Shown here piece after piece: positions 1 to 47,525 of a stretch of DNA of 47,525 nt. Below the pieces are notes generated by a model, which was not told where the DNA came from, did not search any database, and worked only from the letters and a program-made list of their open reading frames with translations. Each line of letters begins with the position of its first letter. The stretch's first letter is position 1. The position numbers were made by a program, and so were the translations under genes. Where the stretch lies: positions 1 to 47,525 of the forward strand of contig CAJXRL010000001.1 of assembly GCA_913059105.1 (NCBI GenBank). The letters are read 5' to 3'. The DNA comes from an uncultured Flavobacteriales bacterium (GTDB taxonomy: Bacteria; Bacteroidota; Bacteroidia; Flavobacteriales_E; Vicingaceae).

Positions 1-47
1 GAGATTTCTGCCTGTCTCGTGGGCTCGGAGATGTGTATAAGAGACAG
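1..47. other. Illumina Nextera adapter (i7 side) including the Tn5 mosaic end; sequencing artefact, not genomic
   Basis: Reads GAGAT + TTCTGCCT (reverse complement of index AGGCAGAA, which I recall as N703) + GTCTCGTGGGCTCGG + AGATGTGTATAAGAGACAG. The exact reverse complement occurs at 47479-47525. Confidence 0.95.
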
Positions 48-207
48 CAGCATGTGCTTCGCCATATTTTCTGTGATAACCTTCTCCAATAATTTCACTT
101 TCGTGAACTATTACTGCCCCAACCATCGGATTTGGAGCAGCAGAAAATTTTCCTAAAGCTGCAAGCTGAAGCGCTCTTTGCATGTATATTTCATCAGGTT
201 GGGTCAC
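48..207 (-). CDS. ribD: Riboflavin biosynthesis protein RibD, N-terminal deaminase fragment; 3' end cut by the contig/adapter boundary
   Basis: My minus-strand translation gives V(GTG)TQPDEIYMQRALQLAALGKFSAAPNPMVGAVIVHESEIIGEGYHRKYGEAHA. This matches the RibD N-terminus pattern (DE.YM.RAL.LA...PNP.VGAVIV....IIGEGYH...G..HAE). The ORF is not in the supplied track because it is truncated. Confidence 0.7.
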
Positions 208-265
208 AGCTTCAAAAGTAGATAAAATACTAACTTCGACAACTCATATATAGTTCGGTAAGCCA

Positions 266-1108
266 ATGACGTTATTAGACTTTTCAGCACATTTTAGAAA
301 AGAATTTAAAGATCAATTCAATGAAAATGAACTGAATAATCACCTTTCAATATTATATGACTTCTATTTGAATTACAGCCGAACTCAAGTCGTTTTAAAT
401 GCCAAAGAAATAATTGAGACCGAAGTGCTAAAGAAATTGAATCGTGCGCTAGTGGAATTAAAAAAACACAAACCAATTGATTATATCATCAATCAAAATG
501 TTTTTTATGGTAGGGAGTTTTATGTCGACGAAAGTGTCCTAGTGCCTAGGTCCGAAACAGAAGAGTTAGTTCAATGGATTTTGGAGCGTGAAGAAACAAA
601 AGGGAAAACCATTTTAGACATTGGGACTGGAAGTGGCTGCATTCCTATTACACTCGATTTAGAAGGGTCTTTTGAAAAAGTAGTTGCTACTGAAGTTTGT
701 GAAAACGCAACTAAAACAGCCATTAAAAATGCTCAATTGTTGAATGCAAATGTTGATTTTGAAGTGCATGATATTTTGACTCAAGTTCCAAAAGAGCTAT
801 ACGATATAGTAGTAAGTAACCCGCCTTACGTTAAACGAGAAGAGCTAGAAGCATTGGATAAAAATGTAATAGAATACGAGCCAGTTATTGCTTTGGCTCC
901 GGAGAGTGACGATGCTTTGTTGTTTTATAAGCGTATGATAGCAATTGCGCCAAAAATGATAAAACCAAAAGGTATCCTTTATTGGGAAATTCACGAAGAT
1001 TTAGGAAAGGAGTGTATTTTATTACTTGAAGACGGGGGTTTTGAGCAAGTTGAGTTGAAAGAAGATATTTATGGACGAGATAGGATGGTTCGAGCAGTAT
1101 TGTCTTAA
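266..1108 (+). CDS. prmC: Peptide chain release factor N5-glutamine methyltransferase (PrmC/HemK)
   Basis: SAM-binding ILDIGTGSGCI and the catalytic NPPY motif (VVSNPPYV). The 280-aa length is typical. Confidence 0.9.
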   Translation: MTLLDFSAHFRKEFKDQFNENELNNHLSILYDFYLNYSRTQVVLNAKEIIETEVLKKLNRALVELKKHKPIDYIINQNVFYGREFYVDESVLVPRSETEELVQWILEREETKGKTILDIGTGSGCIPITLDLEGSFEKVVATEVCENATKTAIKNAQLLNANVDFEVHDILTQVPKELYDIVVSNPPYVKREELEALDKNVIEYEPVIALAPESDDALLFYKRMIAIAPKMIKPKGILYWEIHEDLGKECILLLEDGGFEQVELKEDIYGRDRMVRAVLS

Positions 1109-2841
1109 CGGCATGTTTTGGAATAGGCATCTTTTGCATTTATTTCTCCCAGTTTAGCCGCTTTTAAAAAGGCAGCGCACGCAGCAGCTTTATTATCTTC
1201 TTGTTGCTCTAAAATCCCTTCTAGGAAGTATGCTCTTCCATAACTTGAATTTAGCTCTTGAGCAATCTTTACATCTTTCCTAGCTAACTCAATTTTCCTC
1301 AATTTTAAATAGGAGAAGGCCCTATTTGTGTATGAATCCGCTCTTGGTTGTAATTTAATACTTGCTGAATAATCTAAAATTGCTTCATTCAATTGATTCA
1401 ATTTGGAATATTCATTTGCTCTGTTAAAATAAGCATCAGCGTGCGGTTTTAACTGAATGGCTTTATTAAAGTCTTTCATTGCTGCTTCTGAATTTCCAGC
1501 TTGTGCAAAAAGATTACCTCTGTTAGAGTAAGCGTCAGCATAGTTGGGTTGAATCTCAATAGCGTGATGGAAATAGTCAAATGCCTTATTGTTCTCATTC
1601 TGTTTTAAAGCATAAGAGCCAAGGTTATTGTATGCTTGTGAAACAGTAGGGTGAGTTTCTAAAACCGATTGCCAAAGGGTTTCATCATTTTCCCATATGT
1701 GGACTCTTTGAAAAGAAAGCATGCTTAGCAAAAACAAAGGGATAATAAACAATAAAATGAACTTTGGATTCTTCAGCTTTTGTAGGAAAAACCCAATAAT
1801 AACAAGTAGCCCAAATAAGGGCAAATAAATGTATCTGTCAGTAGTGATTTGGTTGCCAAAAGGCACAAATTGTAGAACTAGTGCAATTGTAATAACAAAC
1901 CAAGCTACACCAAATACTATTAACCTCTTTTTTCTCAAAAATAAAAAGAATGTCGTTAACAATCCAATGATTACAATAGGACTTATATAGTATAGAATAG
2001 GAAGTGAGCCATTGGTTAAAATGGGATAAGGATAAAAAGCAGAAAGCCGAAAAGGGATTAATAATTTAATAGGGTAAAATAAGAAGGAGTGACTTACTAG
2101 AAATACTCTATCAAACGCACTAAAAGTTTCGTTTAAGTCTGACAAATGGCCAGCCGTCTCTCTTCCTAAAATGGTTATTAATCCAAATAGAATAGAGATA
2201 GCTAAAAATGGAATTTTTTGAAGCACAAATTTGATGTCAAATTTATTAGACAAGTAATAGTCATAAGCCAAGAGAATTATTGGGAATACGACTGCTGCCG
2301 ATTTTGAAAGGCATGATAAAAGAAATAGACTAAAGCACAAGGCTAAATACTTCGTATTATTTTCTTTTTTATACTTGATATAAGTCCAAAAGGCAGTAAG
2401 AAAGAAAAAGCTGAACAATAGGTTGCTAAAAGCTGAAACCCAAGCTACGCTTTCGACTTGCATAGGATGAACCAAGAAGAGCAGTGTCAAAATTAAACTC
2501 AATTTTTTCGTTGTGAAAAAATGCTGTAGGATTTTAAAAACGATAAGGCAGTTGGTTACATGGACCAACAAGGACAACAGGTGAAAAGCTTCTGGGTTTA
2601 AGCCAAATGTCGATAATGTGACTGCGTAAATGAGTGTGGTTACGGGTTGATACATTCCAACAAAAAAGTTGGAAAACATTCCTTTTAGAGATTGGAAATC
2701 AAGAGATTTTATAAACGGATTCTCTACCACCTGAACGTGGTCGTCGAGAAAAGTAAATGAATTATTTATGCCAGGAAGATAAATGACGCAGGCTATTACC
2801 GCAATTGCCAACCAGTAAAAAACACTTTTATCCCATTTCAT
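1105..2841 (-). CDS. Polytopic membrane protein with C-terminal TPR repeats (TMTC/ArnT-PMT-like glycosyltransferase fold, DUF1736-type)
   Basis: The N-terminal ~390 aa has many TM helices and an early FLDDHVQVVENPFI motif resembling the DD motif of TMTC/PMT-type enzymes. The C-terminal ~180 aa has repeated TPR signatures (AYNNLG, AYSNRG, AYFNRA, SYTNRA). Confidence 0.6.
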   Translation of the reverse strand: MKWDKSVFYWLAIAVIACVIYLPGINNSFTFLDDHVQVVENPFIKSLDFQSLKGMFSNFFVGMYQPVTTLIYAVTLSTFGLNPEAFHLLSLLVHVTNCLIVFKILQHFFTTKKLSLILTLLFLVHPMQVESVAWVSAFSNLLFSFFFLTAFWTYIKYKKENNTKYLALCFSLFLLSCLSKSAAVVFPIILLAYDYYLSNKFDIKFVLQKIPFLAISILFGLITILGRETAGHLSDLNETFSAFDRVFLVSHSFLFYPIKLLIPFRLSAFYPYPILTNGSLPILYYISPIVIIGLLTTFFLFLRKKRLIVFGVAWFVITIALVLQFVPFGNQITTDRYIYLPLFGLLVIIGFFLQKLKNPKFILLFIIPLFLLSMLSFQRVHIWENDETLWQSVLETHPTVSQAYNNLGSYALKQNENNKAFDYFHHAIEIQPNYADAYSNRGNLFAQAGNSEAAMKDFNKAIQLKPHADAYFNRANEYSKLNQLNEAILDYSASIKLQPRADSYTNRAFSYLKLRKIELARKDVKIAQELNSSYGRAYFLEGILEQQEDNKAAACAAFLKAAKLGEINAKDAYSKTCR

Positions 2842-2850
2842 ACTTTAATA

Positions 2851-4914
2851 TTACGAGATAGGCCTCCATTTGATGTCGTACTTTATACCGTTCTCATTCA
2901 CACATTCCATATCGGCTTCTAGTTGTTTTACCAAAGTTTCAATTAACAAAAAACCGAAAGACTCTTGATTCTTGATATCGGTCTCATCCTTAAATCCAAC
3001 TCCGTTATCAGAAATTTGCAAACGAATAAACCCTTCTTTTTTAGATAATTTTATATCAATTTGGCCGTTTTCGCCTTTCGTAAAGGCATGTTTTAAGGCA
3101 TTTGATACAATTTCGTTAATCAGTAATCCACATGGTATAGATTCATCCAAGTCAAGATGAATTTCTTCTAAGACCATCTTTGTTTTAATTTTTACTTGAT
3201 CAATTTTATACGTTTGAATTAATTGAGGAAGAAGTGTTTTAATATATTCACTAAATGGGGCTTCAATGCCATCAGTTTTCTTGTATAAGCTTTCATGAAT
3301 CAGTGACATCGATGTAATTCTGCTTTTACAATCATCAATTACTTTTTGAACTCTATCATCCGATATGTATTGAGTTTGAAGGCTCAACATGCTAGAAATT
3401 ACTTGTAGATTGTTTTTTACTCTGTGGTGTATTTCGTTCAATAACGAGTCTTTAATTTCTAATTGAGATTTTATTTCATTCTGTTTCTCAGTCAGTTGTT
3501 TTGATAAAATTTTATTTTTGTACAAGATGATAATTGCTAAAACCAACAACAATATTGAACAGGTAGCAATAATAATTGCAATCATCAATTGTGTTTGCTT
3601 TTTGGCGTTCAGTTCTTCTTGAATTTGAGCCTTTTCTTTTGCTAAAAGTAATTCGAAATGTGCTTCTTCTACTTGGATTTGGTGTTTAACAGCATACTCT
3701 TTCAGTACTTTAGGGTCTAAATCCAAGCTATCCCTCAAACTGATGTGAATTTTCAAATAACGATAACTACTATCAATCTGTTTTAATGCATCATAAATAA
3801 TTACTAATTGCTCCGAAGCATCTTTAATACTTTCATATTGTTGAACTGAATCAGAAATTGCGAATGATTTTTTCGCAGCGATTAATGCTCCTTGAAAATT
3901 ATTTTCCTCGATTAAAATTTTTGATTGCATTAAATACCCTTGCGCAAGTCCTACGGGATATTTTGTTAAGTGATTAGATTCTAAGGACAATAGGTTGTAG
4001 TATTTTGCACTGTCATAACTTTCTAAGCCCCAATAGCCATCACTTAAAAATAGATAGGCGTTTCCTTTTTCAAGTTCTTTATTATTAGAATTAAAGAATT
4101 GGATAGCTTTTAGTTGCAAGGAAATGCTTTTTCGATAGTTCTTTAGCATTAAGTTAACCAGACCAATGTTGGATAAAGCTCTATATTTTCCCTCATCATT
4201 TTTGTTTATTTTAAATGCAGACAACGAAAGTTCGTAATACCGCAGTGCCTGATTAAAATCATCTAAAAAATATAAAATATTACCCAGTTGAAGGTAAGCT
4301 ACTGCAAGTTTCTCTTTATTGCCTGTTTTCTTAAATATTTCGATTGCCTCATACGCATATTCTATAGCTACTTCATAATCCCCTGTGGCGTAACTGATCC
4401 CCGATTTTTTAATAGTGAGGTTTCCAATTTCCTTTGTAATCTTTAATTTAGAATATAGAGTAATTGCATTGTCGAGATGGAGATTGCTGCTATCGTATTG
4501 AAAACTATAAAAGTAATGAGGAGCCAAAAGTTGATGAAATATGGCCTTGCTCTCGAATTCATTTTGCTCTCTTGCGTTATGAATTGCACTCAATAAAAAC
4601 GGTTTTGCAATGTTGTATTGAAAGCTATTTTTTAAGAATTCTGAATGAGCTCTGTAAATAATTCTTTTTTGAGACTCTTCTAAATTAGTTAAGTTAAGTT
4701 CATTGAACTGCATAAATGCTTCGGCATATTTAGCAGAATCATCTTGAAGAAAATAAAACTCAATGGCTTTTTGCCATCCTTCGGCATTCTCATTTAGCTT
4801 ATTTGATTCGGTTAACCTTAATAAGCTGTCTGGTAATACTTCCTGACTTGAGGATAAAAATGGGAAGAAAATAAAAGTCAGAAAACTTAAAAGTGAAACT
4901 TTTAGAATTCTCAT
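2851..4914 (-). CDS. Sensor histidine kinase with N-terminal signal peptide, extracytoplasmic TPR domain, one TM helix and a HisKA_2/HATPase core
   Basis: H-box EIHHRVKNNLQVISSMLSLQ (HisKA_2 type), N-box NEIVSNALKHAF, G-box ISDNGVGF. TM segment LMIAIIIATCSILLLVLAIIILY. TPR-like repeats fill the first ~400 aa. Confidence 0.8.
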   Translation of the reverse strand: MRILKVSLLSFLTFIFFPFLSSSQEVLPDSLLRLTESNKLNENAEGWQKAIEFYFLQDDSAKYAEAFMQFNELNLTNLEESQKRIIYRAHSEFLKNSFQYNIAKPFLLSAIHNAREQNEFESKAIFHQLLAPHYFYSFQYDSSNLHLDNAITLYSKLKITKEIGNLTIKKSGISYATGDYEVAIEYAYEAIEIFKKTGNKEKLAVAYLQLGNILYFLDDFNQALRYYELSLSAFKINKNDEGKYRALSNIGLVNLMLKNYRKSISLQLKAIQFFNSNNKELEKGNAYLFLSDGYWGLESYDSAKYYNLLSLESNHLTKYPVGLAQGYLMQSKILIEENNFQGALIAAKKSFAISDSVQQYESIKDASEQLVIIYDALKQIDSSYRYLKIHISLRDSLDLDPKVLKEYAVKHQIQVEEAHFELLLAKEKAQIQEELNAKKQTQLMIAIIIATCSILLLVLAIIILYKNKILSKQLTEKQNEIKSQLEIKDSLLNEIHHRVKNNLQVISSMLSLQTQYISDDRVQKVIDDCKSRITSMSLIHESLYKKTDGIEAPFSEYIKTLLPQLIQTYKIDQVKIKTKMVLEEIHLDLDESIPCGLLINEIVSNALKHAFTKGENGQIDIKLSKKEGFIRLQISDNGVGFKDETDIKNQESFGFLLIETLVKQLEADMECVNENGIKYDIKWRPIS

Positions 4915-4924
4915 TCAGTTAATT

Positions 4925-5923
4925 TTATTTGTAGAAATTTAATAATTTGTTAACCATATTTTCTGATCCCATGATGGTTGGTACTCTTTGGTGTAATTCT
5001 GTAGGATCAACTTCCATTATCCGTTGGCTACCTGTAGTAGCAATCCCACCGGCTTGCTCCATTATAAAAGACATGGGGTTACATTCGTACTGTAAACGCA
5101 ATTTGCCAGTAGGAGCTTTGCTGGTTTCAGGGTAAATAAAGATTCCACCTTTAATCATGTTTCTATGAAAATCAGCAACCATTGAGCCAATGTATCTTGC
5201 CGAATATGGTCTATTTGTGTTGTTGTCCACCTCTTTACAATAGCTGATGTAATTATTAATTGCATTAGAACAATACGCTAAATTACCTTCATTCATAGAG
5301 TAAATCTTTCCATCTTTTGGAATTTTCAAATTTGGATGAGACAAACAATACTCACCAATTGACGGATCTAAAGTAAATCCATTTACTCCTTTTCCAGTGG
5401 TGTAAACCAACATTGTAGATGAACCATAAATAACATACCCAGCAGCTACTTGATGTTTTCCTTTTTGCAGGTAATCAGCTTCAGTAGCTAAAGTACCAAC
5501 TTCAGACACTCTTCTGTAGATGCTAAAAATTGTACCAATCGAAACGTTGACATCAATATTGGAAGAACCGTCCAACGGGTCAAACGCTACAATGTATTTG
5601 CCGTTTTTTGAACGGACACTATCAAATGACAGATACTCATCGACTTCTTCAGAAGCAATTCCACAAGCTTCTCCACCATTTTTTAAAGCAGCTATGAATT
5701 GTTCATCGGCAAAAACGTCTAATTTTTGTTGGGTTTCTCCTTGGATATTTTCTTGCGTTGTTGCACCCAAAATATCAGCTAACCCAGCTTTGTTAACTTC
5801 CCTATTTACAATTTTGGAAGCTATAACAATGTCGTTCAACAATCTGGTTAGTTCTCCCGTTGCAAACGGGAAATCATCCTGTTTCTCGATAATAAATTCG
5901 CTGAGTGTTTTAACTCCTGACAT
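4925..5923 (-). CDS. fbp: Fructose-1,6-bisphosphatase class 1
   Basis: Class I FBPase signature [25 protein letters not shown], plus [14 protein letters not shown] and GGIFIYP. Length is 332 aa. Confidence 0.95.
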
Positions 5924-6040
5924 AGTACATTTGATTTAATTGGCTTGAAGACAACAAATATCGTAAAATTCAAAGGTTTACTAAAGACAAAATAGTGCTA
6001 TTTATTTCACGCTTGTATCACTAAATTTGCAATAAAAATC

Positions 6041-6514
6041 ATGGATTTTGTCATTCGAAAAGGTTGCAAAGCAGATTGTCTAAGTACATTAGAGCTAATT
6101 CAAGAATTAGCGGAATACGAAAAAGCCCCAGAAGAGATGGTTATTAGTCTAAAAGACTTGGAAGAAGATGGGTTTGGTGAGAACAGTATTTATGAGTTGT
6201 TTGTTGCGGAGCAAAATGATAAAATCATTGGAATAGCTGTGTTTTATGAAAAGTACTCTACTTGGAAAGGTAGATGCATTTATTTAGAGGATTTAATTGT
6301 AACCGAATCAAAAAGAGGGATAGGAGCCGGGAAGGCTTTGTTTGAAGCAGTTGTTGGTTTTGCAAAAGAGAAAAACAGCGGACGAATGGAATGGCAAGTA
6401 TTAGATTGGAATACCCCAGCAATTGATTTTTATAAATCATACAATGCTGAATTAGATGGAACTTGGTATAATGGGAGATTTACTAAAGAGCAACTCCAAA
6501 ACATCAATTTATAG
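6041..6514 (+). CDS. GNAT family N-acetyltransferase (diamine/spermidine acetyltransferase-like)
   Basis: Acetyl-CoA binding motif RGIGAGKALFEAV in a 157-aa GNAT-sized protein. Confidence 0.8.
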   Translation: MDFVIRKGCKADCLSTLELIQELAEYEKAPEEMVISLKDLEEDGFGENSIYELFVAEQNDKIIGIAVFYEKYSTWKGRCIYLEDLIVTESKRGIGAGKALFEAVVGFAKEKNSGRMEWQVLDWNTPAIDFYKSYNAELDGTWYNGRFTKEQLQNINL

Positions 6515-6517
6515 AAT

Positions 6518-7783
6518 ATGAAGGTATTTAAATTTGGAGGAGCCTCTGTAAAAGATGCAGAAGGAGTAAAAAATGCGGCTAAAATAATTGAAAGTCAATT
6601 AGATGATAAGCTTGTAGTGGTGGTTTCTGCTATGGGGAAAACAACAAATGCTTTAGAAGGTTTATTGAGATTGCATTTAGGCAGAAATGTAGAAGTCTTT
6701 CAGCAGTTAGAAGCAATAAAATCATTCCATTTTGGTATTTGTAATGACCTGTTTGAAAATAAGAAAAATCCTATTTTTCAAGAGTTACATAACACGTTTG
6801 TGGAAGCTGAGTGGCAGATAGAAGATGAGCCAATAGGGACTCGAGGTTTTGAGTATGATCAGCTTATTGGCCTTGGGGAGTTGCTGTCTACCAAGATTCT
6901 ATCGGCATATTTAGACATGAAAGAAGTTGAAAATATATGGGTAGATGCTAGAGATGTAGTTAGAACAGATAATACTTATCAAGCAGCTAAGGTTGATTGG
7001 GATGAAACAGGAAGGTTGATTCAGGATAAGTTTAGCAATTTAAGTGAGAGAATTGCTGTAACACAGGGATTCATAGGATCCAGTTCTGAAAATTTTACCA
7101 CAACATTGGGCAGAGAAGGGTCTGATTTTTCAGCTGCGATATTTGCTAGTTCCTTGAACGCAAAGGAGGTTGTTATTTGGAAAGATGTTGAAGGGATGCT
7201 GAATGCGGATCCAAAGCATTATGAATCAACGGTTAAGTTAGAGAATATTTCATACAAAGAAGCAGTAGAATTAGCGTATTATGGGGCATCTGTCATTCAT
7301 CCTAAAACGGTAAAACCATTAGAGAATAGGCAGATACCACTGTTTGTTAAATCATTTAAAGATCCAGCAGCAAGTGGAAGTTTAATTAATAAAAATTCTT
7401 CTAGGGATGGTGATGTTCCTTCGTACATTCATAAAGAGAATCAAATTTTGGTTTCGTTTAGTTCAAGAGATTTTGACTTTATTGACGAGAGAAAATTATC
7501 TGAAATTTTCGAATTGTTTTCAATTATTGGATTGTCAGTCAATATATTGCAAAATTCTGCAATAAGCTTTACCGTAGTATTTGATAATGACCGTTCAAAA
7601 ATTGACGAACTAAGAAAAGCAGTTTCTGAGAAATATAAAGTAACTTATAACGAAAGAGCGACATTAATTACAATTCGTCATTTTACGGATCAAATTATTA
7701 ATGATTTATTAAAGGACAGAACCGTGCTATTGGAGCAAAGAACAAGAAGTACAGCAAGATTTGTATTGGCGTATGATATTTAA
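6518..7783 (+). CDS. lysC: Aspartate kinase
   Basis: N-terminal KFGGASV kinase motif, VVSAMGKTTN and LGREGSDFSAA. The C-terminal region is ACT-like. Length is 421 aa. Confidence 0.9.
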   Translation: MKVFKFGGASVKDAEGVKNAAKIIESQLDDKLVVVVSAMGKTTNALEGLLRLHLGRNVEVFQQLEAIKSFHFGICNDLFENKKNPIFQELHNTFVEAEWQIEDEPIGTRGFEYDQLIGLGELLSTKILSAYLDMKEVENIWVDARDVVRTDNTYQAAKVDWDETGRLIQDKFSNLSERIAVTQGFIGSSSENFTTTLGREGSDFSAAIFASSLNAKEVVIWKDVEGMLNADPKHYESTVKLENISYKEAVELAYYGASVIHPKTVKPLENRQIPLFVKSFKDPAASGSLINKNSSRDGDVPSYIHKENQILVSFSSRDFDFIDERKLSEIFELFSIIGLSVNILQNSAISFTVVFDNDRSKIDELRKAVSEKYKVTYNERATLITIRHFTDQIINDLLKDRTVLLEQRTRSTARFVLAYDI

Positions 7784-7900
7784 AATATTGATAATTATGA
7801 GGTTATAGTCTTGAGTTGTTGTTATATCTTCGATTTGCATAGTATATTACTAGTAGATTCTTCAACCTGAAAAGGATGGATTCCTCTCTTTGTTTTTCAT

Positions 7901-7908
7901 TAAATTTG
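7901..7908 (+). promoter_or_regulatory. Candidate Bacteroidota -7 promoter box (TAAATTTG = TAnnTTTG), 26 nt upstream of the 7934 ATG
   Basis: Exact match to the TAnnTTTG consensus at a suitable distance from the start codon. No convincing -33 TTG at canonical spacing. Confidence 0.3.
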
Positions 7909-7933
7909 ACAACTTTTAAAATAAGAGCCAGCT

Positions 7934-8926
7934 ATGAACGATCAGTCGCATGACATCAACTCAAATGGTATATTCCACTTTCTAAAAAGAAGAAGGAATG
8001 TACTGCTCATTACCTCTGCATTGGCATTCATTTCTTCTATTATATTTTCTCTATTAATTGAAGATAAATATGAATCGTCAGTTATTTTATTTCCAACTAC
8101 AACTACATCTGTTTCAAGAGCCTTGCTAAATGATGAGAATTATAAAGAGAAGGATTTTCTTGAATTTGGAGAGGAAGAAGAGGCGGAACAATTAATTCAG
8201 TTGCTTAATTCTGATGATATAAGGGGGCATATAATTGAGAAGTTCGATTTAATGAATCATTATGACATTAGCCCTGAGGCAGAATATCGTCAAACAGATT
8301 TGTATGAAGAGTATAAAGCAAACATTGATTTTTATCGAACAAAATTTATGTCGATTAAGATTGAAGTACTGGATACTGATAAGGAATACGCAGCAAATAT
8401 TGCTAATGAAATTTCGTTAAAGGTAGAGGAAGTCCGGTCTAAAATTTTAAAGAAAGTAGCACGTCAAGGGTTAGAAATTGTGGAACAAGAGTTTAATAGT
8501 TTGGTCGCAGAAATTAACCGAATGGAGGATACTTTGAACCAAATTAGGGCTAAGGGGGTGCAAGATTATGAAACGCAGGTTGAAGTATTAAGTAACCAAT
8601 ACGGTGCAGCTTTAGTTAAAGGAAATAATGCTGCTGCTGCTGCGTTAGAAAATAAATTGGATACCATCTCAAAATATGGAGGGAAGTATTTGAGTTTGGT
8701 GCAACAAATGGAATATGAGCGTGAAAAATTGAGTGACTTAAGAAAGGTATATGCTGAAGCTCGAGTAAATGCGGAATCAACTATTGATCAAACGTTCATT
8801 GTCAATAAAGCTTACCCTTCAGAAAAGGCAAGTTATCCAATACGGTGGCTTATTGTTGTTGCTTCGACGGTTGCGACATTTTTGTTTACTATGATTGTCT
8901 TAATCTTATTTGACCCAAAAGCATAA
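7934..8926 (+). CDS. Polysaccharide chain-length determinant (Wzz/PCP)-like protein, paralog 1
   Basis: One N-terminal TM (LLITSALAFISSIIFSLLI), a long coiled-coil-like central region and one C-terminal TM, preceded by SYPIRWLI. The topology is typical of PCP proteins. It is clearly paralogous to the next ORF. Confidence 0.55.
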   Translation: MNDQSHDINSNGIFHFLKRRRNVLLITSALAFISSIIFSLLIEDKYESSVILFPTTTTSVSRALLNDENYKEKDFLEFGEEEEAEQLIQLLNSDDIRGHIIEKFDLMNHYDISPEAEYRQTDLYEEYKANIDFYRTKFMSIKIEVLDTDKEYAANIANEISLKVEEVRSKILKKVARQGLEIVEQEFNSLVAEINRMEDTLNQIRAKGVQDYETQVEVLSNQYGAALVKGNNAAAAALENKLDTISKYGGKYLSLVQQMEYEREKLSDLRKVYAEARVNAESTIDQTFIVNKAYPSEKASYPIRWLIVVASTVATFLFTMIVLILFDPKA

Positions 8927-8927
8927 T

Positions 8928-9890
8928 ATGGAAAAATTAGAAACAAAGATCACTATGAAATCCAATATAGAAATAATACAATTTGCAGCTAAAAAATGGA
9001 AGCTTTTGCTCATGATAGGATGTATCGCAGGAGTTTTTGCTTATGTTTTTTCATTACCACAATTTGTTCCGCCAAAATACAAATCTGAGGCTGTTATATA
9101 TCCTGCTAACCTGGGGAAATATGCAGAAGAAAATGGTTTAGAGCAAATGCAGCAATATTTGGAATCAAATGAGTTGAGAGACCACATAATTGTACAATAT
9201 AATCTCTATGATGAGTATGATATAGATCAAGACGATCCGAATAAGCGCACATACATGAAGGCAGCGTATACTGAACATATAACATTTGATGAAACGAAAT
9301 TCGAATCGATTAGGATTAATACGTTGTCGACTGACCCTGAAAAGGCAAGAGATATTGCAGCAGAGATTATAGAAGAGCTAAACAGGATTATTCGAAGAAC
9401 AGAGAGAGAAAAGTATCAAGAAATTGTAGTCATTAATCAAAAAATGATGAATGACAAAAAGGCTCAGTTGGATAGTTTGGAAAATAAAATTAGAGAGATA
9501 AGTACTACGTACGGGATTCTAGATTACATCGCTCAGTCCGAAAGGGTGACAGAAAAATATATGGATTTCTTGCTTTCAGGTAAGAAAGGAAAAGATTTTG
9601 ATGAGGCTAAAACATTGTATGAAAACTTGCAAAAACATGGTCGTCAATATCATGATTACCATGCACAATTGAATGTTATAAATGCTGAGTTTATGTCGAG
9701 GAGAGCTGGCCTTGAGCATGCACTAAAAGATTTAAATAAAGTACAGACTTATTCTAATATCCTGGTAAAACCAGAAGTATCGGATAAGAAATCATATCCA
9801 ATTCGTTGGTTAATTTTTGTAACTGCGATTGCTGCTTCAATGGGTTTTACCTTTGTTTTATTATTGGTTCTAGGTTACCAAAAGAAATAA
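8928..9890 (+). CDS. Polysaccharide chain-length determinant (Wzz/PCP)-like protein, paralog 2
   Basis: Same topology and shared blocks with paralog 1 (..LRDHIIVQYNLYDEYDI.. vs ..IRGHIIEKFDLMNHYDI..; TKFESIRINTLSTD vs TKFMSIKIEVLDTD; C-terminal SYPIRWLI). The track ORF starts at a TTG at 8910. The ATG at 8928, one nt after the upstream stop, is the more plausible start. Confidence 0.55.
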   Translation: MEKLETKITMKSNIEIIQFAAKKWKLLLMIGCIAGVFAYVFSLPQFVPPKYKSEAVIYPANLGKYAEENGLEQMQQYLESNELRDHIIVQYNLYDEYDIDQDDPNKRTYMKAAYTEHITFDETKFESIRINTLSTDPEKARDIAAEIIEELNRIIRRTEREKYQEIVVINQKMMNDKKAQLDSLENKIREISTTYGILDYIAQSERVTEKYMDFLLSGKKGKDFDEAKTLYENLQKHGRQYHDYHAQLNVINAEFMSRRAGLEHALKDLNKVQTYSNILVKPEVSDKKSYPIRWLIFVTAIAASMGFTFVLLLVLGYQKK

Positions 9891-9891
9891 G

Positions 9892-11340
9892 ATGTCTGAA
9901 GAGTTGAAGTCAAATTGGGTGTTGATTTTGAGCTTTTTGTTCATTATGACCAATAGTGCTCTAATCGCATTAGAACAATATTGGTTTGCTGTTATACCTT
10001 TTGCTATAGTTCTCTTATTTATGGCTTTTGTAGCTACCGATAAGTTGATGTGGTTCATTGTATTTACTACACCCCTTTCATTAAACTTAGAAGCTTTGGA
10101 GTTTGGTGGGGTCGGAATGTTTCTCCCTACTGAACCTTTGTTGTTCGGTGTAATGGTCATCTTTATTTTAAGAGTACTTTACGACAGGAAATATGACATG
10201 TCGGTGCTTAAACACCCTGTCACTATTGCTATTCTTATCAACTTAGCTTGGATTATTATAACTACATTGACCAGCACAATGCCTTTTGTATCACTAAAAT
10301 TTTTACTGGCAAGACTGTGGTTTATCATTGCGTTTTATTTTATAGCCACCCAACTCTTTAAAAAGGTTGAAAATATTAGATTGTTTTTTTGGTTGTACCT
10401 AATTCCTCTTGCTTGCGTAGCACTTTATACATTTTTACATCACAGTAAATATGGTTTCGCAGAACGTCCTGCTCACTGGGTAATGCAGCCATTCTTTAAA
10501 GATCATACTGTTTATGGAGCAGTTGTGGCTATGATGTTCCCCATTATGGTCTTGTTATTTATTCTCAAACGGTATAAGAAGTATAGAGTTATTTCGGCAT
10601 TGATGATTGTCGTTTTGGCTATGGGAATTATCTTTTCATATGGCCGTGCAGCTTGGATTAGCTTGTTAATAGCTTTCGCTGTTTCCTTGATTTATTTACT
10701 TCGACTGAGAGGAAGCTTTGTGCTTTCTGCGACTGCCTTAGTTTTGGTAGTTGCCGGAGTTTTCTGGACGGACATAATAAATACTTTAGAAAAAAATGAG
10801 CAAGATTCTACCTCAGAGAATTTAGGAGAGCATGTTCAATCAATTACGAATATTTCTACCGATGCCTCAAATTTAGAACGGATAAATCGTTGGAATTCGG
10901 CTTTAGAAATGTATAGGCGGAAACCAATTCTTGGTTGGGGTCCTGGAACATATGCTTTTCAATATGCTCCTTTTCAGTCTTCTGAAGATGTTACAATTAT
11001 AAGTACCAATGCAGGTGATGGAGGAAATGCACATTCAGAATTTATTGGTCCTCTTGCTGAAACTGGCTTATTAGGTGCATTAACGTTTGTCTTTATTTTA
11101 GTGATGTTTTATTACCGAGCATCGTTGCTATATTATAGATTGCCAAAAGGAGAATTACGAACGATTGTATTCTTTATTATACTCGCGTTTACATCGTACA
11201 TTATCAATGGAACACTTAATAATTTCTTGGATACAGATAAAGCAAGTGTTCCTTTTTGGGCGTTTATAGCGATGATTGTAGCCATAGACCTGCACTCGGA
11301 GAAGTTTTTAGCTAAAGAAACTGAGCAGCTAGAAAAGTAA
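9892..11340 (+). CDS. O-antigen ligase / Wzy_C family polymerase-like membrane protein
   Basis: About 11 predicted TM helices. Loop motifs are typical of Wzy_C (SYGRAAWISLLIA, GWGPGTY, AHSEFIGPLAETGLLG). The ATG lies 2 nt after the preceding stop. Confidence 0.75.
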   Translation: MSEELKSNWVLILSFLFIMTNSALIALEQYWFAVIPFAIVLLFMAFVATDKLMWFIVFTTPLSLNLEALEFGGVGMFLPTEPLLFGVMVIFILRVLYDRKYDMSVLKHPVTIAILINLAWIIITTLTSTMPFVSLKFLLARLWFIIAFYFIATQLFKKVENIRLFFWLYLIPLACVALYTFLHHSKYGFAERPAHWVMQPFFKDHTVYGAVVAMMFPIMVLLFILKRYKKYRVISALMIVVLAMGIIFSYGRAAWISLLIAFAVSLIYLLRLRGSFVLSATALVLVVAGVFWTDIINTLEKNEQDSTSENLGEHVQSITNISTDASNLERINRWNSALEMYRRKPILGWGPGTYAFQYAPFQSSEDVTIISTNAGDGGNAHSEFIGPLAETGLLGALTFVFILVMFYYRASLLYYRLPKGELRTIVFFIILAFTSYIINGTLNNFLDTDKASVPFWAFIAMIVAIDLHSEKFLAKETEQLEK

Positions 11341-12544
11341 CATCATCATCTAACCCATTGTCGTTTTTATTCTCGCTGATAAGTGAATTCAGCGAGTTAG
11401 AAATTTCTGAGAGATCTTTTTTACCTTTTAATATAGCGGCAATTCCTTCTACTTCCATATGGGTCCCGTCTTTGTTGGGTAGTTCAGTTAAGCCATCTGT
11501 ATAACAAACTAATTGATCATTTGTATTTATCGAGATACTCTCCTTTTTAAGAAAAGGTAATTTCTCAAACATACCTAAAATAGTCGAGCCAGTCTTGAGG
11601 TATTTAATTTCTTCTTCTTGTATGAGAAGAGGGGGCTGGTGACCGCAGTTGATGTATAAAAGTTCTTTTTTTTCTGGATCGAAAATTCCTATAAATAGTG
11701 TTATGAATTTTTGGAAGTTAGCTGATTCGATTATTTTTTGGTTACACATATCAATAAGCTCCTCTAAGTCTTTTGCTATTCTAACAAGTGCTCTAAGACT
11801 TGCTTGAAAGTTGGCCATTAAAAGTGCAGCGGAAATTCCTTTTCCCGATACATCTGCTATGCAAAAAGCTGTTCTTCCATTCGAAAGTGGAATGACATCG
11901 TAGTAATCGCCTCCTACTTCACTATGGGGAAGATATAGGGCAGTTACTTTTAAGGTTTCAGTATTTGGTAAAGATTTAGGAAATAAGAGGGTTTGCATAT
12001 TTCGTGCTAATTCCAATTCCTTATTTGTTGCTGCCTGCTTAATTTCTTGTTTATTGAGTCGTTTATTTTCAAGGGCAACAACAATAATATTAATTAACGT
12101 TTGAATGAATCGCAAGTGTTTGATGATCGGGCTGATTTCCATTTTTTCACCTTCAATATCTGCTAAAAGCATAAATGCTAAGGGTTGGTCATGGTGGAAA
12201 ACAGGAATTGCAATTTCGAAATTTCTTAAGGATGGGCTACTTTTTTCTTGGTTGATGGTCCCAATGTCAGGAAAGGATTCAACAAGTTTAGAAATATCAA
12301 TTTTTTCACATTCGTCTTTACCAATCCCTTCAGTCATTGAAACTGACCAATTTTTAGTGTCGAAAGTGAAAAGGGCTAGTTTGGCAATGTTTAAATTTTC
12401 AGTGAGAATTGATTTTAGAATAGAGAAGAGAAATTCATCAGAGGAATTATCATTAATTGCATTTGTGATATTCAAGAGGGTGTCTAACTTCGATTTAGAT
12501 TGCTGAAGTTTTCCTTTTACCCGTCTTGTTTTTGCATCTGTCAT
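11312..12544 (-). CDS. GAF domain-containing PP2C-family (SpoIIE/RsbU-like) serine phosphatase
   Basis: C-terminal PP2C/SpoIIE motifs GGDYYDV, ADVSGKGISAALLMA, CYTDGLTE and DDVTFLA. The N-terminal ~170 aa is GAF-like. Its start overlaps the upstream lpxD-paralog stop (ATGA). Confidence 0.8.
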   Translation of the reverse strand: MTDAKTRRVKGKLQQSKSKLDTLLNITNAINDNSSDEFLFSILKSILTENLNIAKLALFTFDTKNWSVSMTEGIGKDECEKIDISKLVESFPDIGTINQEKSSPSLRNFEIAIPVFHHDQPLAFMLLADIEGEKMEISPIIKHLRFIQTLINIIVVALENKRLNKQEIKQAATNKELELARNMQTLLFPKSLPNTETLKVTALYLPHSEVGGDYYDVIPLSNGRTAFCIADVSGKGISAALLMANFQASLRALVRIAKDLEELIDMCNQKIIESANFQKFITLFIGIFDPEKKELLYINCGHQPPLLIQEEEIKYLKTGSTILGMFEKLPFLKKESISINTNDQLVCYTDGLTELPNKDGTHMEVEGIAAILKGKKDLSEISNSLNSLISENKNDNGLDDDVTFLAAQFL

Positions 12545-13473
12545 TCTTTGCTAAACTTACTAAAAAGTTCAGGAAGGCGTCTGATCATGGCCATTTCTTT
12601 GAATTTTGCACGACTCTCATCAACAGGACTGCCTAAGTATGTTTTGTTTCCTTCTAACGTTTTACCAACTCCGCTTTGTGCGTAGAGAATCGTTTTATCT
12701 CCAATAGAAATTCCACTTGCAATGCCTACTTGTCCCCAAATGGTGACTTCATCCCCAACTTCAACACAACCAGCAATCCCGGCTTGTGCAGCAATCAAAC
12801 ATTTTTTGCCAATAACAGTATCATGCCCGATTTGCACTAAGTTATCAATTTTTGTTCCTTCGCCAATTGTTGTAACAGCCGTAACTCCTTTGTCAATAGT
12901 GCAATTTGCTCCAATCTCAACATTCTTCTCAATTAAGACTGCTCCATTGCTATTTAATCGATCAAAATGAGTGCCTCTATTTTTGTAATAGAATCCAAAA
13001 GAGCCAAGTACTGTTCCAGATTGGATAATTACATTATCCTTAATAGTTACATCATCTAAGAGGGTAACATTTGGAAAAATAAGGCAGTTATTACCAATCT
13101 TCACGTTCCTTCCGATACTCACAGATGGGTGAATTTTTGTTCCTGATCCAATCTCTGCTTGTTCTTGTTGTACTTCGGAAAAAATAAAAGGATTGAAGTA
13201 GGATAGAATAAAGTTGAAGCTTCTAAAAGGGTCATCACAAATAATTATACCTTTCCCTTGAGGAACTTCTACTTCTTTATTAATTAGCACTACTGAAGCG
13301 CTGCAATTTAGTGCTTTGTCGTAATATTTTGGATGATCAACAAATACGATGTCCCCTTGCTCTACTCGGTGAATCTCATTGATTCCTGTTACCGCAAGGT
13401 TTTGGTCCCCCTTAAAAGGAGAATCTAACAACGACGCAATATCTAATAGGGTAAATGTTTTACCTAGATTCAT
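12541..13473 (-). CDS. lpxD: UDP-3-O-acylglucosamine N-acyltransferase, second (short) LpxD paralog
   Basis: LpxD-type N-terminal domain followed by left-handed beta-helix hexapeptide repeats (IGRNVKIGNNCLI..., IGANCTIDKG, VQIGHDTVIGKKCLIAAQAGIAG). At 310 aa it is shorter than the 351-aa copy at 16891-17946. Confidence 0.8.
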   Translation of the reverse strand: MNLGKTFTLLDIASLLDSPFKGDQNLAVTGINEIHRVEQGDIVFVDHPKYYDKALNCSASVVLINKEVEVPQGKGIIICDDPFRSFNFILSYFNPFIFSEVQQEQAEIGSGTKIHPSVSIGRNVKIGNNCLIFPNVTLLDDVTIKDNVIIQSGTVLGSFGFYYKNRGTHFDRLNSNGAVLIEKNVEIGANCTIDKGVTAVTTIGEGTKIDNLVQIGHDTVIGKKCLIAAQAGIAGCVEVGDEVTIWGQVGIASGISIGDKTILYAQSGVGKTLEGNKTYLGSPVDESRAKFKEMAMIRRLPELFSKFSKE

Positions 13474-13476
13474 GAC

Positions 13477-14043
13477 TTATGATTTCAAACGCTCACAGTA
13501 AGAGCTACTTCTAGTATCGATACGAATTCTATCTCCTTCGTTGATGAATAATGGAACTCGAACTTCTGCTCCTGTTTCTACAGTTGCAGGTTTAGTAGTA
13601 TTTGTTGCTGTATCGCCTTTTATTCCTGGTTCAGTAAAAGTAATTTCCAGGTTTACAAACGCAGGTAAATCACATGATAGTGGTTTTTCTTCTTCAGCAT
13701 GGTACATGATGTCAACCATATCGCCTTCTTTCAAGAATTGTGGGGCATTGATCATTTCTTTTTGCAGGAAGGTCTGCTCGTAATCTTCTGTATTCATGAA
13801 GTGATAGCCACTATCATCGTTATAAAGATATTGATATTTTCTTGTTTCTATTCGAACAGGATCAATTTTAACACCTGCATTGAACGTATTGTCGATTATT
13901 TTACCTGAAGTTAAACTTTGCATCTTAGTACGTACAAACGCTGGCCCTTTTCCTGGCTTTACATGTTGAAATTCAAGAATTTTGAACAAATCATTGTTCC
14001 AATTCATACACAATCCGTTCTTAAAATCTGAAGTATTTGCCAT
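13477..14043 (-). CDS. efp: Translation elongation factor P
   Basis: The sequence FQHVKPGKGPAFVRTKMQSLTSGK includes the conserved KPGKG loop. Length is 188 aa. Confidence 0.95.
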   Translation of the reverse strand: MANTSDFKNGLCMNWNNDLFKILEFQHVKPGKGPAFVRTKMQSLTSGKIIDNTFNAGVKIDPVRIETRKYQYLYNDDSGYHFMNTEDYEQTFLQKEMINAPQFLKEGDMVDIMYHAEEEKPLSCDLPAFVNLEITFTEPGIKGDTATNTTKPATVETGAEVRVPLFINEGDRIRIDTRSSSYCERLKS

Positions 14044-14088
14044 AATTTAGTTGTATTGAATCAAAGATAGGGATTAGACTTGAAATTG

Positions 14089-14709
14089 CTATTTATAATC
14101 CGTGATTCTTATTGTTTTTTCAATTTTGTATAGTTCGTTCTTTTGTTCATTTGACCCAATAATTGTAGTTCTATTTGGGTTGTATTTGTCCATCAAGTGA
14201 TGGTATAATTCTATTCCTTTAGCGTCTAAATTAGAACATGGTTCATCTAATAGCAATAATTTTGATTGGCTACATATGGCCAAGCCGAGCTTCAATCGCT
14301 GTTTCATGCCAGATGAAAAGTTTTTGATGTATTTGTTTTCAGCGTCTCTTAAATATACTAATTCAATAAATGAATCGGGTGTTAATCCGTCTTGGAAGGA
14401 TTTAAATTTTAAATGGAAATCAATTAATTCTTTACAGCTTAGCTCTTCGATTAAATCGATGTAAGGGGCTGTAAAAATTATAGATTTATAGATTTTGGCT
14501 GCTTCAATTTCTGAATTGGAGAAGTGATACTTTATTTCTCCTTTGGAAGGTAATTCTGCACCTGATAGTAGTTTAATAAATGTTGATTTGCCGCTGCCAT
14601 TAGATCCAATTACTCCAATTTTATCACCAGATGCAACATTGAGCGAAAGGGATTGGAAAATCCATTCTTTGTTGAATCGTTTTGAAAGTGAATGGATTTC
14701 GATGTTCAT
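14089..14709 (-). CDS. ABC transporter ATP-binding protein (short, no adjacent permease)
   Basis: Walker A GSNGSGKST, ABC signature FSSGMKQRL, Walker B LLLLDEP. Length is 206 aa. Confidence 0.85.
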   Translation of the reverse strand: MNIEIHSLSKRFNKEWIFQSLSLNVASGDKIGVIGSNGSGKSTFIKLLSGAELPSKGEIKYHFSNSEIEAAKIYKSIIFTAPYIDLIEELSCKELIDFHLKFKSFQDGLTPDSFIELVYLRDAENKYIKNFSSGMKQRLKLGLAICSQSKLLLLDEPCSNLDAKGIELYHHLMDKYNPNRTTIIGSNEQKNELYKIEKTIRITDYK

Positions 14710-14732
14710 CTTTCTTCTCTACTTCAAATACC

Positions 14733-15506
14733 TTAACTTAATGGCCCTCTAATAATTCCCTTTTGGGAACCTTCAATGAAATTTAAAATTTGCGATTTTT
14801 CTGGCGAATCTTCAATAGAAGCTTTAATTTCCTCAAGTGATTTGGAAACATTTGTGCCGTGCACAAAAATGTGTCTATAAATGTCTTCGATTTGGCTTAT
14901 TGTAGCTGTTTGGTAGCCTCTTCGACGCATTCCTATTGCATTGATTCCTGCATAAGTCAAAGGCTCTCTAGCAGCCTTAACGAAAGGCGGCACATCTTTA
15001 CGAACTAACGAGCCACCCGCAATGAAAGAGTGCTCTCCAATTCTGATAAATTGTTGAACAGCTACTACCCCTTCTAAAATTACGTGATCTTCAATGGTTA
15101 CATGCCCAGCAATGTTAGCGGTATTAGCCAGAATGACATTATTGCCAATTTGCGCATCGTGAGCAATGTGCACGTAAGCCATTAACAAACAATCATTACC
15201 AACGGTAGTTTTGTTTCTGTCAACAGTTCCACGGTTTATTGTGACACACTCCCTGATGGTTGTATTATTGCCAATTTCAGCGGTAGTAATCTCCCCATGA
15301 AATTTTAAATCTTGTGGAATCGCTGAAATAACAGCACCAGGAAATATTTTACAATTGTTCCCAATTCTCGCGCCATCCATAATGGTTACATTGGGACCAA
15401 TCCATGTGTCATCTCCAATTACAACATCACCAGCAACGTACGTGAAGGGATCAATAATAACGTTTTTACCAATTTTTGCATCTGGGTGAATGTAAGCGTG
15501 CTCCAT
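14733..15506 (-). CDS. lpxA: Acyl-ACP--UDP-N-acetylglucosamine O-acyltransferase
   Basis: Hexapeptide-repeat beta-helix followed by the LpxA C-terminal helical domain (GINAIGMRRRG). Length is 257 aa, and it lies directly downstream of lpxC/fabZ. Confidence 0.9.
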   Translation of the reverse strand: MEHAYIHPDAKIGKNVIIDPFTYVAGDVVIGDDTWIGPNVTIMDGARIGNNCKIFPGAVISAIPQDLKFHGEITTAEIGNNTTIRECVTINRGTVDRNKTTVGNDCLLMAYVHIAHDAQIGNNVILANTANIAGHVTIEDHVILEGVVAVQQFIRIGEHSFIAGGSLVRKDVPPFVKAAREPLTYAGINAIGMRRRGYQTATISQIEDIYRHIFVHGTNVSKSLEEIKASIEDSPEKSQILNFIEGSQKGIIRGPLS

Positions 15507-16894
15507 TATTTTTCTTTTACAATTTGCGCCATTAACTCTCCTTCTGAAACTACTTTTCCATTAACATAGGCTTTGGCTGCCATTAAAACCATTCCTCTTC
15601 GAATTGGTTGCAACAAATCTAATCTAAATATTAAGACATCACCTGGAATAACTTTCCGTTTGAATTTTACTTTATCAATTTTCACAAAATAAGTAAGATA
15701 GTTTTCTGGATCTGGAACAGTACTTAGGGCTAAAATTCCACCGGTCTGCGCCATGGCTTCGATTTGTAAAACACCAGGCATTACTGGTGCGCCAGGAAAG
15801 TGACCTTGAAAGAACTGCTCATTCATTGTCACATTTTTCACTCCCACTACATGCGTTTCGCTTAACTCAATAATTTTATCTACTAACAACATCGGATAAC
15901 GATGAGGTAGCATCTTTTCTATGCTATTAATATCGTGAATAGCTTCCGATGTTAAATCAAATTTTGGACTGGCTCTTTCACGTTTTTTAATTTCTGCTTT
16001 TATAATACGAGCAAAGTCTACATTTCCTTTGTGGCCAGGTCTCGCTGCTAAAATGTGCCCTTTAATTGGTCTTCCAACTAAAGCTAAATCACCTACAATA
16101 TCCAATAACTTATGCCGTGCTGGCTCATCTTGAAAATGCAATTTTAAATTATTAAGCACCCCAGTGTCAGTAACTTCTATTCTAGGTTTGCCCAATAACT
16201 CCGCAATTTCGTCTAACTTTTCCTGCGGGGGGATGTGATCTACTAATACAATTGCGTTGTCTAAATCACCACCCTTTATAAGGTTGTTTTTTGCTAAAAA
16301 TTCTAATTCACGTAAGAATACAAAAGTTCTACACATGGATATATTTTCCTCAAACTCTCCTAACTTATACATGTGTGCATGCTGCGTTCCTAGAGTAGGA
16401 GAATTATAGTCAACCATTACCGTCAAGCGGAACTCATCTTGAGGTACCGCTAACATTTCTGTCATGCGATCAAGGTCTTCGTATGTTATATTTTCTTCAA
16501 CTACAAAAAAGTTTTTCTCAGCTTCTTGATCTTCAATACCAGCATCTTTTAATGCTTGCAAGAAAAAATGCGCACTACCATCTAATATTGGGACTTCTGG
16601 TCCATCAATCTCAATTAACAAGTTGTCGATCTCTAATCCATAAGCAGCAGCCAATAAATGTTCAGTAGTGTGAACCCTTGCTCCGTTTTGTTCGATAGTA
16701 GTTCCTCTTGAGGTATCAACAACTAAATCACAATCAGCTTTAATAGTAGGTTGTCCTTCTATGTCAATTCTTTGAAATACAAAGCCGTGATTTTCAGGGG
16801 CTGATTTGAAATTTACAGTCGATTTCACTCCTGTATGTAATCCAACTCCATTTAGTGAAATAGAGTTTGTAATAGTTTTTTGTTTCGTGCTCAT
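15506..16894 (-). CDS. lpxC/fabZ: Bifunctional UDP-3-O-acyl-GlcNAc deacetylase / 3-hydroxyacyl-ACP dehydratase (LpxC-FabZ fusion)
   Basis: The N-terminal half has LpxC motifs (GVGLHTG, HTTEHLLAA, GHKGNVDFA). The C-terminal half is FabZ (LPHRYPMLLVDKI, FFQGHFPGAPVMPGVLQIEAMAQ). This fusion is characteristic of Bacteroidota. Confidence 0.95.
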   Translation of the reverse strand: MSTKQKTITNSISLNGVGLHTGVKSTVNFKSAPENHGFVFQRIDIEGQPTIKADCDLVVDTSRGTTIEQNGARVHTTEHLLAAAYGLEIDNLLIEIDGPEVPILDGSAHFFLQALKDAGIEDQEAEKNFFVVEENITYEDLDRMTEMLAVPQDEFRLTVMVDYNSPTLGTQHAHMYKLGEFEENISMCRTFVFLRELEFLAKNNLIKGGDLDNAIVLVDHIPPQEKLDEIAELLGKPRIEVTDTGVLNNLKLHFQDEPARHKLLDIVGDLALVGRPIKGHILAARPGHKGNVDFARIIKAEIKKRERASPKFDLTSEAIHDINSIEKMLPHRYPMLLVDKIIELSETHVVGVKNVTMNEQFFQGHFPGAPVMPGVLQIEAMAQTGGILALSTVPDPENYLTYFVKIDKVKFKRKVIPGDVLIFRLDLLQPIRRGMVLMAAKAYVNGKVVSEGELMAQIVKEK

Positions 16895-17946
16895 AACTGG
16901 TTTGAGGCAGATTTTAATTCTTCCAATTGTTTTTCTAGGTCCCGAATTTGGTTAGCCATACTCGGCAACTTTCTAAACATTACATATGATCTTTTATAAT
17001 CCCCAATAGGAATGGAAGGAGATCCTTGAACAATTGCTCCTTTTTCTTCAATAGAATTGCCGATACCACTTTGTGCAGCAATCTTTACTTCTTCAGCAAT
17101 TTTTAGGTGACCAACAATACCAACTTGTCCACCAATCATGCAGTTTTTACCAATTTTGGTAGAACCTGCAATTCCTGTTTGAGCAGCAATTACGGTATTT
17201 TCTCCAATATCAACATTGTGAGCAATTTGAATCAAGTTATCTAATTTTACTCCTTTTCTAATGATCGTAGAACCTAGAGTTGCTCTATCAACACAAGTAT
17301 TAGCACCAATTTCAACATAATCTTCAATAATTACGTTGCCAATTTGAGGTACTTTTTTGTAGTTGTTTTCGCTGTTAGGTGCAAATCCAAATCCATCGGC
17401 ACCTAAAATCGCTCCTGAATGAATCACACACTCTTTCCCTATTTGAGTTTCAGAATAAATTCTAGCTCCTGCAAAAATGGTGCAGTCCGCACCAATTGAA
17501 GCATTATCTCCTACAAACGAATTTGGGAATACTTTAACTCCATCAGCGATTTTTGTATTGTCACCAATTACAACGTTTTCACCCAAATAAACATTCTCCC
17601 CAATACTTGCTGATTCTGATACAATAGCAGATTTAGCAATACCAACTTTATTGTTTTTTACTTGATTATACATTTCAAGTAATTTGCCAAAAGCTCCATA
17701 AGCATCAGCAACTCTAATAAGTGTTGGATTATTCTTTAAAATTTGTTCAGCAGTAAAGTCGTTACCAACTATTACTATTGAAGCTTGTGTATCGTAGATG
17801 TAATCTGTGTATTTTGGATTTGCCAAGAAAGACAGCGAACCAGGTTTGCCTTCTTCAATTTTTGAAAGGGTAGAAACACTTGTTTCTCCATTTCCTTCAA
17901 CTGTTCCTTGCAGTAATTCAGAGATTTGGTTGGCCGAAAATTCCAT
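16891..17946 (-). CDS. lpxD: UDP-3-O-acylglucosamine N-acyltransferase
   Basis: Full-length (351 aa) LpxD with an N-terminal uridine-binding domain, a hexapeptide beta-helix (IGANTCVDRATLG, IQIAHNVDIGENTVIAAQTGIAGS) and a C-terminal coiled coil. Confidence 0.9.
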   Translation of the reverse strand: MEFSANQISELLQGTVEGNGETSVSTLSKIEEGKPGSLSFLANPKYTDYIYDTQASIVIVGNDFTAEQILKNNPTLIRVADAYGAFGKLLEMYNQVKNNKVGIAKSAIVSESASIGENVYLGENVVIGDNTKIADGVKVFPNSFVGDNASIGADCTIFAGARIYSETQIGKECVIHSGAILGADGFGFAPNSENNYKKVPQIGNVIIEDYVEIGANTCVDRATLGSTIIRKGVKLDNLIQIAHNVDIGENTVIAAQTGIAGSTKIGKNCMIGGQVGIVGHLKIAEEVKIAAQSGIGNSIEEKGAIVQGSPSIPIGDYKRSYVMFRKLPSMANQIRDLEKQLEELKSASNQL

Positions 17947-17982
17947 CGTTCAAAAGTAATAAATAATTAAAGTAGCCTTCTG

Positions 17983-19245
17983 TTATTTGTTTTTCAAGTT
18001 ATCAACCATTATTTGTTTGGGATAACAAATAAAATGCTTCACTACTTCCTCCGTTAACGCATTTATGTTCAATTGGTCTGCTGCTTCTGCAATGTCTTTT
18101 ATTTCGCCATTCTTGAACAGTAAATTGATTTTGTCCTTTTTAGGGTTGTATGCATTGTTTTTAATAGAGTCGGTGAAGATGAAATAGCTTGCTTCTTTAC
18201 CGCTTATTCCTGTAGCTGATACTAACTTATTCAAGTGCATATCAACTTCTGCTTTTGAAAATGCTTTTTTGCGAATATCGATTTTGTAAAGATTTCGATT
18301 TACTAAAGATTTACATAAACTGCTTAAAATGGGGTCTGAGTGGTTTTGCCACATTTTAATAGAAGCAGTAATGTCAAAATCGTCTAATTCTGAAAAACGA
18401 ACTAAGGTATCTTTATTGTTTTCAAATGAATTTCTATCGTGATTTTGGTACAAAAAGTATCGCAATGCATCGGTGCAGAATAGCTCTTCACTGTCAAGCG
18501 CAAGTTCTTTTGCGCGAGCTAATATTTTGACCACCAATCGTTCTGCAGATAGAACAGTTTTATGTAAATAAACTTGCCAATACATTAATCTTCTGGCAAT
18601 GATAAATTTCTCAATCGAATAAATTCCCTTTGCTTCAATTACCAGATTACTTTCTTCTACATTTAACATTGAGATAATTCGTTCGGAGCTAATAACTCCT
18701 TCAGAAACTCCTGTAAAGAAGCTATCTCTTCGTAAGTAATCTAATCGATCCATATCTAGCTGAGAAGAGACTAGTTGATGCAGGAATGGCTTTTTATATT
18801 TGTTTTCGAATATCTTTATAGCTAGCGTCAATTTACCATCAAATTCCTCATTTAAGCGTTGCATGAAGAAACTAGAAATATCCTCATGGGTTACATTACC
18901 AACAATGCTGTATTCCAATGCATGTGAAAATGGGCCGTGACCAATGTCGTGTAATAGGATTGCTATTAAAGTAGCTTTTCTTTCTGTTTTAGTGACTTTT
19001 TGCCCTTTTGATTTAATGACATCTAGTGCTTTCATGGTAAGGTGCATGGCACCCATGGCATGATGAAACCTAGTATGCAAGGCTCCGGGGTACACTAAAT
19101 GAGTTAATCCCAATTGTTTTATTCTTCGAAGTCGTTGAAAAAAAGGATGTTCTATAATATCGAATATTAAATCGAAGGGCAATGAAATAAACCCATAAAC
19201 TGGGTCGTTAAAGATCTTCTTTTTATTGTATTTACTATTTCTCAA
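17983..19245 (-). CDS. HD domain-containing phosphohydrolase (dGTPase/SAMHD1-like)
   Basis: Metal-binding motifs HTRFHHAMG and LLHDIGHGPFSH, plus DMDRLDYLRRD. Length is 420 aa. Confidence 0.8.
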   Translation of the reverse strand: MRNSKYNKKKIFNDPVYGFISLPFDLIFDIIEHPFFQRLRRIKQLGLTHLVYPGALHTRFHHAMGAMHLTMKALDVIKSKGQKVTKTERKATLIAILLHDIGHGPFSHALEYSIVGNVTHEDISSFFMQRLNEEFDGKLTLAIKIFENKYKKPFLHQLVSSQLDMDRLDYLRRDSFFTGVSEGVISSERIISMLNVEESNLVIEAKGIYSIEKFIIARRLMYWQVYLHKTVLSAERLVVKILARAKELALDSEELFCTDALRYFLYQNHDRNSFENNKDTLVRFSELDDFDITASIKMWQNHSDPILSSLCKSLVNRNLYKIDIRKKAFSKAEVDMHLNKLVSATGISGKEASYFIFTDSIKNNAYNPKKDKINLLFKNGEIKDIAEAADQLNINALTEEVVKHFICYPKQIMVDNLKNK

Positions 19246-19328
19246 GCGATTTAGATTTAACTAATTTTAGCAAGTGTGATTTGTAGCTTTGGCCATTTTC
19301 ACTTTACTTGCAATCAAAACAAAACTTA

Positions 19329-20882
19329 ATGACGAAGATAAGAATCCTATGGGCAGATGACGAAATTGCTCTTTTAAAACCACACATCATTTTTTTAGAG
19401 GCTAAAAATTACGAAGTAACACCTGCAACTAGTGGAGATGAGGCGTTGGATTTGATTGAAGAGAATCGGTATGATTTGGTTTTTTTAGATGAAAATATGC
19501 CTGGCCTATCTGGTCTTGAAACCTTAACTAAAATCAAGACAATGAGTCCTTCTTTACCGGTAATTATGATTACCAAAAGTGAAGAGGAATCCATCATGGA
19601 GGATGCTATTGGGGCAAAAATATCAGATTATTTAATTAAGCCGGTCAATCCGAATCAGATTTTGATGACGATTAAAAAGCATATTGATACTGCTCGTTTG
19701 GTGAGTGAAAAAACTAACATTGGCTATCAACAAGATTTTCGAAACATCGGGATGAGCCTTCATAACAATATGGATTATGAAGATTGGGAAGAGGTGTATA
19801 AGAAGTTGATTTACTGGGAACTTGAATTGGAGAAGTCAGAAGATACAGGGATGTCAGAAATTCTGAATACACAAAAAGAGGAAGCAGGTAATTTATTCGC
19901 CCGTTTTGTTGAGGATAATTATTTGGATTGGATAGAATATCCTGAAGAAGCTCCTTTGATGTCGCACAATGTGTTTAAAGAAAAAGTAAATCCATTAATT
20001 CAAAAAGAGGGATCAACTTTTTTAATTGTAATAGATAATTTGCGATTAGATCAATGGTATTTATTGAAACCACAGATTGAGGAAATGTTTTGGATTGATA
20101 AGGAGGAAACATACATGAGTATTCTTCCAACTACCACTCAATATGCTCGAAATGCCTTGTTTGCTGGACTGATGCCATTAGACATTGAAAAAATGTATCC
20201 GAAACTATGGTTGAATGACCAAGATGAAGGAGGCAAGAATATGAATGAACAAGAGTTGATAGGACATCAGCTAAAACGATTGGGCAAGGATACAAGGTTT
20301 GCTTATAACAAAGTGCTGAATCCAAACTATGGAAGAAAAGTGGTTAGCGAGATACCCAATCAGATGAATAATGCATTTAACGTAATAGTTTACAATTTCA
20401 TCGACATGTTATCTCATGCCCGAACCGATACAGATATTATAAAGGAATTGGCTGAAGATGAGGCGGCATACCGTTCATTGACCATGTCTTGGTTTGATCA
20501 TTCGCCATTAAAAGAAGCCTTGAAAGAAATTGCAGCACGAGGAGGGAAAGTTGTAATTACCACCGACCATGGGTCGATAAGAGTAAAAGAGCCTTCAAAA
20601 GTTATAGGAGATAAAACAGTGAACAATAATTTGAGATATAAGCAAGGTAAAAATTTGACGTATGATGCAGATGATGTGTTAGCAATTACCAAACCTGAGT
20701 TGGCTAGATTGCCAAAAGTGAATGTCAGTCAGTCGTTTATTTTTGCAAAAGGAGATGCTTTTTTCGCTTATCCAAATAACTATAATCACTATGTAAGTTA
20801 CTACAAGGATACTTTTCAGCATGGTGGTATATCTATGGAAGAGATGATGATTCCGATTATTCAGCTTTCGCCTAAAAAGTAG
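19329..20882 (+). CDS. porX: PorX-type response regulator (CheY receiver + PglZ/alkaline-phosphatase-like domain)
   Basis: Receiver domain (ILWADDE, DLVFLDENMPGLSG, ITKS, LIKP). C-terminal PglZ-type domain (NFIDMLSHAR, TTDHGS, QHGGIS). The track ORF begins at a TTG at 19308. The in-frame ATG at 19329 (MTKIRILWADDE) is the likelier start. Confidence 0.8.
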   Translation: MTKIRILWADDEIALLKPHIIFLEAKNYEVTPATSGDEALDLIEENRYDLVFLDENMPGLSGLETLTKIKTMSPSLPVIMITKSEEESIMEDAIGAKISDYLIKPVNPNQILMTIKKHIDTARLVSEKTNIGYQQDFRNIGMSLHNNMDYEDWEEVYKKLIYWELELEKSEDTGMSEILNTQKEEAGNLFARFVEDNYLDWIEYPEEAPLMSHNVFKEKVNPLIQKEGSTFLIVIDNLRLDQWYLLKPQIEEMFWIDKEETYMSILPTTTQYARNALFAGLMPLDIEKMYPKLWLNDQDEGGKNMNEQELIGHQLKRLGKDTRFAYNKVLNPNYGRKVVSEIPNQMNNAFNVIVYNFIDMLSHARTDTDIIKELAEDEAAYRSLTMSWFDHSPLKEALKEIAARGGKVVITTDHGSIRVKEPSKVIGDKTVNNNLRYKQGKNLTYDADDVLAITKPELARLPKVNVSQSFIFAKGDAFFAYPNNYNHYVSYYKDTFQHGGISMEEMMIPIIQLSPKK

Positions 20883-20888
20883 CAGTCT

Positions 20889-21305
20889 ATGAAAATTCTA
20901 GCGACTGAAAACGAATTGGGTAAGGTTTCTCGAGTCCTAATTGCTTTTGCAAAAGAATATAGAATTGTCGCATTTAGAGGAGATTTAGGTGCAGGCAAGA
21001 CTACGCTAATCAAAAATATGTGTAACTTTCTGGGAGTAAAAGATAATGTTACTTCTCCAACATTTTCAATTGTAAATGAGTATGAATCAGCTGATAAGCA
21101 ACGTGTTTATCATTTCGACTTCTATCGTTTAGAGTCTGAAGAAGAGGCTTTTGACATGGGAATAGAAGATTATTTTTACGGAGAGAATCTTTGTCTAATT
21201 GAATGGCCATCAAAAGTAGAAAATTTGTTGCCAGAGAAAAGACTTGAAGTTCACATATCGATTGCTAAAGAAGGACGGGAGTTCATCATTAACGAAATCA
21301 ATTAA
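20889..21305 (+). CDS. tsaE: tRNA threonylcarbamoyladenosine (t6A) biosynthesis protein TsaE
   Basis: P-loop GDLGAGKTTLIK, SPTFSIVNEY and HFDFYRL motifs. Length is 138 aa. Confidence 0.85.
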   Translation: MKILATENELGKVSRVLIAFAKEYRIVAFRGDLGAGKTTLIKNMCNFLGVKDNVTSPTFSIVNEYESADKQRVYHFDFYRLESEEEAFDMGIEDYFYGENLCLIEWPSKVENLLPEKRLEVHISIAKEGREFIINEIN

Positions 21306-22522
21306 TGTCTGAAGACGTAGTAAAATCATTGGCTCAGGCCGCAACTAGAATGCTTCCTCAAGAGCAGTTAGAAGCTGTTCCTACAAAGAGCAATAGCTTG
21401 TTTATCGGTGTTCCAAAAGAAACCTCATTGCAGGAGCGGAGGGTTCCGCTGGTACCTCAGGATGTTGAGCTTCTTGTAAACAATGGTCACGAAGTGCTTA
21501 TTGAGTCAAAGGCGGGGGAAAAAGCAAATTTTTCGGATAACGATTATAGCGAAGCCGGGGCTCAAATTGCATACGACACAAAAGCAGTGTATAAAGCTGA
21601 CATTATATTAAAGGTGGAGCCACTTTCGCCTGACGAATTAGATTTAATGCAACAGGGGCAGACTTTAATTTCTGCTTTGCAATTACCTGTTCAACCTAAG
21701 GATTTTTTAAAGAAATTGATTGAAAAGAGGGTGACTGCTATTGCCTATGATTACATAAGAGATAATACCGGCAGTTTACCTGTTATACGGGCAATGAGTG
21801 AAATTGCAGGTAATAGTTCTATTTTAATTGCCGCAGAATATTTAAGCAATGTCAATGGAGGTAAGGGTTTGATGATGGGAGGAATTTCTGGAGTGAAACC
21901 AACTGAAGTAGTCATTTTTGGAGCAGGAGCTGTAGCTGAATTTGCAACTAGAGCAGCGCTAGGTTTAGGGGCTTCAGTAAAAGTGTTCAGCAATAATACC
22001 TCTAAATTAAGGCGATTACAAGATGTGGTAGGAAGAAGAGTGTACACCTCTACGCTGCAACCAAAAGTAATCGCAAATGCGTTAAAGCATGCAGATGTTG
22101 CCATCGGGGCTATGCGTTCTCCAAGGAGTCGTTCTCCAATTATTGTGACTGAAGAAATGGTGCAAAGTATGCCGGAAGGTTCTGTAATTGTTGACATTAG
22201 TATTGATCAAGGCGGGTGTTTCGAAACTTCTCGAGTAACAACTCATGCTAACCCAACCTATAATTTACACGGAGTGATTCATTATTGCGTTCCAAACATT
22301 CCTTCCAGGTCTGCGAGAACTGCGTCCTACGCTTTGAGTAATATTTTTGCACCTGTAATTATTGAATTAGGAGATGGCGGAGGAATTGATCATTGCATTC
22401 GAAAAATTTTATCTGTTCGTTCCGGAATTTATCTTTACAAAGGCATGTTAACGAATCCATTTTTGGCAGAAGAATTTGGTTTACCGTACAAAGATTTAGA
22501 TTTGCTATTGGCGGCGTATTAA
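21305..22522 (+). CDS. Alanine dehydrogenase / PNT family NAD(H)-dependent dehydrogenase
   Basis: AlaDH/PNT N-terminal domain (VPKE....ERRVPLVP) and Rossmann motif VVIFGAGAVAEFA, plus VIVDISIDQGG. At 405 aa it is somewhat longer than the canonical Ald as I recall it (about 370 aa). Confidence 0.8.
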   Translation: MSEDVVKSLAQAATRMLPQEQLEAVPTKSNSLFIGVPKETSLQERRVPLVPQDVELLVNNGHEVLIESKAGEKANFSDNDYSEAGAQIAYDTKAVYKADIILKVEPLSPDELDLMQQGQTLISALQLPVQPKDFLKKLIEKRVTAIAYDYIRDNTGSLPVIRAMSEIAGNSSILIAAEYLSNVNGGKGLMMGGISGVKPTEVVIFGAGAVAEFATRAALGLGASVKVFSNNTSKLRRLQDVVGRRVYTSTLQPKVIANALKHADVAIGAMRSPRSRSPIIVTEEMVQSMPEGSVIVDISIDQGGCFETSRVTTHANPTYNLHGVIHYCVPNIPSRSARTASYALSNIFAPVIIELGDGGGIDHCIRKILSVRSGIYLYKGMLTNPFLAEEFGLPYKDLDLLLAAY

Positions 22523-22571
22523 ATAGTATTAATAAGTGAGATTTAATGCACATTCAACTTAATTTTACCAC

Positions 22572-22964
22572 ATGACATTTTGGAGAAGATTTAGAACTTA
22601 TTTAATAGGCGTTGGCCTTGGATTACTTATTGTGTATGTGATCTTTGGAGACCGAGAATTAAATACTTGGACGCCAGAAAAGCGAATAATGACAACTATT
22701 GATAGTTCAGCAGTTAGCATTTCGACAAGAGCTGAATGCCAGTTAAAGTGTTTGGACCTAGAAGATAAAAAGTGGGTAGAGATTCAACAAGCTTCCGATA
22801 TTAACTTTTCTGAAAGTAATACGCAGAAGAAACCTTGTCCAGTTTATCGCTTAGAAAACAATTCAGACAAAGGCGAATTTACCATGATGTGGAAAGTTTG
22901 TGAAAATGAAGAAAAAGTAGAATTATTGAGCGTTTCGAAAAAAGGGAAAGTTTGTGAGTGCTAA
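22572..22964 (+). CDS. Hypothetical membrane-anchored Cys-containing protein
   Basis: One N-terminal TM (TYLIGVGLGLLIVYVIF). The soluble part has 6 Cys (CQLKC, CPVY, VCEN, VCEC). I recognise no family. Confidence 0.4.
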   Translation: MTFWRRFRTYLIGVGLGLLIVYVIFGDRELNTWTPEKRIMTTIDSSAVSISTRAECQLKCLDLEDKKWVEIQQASDINFSESNTQKKPCPVYRLENNSDKGEFTMMWKVCENEEKVELLSVSKKGKVCEC

Positions 22965-23338
22965 GCTGAAGAGCATAAATTGCAGAACCCATTAATTAAT
23001 CCATTGAAATTTTCAATGACGTAGCCATTAGGCAGCGAAATGTTTATTTCACTTTCAAAACACTCTACTTTTTCGCAAGTGTTACATTGAAAGTGCAAGT
23101 GATTGTGATGGTGTTCCTCCGCTTCACAGTCTTTACAAAGTGCAAAAAATTGCTTGCCATTTTCAGCAATTATTCGGTGAGCAATGCCATCTTCGCAAAA
23201 TTGATTTAGTATTCTATAGATGGTTGCCCTGTTAATATCATCAATCTGATTTGCAATTTTTTCGTGACTTGTAGCATAGTCTTGCGATTTTAAGATGGCG
23301 AGAATCTTCTCTTTTGATGGGGTTTTTCTTCTTTTCAT
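22961..23338 (-). CDS. Fur family transcriptional regulator (Zur/Fur-like metal sensor)
   Basis: Winged-helix region RATIYRILNQFCEDGIAHRI. Metal-site residues EEHHHNHLHFQCNTCEKVEC and a C-terminal CNLC. The track ORF starts at a TTG at 23371. The ATG at 23338 (MKRRKTPSKEKIL) is more plausible and leaves room for the divergent promoter. Confidence 0.8.
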   Translation of the reverse strand: MKRRKTPSKEKILAILKSQDYATSHEKIANQIDDINRATIYRILNQFCEDGIAHRIIAENGKQFFALCKDCEAEEHHHNHLHFQCNTCEKVECFESEINISLPNGYVIENFNGLINGFCNLCSSA

Positions 23339-23357
23339 AAATATTGTTGCGACTATG

Positions 23358-23387
23358 TTGCAATAGTACAAATATTTTATATATTTG
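23358..23387 (+). promoter_or_regulatory. Candidate Bacteroidota promoter (-33 TTG, 19-nt spacer, -7 TATATTTG) for the lipoprotein/TonB-receptor operon
   Basis: TTG at 23358-23360 and TATATTTG (TAnnTTTG) at 23380-23387, 30 nt upstream of the ATG at 23418. It lies in the region shared with the divergent Fur-family gene. Confidence 0.35.
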
Positions 23388-23417
23388 CAAAAATTTTAAA
23401 CGATAAAACTCAAAATT

Positions 23418-23981
23418 ATGAAATCAAAATTGTTGTATGTGTTTATTGCGATGGCATTATTTGCCTGTAAAGATGATGAAGGAGATAAACCTGTAACCCC
23501 AGAAATTCCAAATGAGGAAGAAGTAATTACTACAGTTCGTTATACATTAACTCCATCCACTGGAGGGACGGCTAAAGTTTTTCAATTTCAAGATTTAGAT
23601 GGCGATGGGGGAAATGCTCCTATTATTTCTGGTGACACATTAGATCTAAATGTAACTTATACCGGGTCAATTGAATTTTTGAATGAATTGGAATCTCCTG
23701 CAGACGATATTACAGAAGAGGTATTAGCAGAGGGAGATGAGCATCAAGTATTTTACCAGGTTACTTCAGGTGATTTTGTAATTACTTATACGGATCAAGA
23801 TAGCAACGGAAATCCAATCGGTTTAACAACAACTTTTGAGTCAAAAACCATGGGTGGTAATTTAAAAGTAGTTCTTCGTCATGAGCCGGTTAAAGGTGCT
23901 GTGGGAGTTAGCGGAGGAGACATAACAAACGCAGGTGGTGAAACTGATATTGAAGTAGTCTTTCCCGTGAATGTTAGGTAG
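23418..23981 (+). CDS. Acidic lipoprotein of unknown function, co-transcribed with a TonB-dependent receptor
   Basis: Lipoprotein signal peptide with lipobox LFAC (Cys17), and an Asp/Glu/Gly-rich mature protein. Its 3' end overlaps the receptor start by 11 nt. Confidence 0.6.
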   Translation: MKSKLLYVFIAMALFACKDDEGDKPVTPEIPNEEEVITTVRYTLTPSTGGTAKVFQFQDLDGDGGNAPIISGDTLDLNVTYTGSIEFLNELESPADDITEEVLAEGDEHQVFYQVTSGDFVITYTDQDSNGNPIGLTTTFESKTMGGNLKVVLRHEPVKGAVGVSGGDITNAGGETDIEVVFPVNVR

Positions 23982-26280
23982 AGGATTAATTTTCATTTTA
24001 CTTTTTTTTATGATAATTAGCTCGCATGCTCAAACATGTGAGTTAACTATTTTGGGGAAAGTTGTGGATCAACACAATCAAAAGCCAATTGAGTTTGCTT
24101 CGGTATATGTGAAGGAACTAGTAAAAGGTACCATTTCTGATAGTTTAGGAAATTTCAAAATCAAAGGCCTTTGTGCGGGAGATTATCATTTAGTGGTTAG
24201 TCATATTGGTTGTGAAACTCAGAATGTATACTTTCATTTAGCAGCTGACACGGTTTGGACAATATACGTGGAACACAGCAGTCAATTGTTGAATGAGGTG
24301 ACTGTGCAAGAGCATGTTCAAGAATCTCAAAGCCAAGAAGTCGAGGTGATTGGCTCGAAAGAAATGAATCAGCAACTCTCAAAAAGTTTAGGTCAAACGT
24401 TAGAAAGTATTAGCGGAGTTTCTGCTATAAAAAATGGCAATGGAGTTGCAAAGCCTGTTGTGCATGGTTTGTACGGTAACCGCTTAACTATTTTGAATAA
24501 TGGAATTGCTCAAAGTGGACAACAATGGGGAATCGATCATGCGCCAGAAATAGACCCCTTGTTAGCCAATAAAATTACTGTTGTAAAAGGTGTTGGGGCA
24601 ATCGAATTTATGGGCAATAGCCTAGGTAGTGTTATTCTGGTTGAGCCTAAAAAAATAGAGAAAGATCCTCACCTGCATGGCAAGGCACGGTACTTTTTCA
24701 ATTCAAATGGATTGGGTAATGGAATAAATGTAGAATTACAACAACACCATAAATGGTTGGCTTGGAAAGTTAATGGCACGTTAAAGAAAAGTGGAGATGC
24801 GCATACACCAGATTACTTTTTGACCAACACCGGTATTGAAGAATATAACTTTTCGGCAGAATTGGAAAAGCAAATCACAACTAAATGGTCAGCCGATGTA
24901 TATTACAGTTCATTCAATACACAAATCGGAATTTTGCGTGGTTCTCATGTGGGTAATTTAACTGACCTACAAGCTGCTTTTGAAAGTGAAGAACCATTCT
25001 TTACACAATCTGATTTCTCTTATGATATTAATAATCCGCGGCAAGAGGTGAATCATCATTTATTAAAAGTGAGTTCTAAATACTTGCTATCAGAACAAGC
25101 TTGGGTAGAAGTTGTGTATGCCAAACAAATAAATAACAGAAAAGAGTTTGATATAAGAAGAGGTGGCAGAGACGATAAGCCCGCGCTGAGTTTGGAGCAA
25201 GAAAGTGATTTTTTCGAGACAAAATTTCATTACTATTTTAAGAACGAGTGGCATTTGAAAACCGGAATTCAATTGAATCGAGTGAACAATGTGAATGTGC
25301 CTGAAACAGGAATTTTGCCTTTGATTCCAAATTACTTGACAGAGGAGCGGGGTACATTTTTAATTATTGCAAAGTCTTACCATAAGTTGAACTTAGAGTT
25401 CGGTGCACGAGTGGAAGAAGAGGCTCGAAAGGTGGCAAGTATTTCAAATACGGTGCCTCGTGAGCTGCTCTTCTTTGACAATAACTATTTGAATTATACC
25501 GCATCAGCTGGAATTCAATATGCTAGAAATGAGCATTTTTCAATGAATTACAATGTGGGTCTAGCCACTCGAAATCCTGAGGTAAATGAATTGTATAGCA
25601 ATGGCCTTCATCAGGGGGTGAGTGGAATAGAAGAAGGAGATGTCAACTTAAACTCCGAAAAAGCGATCAAGAATACCTTATCATTTGCTGCTAAGACCAA
25701 AGATAAATTTTTCGCTGAGGTATTGTTGTATCACCAATACATTCAAGATTACATTTATTTACAAGCTCAAGACGATTTTCGCTTGACCATAAGAGGTGCT
25801 TTCCCGGTGTTTAAATACGAGCAAACTGATGCTCAAATTTATGGATTAGACTTTGTGACCAAGTATCAAATTAACGAAAAGTGGTTAACAGAGTTGAACT
25901 ATAGCTTTATTCGAGGAAATGAGATTGAAAATGGTATTTCTTTAATTAACCTGCCGAGTAATTCAATAGTTTCTGCCACCAGTCTGCAGTTACCGCAATT
26001 TAAATCTTTGAAGAATGTAGAGCTTCAAATGCTGCACCGTTATGTTTTTGAGCAACGAAACATAACTGAAAATCAAGATTTTGTAGCTCCTCCAAAAGGG
26101 TATTATTTGTTGGGTTTTAGGGCTTCTGCTGAGCGACAATTCAAAAGCATAAGGGTCGAGGGGCATTTGGGAGTTGAGAATACCTTGAATGCAACCTACC
26201 GAGATTACTTGAACCGCCAGCGCTACTTTGCCGATGAATTGGGGCGAAATTTTACGGTTGGATTGGTGGTTAAGTTTTAA
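23971..26280 (+). CDS. TonB-dependent outer-membrane receptor with N-terminal carboxypeptidase-regulatory-like domain
   Basis: Signal peptide, CarboxypepD_reg-like beta-sandwich (ILGKVVD....PIEFASVYV......SDSLGNFKI), plug domain (AKPVVHGLYGNRLTILNNGI), a long beta-barrel and a terminal aromatic residue (..LVVKF). Confidence 0.9.
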   Translation: MLGRGLIFILLFFMIISSHAQTCELTILGKVVDQHNQKPIEFASVYVKELVKGTISDSLGNFKIKGLCAGDYHLVVSHIGCETQNVYFHLAADTVWTIYVEHSSQLLNEVTVQEHVQESQSQEVEVIGSKEMNQQLSKSLGQTLESISGVSAIKNGNGVAKPVVHGLYGNRLTILNNGIAQSGQQWGIDHAPEIDPLLANKITVVKGVGAIEFMGNSLGSVILVEPKKIEKDPHLHGKARYFFNSNGLGNGINVELQQHHKWLAWKVNGTLKKSGDAHTPDYFLTNTGIEEYNFSAELEKQITTKWSADVYYSSFNTQIGILRGSHVGNLTDLQAAFESEEPFFTQSDFSYDINNPRQEVNHHLLKVSSKYLLSEQAWVEVVYAKQINNRKEFDIRRGGRDDKPALSLEQESDFFETKFHYYFKNEWHLKTGIQLNRVNNVNVPETGILPLIPNYLTEERGTFLIIAKSYHKLNLEFGARVEEEARKVASISNTVPRELLFFDNNYLNYTASAGIQYARNEHFSMNYNVGLATRNPEVNELYSNGLHQGVSGIEEGDVNLNSEKAIKNTLSFAAKTKDKFFAEVLLYHQYIQDYIYLQAQDDFRLTIRGAFPVFKYEQTDAQIYGLDFVTKYQINEKWLTELNYSFIRGNEIENGISLINLPSNSIVSATSLQLPQFKSLKNVELQMLHRYVFEQRNITENQDFVAPPKGYYLLGFRASAERQFKSIRVEGHLGVENTLNATYRDYLNRQRYFADELGRNFTVGLVVKF

Positions 26281-26491
26281 CGATAAATGTTTGCTTTTAA
26301 TGCAAAGCAATAGGTTAAGAAAGACATTTAGAAATAACGGGACGAGTCGATTGTTTTAACGAGTTAGCTCAAAAAAGAGTGCACTCTAAGCTGATTCATT
26401 GGGATGCTAAAACCTACTTCAACGTAAATCTGTTTTTTCTTAAAACAAAAAACCATCACTCATCCTTTATACTTGTACTTTTACTCTTAGT

Positions 26492-29400
26492 ATGAAATTA
26501 GATGATTTGAAAAACCGCTATCAGAACGATAAGCGGGTTACCGCTATTGCGGAAAAGTTAAGGAATGACCCACTTTCTCACGTTCAATTGTTGGGCAGTG
26601 TGGGTAGTTTGAATGCATTTATTTCTTATGGAATCTCATTGAATTTGCCCATAAATCAATTCATTGTGCTGCCTGATAAAGAGGAGGCTGCTTACTTTTT
26701 GAACGACTTGGAAGCTTTAGTTGGTGAACGAGCTTTGTTCTACCCTTCATCTTATCGCAAGGCATACGAAATTGAAAAAACCGACAATGCCAATATTCAG
26801 TTAAGAGCTGAGGTATTGAATAAGATTAGCGCTAAGGAGCAGCAGTATTTTATAGTTTCGTACCCGGAAGCGCTTTCAGAATATGTGATTACGGAGAAAA
26901 ATCTTCAAAAAAACACCTTAGAAATTCACTTGAACGATTCGTTGAGTATTGAATTTTTGGTGGAAACTTTAAATGAATATCATTTCGAAAGGGTTGACTT
27001 TGTCGGGGATCCCGGTCAGTTTTCTGTAAGAGGAGGAATAATGGATATTTATTCTTTTGCCAATGAAAACCCTTATCGAATAGAATTTTTTGGGGATGAA
27101 ATTGACTCTATTCGGGTGTTTGATCCTGCTACTCAACTGTCGATTAAAAAATTGACCCGAATAGCGATTTTACCGAACGTACAGCAAAAAATACTGGAAG
27201 AAGCTCGAGTGCCAATTTTTCAGTTTATGCCAGACAACACTTTGTTTTGGTTTAAAGATTTTAGCATTTGCCGCGATAAAGTTGGAGAGCAGTTTACGCA
27301 GAATAAAGAAATATTTGACAAGCTAATGTCTCCGCTAAGTCACGTGCCGCCTGAAGAGTTATTTATTTCGAAAGATCAGTTTATTCGTGCTTCGGTGAGG
27401 TTAAATACCATTGAATTTGGTTCACAAACCTACTTTCAGCAAGATATGAAAGTTGAGTTTAAGAGTTCTCCTCAGCCAGCTTTTAATAAAAATTTTGAAC
27501 TTCTTAGTAAAGATTTAGCAGATAATACAGAAGCAGGGATTGATAATGTTTTAGTGGCAAACAACGCCAAACAAATTGAACGGCTTTATACCATTTTTGA
27601 AGACATCGGGAAAGAGCATGAAATGGAAACTATCTTGCTTTCTATTCACGAAGGTTTTGTGGACCATGAGCAGAAATTGGCAATATACACCGACCATCAA
27701 ATTTTTAACCGTTACCACAGGTTTAGATTAAAAGAAGGTTTCAAAAGGAAGGATCAAGCGATTACCCTCAAGGAATTACACAACTTAACTCCAGGTGATT
27801 TTATCGTTCACATTGATCATGGGGTAGGGAAGTTTTCAGGATTAGAGAAAATTACGACCAACGGAAAAACACAAGAGACGATTCGAATTCTTTACAGGAA
27901 TCAAGATATTTTATACATTTCAATTCATTCTCTACATCGAATCTCAAAATTTGTAGGAAAAGACGGAACACCTCCGTCAGTGGATAAATTGGGTTCCGAT
28001 ACGTGGAAAAAGCTGAAGGCAAAAACCAAGAAGAATGTAAAAATGGTAGCCTATGATTTAATTAAATTGTATGCTGAACGGAAGCAGAAAAAAGGCTTCG
28101 CTTTTGCACCGGATAATTATTTGCAAAATGAATTGGAAGCTTCCTTTTTATATGAAGATACGCCAGACCAATTCAAATCGACACAAGATGTGAAAGCCGA
28201 TATGGAAGCATCAACACCAATGGATCGATTGGTGTGTGGAGATGTGGGTTTTGGAAAAACAGAAGTTGCCATTCGAGCAGCTTTTAAAGCTGTTTGTGAC
28301 AGCAAGCAAGTTGCTATACTAGTGCCGACCACTATTCTGGCTTGGCAACATTTTCAAACCTTTAAATCTCGCTTGAAAGATTTTCCAGTGAAGGTAGATT
28401 ACATCAATCGTTTTAAAACCAAAAAGCAGCAAAAAGAAACCTTAGAAAAAGTAAATAGCGGAGAAGTTGATATCTTGATTGGCACGCATCGTATTGTTGG
28501 GAAAGATGTCAAGTTTAAAGATTTGGGCTTAATGATAATTGACGAAGAGCAGAAGTTTGGAGTAAGTGTGAAGGACAAATTAAAGTTGTTTAAAGTGAAT
28601 GTCGATACCTTGACGTTAACAGCCACACCAATTCCTAGAACATTGCAATTCTCGTTAATGAAAGCTCGAGATTTGTCAGTAATTAATACGCCTCCACCGA
28701 ACCGTCAACCAATTTTAACAGAGGTACGAACCTTTGATGAAGAGTTGATTCGAGATGCTATTGCCTATGAAATAAGCCGAGGAGGGCAGGTGTTTTTCAT
28801 TCATAACAGAGTTCAGAATATTAAAGAAGTAGCAGGAATGATTCAGCGTTTGGTGCCGGATGCTAGAGTGTTGACGGGACACGGGCAGCTGAAAGGCGAA
28901 GATTTAGAAGAGCGAATGATGAGTTTCATTAACCACGAATACGATGTGTTAGTCGCGACCACCATTATTGAAAGTGGATTAGATATTCCGAATGCAAATA
29001 CAATCATTATCAACAATTCAAATAATTTTGGATTGAGTGATTTGCACCAAATGAGAGGTCGGGTTGGGCGTTCCAATAAAAAGGCATTTTGTTATTTGTT
29101 GGCGCCGCCCATGATATCTTTAACGCCAGAAGCGAGAAAACGTTTGCAGGCGTTGGAGCAATTCTCTGACTTGGGAAGCGGCTTTCAAATTGCAATGAAA
29201 GATTTGGATATTCGTGGAGCAGGAAACTTACTTGGGGCAGAGCAAAGTGGCTTTATTTCTGAGATTGGCTTTGACATGTACCAGAAAATTTTGAATGAAG
29301 CCATTCAAGAATTAAAGGAAACGGAGTTCAAAGAAATGTACGACGAGCTACAAACTGCTTTTGTTCACGATTGCCAGATTGAAACCGATTTGGAAATTCT

Positions 29401-29809
29401 CATTCCTGATGAATATGTGAGCAGTGTTGCTGAACGAATTAACCTGTACAAAGAGTTAGATAATTACGAGACAGAAGAAGAATTAGCCAATTTCGAAAAA
29501 GAGTTGATCGATCGTTTTGGTCCGGTCCCTGAGCCGACCAAAGAGATGATCCAAGCACTACGCTTGCGTTGGATTGGTAAAGCTGTTGGAATTGAAAAGT
29601 TAGTGTTGAAACAGAACAAATTGATTTGTTACTTTATTTCTAATCAAGACTCTCTGTATTACCAATCTCCGCTATTTACCAAGGTGCTGAACTTTGTACA
29701 GAAAAACCCTAACCTATGTACCCTAAAAGAACGAAACGGAAGGTTGAGTTTGGTTTTTGAACATGTTAAAACGATTGTGAAGGCGTTGAGTTTGTTGGGG
29801 AGAGTTTAA
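26492..29809 (+). CDS. mfd: Transcription-repair coupling factor
   Basis: 1105 aa. CarD/TRCF RNAP-interacting region (GDFIVHIDHGVGKF). SF2 helicase motifs GDVGFGKTEVA, IIDEEQKFG and TATPIPRT, plus QMRGRVGRS. Confidence 0.95.
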   Translation: MKLDDLKNRYQNDKRVTAIAEKLRNDPLSHVQLLGSVGSLNAFISYGISLNLPINQFIVLPDKEEAAYFLNDLEALVGERALFYPSSYRKAYEIEKTDNANIQLRAEVLNKISAKEQQYFIVSYPEALSEYVITEKNLQKNTLEIHLNDSLSIEFLVETLNEYHFERVDFVGDPGQFSVRGGIMDIYSFANENPYRIEFFGDEIDSIRVFDPATQLSIKKLTRIAILPNVQQKILEEARVPIFQFMPDNTLFWFKDFSICRDKVGEQFTQNKEIFDKLMSPLSHVPPEELFISKDQFIRASVRLNTIEFGSQTYFQQDMKVEFKSSPQPAFNKNFELLSKDLADNTEAGIDNVLVANNAKQIERLYTIFEDIGKEHEMETILLSIHEGFVDHEQKLAIYTDHQIFNRYHRFRLKEGFKRKDQAITLKELHNLTPGDFIVHIDHGVGKFSGLEKITTNGKTQETIRILYRNQDILYISIHSLHRISKFVGKDGTPPSVDKLGSDTWKKLKAKTKKNVKMVAYDLIKLYAERKQKKGFAFAPDNYLQNELEASFLYEDTPDQFKSTQDVKADMEASTPMDRLVCGDVGFGKTEVAIRAAFKAVCDSKQVAILVPTTILAWQHFQTFKSRLKDFPVKVDYINRFKTKKQQKETLEKVNSGEVDILIGTHRIVGKDVKFKDLGLMIIDEEQKFGVSVKDKLKLFKVNVDTLTLTATPIPRTLQFSLMKARDLSVINTPPPNRQPILTEVRTFDEELIRDAIAYEISRGGQVFFIHNRVQNIKEVAGMIQRLVPDARVLTGHGQLKGEDLEERMMSFINHEYDVLVATTIIESGLDIPNANTIIINNSNNFGLSDLHQMRGRVGRSNKKAFCYLLAPPMISLTPEARKRLQALEQFSDLGSGFQIAMKDLDIRGAGNLLGAEQSGFISEIGFDMYQKILNEAIQELKETEFKEMYDELQTAFVHDCQIETDLEILIPDEYVSSVAERINLYKELDNYETEEELANFEKELIDRFGPVPEPTKEMIQALRLRWIGKAVGIEKLVLKQNKLICYFISNQDSLYYQSPLFTKVLNFVQKNPNLCTLKERNGRLSLVFEHVKTIVKALSLLGRV

Positions 29810-29869
29810 CGCCCGTGTAAAGTGTCGTTGGGCTCTTGATAAAGATACTATTAGCAATTAATTAAAGAG

Positions 29870-29929
29870 CAAAATCGCCTTACGATTTTTTAATTTTATC
29901 TCAATTATGAAATTGTCAAGGCGATTTTG
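29870..29929. terminator. 12-bp perfect inverted repeat hairpin (CAAAATCGCCTT ... AAGGCGATTTTG); the left arm also forms a short local hairpin followed by a T-run. Likely the mfd terminator, possibly bidirectional
   Basis: Arms at 29870-29881 and 29918-29929 are exact reverse complements. The nested small stem AAAATCG/CGATTTT (29871-29889) is followed by TTAATTTT. It lies 60 nt after the mfd stop. Confidence 0.4.
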
Positions 29930-30207
29930 TGGGCTTAACAGGTAAATGCCAATGTGCCGTAACCGACTTACGTCCAATGCATATTACATTATGTTGTGGT
30001 GCGTTATTGGAATTGAGACTAGTTCTCCATCCAATAACCTCGAGCCTTGTATTCAGTCACACCGATAAGGCACGTTTGACTTTTGTAAGCTGCCAATTTG
30101 AAACGCCAAGCTTGGCTGATTTTTTCTGCTAAAAATCTACTTTGCTAAAGTTGGCGAAGTCCGCAGCTAGAGTGTGGAGTCAAGCAGTTTAGAATAAAGT
30201 AGGAGTA

Positions 30208-30288
30208 ACAATTTTGCAGAACTGAAATATCGGAATAGTTATAAGTCAAGCCGATAATTAATAGTTGAAAAGGTACAATTTTGCAGAA
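30208..30288 (+). repeat. Two direct copies of a ~30-nt element with identical 14-nt core ACAATTTTGCAGAA, 67 nt apart
   Basis: Cores at 30208-30221 and 30275-30288. Flanks are partly conserved (..CTGAAATATCGG vs ..TTAAGATATACG). The core resembles a near-consensus -7 box (CAATTTTG vs TAnnTTTG). Confidence 0.35.
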
Positions 30289-30336
30289 TTAAGATATACG
30301 TTATGTTGTCTGCACAAAAACTAATTTTTGGTTAAG

Positions 30337-30822
30337 CTAACCACCATGATAGATTTCCTCTGTAATACATCTAATATCGAACTTCATTGTAAAACCCCTT
30401 AATGAAGCGTAATTAGCTTGAGTCAAATTTTGAATTCTAATTGAAAATGATTTTTTAATTGTAGCTGCGTATGGTTTATCCATCATTAGTTCAATGGTTA
30501 TTTCTTTTATCTCTTTCGGTTGAATGGTTATCCTTTTATTAATAGGGAATTGTCGAGTTAATGTGAATTCATTTTGTCCAACAGATAATTTATAATTTAA
30601 TGTTGGTTTAATAATAAAGTAAATAAATACTATAACACAAATACAGAAGAAGCTAATAATTAATACCAATAATTTTGATTTTTCGAATGCACCACAACAC
30701 CCAGATAAACGAAAAGGTGCGTTTATTTCTCTTTCGTTCTGAAGTGTTTTCGAAACACCAAGATACGAGAAATAGTGTTTGATTAAGGTTGTAGTTTGTA
30801 ACGTATTGTCAACAGAATCCAA
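30337..30822 (-). CDS. Hypothetical single-pass membrane protein (orphan)
   Basis: 161-aa ORF with one strong TM (LLVLIISFFCICVIVFIYFII) preceded by a CC pair. I recognise no family, and the start codon is uncertain. Confidence 0.35.
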   Translation of the reverse strand: MDSVDNTLQTTTLIKHYFSYLGVSKTLQNEREINAPFRLSGCCGAFEKSKLLVLIISFFCICVIVFIYFIIKPTLNYKLSVGQNEFTLTRQFPINKRITIQPKEIKEITIELMMDKPYAATIKKSFSIRIQNLTQANYASLRGFTMKFDIRCITEEIYHGG

Positions 30823-30860
30823 TTGTTAAAAGCTTTCGTGCCTTCTTCGTAAGGTGCTCC

Positions 30861-31409
30861 TCACGGCGAAGAACGTTCTTCAACGTACATTGGGGAAATG
30901 TCAGTATAGAGCTGATATGCGACGTTCACGCCATAACGGTCAGTAATTTGATAACCAATCCCAATTTTTGTTTGCCAGGCCAATTGGAACTAGTTTACTT
31001 TAAGGTAATCTAGTTTTGTATAATTGTTGCCGCTGTTTGAAAAGATATAGCTTAAAACTGGTCCTGTTCCTACAATTCCATGGAGTTTTTTACCAAGGTG
31101 AAATGCTATTCCTAAAGGAACTCTAATGTAGTCCAGACCTGTTTGGTCAGTTCTCCAAGTGTCATAACTCAAGGAAGCATGGTAACCAAAAATTACTTTT
31201 TTAGGAGTGTAGTAAAATCCCACTCCAATGCGGTAAAAATAGAAGGGCGTTGGCTTTAATGCTCCTTCTGTTTCAATGCTAGGAAAGAAAGGAGGGTTAA
31301 ATACACTGCCGTTCCCTGCTCCGGGATTTATGCTTATTTCTTGTTTTTTAGCACTCATTAAAATAACTGAAAAACATAAAATATACAGAAGAGTGAAGTG
31401 TTTTCTAAT
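30861..31409 (-). pseudogene. Small outer-membrane beta-barrel (OmpA-like/porin family) gene, apparently disrupted (no canonical start, in-frame TAG)
   Basis: The track ORF 30990-31358 lacks a signal peptide. The frame stays open 17 codons upstream and encodes a typical signal peptide (I-RKHFTLLYILCFSVILMSAKKQ) that begins with ATT directly after a TAA. Past the TAG at 30990-30992 the same frame continues for 42 codons with beta-strand-like sequence (KIGIGYQITDRYGVNVAYQLY). Confidence 0.4.
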
Positions 31410-31705
31410 TTAACGATTTACTGTCTATTGGTTTAGATCAATCAAGATAAGAGAAAAATCTTGATTCATAAAAAAGGAAATAGCAGTAAAAGATGCTACT
31501 AGTGTAAAAGTGTTGGAGTGAAAGAATTTCCTTTTCCGCATTTAGAAAATGGTACCCCTCTTTCAATACTTTAAAGGAGTGCACAATAAGAAAGTACAGC
31601 GAAAAGCCAATTAAAAAGAGCAATAAGAAAAACCTATGGGAACAAAATAAATCACAAGTAGTTCAACGAACATATTTTCCGCAGTCGAGTACACGGTAAA
31701 GAAGA

Positions 31706-33721
31706 TTATTTTGAAGAAGTAAACTGATAAAAATGATGCATGCTAAACACATGTGGCAAACTTAAACAGGATAGAATACTGAAGAATAGACCGATGTAAT
31801 TTTCATCTTCAAACAGTAAAAAATAGAAAATAATACCTGCACCACCAATGGTAAAAGGAAAAGCATTTTTCCACATTACGGATGATTCTTTTTTTAAACC
31901 GACGGAAAGGTGATTCCAGCCATTGATGCTATGCTGCAAGACGAAGTATATTCCAAATGCCATCAATAAAGACAATTGACTTGCCATTAAAAGATAAATT
32001 AACGTGATTAGCAAGTAGGTAGATTTGTTTAGTCGTGCTAAAATAAGACCAGAAGAAACACTCAATACTTGAATGAACAATAATGCATTATGAGGTATTT
32101 CATGAACTAGGTTTAGAGCAGCTAGATTAGGGATTTGCTTAAGAATATCGCTTAGTTCTTCTGCATGGAAAAATAGAATCACGGTTAAAAGGATAACACC
32201 CCATAAGAAGGACTGCCAACCCTGCTTTAAGTTCCATTCTTTAAAATCGGCTTGACCAAAGTGCCAAGCAGAATAGAGTATAAAAAGCGCTAATGCCACA
32301 TCGGAGGAAAACCACCAAACTAATCCAAAAAGAGCACCCTTCAGTAGGTAGCTCAGCACAAAGCAGATGAGTTGTTTAGAAGTTATAATATTCTGGGAGG
32401 TGAGATGATCTAAAGCCCCATGTGCTAGCCCTACCGATAAAAATCCTGGAGCTAAAATGCCCCATGCAATAAATTCAAACTGTAAGAAAGAAAGCAGGAT
32501 GGCAATAGGGGTAAAAATTAAAGGCAATGTTATAATTGGCAATCGATTAATTTGGTGATAGATATCTTTTAAAGCTGCTGTTATAAATAGTTTTTTGGGT
32601 AATTTAGAAAAAATAAATACTTCTTCTGAAAGCGTTGTTTTTTCTCTTAAAAACCTCAGTACGTTAATTAATGGGACCTTTTTAAATAGCATTTCAAATA
32701 CTTTTTTTCCTTGAAGAGGAGTATTGCTCAATATTTTTAATAGCAATCGACCATAAAATGAAAACCTGCCATTTCTTGCTTCTCTCGCAGGTTTTTGATT
32801 ACTTTTTAATGCTTTCGTTTGCAAAACCGCGTCTTCAGTCATGGAATGAAAAGCATAGCCTGTAGAGCATTTTAATAGGTTCGCTCGCGCTCCCATATTG
32901 ATCCAATTGTCTCCAAAGTCAGCAACTTCAATTTTACCAGAATGCATAGGAATTACGCCTACTTCATCTTCTAATTTTTCGAAGGTCGTATCCAATTCTT
33001 GCACATAGTCTCGCAGAATGGTATGAGCTTCTTCTTTGGTTAACTTTTCTTTACCAAATCGGGTTAATTCAACAAGCGCTGTATCAGACTCAAATGGGAG
33101 AACATAAATAAATTGTGTATAACCATTTTGAGGAATTTTAAAATCCATCAAGACCATGGAGGAGGTATCAAACACTTGTTTATCCGTTTTAATTTTCCAT
33201 CCGTAAAATGATTGGTATAGACGACTTTCGTTCTTTTGTAGTTTTGAGAATGTAGGTGGACGACTGTCATAAACTTTATGACAACGAAATACCGATCCAC
33301 CAGTAGTAACTTCTATATAATCAGAGCCTGTACTAGTAGTATTATCTAAGGTGCTTCGAAAATAGGTAACCTCACTTAGGCTTAAAATTTCTTTTGTTTT
33401 GTTAGAAAGGTCAGCTCCTTTTACCTGATAATAACTTAATGGCTGTATGTTTTGTTTGGCGATTCCAGTAATCTCAATTTGTTGCCAACTGCAGCTAACC
33501 AACTCTTCAAGATTCAGGGAAAAAAGTTCTTCTTTTGTGGACCAAAAACAGAATGTTTTATCATCGGTTAATTTACTGCGTGGTTCAATAATGGCAATTG
33601 TTTTTCCATCGAGTAAGCCGTTTTTGTAAAGACTTAAAATCAGCAAACTGTTAGCCGCGCCAAGTCCAATAAATAGGAAATCGTATACTGAATAAGTATT
33701 GGCTAAAGCTGGCTGTTTCAT
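31706..33721 (-). CDS. crtY-blh: Fusion protein: CrtY-type lycopene beta-cyclase (aa ~1-390) + Brp/Blh beta-carotene 15,15'-dioxygenase (aa ~395-671)
   Basis: The N-terminal half has the FAD fold YDFLFIGLGAANSLL, then FIYVLPF..ALVELTRF, EVGVIPMHSG, GARANLLKCSTGYAF and the C-terminal LRFLREKTTLSEE block, all colinear with CrtY. The C-terminal half is polytopic with Brp/Blh-type His motifs (LAHGALDH, SAWHFGQ, LQHSINGWNH, PHVFSMHH). It is a single uninterrupted 671-codon frame. Confidence 0.85.
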   Translation of the reverse strand: MKQPALANTYSVYDFLFIGLGAANSLLILSLYKNGLLDGKTIAIIEPRSKLTDDKTFCFWSTKEELFSLNLEELVSCSWQQIEITGIAKQNIQPLSYYQVKGADLSNKTKEILSLSEVTYFRSTLDNTTSTGSDYIEVTTGGSVFRCHKVYDSRPPTFSKLQKNESRLYQSFYGWKIKTDKQVFDTSSMVLMDFKIPQNGYTQFIYVLPFESDTALVELTRFGKEKLTKEEAHTILRDYVQELDTTFEKLEDEVGVIPMHSGKIEVADFGDNWINMGARANLLKCSTGYAFHSMTEDAVLQTKALKSNQKPAREARNGRFSFYGRLLLKILSNTPLQGKKVFEMLFKKVPLINVLRFLREKTTLSEEVFIFSKLPKKLFITAALKDIYHQINRLPIITLPLIFTPIAILLSFLQFEFIAWGILAPGFLSVGLAHGALDHLTSQNIITSKQLICFVLSYLLKGALFGLVWWFSSDVALALFILYSAWHFGQADFKEWNLKQGWQSFLWGVILLTVILFFHAEELSDILKQIPNLAALNLVHEIPHNALLFIQVLSVSSGLILARLNKSTYLLITLIYLLMASQLSLLMAFGIYFVLQHSINGWNHLSVGLKKESSVMWKNAFPFTIGGAGIIFYFLLFEDENYIGLFFSILSCLSLPHVFSMHHFYQFTSSK

Positions 33722-33744
33722 CTGTCCTTGAATGGATAATGTTG

Positions 33745-33784
33745 CATAAAAAAGGGGTGATAATTTTAAACTATCACCCCTTTA
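33745..33784 (-). terminator. Rho-independent terminator immediately downstream of the rhodopsin gene
   Basis: The minus strand reads AAAGGGGTGATAG-TTTAAAAT-TATCACCCCTTTTTTATG. This is a 9-12 bp GC-containing stem followed by a T6 run. It starts ~20 nt after the rhodopsin stop and ends ~25 nt before the crtY-blh ATG. Confidence 0.6.
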
Positions 33785-33802
33785 TTTCATTATTGTGATA
33801 GA

Positions 33803-34534
33803 TTATGCTTTTACTGTTGCATTGTCTGTTCTGCTTAAGGCATAAATCACTAAACCAAAACCGATTTTGTTAATTGCATCCGCAATGTTGTAAACGATAT
33901 CCATAGCATTAAGTGCTGCTGCTGTATCTTGTACTAGTTGAATTCCAAATAATCCGCCAGGAGTACCGAGGATGTACCCTAAAGGATAAATTGCCCATCC
34001 GACTAAAACAAACCAGCCAAGTATTTTGGTAGCTTTTGCTACTTGAGGACCTGCTTCCTGAGCAAGTTTTGAAACTTCTCCAAACCAAACTAGGTATACG
34101 ATATAGAAGTATGCTATTCCTGATAATACGCCCCAAAGTACACTGCTATCTCTGTCTAAAACTTCTCCAACATAACCTGTTACTAGCATCACTAACGATG
34201 CAAATATCAATTTCCAAAGCAAACCAATTTTTGCACCTGCCTTTTTGGTAATTAAGTAAAATTCCACACACATTAATGGTACAGTTAAGATCCAATCAAC
34301 ATAACGGAAAAATGTAGGCGATTCACCCGTCTCAAGGTTATAACTTCTCATGTAGTAGTAATGCACTGCTGCAATAAAAGTAATTAAGCCTGAAACAAGA
34401 ACTGAGGTTCTCCACTGTTTAGAGGTGTTGTTCAACTCCAAAAAGAAAAATACTGATGCGGCCATCATAGCCATTGTTCCAATAAAGAACGTGAAAGCAA
34501 CATAATTGTCGCTGGCAATTTTTAAATGTTCCAT
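33803..34534 (-). CDS. Proteorhodopsin-type light-driven proton pump (DTE motif, Met at spectral-tuning position)
   Basis: 243 aa with 7 TM helices. Helix C is FRYVDWILTVPLMCVEFY, giving D80/T84/E91, equivalent to D97/T101/E108 of green proteorhodopsin. Also present are H58 (equivalent to H75), M88 (position 105), counterion D219 and Schiff-base K223 in NIADAINKIGFG. Confidence 0.95.
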   Translation of the reverse strand: MEHLKIASDNYVAFTFFIGTMAMMAASVFFFLELNNTSKQWRTSVLVSGLITFIAAVHYYYMRSYNLETGESPTFFRYVDWILTVPLMCVEFYLITKKAGAKIGLLWKLIFASLVMLVTGYVGEVLDRDSSVLWGVLSGIAYFYIVYLVWFGEVSKLAQEAGPQVAKATKILGWFVLVGWAIYPLGYILGTPGGLFGIQLVQDTAAALNAMDIVYNIADAINKIGFGLVIYALSRTDNATVKA

Positions 34535-34835
34535 AATTTTAGTTTAAATGTTTAAGTAATTGTTTATTTAGAAGCTAACATAAAAATGTTAATAATGTTT
34601 AATGTTTTGTAAAAACAGTTAAACAAAAATTAAATATCCTCTAAATATGAAAATTTAAAAATCTATAAAACAGCACTTTGTCCTATGCTGAAAGAAAAAA
34701 TATTTTTTTAAAAAACAGTCTAAAAATGCTTGTGAGTTGGAAATAAAATAAGTATTTAACGTAAAAGGTGTCGTAATTTTTACCTACCAAAATTGAAAAA
34801 ATAGCTCTTCCATGAGAAATTTTAGAGTCTAGCAC

Positions 34836-36077
34836 TTAATTCGCCCGAATCGCCTCTACAGGATCTAATCGACTAGCTTGGTAAGAAGGAATGATCCCAG
34901 CAAGAATGCCAATTCCGGCAGAGAGCCCAAATCCGAGTGCAATGTTGTTGATTCCTAAAGTGGTAGGAAAGTCGAGGACATAAGTCATTGCCAAGGTACC
35001 TAGAAAGATAAGAAGTAGTCCTACAGCGCCGCCTATCAGGCAAAGAAAAACAGACTCAAATAAAAATTGGAAAAGGATAAAAAAGTTTTTTGCTCCCAAA
35101 GATTTTTGAATTCCTATAAGGCTAGTTCTCTCTTTTACCGAAACAAACATAATGTTGGCAATACTAAAACCACCCACTAGAATAGAGAAAATGCCAATCA
35201 CAAATCCGGCGACATTAATTACTCCAAAAATCTGATCAAAACCTTGAGAAATCATACTCAATTTGTTGAGGGCAAAGTTGTCATTCACCTTTGGTTTCAG
35301 TTTTCGCAAGGAACGCATTACCCCTGTTAATTCATCTGTTAAAGCTTCAGTTGCTCCTGGTTTTGCTTTTACCATAATAACAGCACCAGAATTTCTACTC
35401 CTTAGGTTGTAAAAGTTTCGTGCAAATGGAAGGGGCATGAACATTTTTCTGTCGTTAGAGGGGCCCATCATGCTTTCGCCTTCTTTTAGCATCACACCAA
35501 TAACTTCAACTTTTCTTCCTTTAATTTTTATTTTCTTACCCAAAGCGTTGCTAGTTCCAAATAAGGAGCTTGCAATGTCAGCTCCAATAACGGTAACAGG
35601 TCGACCAGTGTTACATTCTAAGTCTGTAATGTATCGACCTTTTTCAATAGATAAATCCCAAATGTTATTGTATTCTGAGGTAACACCGTTTCCTTCTACA
35701 TTGTCAATGGAGTTATTTTTATATTTAAGGGTGTTCCTGCCGCCTAATACCATTGCAACAGATTCAGCATTTTGAAGCTGTTTTTTTAGCATTTTGAATT
35801 CATCTAAATCTGGCTGCGGTCGTCTTATATAGTCCCACCAAGCTTGGTTTGGATCAAAATCCCAAGGCATCTGAGCAACATAAATTACATCATCCCCCAA
35901 ACTTGAAATACTATCTCGGATGTTATTCTCTAAAGAATCTACCACTGTAAAAACAGATACCATGGCAAAAATTCCAATGGTAATTCCGAGTAGGGAAAGT
36001 ATAGTTCGCAATTTGTTGACAATGAGCGAGTCAATTGCGAATAGTAAACTTTCTTTTAAGAGCCTTAAGTAGAGCAT
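34836..36077 (-). CDS. ABC transporter permease, MacB/FtsX family
   Basis: N-terminal TM, a large periplasmic MacB_PCD-like domain, then a C-terminal FtsX four-helix region (VKERTSLIGIQKSLGAKN, ..SYQASRLDPVEAIR). Length is 413 aa. No ATPase gene is adjacent. Confidence 0.85.
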   Translation of the reverse strand: MLYLRLLKESLLFAIDSLIVNKLRTILSLLGITIGIFAMVSVFTVVDSLENNIRDSISSLGDDVIYVAQMPWDFDPNQAWWDYIRRPQPDLDEFKMLKKQLQNAESVAMVLGGRNTLKYKNNSIDNVEGNGVTSEYNNIWDLSIEKGRYITDLECNTGRPVTVIGADIASSLFGTSNALGKKIKIKGRKVEVIGVMLKEGESMMGPSNDRKMFMPLPFARNFYNLRSRNSGAVIMVKAKPGATEALTDELTGVMRSLRKLKPKVNDNFALNKLSMISQGFDQIFGVINVAGFVIGIFSILVGGFSIANIMFVSVKERTSLIGIQKSLGAKNFFILFQFLFESVFLCLIGGAVGLLLIFLGTLAMTYVLDFPTTLGINNIALGFGLSAGIGILAGIIPSYQASRLDPVEAIRAN

Positions 36078-36550
36078 TGATTGTATTAAAAAGCCAAGTT
36101 AAGCGTAGTAAATTGTTTTCGAAGTACCGTTTATATAAAAATTGCATAAAATTAGGAGTGCTTATAATTAAGGAATCAGGCATTGTTTGGTGAGAGATAA
36201 AAGGAATAAAAAGGAAGGAGAAAAGATTAAAGTTGCATTGAGTTATTAGGTAATTATTCTTTTTTTTTATCAAAATATCAGAATTGTTCTCTCATTTAAG
36301 CTCTCGAATTTTTTACTTTACGTTAATTTTTACGCTTCTCTAATTTTTTAGGCTAGACGAATAACAGTTTTTGACTTATTAAAGCATGTTTTTACAAGAT
36401 TTAGTTGAGACATTTGAGTTGTGATTTTCTGGTAAAAACACCTCGTTGATAACTCTTTAAAATTGTTCATTTCTTCTTTCAAAACGCCGTCTAAATCCTT
36501 TCAAAATTTTGAGATAATTGTTAAACTTGTTAGGATAAGCAAACCCTTTC

Positions 36551-38083
36551 ATGTCAGACAAAAAAACAGTAAAAAACGCTTTAATATCAGTGTTTTACAA
36601 AGATGGATTAGATGCCGTCGCATTGCAATTGCAAAAGCTAGGGGTAAACATTTACTCAACAGGAGGAACTCAAAAACACCTTGAAAATTTAGGTATTAAC
36701 ATTCACCGTGTAGAAGACCTTACTTCTTACCCTTCAATTCTTGGGGGGAGAGTGAAGACTTTGCATCCAAAAGTGTTTGGGGGGATTCTGAGTAGAAGAG
36801 GTTTGGAAGAGGATGAAAATCACTTAGCTGAATATGAAATTCCTGAGTTTGATTTGGTAATTGTTGATTTATATCCATTTGAAGAGACCTTGGCAAATGG
36901 CGGCACAGAAACTGAAATTATTGAGAAGATTGATATTGGAGGAATTTCATTAATTCGAGCGGCTGCCAAGAACTTTAATGATGTTTTAACCGTGTCTTCT
37001 AGAGAGCAGTATTCAGAGGTGCTGAATTTGTTAGAGGAGAAAGGCGGCGAAACAAATAAAGCTGATCGGAAAACATTGGCGAGGAAAGCCTTTGATATTT
37101 CATCACATTACGATTCAAAAATATTCGATTATTTCAATGCTGAAAGTGAAACGGAATCGTTGAAACTGAGTGAGCGAGAATCGTCGAGTTTACGGTACGG
37201 AGAAAATCCACATCAAAAGGGTACGTTTTATGGTGACTTAAATGCCATGTTTGATAAATTACATGGTAAAGCATTATCATATAATAATTTATTAGACGTT
37301 GATGCGGCTGTTAATTTGATGGCTGAGTTTAAAAACGAAGATCCAACGTTTGCCATTCTAAAGCATAATAACGCTTGTGGAATAGCAACAAGGAAAAGTT
37401 TATCTAGCGCTTATGCAGCGGCTTTAGCAGGAGATCCTGTTTCAGCTTTTGGAGGGGTTTTAATTTCTAATGAAACAATTGATGTTGCAACAGCTGAGTT
37501 AATTCACACTTTATTTTGTGAAGTGGTAATAGCACCCTCGTATGAAGCAGAAGCGTTGGAAATATTGAAAGGAAAAAAGAATAGAATTATTCTTAGACAG
37601 AATGAAGTAGCAATTGCTTCAAAAACGATTAGAACGGCATTGAATGGTTATTTGGTGCAAGACAAAGATTTGAAAACTGAAACAAAAGCTGATTTTAAAA
37701 CAGCAACAAAATTGGAACCAACTGAAGAAGAGAAAGACGATTTGGTCTTTGCTGCTAAGTTGGTAAAAAACACAAAGTCAAATGCCATTATTTTTGTAAA
37801 GCATGGCCAATTGTTAGCAAGCGGAACTGGGCAAACGTCGAGAGTAGATGCGTTGCAACAAGCCGTGGTGAAAGCAAAACACTTTGGATTTGATTTAAAT
37901 GGAGCTGTTATGGCATCCGATGCATTTTTTCCTTTCCCGGATTGTGTGGAATTGGCAAAAAACGTAGGAATTACTGCAGTAGTTCAACCTGGCGGATCTA
38001 TTAAAGATCAATTGTCAATTGACTATTGCAACAACAACGATTTGAAAATGGTGTTCACCGGTATTCGCCACTTTAAACATTAA
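36551..38083 (+). CDS. purH: Bifunctional AICAR formyltransferase / IMP cyclohydrolase
   Basis: MGS-like N-terminal domain (ALISVFYKDGL, STGGT, GGRVKTLHP), then LRYGENPHQ, ILKHNNACG and the C-terminal FTGIRHFKH. Confidence 0.95.
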   Translation: MSDKKTVKNALISVFYKDGLDAVALQLQKLGVNIYSTGGTQKHLENLGINIHRVEDLTSYPSILGGRVKTLHPKVFGGILSRRGLEEDENHLAEYEIPEFDLVIVDLYPFEETLANGGTETEIIEKIDIGGISLIRAAAKNFNDVLTVSSREQYSEVLNLLEEKGGETNKADRKTLARKAFDISSHYDSKIFDYFNAESETESLKLSERESSSLRYGENPHQKGTFYGDLNAMFDKLHGKALSYNNLLDVDAAVNLMAEFKNEDPTFAILKHNNACGIATRKSLSSAYAAALAGDPVSAFGGVLISNETIDVATAELIHTLFCEVVIAPSYEAEALEILKGKKNRIILRQNEVAIASKTIRTALNGYLVQDKDLKTETKADFKTATKLEPTEEEKDDLVFAAKLVKNTKSNAIIFVKHGQLLASGTGQTSRVDALQQAVVKAKHFGFDLNGAVMASDAFFPFPDCVELAKNVGITAVVQPGGSIKDQLSIDYCNNNDLKMVFTGIRHFKH

Positions 38084-38088
38084 TAAGC

Positions 38089-39114
38089 ATGGGATTATTT
38101 GATTTTTTTACGCAAGAAATTGCAATTGACCTTGGTACAGCAAATACCTTAATCATTCACAATGATAAAGTGGTTGTTGATGAACCTTCAATTGTCGCAA
38201 TTGAAAGAAGCTCCGGGAAAGTAATAGCTGTTGGGAAAAAAGCCATGCAAATGCATGGTAAAACTCACGAAGATATCAAGACGATTAGACCGCTGAAAGA
38301 TGGAGTAATTGCCGATTTTCAAGCTGCAGAATACATGATTCGTGGCATGATTAAGATGATTAATCAAAAGAAGCGATTATTCAACCCCTCGTTGAAGATG
38401 GTGATTTGTATTCCTTCTGGAATTACGGAAGTTGAAAAAAGAGCAGTGAAGGATTCTGCAGAGCATGCCGGAGGTAAAGAAGTTTATTTGATTCACGAAC
38501 CAATGGCCGCAGCCATCGGGATTGGAATTGATGTGTTGGAACCTATGGGTAACATGATTATTGATATTGGGGGCGGAACTTCAGAAATTGCGGTAATTGC
38601 ATTAGGAGGAATTGTTTGTGACAAGTCAATTAGGGTTGCAGGAGATGATTTTACCAATGACATTGTGGATTACATGCGTCGCCAGCATAATTTATTAATT
38701 GGAGAACGATCTGCAGAGAGAATCAAAATTGAAGTTGGCTCTGCTTTGCCTGAGTTAGACAATCCACCAGATGATTATCCAATTCAAGGTCGTGATTTAA
38801 TGACCGGAACACCAAAAGAGATTAAGGTCTCTTACGAAGAAATTGCACATTCACTAGACAAGTCAATTACAAAAATTGAGGCTGCAATATTAAATGCATT
38901 GGAAATGACTCCTCCAGAGCTTTCCGCGGATATTTATAGAACTGGCTTGTATTTAGCTGGTGGTGGATCACTACTAAGAGGTTTAGATAAACGGATTTCA
39001 TTAAAAACGAAATTGCCAGTTCACGTGGCAGAAGATCCATTAAGAGCAGTTGCAAGAGGAACCGGAATTGCATTGAAAAATTCAGCTAAATTGCCGTTTT
39101 TGATTAGAAACTAA
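38089..39114 (+). CDS. mreB: Rod shape-determining protein MreB
   Basis: Actin-fold motifs IAIDLGTANT, DIGGGTSEIAV and LAGGGSLLRGLD. Length is 341 aa. Confidence 0.95.
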   Translation: MGLFDFFTQEIAIDLGTANTLIIHNDKVVVDEPSIVAIERSSGKVIAVGKKAMQMHGKTHEDIKTIRPLKDGVIADFQAAEYMIRGMIKMINQKKRLFNPSLKMVICIPSGITEVEKRAVKDSAEHAGGKEVYLIHEPMAAAIGIGIDVLEPMGNMIIDIGGGTSEIAVIALGGIVCDKSIRVAGDDFTNDIVDYMRRQHNLLIGERSAERIKIEVGSALPELDNPPDDYPIQGRDLMTGTPKEIKVSYEEIAHSLDKSITKIEAAILNALEMTPPELSADIYRTGLYLAGGGSLLRGLDKRISLKTKLPVHVAEDPLRAVARGTGIALKNSAKLPFLIRN

Positions 39115-39129
39115 AAGCAAAAACAGGAC

Positions 39130-39966
39130 ATGCGAAACTTAATCGCCTTCATACGGAAGTATTCATTTTTCTTCCTCTTTTTAGGTGTTGAGGCTTTAGC
39201 TTTCTATCTTATTTTTAGAAACAACCATTTTCAAAGTGCCTCTTTTCTTAACTCAACAAATGAAGTTACCGGAGGCGTTTATACAAAATATGCCAACCTA
39301 AGCGACTATTTGCACTTAAAAGAAGTGAACGACGTTTTGAGTGATGAGAATAGGCGACTAAGAGATAGTCAATTGCAGAGCTTTGAGCGCTTATTTGGCG
39401 AAAATATAATTGTGAAGGACACCGTTTTCAAACGAAAGTATTTGTATACAAAAGCAAAGGTGATTAAAAATTCTACAGACAGGCAAAACAACTACCTAAC
39501 ACTAAGTATCGGGTCCAAAAATGGAATTGAGAATGGTATGGGAGTAATTGGACCAAATGGAGTAGTTGGAGTGGTTAAAAATGTATCAGACCATTATACT
39601 TCGGTCGTTTCTGTTTTGCACCGGGAAGCAAAAATTAGTGTAAAGCTTAAAAAGTCGCAATACTTCGGTTCCATGCAATGGAATGGAGAAGATTATAAAA
39701 TGATAGGATTAAAAGACATACCCAATCATGTTCAACTGAATGAGGGAGACACGGTTGTTACAAGCGGATTTTCAAGCATTTTCCCAGAAGGGTTAAATAC
39801 TGCTGTTATAAGAACATTTGAAGTTCCTGAGGGAGAGAATTTCTACGAAATTGAAATGCAGTTGCTTAACGATTTTAAACAACTGTCTTATGTTTATGTG
39901 GTGAAGAATAACGCTTTATTTGAAGTTAAAGCATTAGAATCAGGAAGGGAGGAGATCGATGATTAA
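39130..39966 (+). CDS. mreC: Rod shape-determining protein MreC
   Basis: N-terminal TM, coiled coil (LSDENRRLRD) and C-terminal beta-domains (GMGVIGPNGVVGVV, GDTVVTSGFSSIFPEG). Positioned between mreB and mreD. Confidence 0.85.
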   Translation: MRNLIAFIRKYSFFFLFLGVEALAFYLIFRNNHFQSASFLNSTNEVTGGVYTKYANLSDYLHLKEVNDVLSDENRRLRDSQLQSFERLFGENIIVKDTVFKRKYLYTKAKVIKNSTDRQNNYLTLSIGSKNGIENGMGVIGPNGVVGVVKNVSDHYTSVVSVLHREAKISVKLKKSQYFGSMQWNGEDYKMIGLKDIPNHVQLNEGDTVVTSGFSSIFPEGLNTAVIRTFEVPEGENFYEIEMQLLNDFKQLSYVYVVKNNALFEVKALESGREEIDD

Positions 39967-40477
39967 GAAAGTTATTTCCTATCCGCTTCAGTTTATTCTA
40001 TTTGTATTGCTGCAAGTACTTATTTTGAATAATGTTCAATTGGGCGGAACAGTTAATCCATTTTTATACATTTTGTTCATCTTATGGTTGCCCATTGAAA
40101 CCAACAAAGCCTTGGTTATGGGAGTGGCTTTCCTGCTGGGTTTAAGTATCGATGTATTTAATGACACCATGGGAATGCATGCATCGGCTTGCGTTTTTCT
40201 GGCATTTGTTAGGCCTTCTATCTTGAACATACTTGCTCCAAGAGATGGCTACGAATTAAATATTCCTCCTACAGCAGGGGGTTTAGGCTGGTTCTGGTTT
40301 TTGCGTTACGCAGCCATAGGGATTCTTATACATCACTTTTTTCTCTTTTTTGTTGAGGTTTTCCGATTCACAGACTTCGTAGATACACTCGGGAGAGTTT
40401 TTGCAAGTTCAATTTTTAGTCTCGTGTTAATTGCTTTGGCTCAAGTTTTTAGTTCAAATGTTGAGGACAAAAGATGA
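39959..40477 (+). CDS. mreD: Rod shape-determining protein MreD
   Basis: 172-aa polytopic membrane protein overlapping both mreC and mrdA, which is the conserved operon position. Confidence 0.75.
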   Translation: MIKKVISYPLQFILFVLLQVLILNNVQLGGTVNPFLYILFILWLPIETNKALVMGVAFLLGLSIDVFNDTMGMHASACVFLAFVRPSILNILAPRDGYELNIPPTAGGLGWFWFLRYAAIGILIHHFFLFFVEVFRFTDFVDTLGRVFASSIFSLVLIALAQVFSSNVEDKR

Positions 40478-42315
40478 AGCAATACGAATCTAGACAGTTT
40501 ACAATAGGGGCAATTTTTTTGGTGGTTGGATTAATTTTTTTAATTCGCCTTTTTTACGTTCAAGTAATTGACAGTCATTACAAGTTAGATGCTACTAATA
40601 ATGTACTGCGCACAGTAGTTAAATATCCGGCACGTGGGTTAATTTATGATCGACATGGAGAATTGCTGGTTTACAATGAAGCTGCTTATGATTTAATGGT
40701 CGTGCCAAAAGCTATTAAAGAAGACTTTGATACTACGGAATTCTGCTCTTTATTGGGTATGTCTCGAAAAGAATTCGATCAACGGTTTAACAAGGCGAAG
40801 AATTATTCTCAATACAAAGCTTCGATTTTTGAGAAGGAAATTTCAGCTAAATCTTATGCAATAATCCAAGAGCAATTGTTTAATTATCCTGGATTTTTTG
40901 TACAAACCAGAACCCTGAGATCATACCCCAAAAAAACCGCAGCTCACATGGTTGGTTACGTAGGAGAAGCAAGCCCTAAAGTCATCAAAAAAGACAACTA
41001 TTATAAGTCTGGAGACCACATTGGAATCAGTGGAATTGAAAAACACTATGAAAAAGTGCTTCGTGGTAAGCGCGGGCAAGAAGTTCAAATGGTAGATGTT
41101 TTTAATCGTCCAAAAGGGAAATTCCAAGATGGAGCATTTGATACTACAGCAGTTTCTGGAAGTAATTTAAAACTTACCATTGATGCGGACCTGCAAGCAT
41201 ACGGCGAAAAGCTAATGCAAAATAAGAAAGGTAGTATTGTGGCCATTGACCCATCAACCGGTGAAATACTGGCATTGATAAGCATGCCAACCTATGATCC
41301 TAATTTATTGGTTGGCCGTCAACGTTCCAAAAATTACGGTAAATTAAGTCAAGATACATTAAAACCTCTGTTTAATAGAGCTTTAATGGCTAAGTATCCT
41401 CCGGGTTCAACTTTTAAAAGTATCAATGCTTTAATCGGATTGCAAGAAGGGGTACTTACTCCAAATACAAGGTATTCTTGCAACAGAGGGTACCGATTTG
41501 GCGGGAGAAAAATGGGCTGTCATCCTCACCCTTCTCCAGTGAATTTAGAGTACTCCATTCAAACTTCCTGCAATGCCTATTACTGTAATGTGTTCAGAAG
41601 TGTTATAGACCATTATCCAACAGCTGAGGAAGGGTATAATGTTTGGCGGACCTATGTAACCAATTTTGGCTTAGGTAAAAAAACAGGAATAGATTTGCCG
41701 AATGAATTGAGTGGTTTTGTACCTGAACCGGCATATTACGACCGGTATTACTTAAAAGGCAAGTGGCATTCAACCACGATACTCTCATTGGCAATTGGAC
41801 AAGGAGAATTAGGTTTTACCCCCATGCAAATGGCAAACATGGTTGCGGCAATTGCAAATAGAGGATACTACATTACTCCGCACATTGCAAAAGAGATAAA
41901 TGGTCAGTTAATTACTGATTTTGATTCTACCATTGTAAGAAACAAAACAGGAGTAGAGGCAAAGTACTTTAATGAAGTTGTAGAGGCAATGTATAAAGTT
42001 GTGGAGCAAGGGACAGGAACTTCAGCGAAAATTGACTCTTTACAAGTTTGCGGAAAAACAGGTACCGTTGAAAATCCTCATGGTGATGACCATTCAACTT
42101 TTATAGCCTTTGCTCCCAAGGATAATCCAAAAATTGCGATCTCAGTATATGTTGAAAATGGTTATTGGGGGTCACGATGGGCGGCACCAATTGCTGGTTT
42201 GTTAATTGAAGAATATTTGAGAGATACTATTACTCGACCGCTCATAGAACAGAGAATGTTGGAGGGGAATTTAATCGGCACACCACCTAAAGTTGTGATA
42301 GATGAGGGGGAGTAA
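40474..42315 (+). CDS. mrdA: Penicillin-binding protein 2 (elongasome transpeptidase)
   Basis: N-terminal TM, then transpeptidase motifs SxxK (GSTFKS), SxN (TSCN) and KTG (CGKTGT). Length is 613 aa. Confidence 0.9.
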   Translation: MKQYESRQFTIGAIFLVVGLIFLIRLFYVQVIDSHYKLDATNNVLRTVVKYPARGLIYDRHGELLVYNEAAYDLMVVPKAIKEDFDTTEFCSLLGMSRKEFDQRFNKAKNYSQYKASIFEKEISAKSYAIIQEQLFNYPGFFVQTRTLRSYPKKTAAHMVGYVGEASPKVIKKDNYYKSGDHIGISGIEKHYEKVLRGKRGQEVQMVDVFNRPKGKFQDGAFDTTAVSGSNLKLTIDADLQAYGEKLMQNKKGSIVAIDPSTGEILALISMPTYDPNLLVGRQRSKNYGKLSQDTLKPLFNRALMAKYPPGSTFKSINALIGLQEGVLTPNTRYSCNRGYRFGGRKMGCHPHPSPVNLEYSIQTSCNAYYCNVFRSVIDHYPTAEEGYNVWRTYVTNFGLGKKTGIDLPNELSGFVPEPAYYDRYYLKGKWHSTTILSLAIGQGELGFTPMQMANMVAAIANRGYYITPHIAKEINGQLITDFDSTIVRNKTGVEAKYFNEVVEAMYKVVEQGTGTSAKIDSLQVCGKTGTVENPHGDDHSTFIAFAPKDNPKIAISVYVENGYWGSRWAAPIAGLLIEEYLRDTITRPLIEQRMLEGNLIGTPPKVVIDEGE

Positions 42316-43603
42316 AAGTCTTATTGATAATATAGATTGGTTCACGGTAAGCATTTACTTTGTTTTAATTTTGGCAGGGTGGTTAAATATTTATGCAGCA
42401 GTATACAACGAAGAATTTGAAAGTATTTTTGATACAACTCAGCGGTATGGTAAACAGTTGCTTTGGATAGGAACTGCCGGAATAATAGCAATTATTATTC
42501 TGCTGATCGACGAGCGATTCTTTTCCACTTTTGGATATCTGATATATGGTTTTGTTATCGCGCTTTTAATTGCTGTGCTTTTAGTTGGAGCAGCCACAAA
42601 AGGAGCAACTTCTTGGTTTGCTATTGGGGGTTTTAAAATTCAGCCATCAGAATTTTCAAAATTTGCCACCTGCTTGGCTTTAGCGAAATATCTGAGTACC
42701 CTTAATATTCGAATGACCGACTTAAAAACAAAGCTCAACGCAGCAGCTATCATTGGAATTCCTGCAGTGCTCATTTTAATGCAAAATGATACAGGTTCTG
42801 CATTGGTGTACGGAGCATTTGTTTTGGTGCTTTTTAGAGAAGGCTTATCAGGGAACTTTTTACTAATTGGTTTGGTAACAGCTTTCCTTTTTGTAATAAC
42901 GCTAGTCTTTCAAAATGACGTATATCAAATGCCTTTTGAAATTGAGTTGACTGGCGGTTGGATGCTAATTATAATACTCTTTATCATTATGGGATTGGTG
43001 TATTATTTCAATCGGAAAAGGAAACAAATACTGCTCTTTTCAACCATTGTTTTTGTTGCCTGTTCAGGGTTGGTGAAAAGTGTAGATTATGTATTCAACA
43101 ATATATTAGAGCCTCATCAATCAAAACGAATCAATGTGATGTTGGGAATTGAGTCGGATCCGTACGGTGCCGGGTACAATGTTAACCAATCCTTAATTGC
43201 CATTGGTTCAGGGGGCTTTACTGGAAAAGGTTATTTAAAGGGTACTCAAACGAAATATGATTTTGTACCGGAACAAAGCACCGATTTTATTTTTTGTACC
43301 ATAGGCGAAGAATGGGGCTTTATTGGGAGTTTTGCTGTGGTTGCATTATTTATGACCCTTCTGTTGCGTATATTATTCATGTGCTCTAGGCAGCGATCTG
43401 CTTTTGCAAGGATATATGGGTATGGTGTTGCAACGATCTTCTTTTTCCATTTTTTGATTAACATCGGAATGACCATTGGCTTGGCACCAGTTATTGGAAT
43501 TCCACTGCCATTTTTTAGCTATGGAGGTTCGTCTTTATGGGGTTTTACCATTTTGCTTTTTGTCTTCATTAAAATGGATGCCGATAGATTAGAGGTGTTA
43601 TAG
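42302..43603 (+). CDS. rodA: Rod shape-determining protein RodA (SEDS family glycosyltransferase)
   Basis: FtsW/RodA/SpoVE motifs QPSEFSKFA, EQSTDFIF and GLAPVIGIPLPFFSYGGSS. Length is 433 aa. Confidence 0.9.
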   Translation: MRGSKSLIDNIDWFTVSIYFVLILAGWLNIYAAVYNEEFESIFDTTQRYGKQLLWIGTAGIIAIIILLIDERFFSTFGYLIYGFVIALLIAVLLVGAATKGATSWFAIGGFKIQPSEFSKFATCLALAKYLSTLNIRMTDLKTKLNAAAIIGIPAVLILMQNDTGSALVYGAFVLVLFREGLSGNFLLIGLVTAFLFVITLVFQNDVYQMPFEIELTGGWMLIIILFIIMGLVYYFNRKRKQILLFSTIVFVACSGLVKSVDYVFNNILEPHQSKRINVMLGIESDPYGAGYNVNQSLIAIGSGGFTGKGYLKGTQTKYDFVPEQSTDFIFCTIGEEWGFIGSFAVVALFMTLLLRILFMCSRQRSAFARIYGYGVATIFFFHFLINIGMTIGLAPVIGIPLPFFSYGGSSLWGFTILLFVFIKMDADRLEVL

Positions 43604-43790
43604 CGGATTAATAATATTTTTCTTATTAACTGATTTGGAATTGCGAAAAATTTATTTTTTTGATAGTTGTTGTCTTTTAAGTTATTGTGCTAGTCATATC
43701 ATGACTATGAGTGGAAATCGAAGTTTGGAAAGAATAATTTTTAGGTAATTGACTACATGAAGTTAAGTGCTTCTTTCAAGCTTTGAAAGC

Positions 43791-43826
43791 AGGCAATTTG
43801 AGATTTAAAGTAAACTGCCTTTTTAA
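43791..43826 (+). terminator. Candidate rho-independent terminator ~190 nt downstream of rodA
   Basis: AGGCAATTT (43791-43799) pairs with AAACTGCCT (43812-43820) with one mismatch, followed by a T5 run. Confidence 0.4.
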
Positions 43827-44166
43827 TTCCAATAAAATATTTTGAGCCCGTAGGGTCAATAGACCTTTAGCAGGACCTGACATTAATCGCAGCTGGTCGA
43901 TTGCTATGATAGAAACTTTGAGATGAATAATAATTATAGGTACTCTCTTCTTGTTAATGGATGCCCTGCTAAAACTTACGCCATAGAATGGATGAACCTT
44001 TGAGTTATCAATCGACAGTAGCCATGAGATAACTCAAATTGGGAAATATTATAATTGTAAGAATTTAATCTTGAGCAATTACCATTAAAATAGAAACCAA
44101 GGGTTTGAATTTTGTGCGCACTAAATAGTATTCTAAATCCAAAAGAGATGTTTCGACTCGTATTTT

Positions 44167-44415
44167 TTACTCCTCCACCGCTTCAACCCTGATAATTTCT
44201 GGAGCAACTTTTTTTATAGCTTCTTCAATACCGGCTTTTAAAGTCATAGCTGACATGTTACAACTATGGCAAGCACCTAGGAGTTTAACTTTAGCAATAT
44301 TATCTTCTACTCTTAATAATCGTATGTCACCTCCATCTGCTTCTAAAAAGGGGCGAAGTTGAGTGATAGCATCTTCAATTTTCTGGAATACACTAATTTC
44401 TTGAGTTGTTGTCAT
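44167..44415 (-). CDS. NifU/Nfu-type Fe-S cluster carrier domain protein
   Basis: 82 aa, with RPFLEADGGDIRLL and the cluster-binding CxxC (GACHSCNMS) typical of the Nfu C-terminal domain. Confidence 0.85.
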   Translation of the reverse strand: MTTTQEISVFQKIEDAITQLRPFLEADGGDIRLLRVEDNIAKVKLLGACHSCNMSAMTLKAGIEEAIKKVAPEIIRVEAVEE

Positions 44416-44447
44416 AATTCGATAACAATGATAGTCAATTATTGGGT

Positions 44448-45527
44448 TTAAACTGCTTTTGGTGCTGATAAACCTACTTTGTGGGCAACTTTTGTTGCTA
44501 AGTTTTTAAATGCAATGGCTTGCGGAGTGGTTTCTTGCAACACTGCAGGTCGTCCTGCATCACCTGCTTCTCGGATACTTTGAATAATAGGAATTTCAGC
44601 TAAATAAGCTATATTCATTTTTTCAGCTAATTCTTTTGCACCGGCTTTTCCAAAAATGTAATATTTGTTGTTTGGCAATTCGGGTGGAGTAAAATACGCC
44701 ATATTCTCAACTAAGCCAATTACGGGTACGTTGATTTCCGGCATACTGAACATTCCTAATGCTTTTCTAACATCTACCAAGGCAATCTCTTGCGGTGTGC
44801 TCACCACAACGGCACCTGTTAATGGAACTTGTTGCACCATCGTTAAGTGAACATCGCCTGTTCCAGGAGGTAAGTCAATAATCATAAAGTCTAACTCTCC
44901 CCAATAGGCATCTTTGAAAAGTTGCGTTAACGCTTTGGTTGCCATTGGTCCTCTCCAAACAACCGCTTGGTCAGGCGTTGAGAAAAAGCCAATGGATAAC
45001 ATTTTTACACCATAACTTTCTATTGGCTTAATGTATTCCTTGCCATCCACCTCTATGGTCGTAGGTTTTTCCATAGCAACATCAAACATGACAGGAACAG
45101 AAGGACCGTAAATGTCTGCATCTACCATACCTACTTTATAGCCTTGCATGGCTAAGCCAGCTGCTAAATTAGATGCTACAGTAGATTTACCAACTCCACC
45201 TTTACCTGAAGCTACCGCAATGATGTGCTTTACATTGGGTAAAATACTTCTGTGTTCAGGAGCTCTTTCATGGGCTTTTCCCATGGCTGAAATGGTAGCC
45301 TCCACTTTTACATCGGGACCTAAAAAGCGCTTTAATTGATGTTCACACGCTTCTTCCATGCGCTTGCGATTGTGCATAGCAGGGTTCGAGATTTTTAGAT
45401 CAAACGAAATAACTCCATTTTTAACTTCAATTTTTGAAACTAAATTCAACGCAACAATGTCCTTCTTTAAGTCCGGTTCTATGACAAAAGAGAGCGCTTC
45501 TATAATTTTTTCTAAAGTTATTTGCAT
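44448..45527 (-). CDS. Mrp/NBP35 (ApbC) family Fe-S cluster carrier ATPase
   Basis: N-terminal DUF59/MIP18-like domain, deviant Walker A VASGKGGVGKST, and DLPPGTGD. Length is 359 aa. Confidence 0.9.
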   Translation of the reverse strand: MQITLEKIIEALSFVIEPDLKKDIVALNLVSKIEVKNGVISFDLKISNPAMHNRKRMEEACEHQLKRFLGPDVKVEATISAMGKAHERAPEHRSILPNVKHIIAVASGKGGVGKSTVASNLAAGLAMQGYKVGMVDADIYGPSVPVMFDVAMEKPTTIEVDGKEYIKPIESYGVKMLSIGFFSTPDQAVVWRGPMATKALTQLFKDAYWGELDFMIIDLPPGTGDVHLTMVQQVPLTGAVVVSTPQEIALVDVRKALGMFSMPEINVPVIGLVENMAYFTPPELPNNKYYIFGKAGAKELAEKMNIAYLAEIPIIQSIREAGDAGRPAVLQETTPQAIAFKNLATKVAHKVGLSAPKAV

Positions 45528-45589
45528 GAGGTAAAGTTAGGTCTACTCGTGTTATATTCATCACTAAAACAAGAACAGTTTATGATAGT

Positions 45590-45955
45590 TTAGTCAAACT
45601 TCAATTCTTCTGAAGGATCCCAGTAAACGAGCTTGAAATCCTGTATTTTGTCGTCTTTTACTTTAATGCCTTCTGCTTCTAAAGCCTCTTGCATGGCAGT
45701 TGGCGAAGGGAAATGATATTTCCCTGTTAACATTCCATTTCTATTCACTACTCGATGAGCGGGAACATATTCTTTTTGAGTGTGCGACGCATTCATAGCC
45801 CAACCCACCATTCTGGCACCACTTTTTGCGCCTAGATAATTTGAAATTGCGCCGTACGAAGTGGCCTTGCCCTTCGGTATTAAACGGACTACTTGAAAAA
45901 CAGAATCGAAGTAATCTTTATTTTTTTCACTGACTTTAATCGAATTATCCGCCAT
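45590..45955 (-). CDS. Alkyltransferase-like (ATL) protein: MGMT DNA-binding domain with the active-site Cys replaced by Ala
   Basis: 121 aa. Helix-turn-helix block GKATSYGAISNYLG..GARMVGWAM, and VPAHRVVN where O6-alkylguanine transferases have PCHRV. Confidence 0.75.
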   Translation of the reverse strand: MADNSIKVSEKNKDYFDSVFQVVRLIPKGKATSYGAISNYLGAKSGARMVGWAMNASHTQKEYVPAHRVVNRNGMLTGKYHFPSPTAMQEALEAEGIKVKDDKIQDFKLVYWDPSEELKFD

Positions 45956-46640
45956 TAGGTCTAAATCTTAAATAATGAATGTTGTGTCCTTTCTCAGTAA
46001 AAATTTGCTCATAATGCGTTTTAATGTTCAATATTTCTTGAAAGTCTGTATCAAAATTTTGAATTCCTTCTTTGTATAAATTGTCTGTTTTAAACAGCAC
46101 TTCATATCCATTGTTTAAACATTCTTCCACACTAAATTCATAGAAAAAGTCGCTGTCTGTTTTCAAGTGAATGATGCCGTCAGGTTTTAAAAATTTCTTG
46201 TACCGGTCTATAAATAAAGGTCCAGTTAATCGCTTCTTCTCCCTGCGGTCTTTCATTTGTGGATCTGGGAACGTAATCCAAATTTCATCTACCTCATTTT
46301 CTGCGAAACAACCTTCAATAAATTCGATTCTAGTTCTTAAAAAGGCAATGTTCTTTAAGTTTTCTTCTTCCGCTGTTTTAGCGCCTCTCCACATTCGGGC
46401 ACCTTTAATGTCAACTCCAATAAAGTTCTTGTCTGGGAATTTTCGCCCCATTCCAACGCTATACTCCCCTTTACCGCAGCCAAACTCAACTACCAAAGGG
46501 CTGTCATTTTTGAAGAAGTCTTTTCTCCAGTTGCCCTTCATCTTGTAGTCCGTTCTAAAAACTTCATCCAATTCAGGTTCGAAGGCATGCGGGAAAACTT
46601 TCATTTCCGCAAAGTGCTCTAGTTTTTTCTTTCCAGCCAT
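45945..46640 (-). CDS. trmB: tRNA (guanine46-N7)-methyltransferase
   Basis: SAM-binding VVEFGCGKGEY and the FPDPQMKDRREKKR motif. Length is 231 aa. Confidence 0.9.
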   Translation of the reverse strand: MAGKKKLEHFAEMKVFPHAFEPELDEVFRTDYKMKGNWRKDFFKNDSPLVVEFGCGKGEYSVGMGRKFPDKNFIGVDIKGARMWRGAKTAEEENLKNIAFLRTRIEFIEGCFAENEVDEIWITFPDPQMKDRREKKRLTGPLFIDRYKKFLKPDGIIHLKTDSDFFYEFSVEECLNNGYEVLFKTDNLYKEGIQNFDTDFQEILNIKTHYEQIFTEKGHNIHYLRFRPNGG

Positions 46641-46642
46641 GC

Positions 46643-47478
46643 TTATTTGTAACCTAATAATTTGTCCATCGTCTCGCTTGAAACTGAATGGTAATTTGGT
46701 CTCGCTTTTTCATAAATAGCCAAAGCAGCAGGCAAGCCACCTTCAGATTTTAACAATGCTTTATAAATAGGCGTTAAAAACTTGCGTCGTCCAACTTCAA
46801 CTAAAAAGTCCTCTACGGTATTACCAAGTCCTTCATAATTGTTCGGAATTACTTTCTCGAACCAAGCAGCTTTAATTTCTGAGTTGCCAGATTGGGTGAA
46901 TGCAAATGCTGCATCTAATTCACTCATCTGTTTTTGATTCAATGTATCATTTATCAAATTAATAAAATGCAACCATTGTGGTGTTACCCAGTCGGAAGAA
47001 TTAATAGCGCTGGCTTTTCCTCCATTGGTCCACTTGGCTAATTCACTTTCAACTGTTTCAAATTTGGTAGAAGTTATTTTTGGGCAATTCTCAGGTAAAC
47101 CTTCTTCAAATATCCATTTTCTTGGTTGAATTGTTTTTTCCCAATCTGCGTTTTTACTTAAGAGTTCTTTATCCAAATAGTCTAGAAACGAATCAGTAGT
47201 CATCACTTTAAATTTGAAAGTATTGAAGTACGTCTTTAAGAAATTGTCCCATTCCTCTCGACCTATTGTTTCTTCCATCAATTTTAATAAAAAGAAGCCT
47301 TTATCATAAGGTATTCCTGTTAATCCATCATCCGGATTTCTTCCTTCTAAATCTACTCTTAATCTTGTATCCGCAGCACGGTTTTCGCTGTTCAACCATA
47401 CAATCTCATCTTGCAAATCTTGGTAAGATAATAGAGCGAGCATATTCGCAAAATCTTTACCGAAGATTTCCTCCATGA
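46643..47478 (-). CDS. M1 family aminopeptidase, C-terminal (leukotriene A4 hydrolase C-like) part only; 5' end cut by the contig/adapter boundary
   Basis: The frame is open up to the adapter junction. The sequence (GIPYDKGFFLLKLMEETIGREEWDNFLKTYFNTFKF...) matches the region after the catalytic domain plus the helical ARM-like C-terminal domain of M1 peptidases. The MEE start in the track is probably an internal Met. Confidence 0.75.
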
Positions 47479-47525
47479 CTGTCTCTTATACACATCTCCG
47501 AGCCCACGAGACAGGCAGAAATCTC
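47479..47525. other. Illumina Nextera adapter (reverse complement of 1-47); sequencing artefact
   Basis: CTGTCTCTTATACACATCT + CCGAGCCCACGAGAC + AGGCAGAA + ATCTC. Confidence 0.95.

Follow-up and report, generated by a model that had tools for sequence, protein, structure and literature searches.

The window, a stretch of 47,525 nucleotides from an uncultured Flavobacteriales bacterium, contains a gene in which a lycopene cyclase (CrtY) and a beta-carotene 15,15'-dioxygenase (Brp/Blh) are joined in one reading frame. With a probability of about 0.8, the product is a bifunctional, membrane-anchored enzyme for the last two steps of retinal synthesis, which would have its origin in a translationally coupled pair of genes and would be expressed by read-through from the rhodopsin gene beside it. 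The pathway itself is an ordinary one, found here in an undescribed fused form. The features of the region are listed below.

31706..33721, minus strand: CrtY-Blh fusion open reading frame, 671 codons plus stop, with an ATG start (open reading frame list, Pfam).
32546..33721, minus strand: CrtY half, FAD-dependent lycopene cyclase, aa 1 to ~392 (Pfam match at aa 14-376; C-termini of stand-alone CrtY proteins).
32486..32542, minus strand: TM0, an extra N-terminal transmembrane helix of Blh, aa 394-412, LPIITLPLIFTPIAILLSF (AF2 helix, hydropathy).
31709..32482, minus strand: Blh (beta-carotene 15,15'-dioxygenase) core, aa ~414-671 (BCD, TIGR03753, nine predicted helices).
33748..33783, minus strand: terminator-like hairpin, a 15-bp stem followed by six U, located between the stop codon of the rhodopsin gene and the ATG of the fusion.
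33803..34534, minus strand: putative proteorhodopsin-type proton pump, 243 aa (Pfam Bac_rhodopsin, E 2e-43).

An earlier note, made from the letters of the sequence alone, had read this single 671-codon frame as a full-length CrtY followed by a full-length Brp/Blh dioxygenase. This annotation is supported, both halves being above the cut-offs of the profile models. The Pfam domain Lycopene_cycl (PF05834) matches aa 14-376 of the fusion protein with 167.7 bits (E 5e-49; cut-off 23.4), covering model positions 1-372 of 380, and the BCD domain (PF15461) matches aa 428-660 with 103.6 bits (E 2e-29; cut-off 28). With TIGR03753, the NCBIfam blh model, the match begins at aa 422 and reaches 120.1 bits (cut-off 95.25). 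All six motifs quoted in the note are where it had placed them. These are YDFLFIGLGAANSLL at aa 13-27 and LRFLREKTTLSEE at aa 355-367 in the CrtY half, and LAHGALDH (aa 432-439), SAWHFGQ (aa 484-490), LQHSINGWNH (aa 595-604) and PHVFSMHH (aa 656-663) in the Blh half. The cyclase homology, which had been thought to end at about aa 385, extends instead to about aa 392; the C-termini of stand-alone CrtY proteins align to aa ~372-392 of the fusion. The dioxygenase had also been said to have no obvious start of its own. Codons 376-436 do contain no stop, ATG or GTG, and the only start-like codons are TTG 394 and TTG 399. In the AF2 model of the fusion (mean pLDDT 88.4, pTM 0.74) the helices are unbroken through the junction. 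A sequence search of solved structures with the fusion gave no match, and Foldseek searching of the PDB gave matches for the flavoprotein half alone and none for the Blh half.

The CrtY half carries the dinucleotide-binding motif FIGLGAAN, which includes G19, G21 and N24. Across 70 fused homologues G19 and N24 are invariant and G21 is conserved in at least 90%, while all three are invariant in a set of 15 sequences. The ALVELTRFG segment (aa 215-223) is conserved as well, with E218 invariant in the aligned fused homologues, and many core residues of this half are invariant among the 70. Its predicted fold is of the geranylgeranyl-reductase/flavin-monooxygenase type (AF2 model, Foldseek), the best Foldseek matches being geranylgeranyl reductases and FAD monooxygenases with E down to 4e-12. 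The CrtY of Pantoea ananatis is an FAD-dependent, non-redox lycopene beta-cyclase and is a separate, peripheral membrane protein. The two are alike in the whole-length Lycopene_cycl match, the GxGxAN motif and the flavin-monooxygenase-like fold, but the sequence similarity of the CrtY half to Pantoea-type CrtY is low. Against TIGR01789, the NCBIfam CrtY equivalog, it scores 49.5 bits vs a cut-off of 215.2, and against TIGR01790, the lycopene cyclase subfamily, 102.8 vs 209.5 bits. Judged by these comparisons, the CrtY half represents a divergent clade, and because it falls below the trusted cut-offs of the lycopene cyclase models, NCBIfam does not name its product as bicyclic or monocyclic.

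In the AF2 model, one extra helix at aa 394-412 precedes the nine helices of the Blh core, which span aa 416 to 668. The 70 fused homologues share five invariant histidines, His434, His487, His519, His597 and His657, and at least 90% of them also have H604. The biochemically studied Blh of the uncultured marine bacterium 66A03, Q4PNI0, has nine transmembrane helices and a four-His site (preprint 10.64898/2026.08.06.743266). The nine-helix core and planar four-His site are shared between the two proteins, and His21/78/188/256 of Q4PNI0 would correspond to H434/H487/H597/H657 of the fusion, a pairing taken from order and spacing only. Q4PNI0 is a stand-alone protein of ~275 aa. With the first ligand His already at residue 21, it lacks a counterpart of the helix at aa 394-412, and its N-terminus would be on the side of the membrane opposite to the N-terminus of the fused Blh.

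This extra helix, TM0, is the stretch that had been described as a short hydrophobic linker. It is a transmembrane helix, with a mean hydropathy of 2.21 and five K/R within the 21 residues preceding it, and it lies outside the matches to both Blh profiles, which start at aa 428 for Pfam BCD and at aa 422 for TIGR03753. The same helix is present in the stand-alone Blh proteins closest to this one, in which the first His is at residue 31-57, and a novel linker is thereby ruled out. TM0 is a topological adaptor, not a spacer, and is a property of this Blh subfamily. In an N-in model with ten helices, there are 10 K+R in the predicted cytoplasmic loops vs 1 in the periplasmic loops. Under this model TM0 is predicted to set the N-terminus of Blh on the cytoplasmic side of the membrane, which is where CrtY has to be located. 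Tethering of the cyclase to the membrane through the fusion, which the earlier note had suggested, follows directly from the architecture.

The fusion is not confined to this window. Of 80 related loci in reference genomes, 73 have one uninterrupted open reading frame of ~670 aa, and the carriers number at least 73 species-level genomes. The identical 671-aa frame was found in an independent ENA assembly and on contigs of 13.8, 47.5 and 4.4 kb. Among the matches listed, at least 120 clusters at 90% identity have both Pfam domains in ~670 aa, and a query with the junction only returned at least 84 full-length fused clusters at 50% identity. The fused form persists down to 36% identity and spans several Bacteroidota orders as well as Kapaibacteria/Ignavibacteria. 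In the 15-sequence and the 70-sequence sets the junction alignment is free of gaps and constant in length. The dN/dS values are 0.12-0.22 for CrtY, 0.14-0.23 for Blh and 0.14-0.21 for the junction, which indicates that both halves and the junction are under purifying selection. By these sequence comparisons the fusion is genuine and occurs commonly among uncultured Bacteroidota of aquatic habitats. The search for proteins with both domains confirmed the fusion and showed that it is not rare; such proteins are already in the databases. They are held mostly under one-domain names; one RefSeq entry names both halves.

Separate versions of the two genes also exist. In the related Bacteroidota loci L085 (GCA_038209155.1) and L086, crtY is followed by blh as an adjacent, separate gene. 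The stop and start codons overlap as ATGA in L085, coupling the genes translationally, and a gap of 44 bp lies between them in L086. These pairs resemble the fusion in having the same two enzymes in cyclase-then-dioxygenase order on the same strand. They also have in common with it the motif LPKxxF... in the C-terminal tail of CrtY and the additional helix at the N-terminus of Blh. They differ from it in that there are two polypeptides where the window has one; in the window no stop codon is left after CrtY, which leads straight into the Blh helix, essentially without a spacer. From this gene order, the adjacent crtY-then-blh pair is the probable ancestral state, and the fusion would derive from a translationally coupled crtY-blh pair through loss of the crtY stop codon. 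A true split of the fusion was encountered once only among the 80 loci and 145 junction matches. A strain whose flanking sequences are 99.6% identical carries the two halves as separate intact genes ~10.9 kb apart, which indicates that the fusion is not obligatory and is dispensable at least sometimes.

The rhodopsin that had been noted next to the fusion gene is confirmed by its Bac_rhodopsin match, and its gene ends 81 bp upstream of the fusion. It has the motif D80-T84-E91 (DTE), a Schiff-base Lys223 and Met at the spectral-tuning position. A rhodopsin homologue is found 75–200 bp upstream of the fusion on the same strand in half of the related loci (40/80), and in 12 further loci of the 80 it is nearby without being immediately upstream. 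No rhodopsin is near the fusion in 19 related loci that have enough flanking sequence, and the neighbours scanned in the loci without proteorhodopsin include no second rhodopsin type.

The hairpin between the two genes folds at -27.1 kcal/mol (z = -5.6), and none of 200 shuffled sequences folds as well. Only 27 nt separate its U-run from the ATG of the fusion. Of the related intergenic regions, 31 could be parsed, and 27 of these likewise contain a hairpin with a T-run, though the stem sequence is unrelated. This conservation in structure only suggests that the fusion is expressed by terminator read-through. Most likely, the fusion would be transcribed from the rhodopsin promoter via partial read-through of the conserved hairpin, which would yield much pump and little enzyme.

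Rhodopsin is the sole recurrent partner of the fusion in the 80 loci. The other recurrent neighbours scanned in these loci are housekeeping-type, surface or unannotated genes, such as those for an ABC transporter, TyrRS, ankyrin, Pirin, MBOAT and DOMON/PKD proteins. Within the window there is no crtE, crtB, crtI or crtZ, so that neither the supply of lycopene nor a competing branch is seen, and the 34 window open reading frames that were scanned include no further carotenoid genes, the fusion and the rhodopsin aside. An unannotated membrane protein of ~300 aa adjoins the fusion or the rhodopsin in 11 loci. It was considered as a retinal partner and rejected: its family has at least 8000 members, the lysine of the seventh helix is not conserved, and no retinal genes lie close to three arbitrarily chosen members on long contigs. 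Its link to the fusion is probably shared ancestry of gene order.

Classical proteorhodopsin photosystem clusters are comprised of a rhodopsin with crtE, crtI, crtB, crtY and blh (PMC10284914). The same crtY and blh enzymes are present in them as in the fusion, but as two polypeptides. Several natural fusions of carotenoid enzymes have been described, including CrtYB and CrtIBY of fungi and thraustochytrids and a verrucomicrobial CrtIB beside proteorhodopsin, and the benefit proposed for them is better transfer of intermediates (PMC10284914). As in the window, consecutive enzymes of the pathway are combined in one polypeptide, in some cases within rhodopsin clusters. However, other pairs of enzymes are involved, none of which joins a cyclase to a cleavage enzyme, and an FAD-type CrtY joined to Blh is absent from that paper's list of known natural fusions. 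A natural four-domain protein, CrtI-CrtB-CrtYc/d-Blh, has been described in Thecamonas trahens (PMC10016063). There too, a lycopene cyclase domain directly precedes the Blh domain, but the protein is eukaryotic, it additionally contains a desaturase and a synthase, and its cyclase is an unrelated membrane cyclase of the heterodimer-type CrtYc/d rather than an FAD-type CrtY. The window fusion is a member of the natural multi-enzyme carotenoid fusions, which are a functional class and not a homologous family. The earlier note did not know the CrtY-Blh arrangement as a characterised architecture, and in the searchable literature we likewise found no report that describes or tests a natural bacterial CrtY-Blh fusion.

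How would such a protein act? The CrtY half (aa 1 to ~392) would cyclise lycopene to beta-carotene on the cytoplasmic face of the membrane. By crossing the membrane, TM0 would allow the nine-helix Blh core (aa ~414-671) to retain its usual orientation. The core, with its four-histidine iron site, would then split beta-carotene into two retinals at the 15,15' bond, and the retinal would load into the proteorhodopsin encoded upstream. Hydroxylated carotenoids are poor substrates for Blh (preprint 10.64898/2026.08.06.743266), and for this reason the fusion may serve, by channelling, to keep beta-carotene from enzymes that compete for it, for example the hydroxylase CrtZ. We consider channelling plausible, at somewhat less than even odds. 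A broader proposal, which we regard as doubtful, is that the fusion and its adaptor helix form a dedicated lycopene-to-retinal channel, running from the cyclase to the iron site of Blh and avoiding CrtZ. With the rhodopsin this would constitute a self-sufficient, two-gene light-harvesting cassette of ~2.9 kb, in which terminator read-through would set the ratio of pump to enzyme and which might make any lycopene-producing Bacteroidota cell phototrophic.

Does the fusion have to confer any benefit at all? It may be real and bifunctional, yet selectively neutral, with no kinetic or channelling advantage. A small frameshift at the overlapping ATGA could have joined genes whose products already adjoined at the membrane. 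The 4-bp overlap of the two-gene state in relatives and the separate halves in the near-identical strain are consistent with this, as is the repeated origin of fusions between consecutive carotenoid enzymes in CrtYB, CrtIBY and CrtIB (PMC10284914; PMC10016063). However, the fused form has been kept over deep divergence, to 36% identity across several Bacteroidota orders and Kapaibacteria/Ignavibacteria, the junction is of constant length and under purifying selection, and a single true split is known among all the loci and junction matches. Neutrality is a serious alternative, although we place it well short of even odds.

A bifunctional cyclase-dioxygenase also presupposes that the N-terminal half makes beta-carotene. 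If this half were a monocyclase producing gamma-carotene, another carotenoid-modifying flavoprotein, or a domain with a mainly structural or regulatory role, the fusion would yield something other than two all-trans-retinals per lycopene. The scores below the NCBIfam cut-offs for the CrtY/CrtL equivalogs and the carotene-cyclase subfamily would be compatible with this, as would the fact that monocyclases and bicyclases are inseparable by sequence alone and the reported promiscuity of Blh towards several carotenoids (preprint 10.64898/2026.08.06.743266). We judge it improbable, given the strong, end-to-end Lycopene_cycl match, the invariance of the nucleotide-binding motif and many core residues, and a dN/dS as low as that of the Blh half. 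In addition, the closest stand-alone CrtY relatives are directly upstream of blh, which is the position expected for an enzyme that feeds Blh.

Nor is it at all probable that the usual two separate enzymes are made from the fused frame, through internal initiation at TTG394/TTG399 or proteolysis at the junction. The two TTG codons are in frame at the start of TM0, and stand-alone Blh relatives start about 10–20 residues ahead of the equivalent helix. Against this, the region has no ATG or GTG, residues 394 and 399 are not invariant, and a product begun at TTG394 would lose the positively charged N-terminal flank that is seen in the stand-alone relatives. The coding constraint on the junction resembles that of the rest of the protein, and there is no sign of a processing site in it. 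That the single frame arose from an indel collapsing two ordinary genes is so improbable that it can be set aside: two related MAG loci, L034 and L047, do have frameshifts, but these are in poly-A runs inside the Blh domain and away from the junction, and an assembly artefact is ruled out by the recurrence of the same uninterrupted frame in different species, the independent assembly of the identical frame, the gap-free junction in 70 sequences and the purifying selection.

A CrtY-Blh fusion enzyme bears on how phototrophy is recognised in these bacteria. A rhodopsin gene becomes a working light-energy system through the supply of retinal, and surveys of aquatic phototrophy count crtY and blh separately. 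In a large group of marine and freshwater Bacteroidota, most of them uncultured, both enzymes are encoded as one protein, and the one-function labels in the databases can give the impression of an incomplete retinal pathway. The fusion is also a natural counterpart of the artificial fusions with which engineers address the transfer of a very hydrophobic intermediate between membrane enzymes, and natural controls for it exist in the coupled two-gene form and in the split allele of a near-identical strain. If channelling is not real, a well-supported correction of annotation remains, which is of moderate interest. If it is, channelling would account for the way in which beta-carotene is set aside for retinal in cells that produce hydroxylated carotenoids as well.

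The proposed CrtY-Blh fusion is encoded by one frame of 671 codons and, as the earlier note had stated, adjoins a rhodopsin gene; the two genes share a strand. The features of the window discussed here are:

31706..33721, minus strand, CrtY-Blh fusion ORF, single frame, 671 codons
33748-33783, hairpin with a 15-bp stem and then six U, after the rhodopsin stop and before the fusion ATG
33803..34534, minus strand, Bac_rhodopsin (Pfam, E 2e-43), 243 aa, 81 bp upstream of the fusion
30990-31358, minus strand, downstream ORF, 122 aa, no Pfam match
30337-30822, minus strand, downstream ORF, 161 aa, TTG start, no Pfam match
15506-16894, minus strand, LpxC-FabA-like two-domain fusion protein
19308-20882, plus strand, response-regulator receiver and PglZ domain protein

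Pfam profiles support both halves, which upholds the fusion annotation: Lycopene_cycl covers aa 14-376 (167.7 bits, cut-off 23.4; model positions 1-372 of 380) and BCD covers aa 428-660 (103.6 bits, cut-off 28). The fusion also passes the NCBIfam Brp/Blh model TIGR03753 (120.1, cut-off 95.25) and matches the NCBIfam lycopene cyclase models, yet under their strict cut-offs. Every motif quoted in the earlier note is at the residues it gave, and codons 376-436 do indeed lack any stop, ATG or GTG, the only start-like codons being TTG 394 and TTG 399. The CrtY half has a conserved ALVELTRFG segment and a GxGxAN nucleotide-binding motif in which, over 70 sequences, G19 and N24 are invariant and G21 is present in at least 90%; its modelled fold resembles geranylgeranyl reductases and FAD monooxygenases. 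In the Blh half His434, His487, His597 and His657 are invariant in the 70 sequences and, by order and spacing, would be the counterparts of the four histidines in the planar site proposed for Q4PNI0, a biochemically studied stand-alone Blh. Neither half was matched in a sequence search of solved structures. We consider it probable (roughly 80%) that the protein is bifunctional, a predicted cyclase and dioxygenase.

Is the fusion real, or have two genes been merged in assembly? It is real. An identical 671-aa protein with the same neighbours is present in an independent ENA metagenome assembly, and the identical protein is also found on contigs of several lengths. Among 5.8 billion proteins searched, both Pfam domains are borne by 120 or more clusters with a length near 670 aa, at identities as low as 47%. 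Scanning one genome per prokaryotic species turned up a relative in 274 genomes; both halves are covered in all 80 retained loci (identity down to 36%). In 73 of these a single ORF of 630 aa or more runs without interruption, while five loci are truncated by contig ends and two are frameshifted. These frameshifts are in poly-A runs (A7, A9) within the Blh domain, away from the junction. The two loci are from Crocinitomicaceae MAGs (L034, about 1880-1900; L047, about 1800-1815) and are broken at the same poly-A spot right after the HGALDH motif, probably through homopolymer length error, slipped-strand switching being the alternative. The junction alone (151 residues, aa 330-480), queried against 1.84 billion cluster representatives, gave 145 matches, including 84 full-length proteins and 25 fragments with both domains, and its alignment is gap-free in sets of 15 and 70 sequences. 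Comparison with five close relatives gives dN/dS values of 0.12-0.22 (CrtY half), 0.14-0.23 (Blh half) and 0.14-0.21 (junction).

By record titles, fusion loci occur in the Flavobacteriales (Vicingaceae, Crocinitomicaceae, Cryomorphaceae), in Chitinophagales, Sphingobacteriales, Saprospirales and Cytophagales, and in a few Kapaibacteria/Ignavibacteria; almost all come from marine and freshwater metagenome-assembled genomes. The nearest relatives (78-84% identity) are from Vicingaceae or unclassified Flavobacteriales. Database labels name a single half, 'lycopene beta-cyclase' or 'beta-carotene 15,15'-dioxygenase, Brp/Blh family', except for one RefSeq Pedobacter entry that names both.

Stand-alone CrtY proteins (about 370-405 aa) align with the fusion to about aa 385-392 and share its tail motif, LPKxxF...(K/R)D. 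The nearest stand-alone Blh proteins start 10-20 residues ahead of a hydrophobic helix whose aligned counterpart in the fusion is aa 394-412, so the fusion has essentially no spacer. Their first ligand histidine is at residue 31-57. The family-wide Blh core is shorter, with BCD from aa 428 and TIGR03753 from aa 422; Q4PNI0, from uncultured marine bacterium 66A03, has a nine-helix core and His-21 as first ligand (preprint 10.64898/2026.08.06.743266). The AlphaFold2 model of the fusion (mean pLDDT 88.4, pTM 0.74) has a CrtY C-terminal helix at 376-393, the next at 398-412, and then nine from 416 to 668. Helix 394-412 is thus modelled as a tenth, N-terminal helix external to the Blh core. CrtY is placed in the cytoplasm, the site of its flavin and reductant. 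Without an added helix, the N-terminus of the nine-helix core would lie outside; a ten-helix N-in model places 10 Lys/Arg in cytoplasmic loops versus 1 in periplasmic loops. The extra helix would make an N-terminal cytoplasmic fusion topologically possible, and it probably predates the fusion since stand-alone Blh relatives already have one.

The nearest stand-alone CrtY relatives have their genes directly upstream of a separate blh and on its strand; where such a pair is coupled, a small frameshift at the junction could have produced the fusion. A single reverse case was found, in two metagenome contigs whose flanks are both 99.6% identical, one fused and the other split. The adjacent pairs L085 and L086 are given first, then the two contigs of the reverse case:

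L085 (GCA_038209155.1), crtY 1042-2262 and blh 2259-3134, same strand, stop/start overlap ATGA
L086, crtY and blh, same strand, 44-bp gap
L083 2047-4095 (SRR19514068_92980), fused allele, 682-aa gene
L081 1591-2778 and L082 6001-6879 (Logan contig SRR13425445_46224), split allele, 395-aa CrtY and 292-aa Blh

In the split allele, 81 bp coding the junction and first helix have given way to about 10.9 kb with three genes on the minus strand, of 685, 2308 and 565 aa, for which no Pfam match is on record. A real insertion/recombination or an assembly chimera could account for it. Both the start and the Blh-like first helix of the 292-aa Blh are new; as both halves are left intact, they are separable modules. 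Together with the coupled two-gene relatives, this allele shows that an unfused arrangement is workable in nature too.

Rhodopsin is the sole recurrent partner of the fusion over the 80 loci. In 40 it lies on the strand of the fusion, 75-200 bp upstream; in seven it is downstream and convergent, and in five elsewhere nearby; it was not found in 19 despite sufficient flank, and in nine the upstream sequence is too short to judge. The D-T-E proton-pump motif and the Schiff-base lysine are present in the window rhodopsin, whose tuning position is occupied by Met. With the fusion it forms a two-gene island amid mfd, an FtsX-type permease gene, purH and mreBCD; crtE, crtB, crtI and crtZ are absent from the 47,525 nt. 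The rhodopsins of L001-L079, loci with relatives of the fusion, are much better conserved than the fusions beside them: they are 88-97% identical to that of the window where the fusions are only 47-84% identical. A second rhodopsin class (about 63% identical) is downstream and convergent in seven loci, with fusions equally distant (47-51%). This suggests either that the pump is very strongly constrained or that pump and enzyme have had separate histories.

The intercistronic hairpin (-27.1 kcal/mol, z = -5.6) leaves only 27 nt from its U-run to the fusion ATG. Comparable hairpins with a T-run, their stem sequences unrelated, are present in 27 of 31 parsable related intergenic regions. Our inference is that transcription of the fusion starts mainly at the rhodopsin promoter and reaches it by read-through; abundant pump and little enzyme would result.

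A highly conserved polytopic membrane protein of about 300 aa, without a Pfam domain, adjoins the fusion or the upstream side of the rhodopsin in 11 loci:

L013 12060-12944; L016 9022-9924; L023 12218-13165; L024 12-941
L027 7931-8860; L040 4963-5862; L063 8053-8973; L072 6815-7747
L078 8093-8998; L085 91-1002; L020 6991-7611 (also clusters with the family)

Many of its polar residues are invariant, and its homologues, at least 8000, are all labelled hypothetical. Its link to the fusion is probably one of synteny and not function, because three arbitrary members on long contigs have no retinal genes nearby. Elsewhere in the window, the ORF starting at 31358 is called as 165 aa in the independent assembly, so one assembly differs or has a frameshift there. 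LpxC-FabZ fusions and PorX-type regulators are usual in Bacteroidota, and the LpxC-FabA-like and receiver-PglZ proteins would agree with the assigned taxonomy.

The architecture itself implies that CrtY is tethered to the membrane. Two things make a kinetic benefit plausible: the extreme hydrophobicity of beta-carotene, and a report (preprint 10.64898/2026.08.06.743266) that zeaxanthin and other hydroxylated carotenoids are poor substrates of Blh, so that capture of beta-carotene ahead of CrtZ, the competing carotenoid hydroxylase, would protect retinal supply. Channelling by the fusion itself we regard as a tentative proposal.

The two enzyme families are well known, as is the rhodopsin-blh neighbourhood. 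Natural carotenoid-enzyme fusions include CrtYB and CrtIBY, and the 2023 paper reporting CrtIB as new lists known fusions without CrtY-Blh (PMC10284914). The eukaryote Thecamonas trahens has the protein CrtI-CrtB-CrtYc/d-Blh, but its CrtYc/d-type cyclase is unrelated to the FAD-type CrtY of the fusion (PMC10016063). No description of a bacterial FAD-type CrtY-Blh fusion was found in the full-text literature searched, whose coverage is incomplete; this is absence of evidence only, and it agrees with the earlier note, whose author did not know the architecture as a characterised one. The fusion is a member of a large conserved fused family, catalogued in databases, undescribed in the literature searched and of predicted function. 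While no surprise in principle, it has value for annotation and pathway surveys, and as a naturally occurring test of enzyme fusion.
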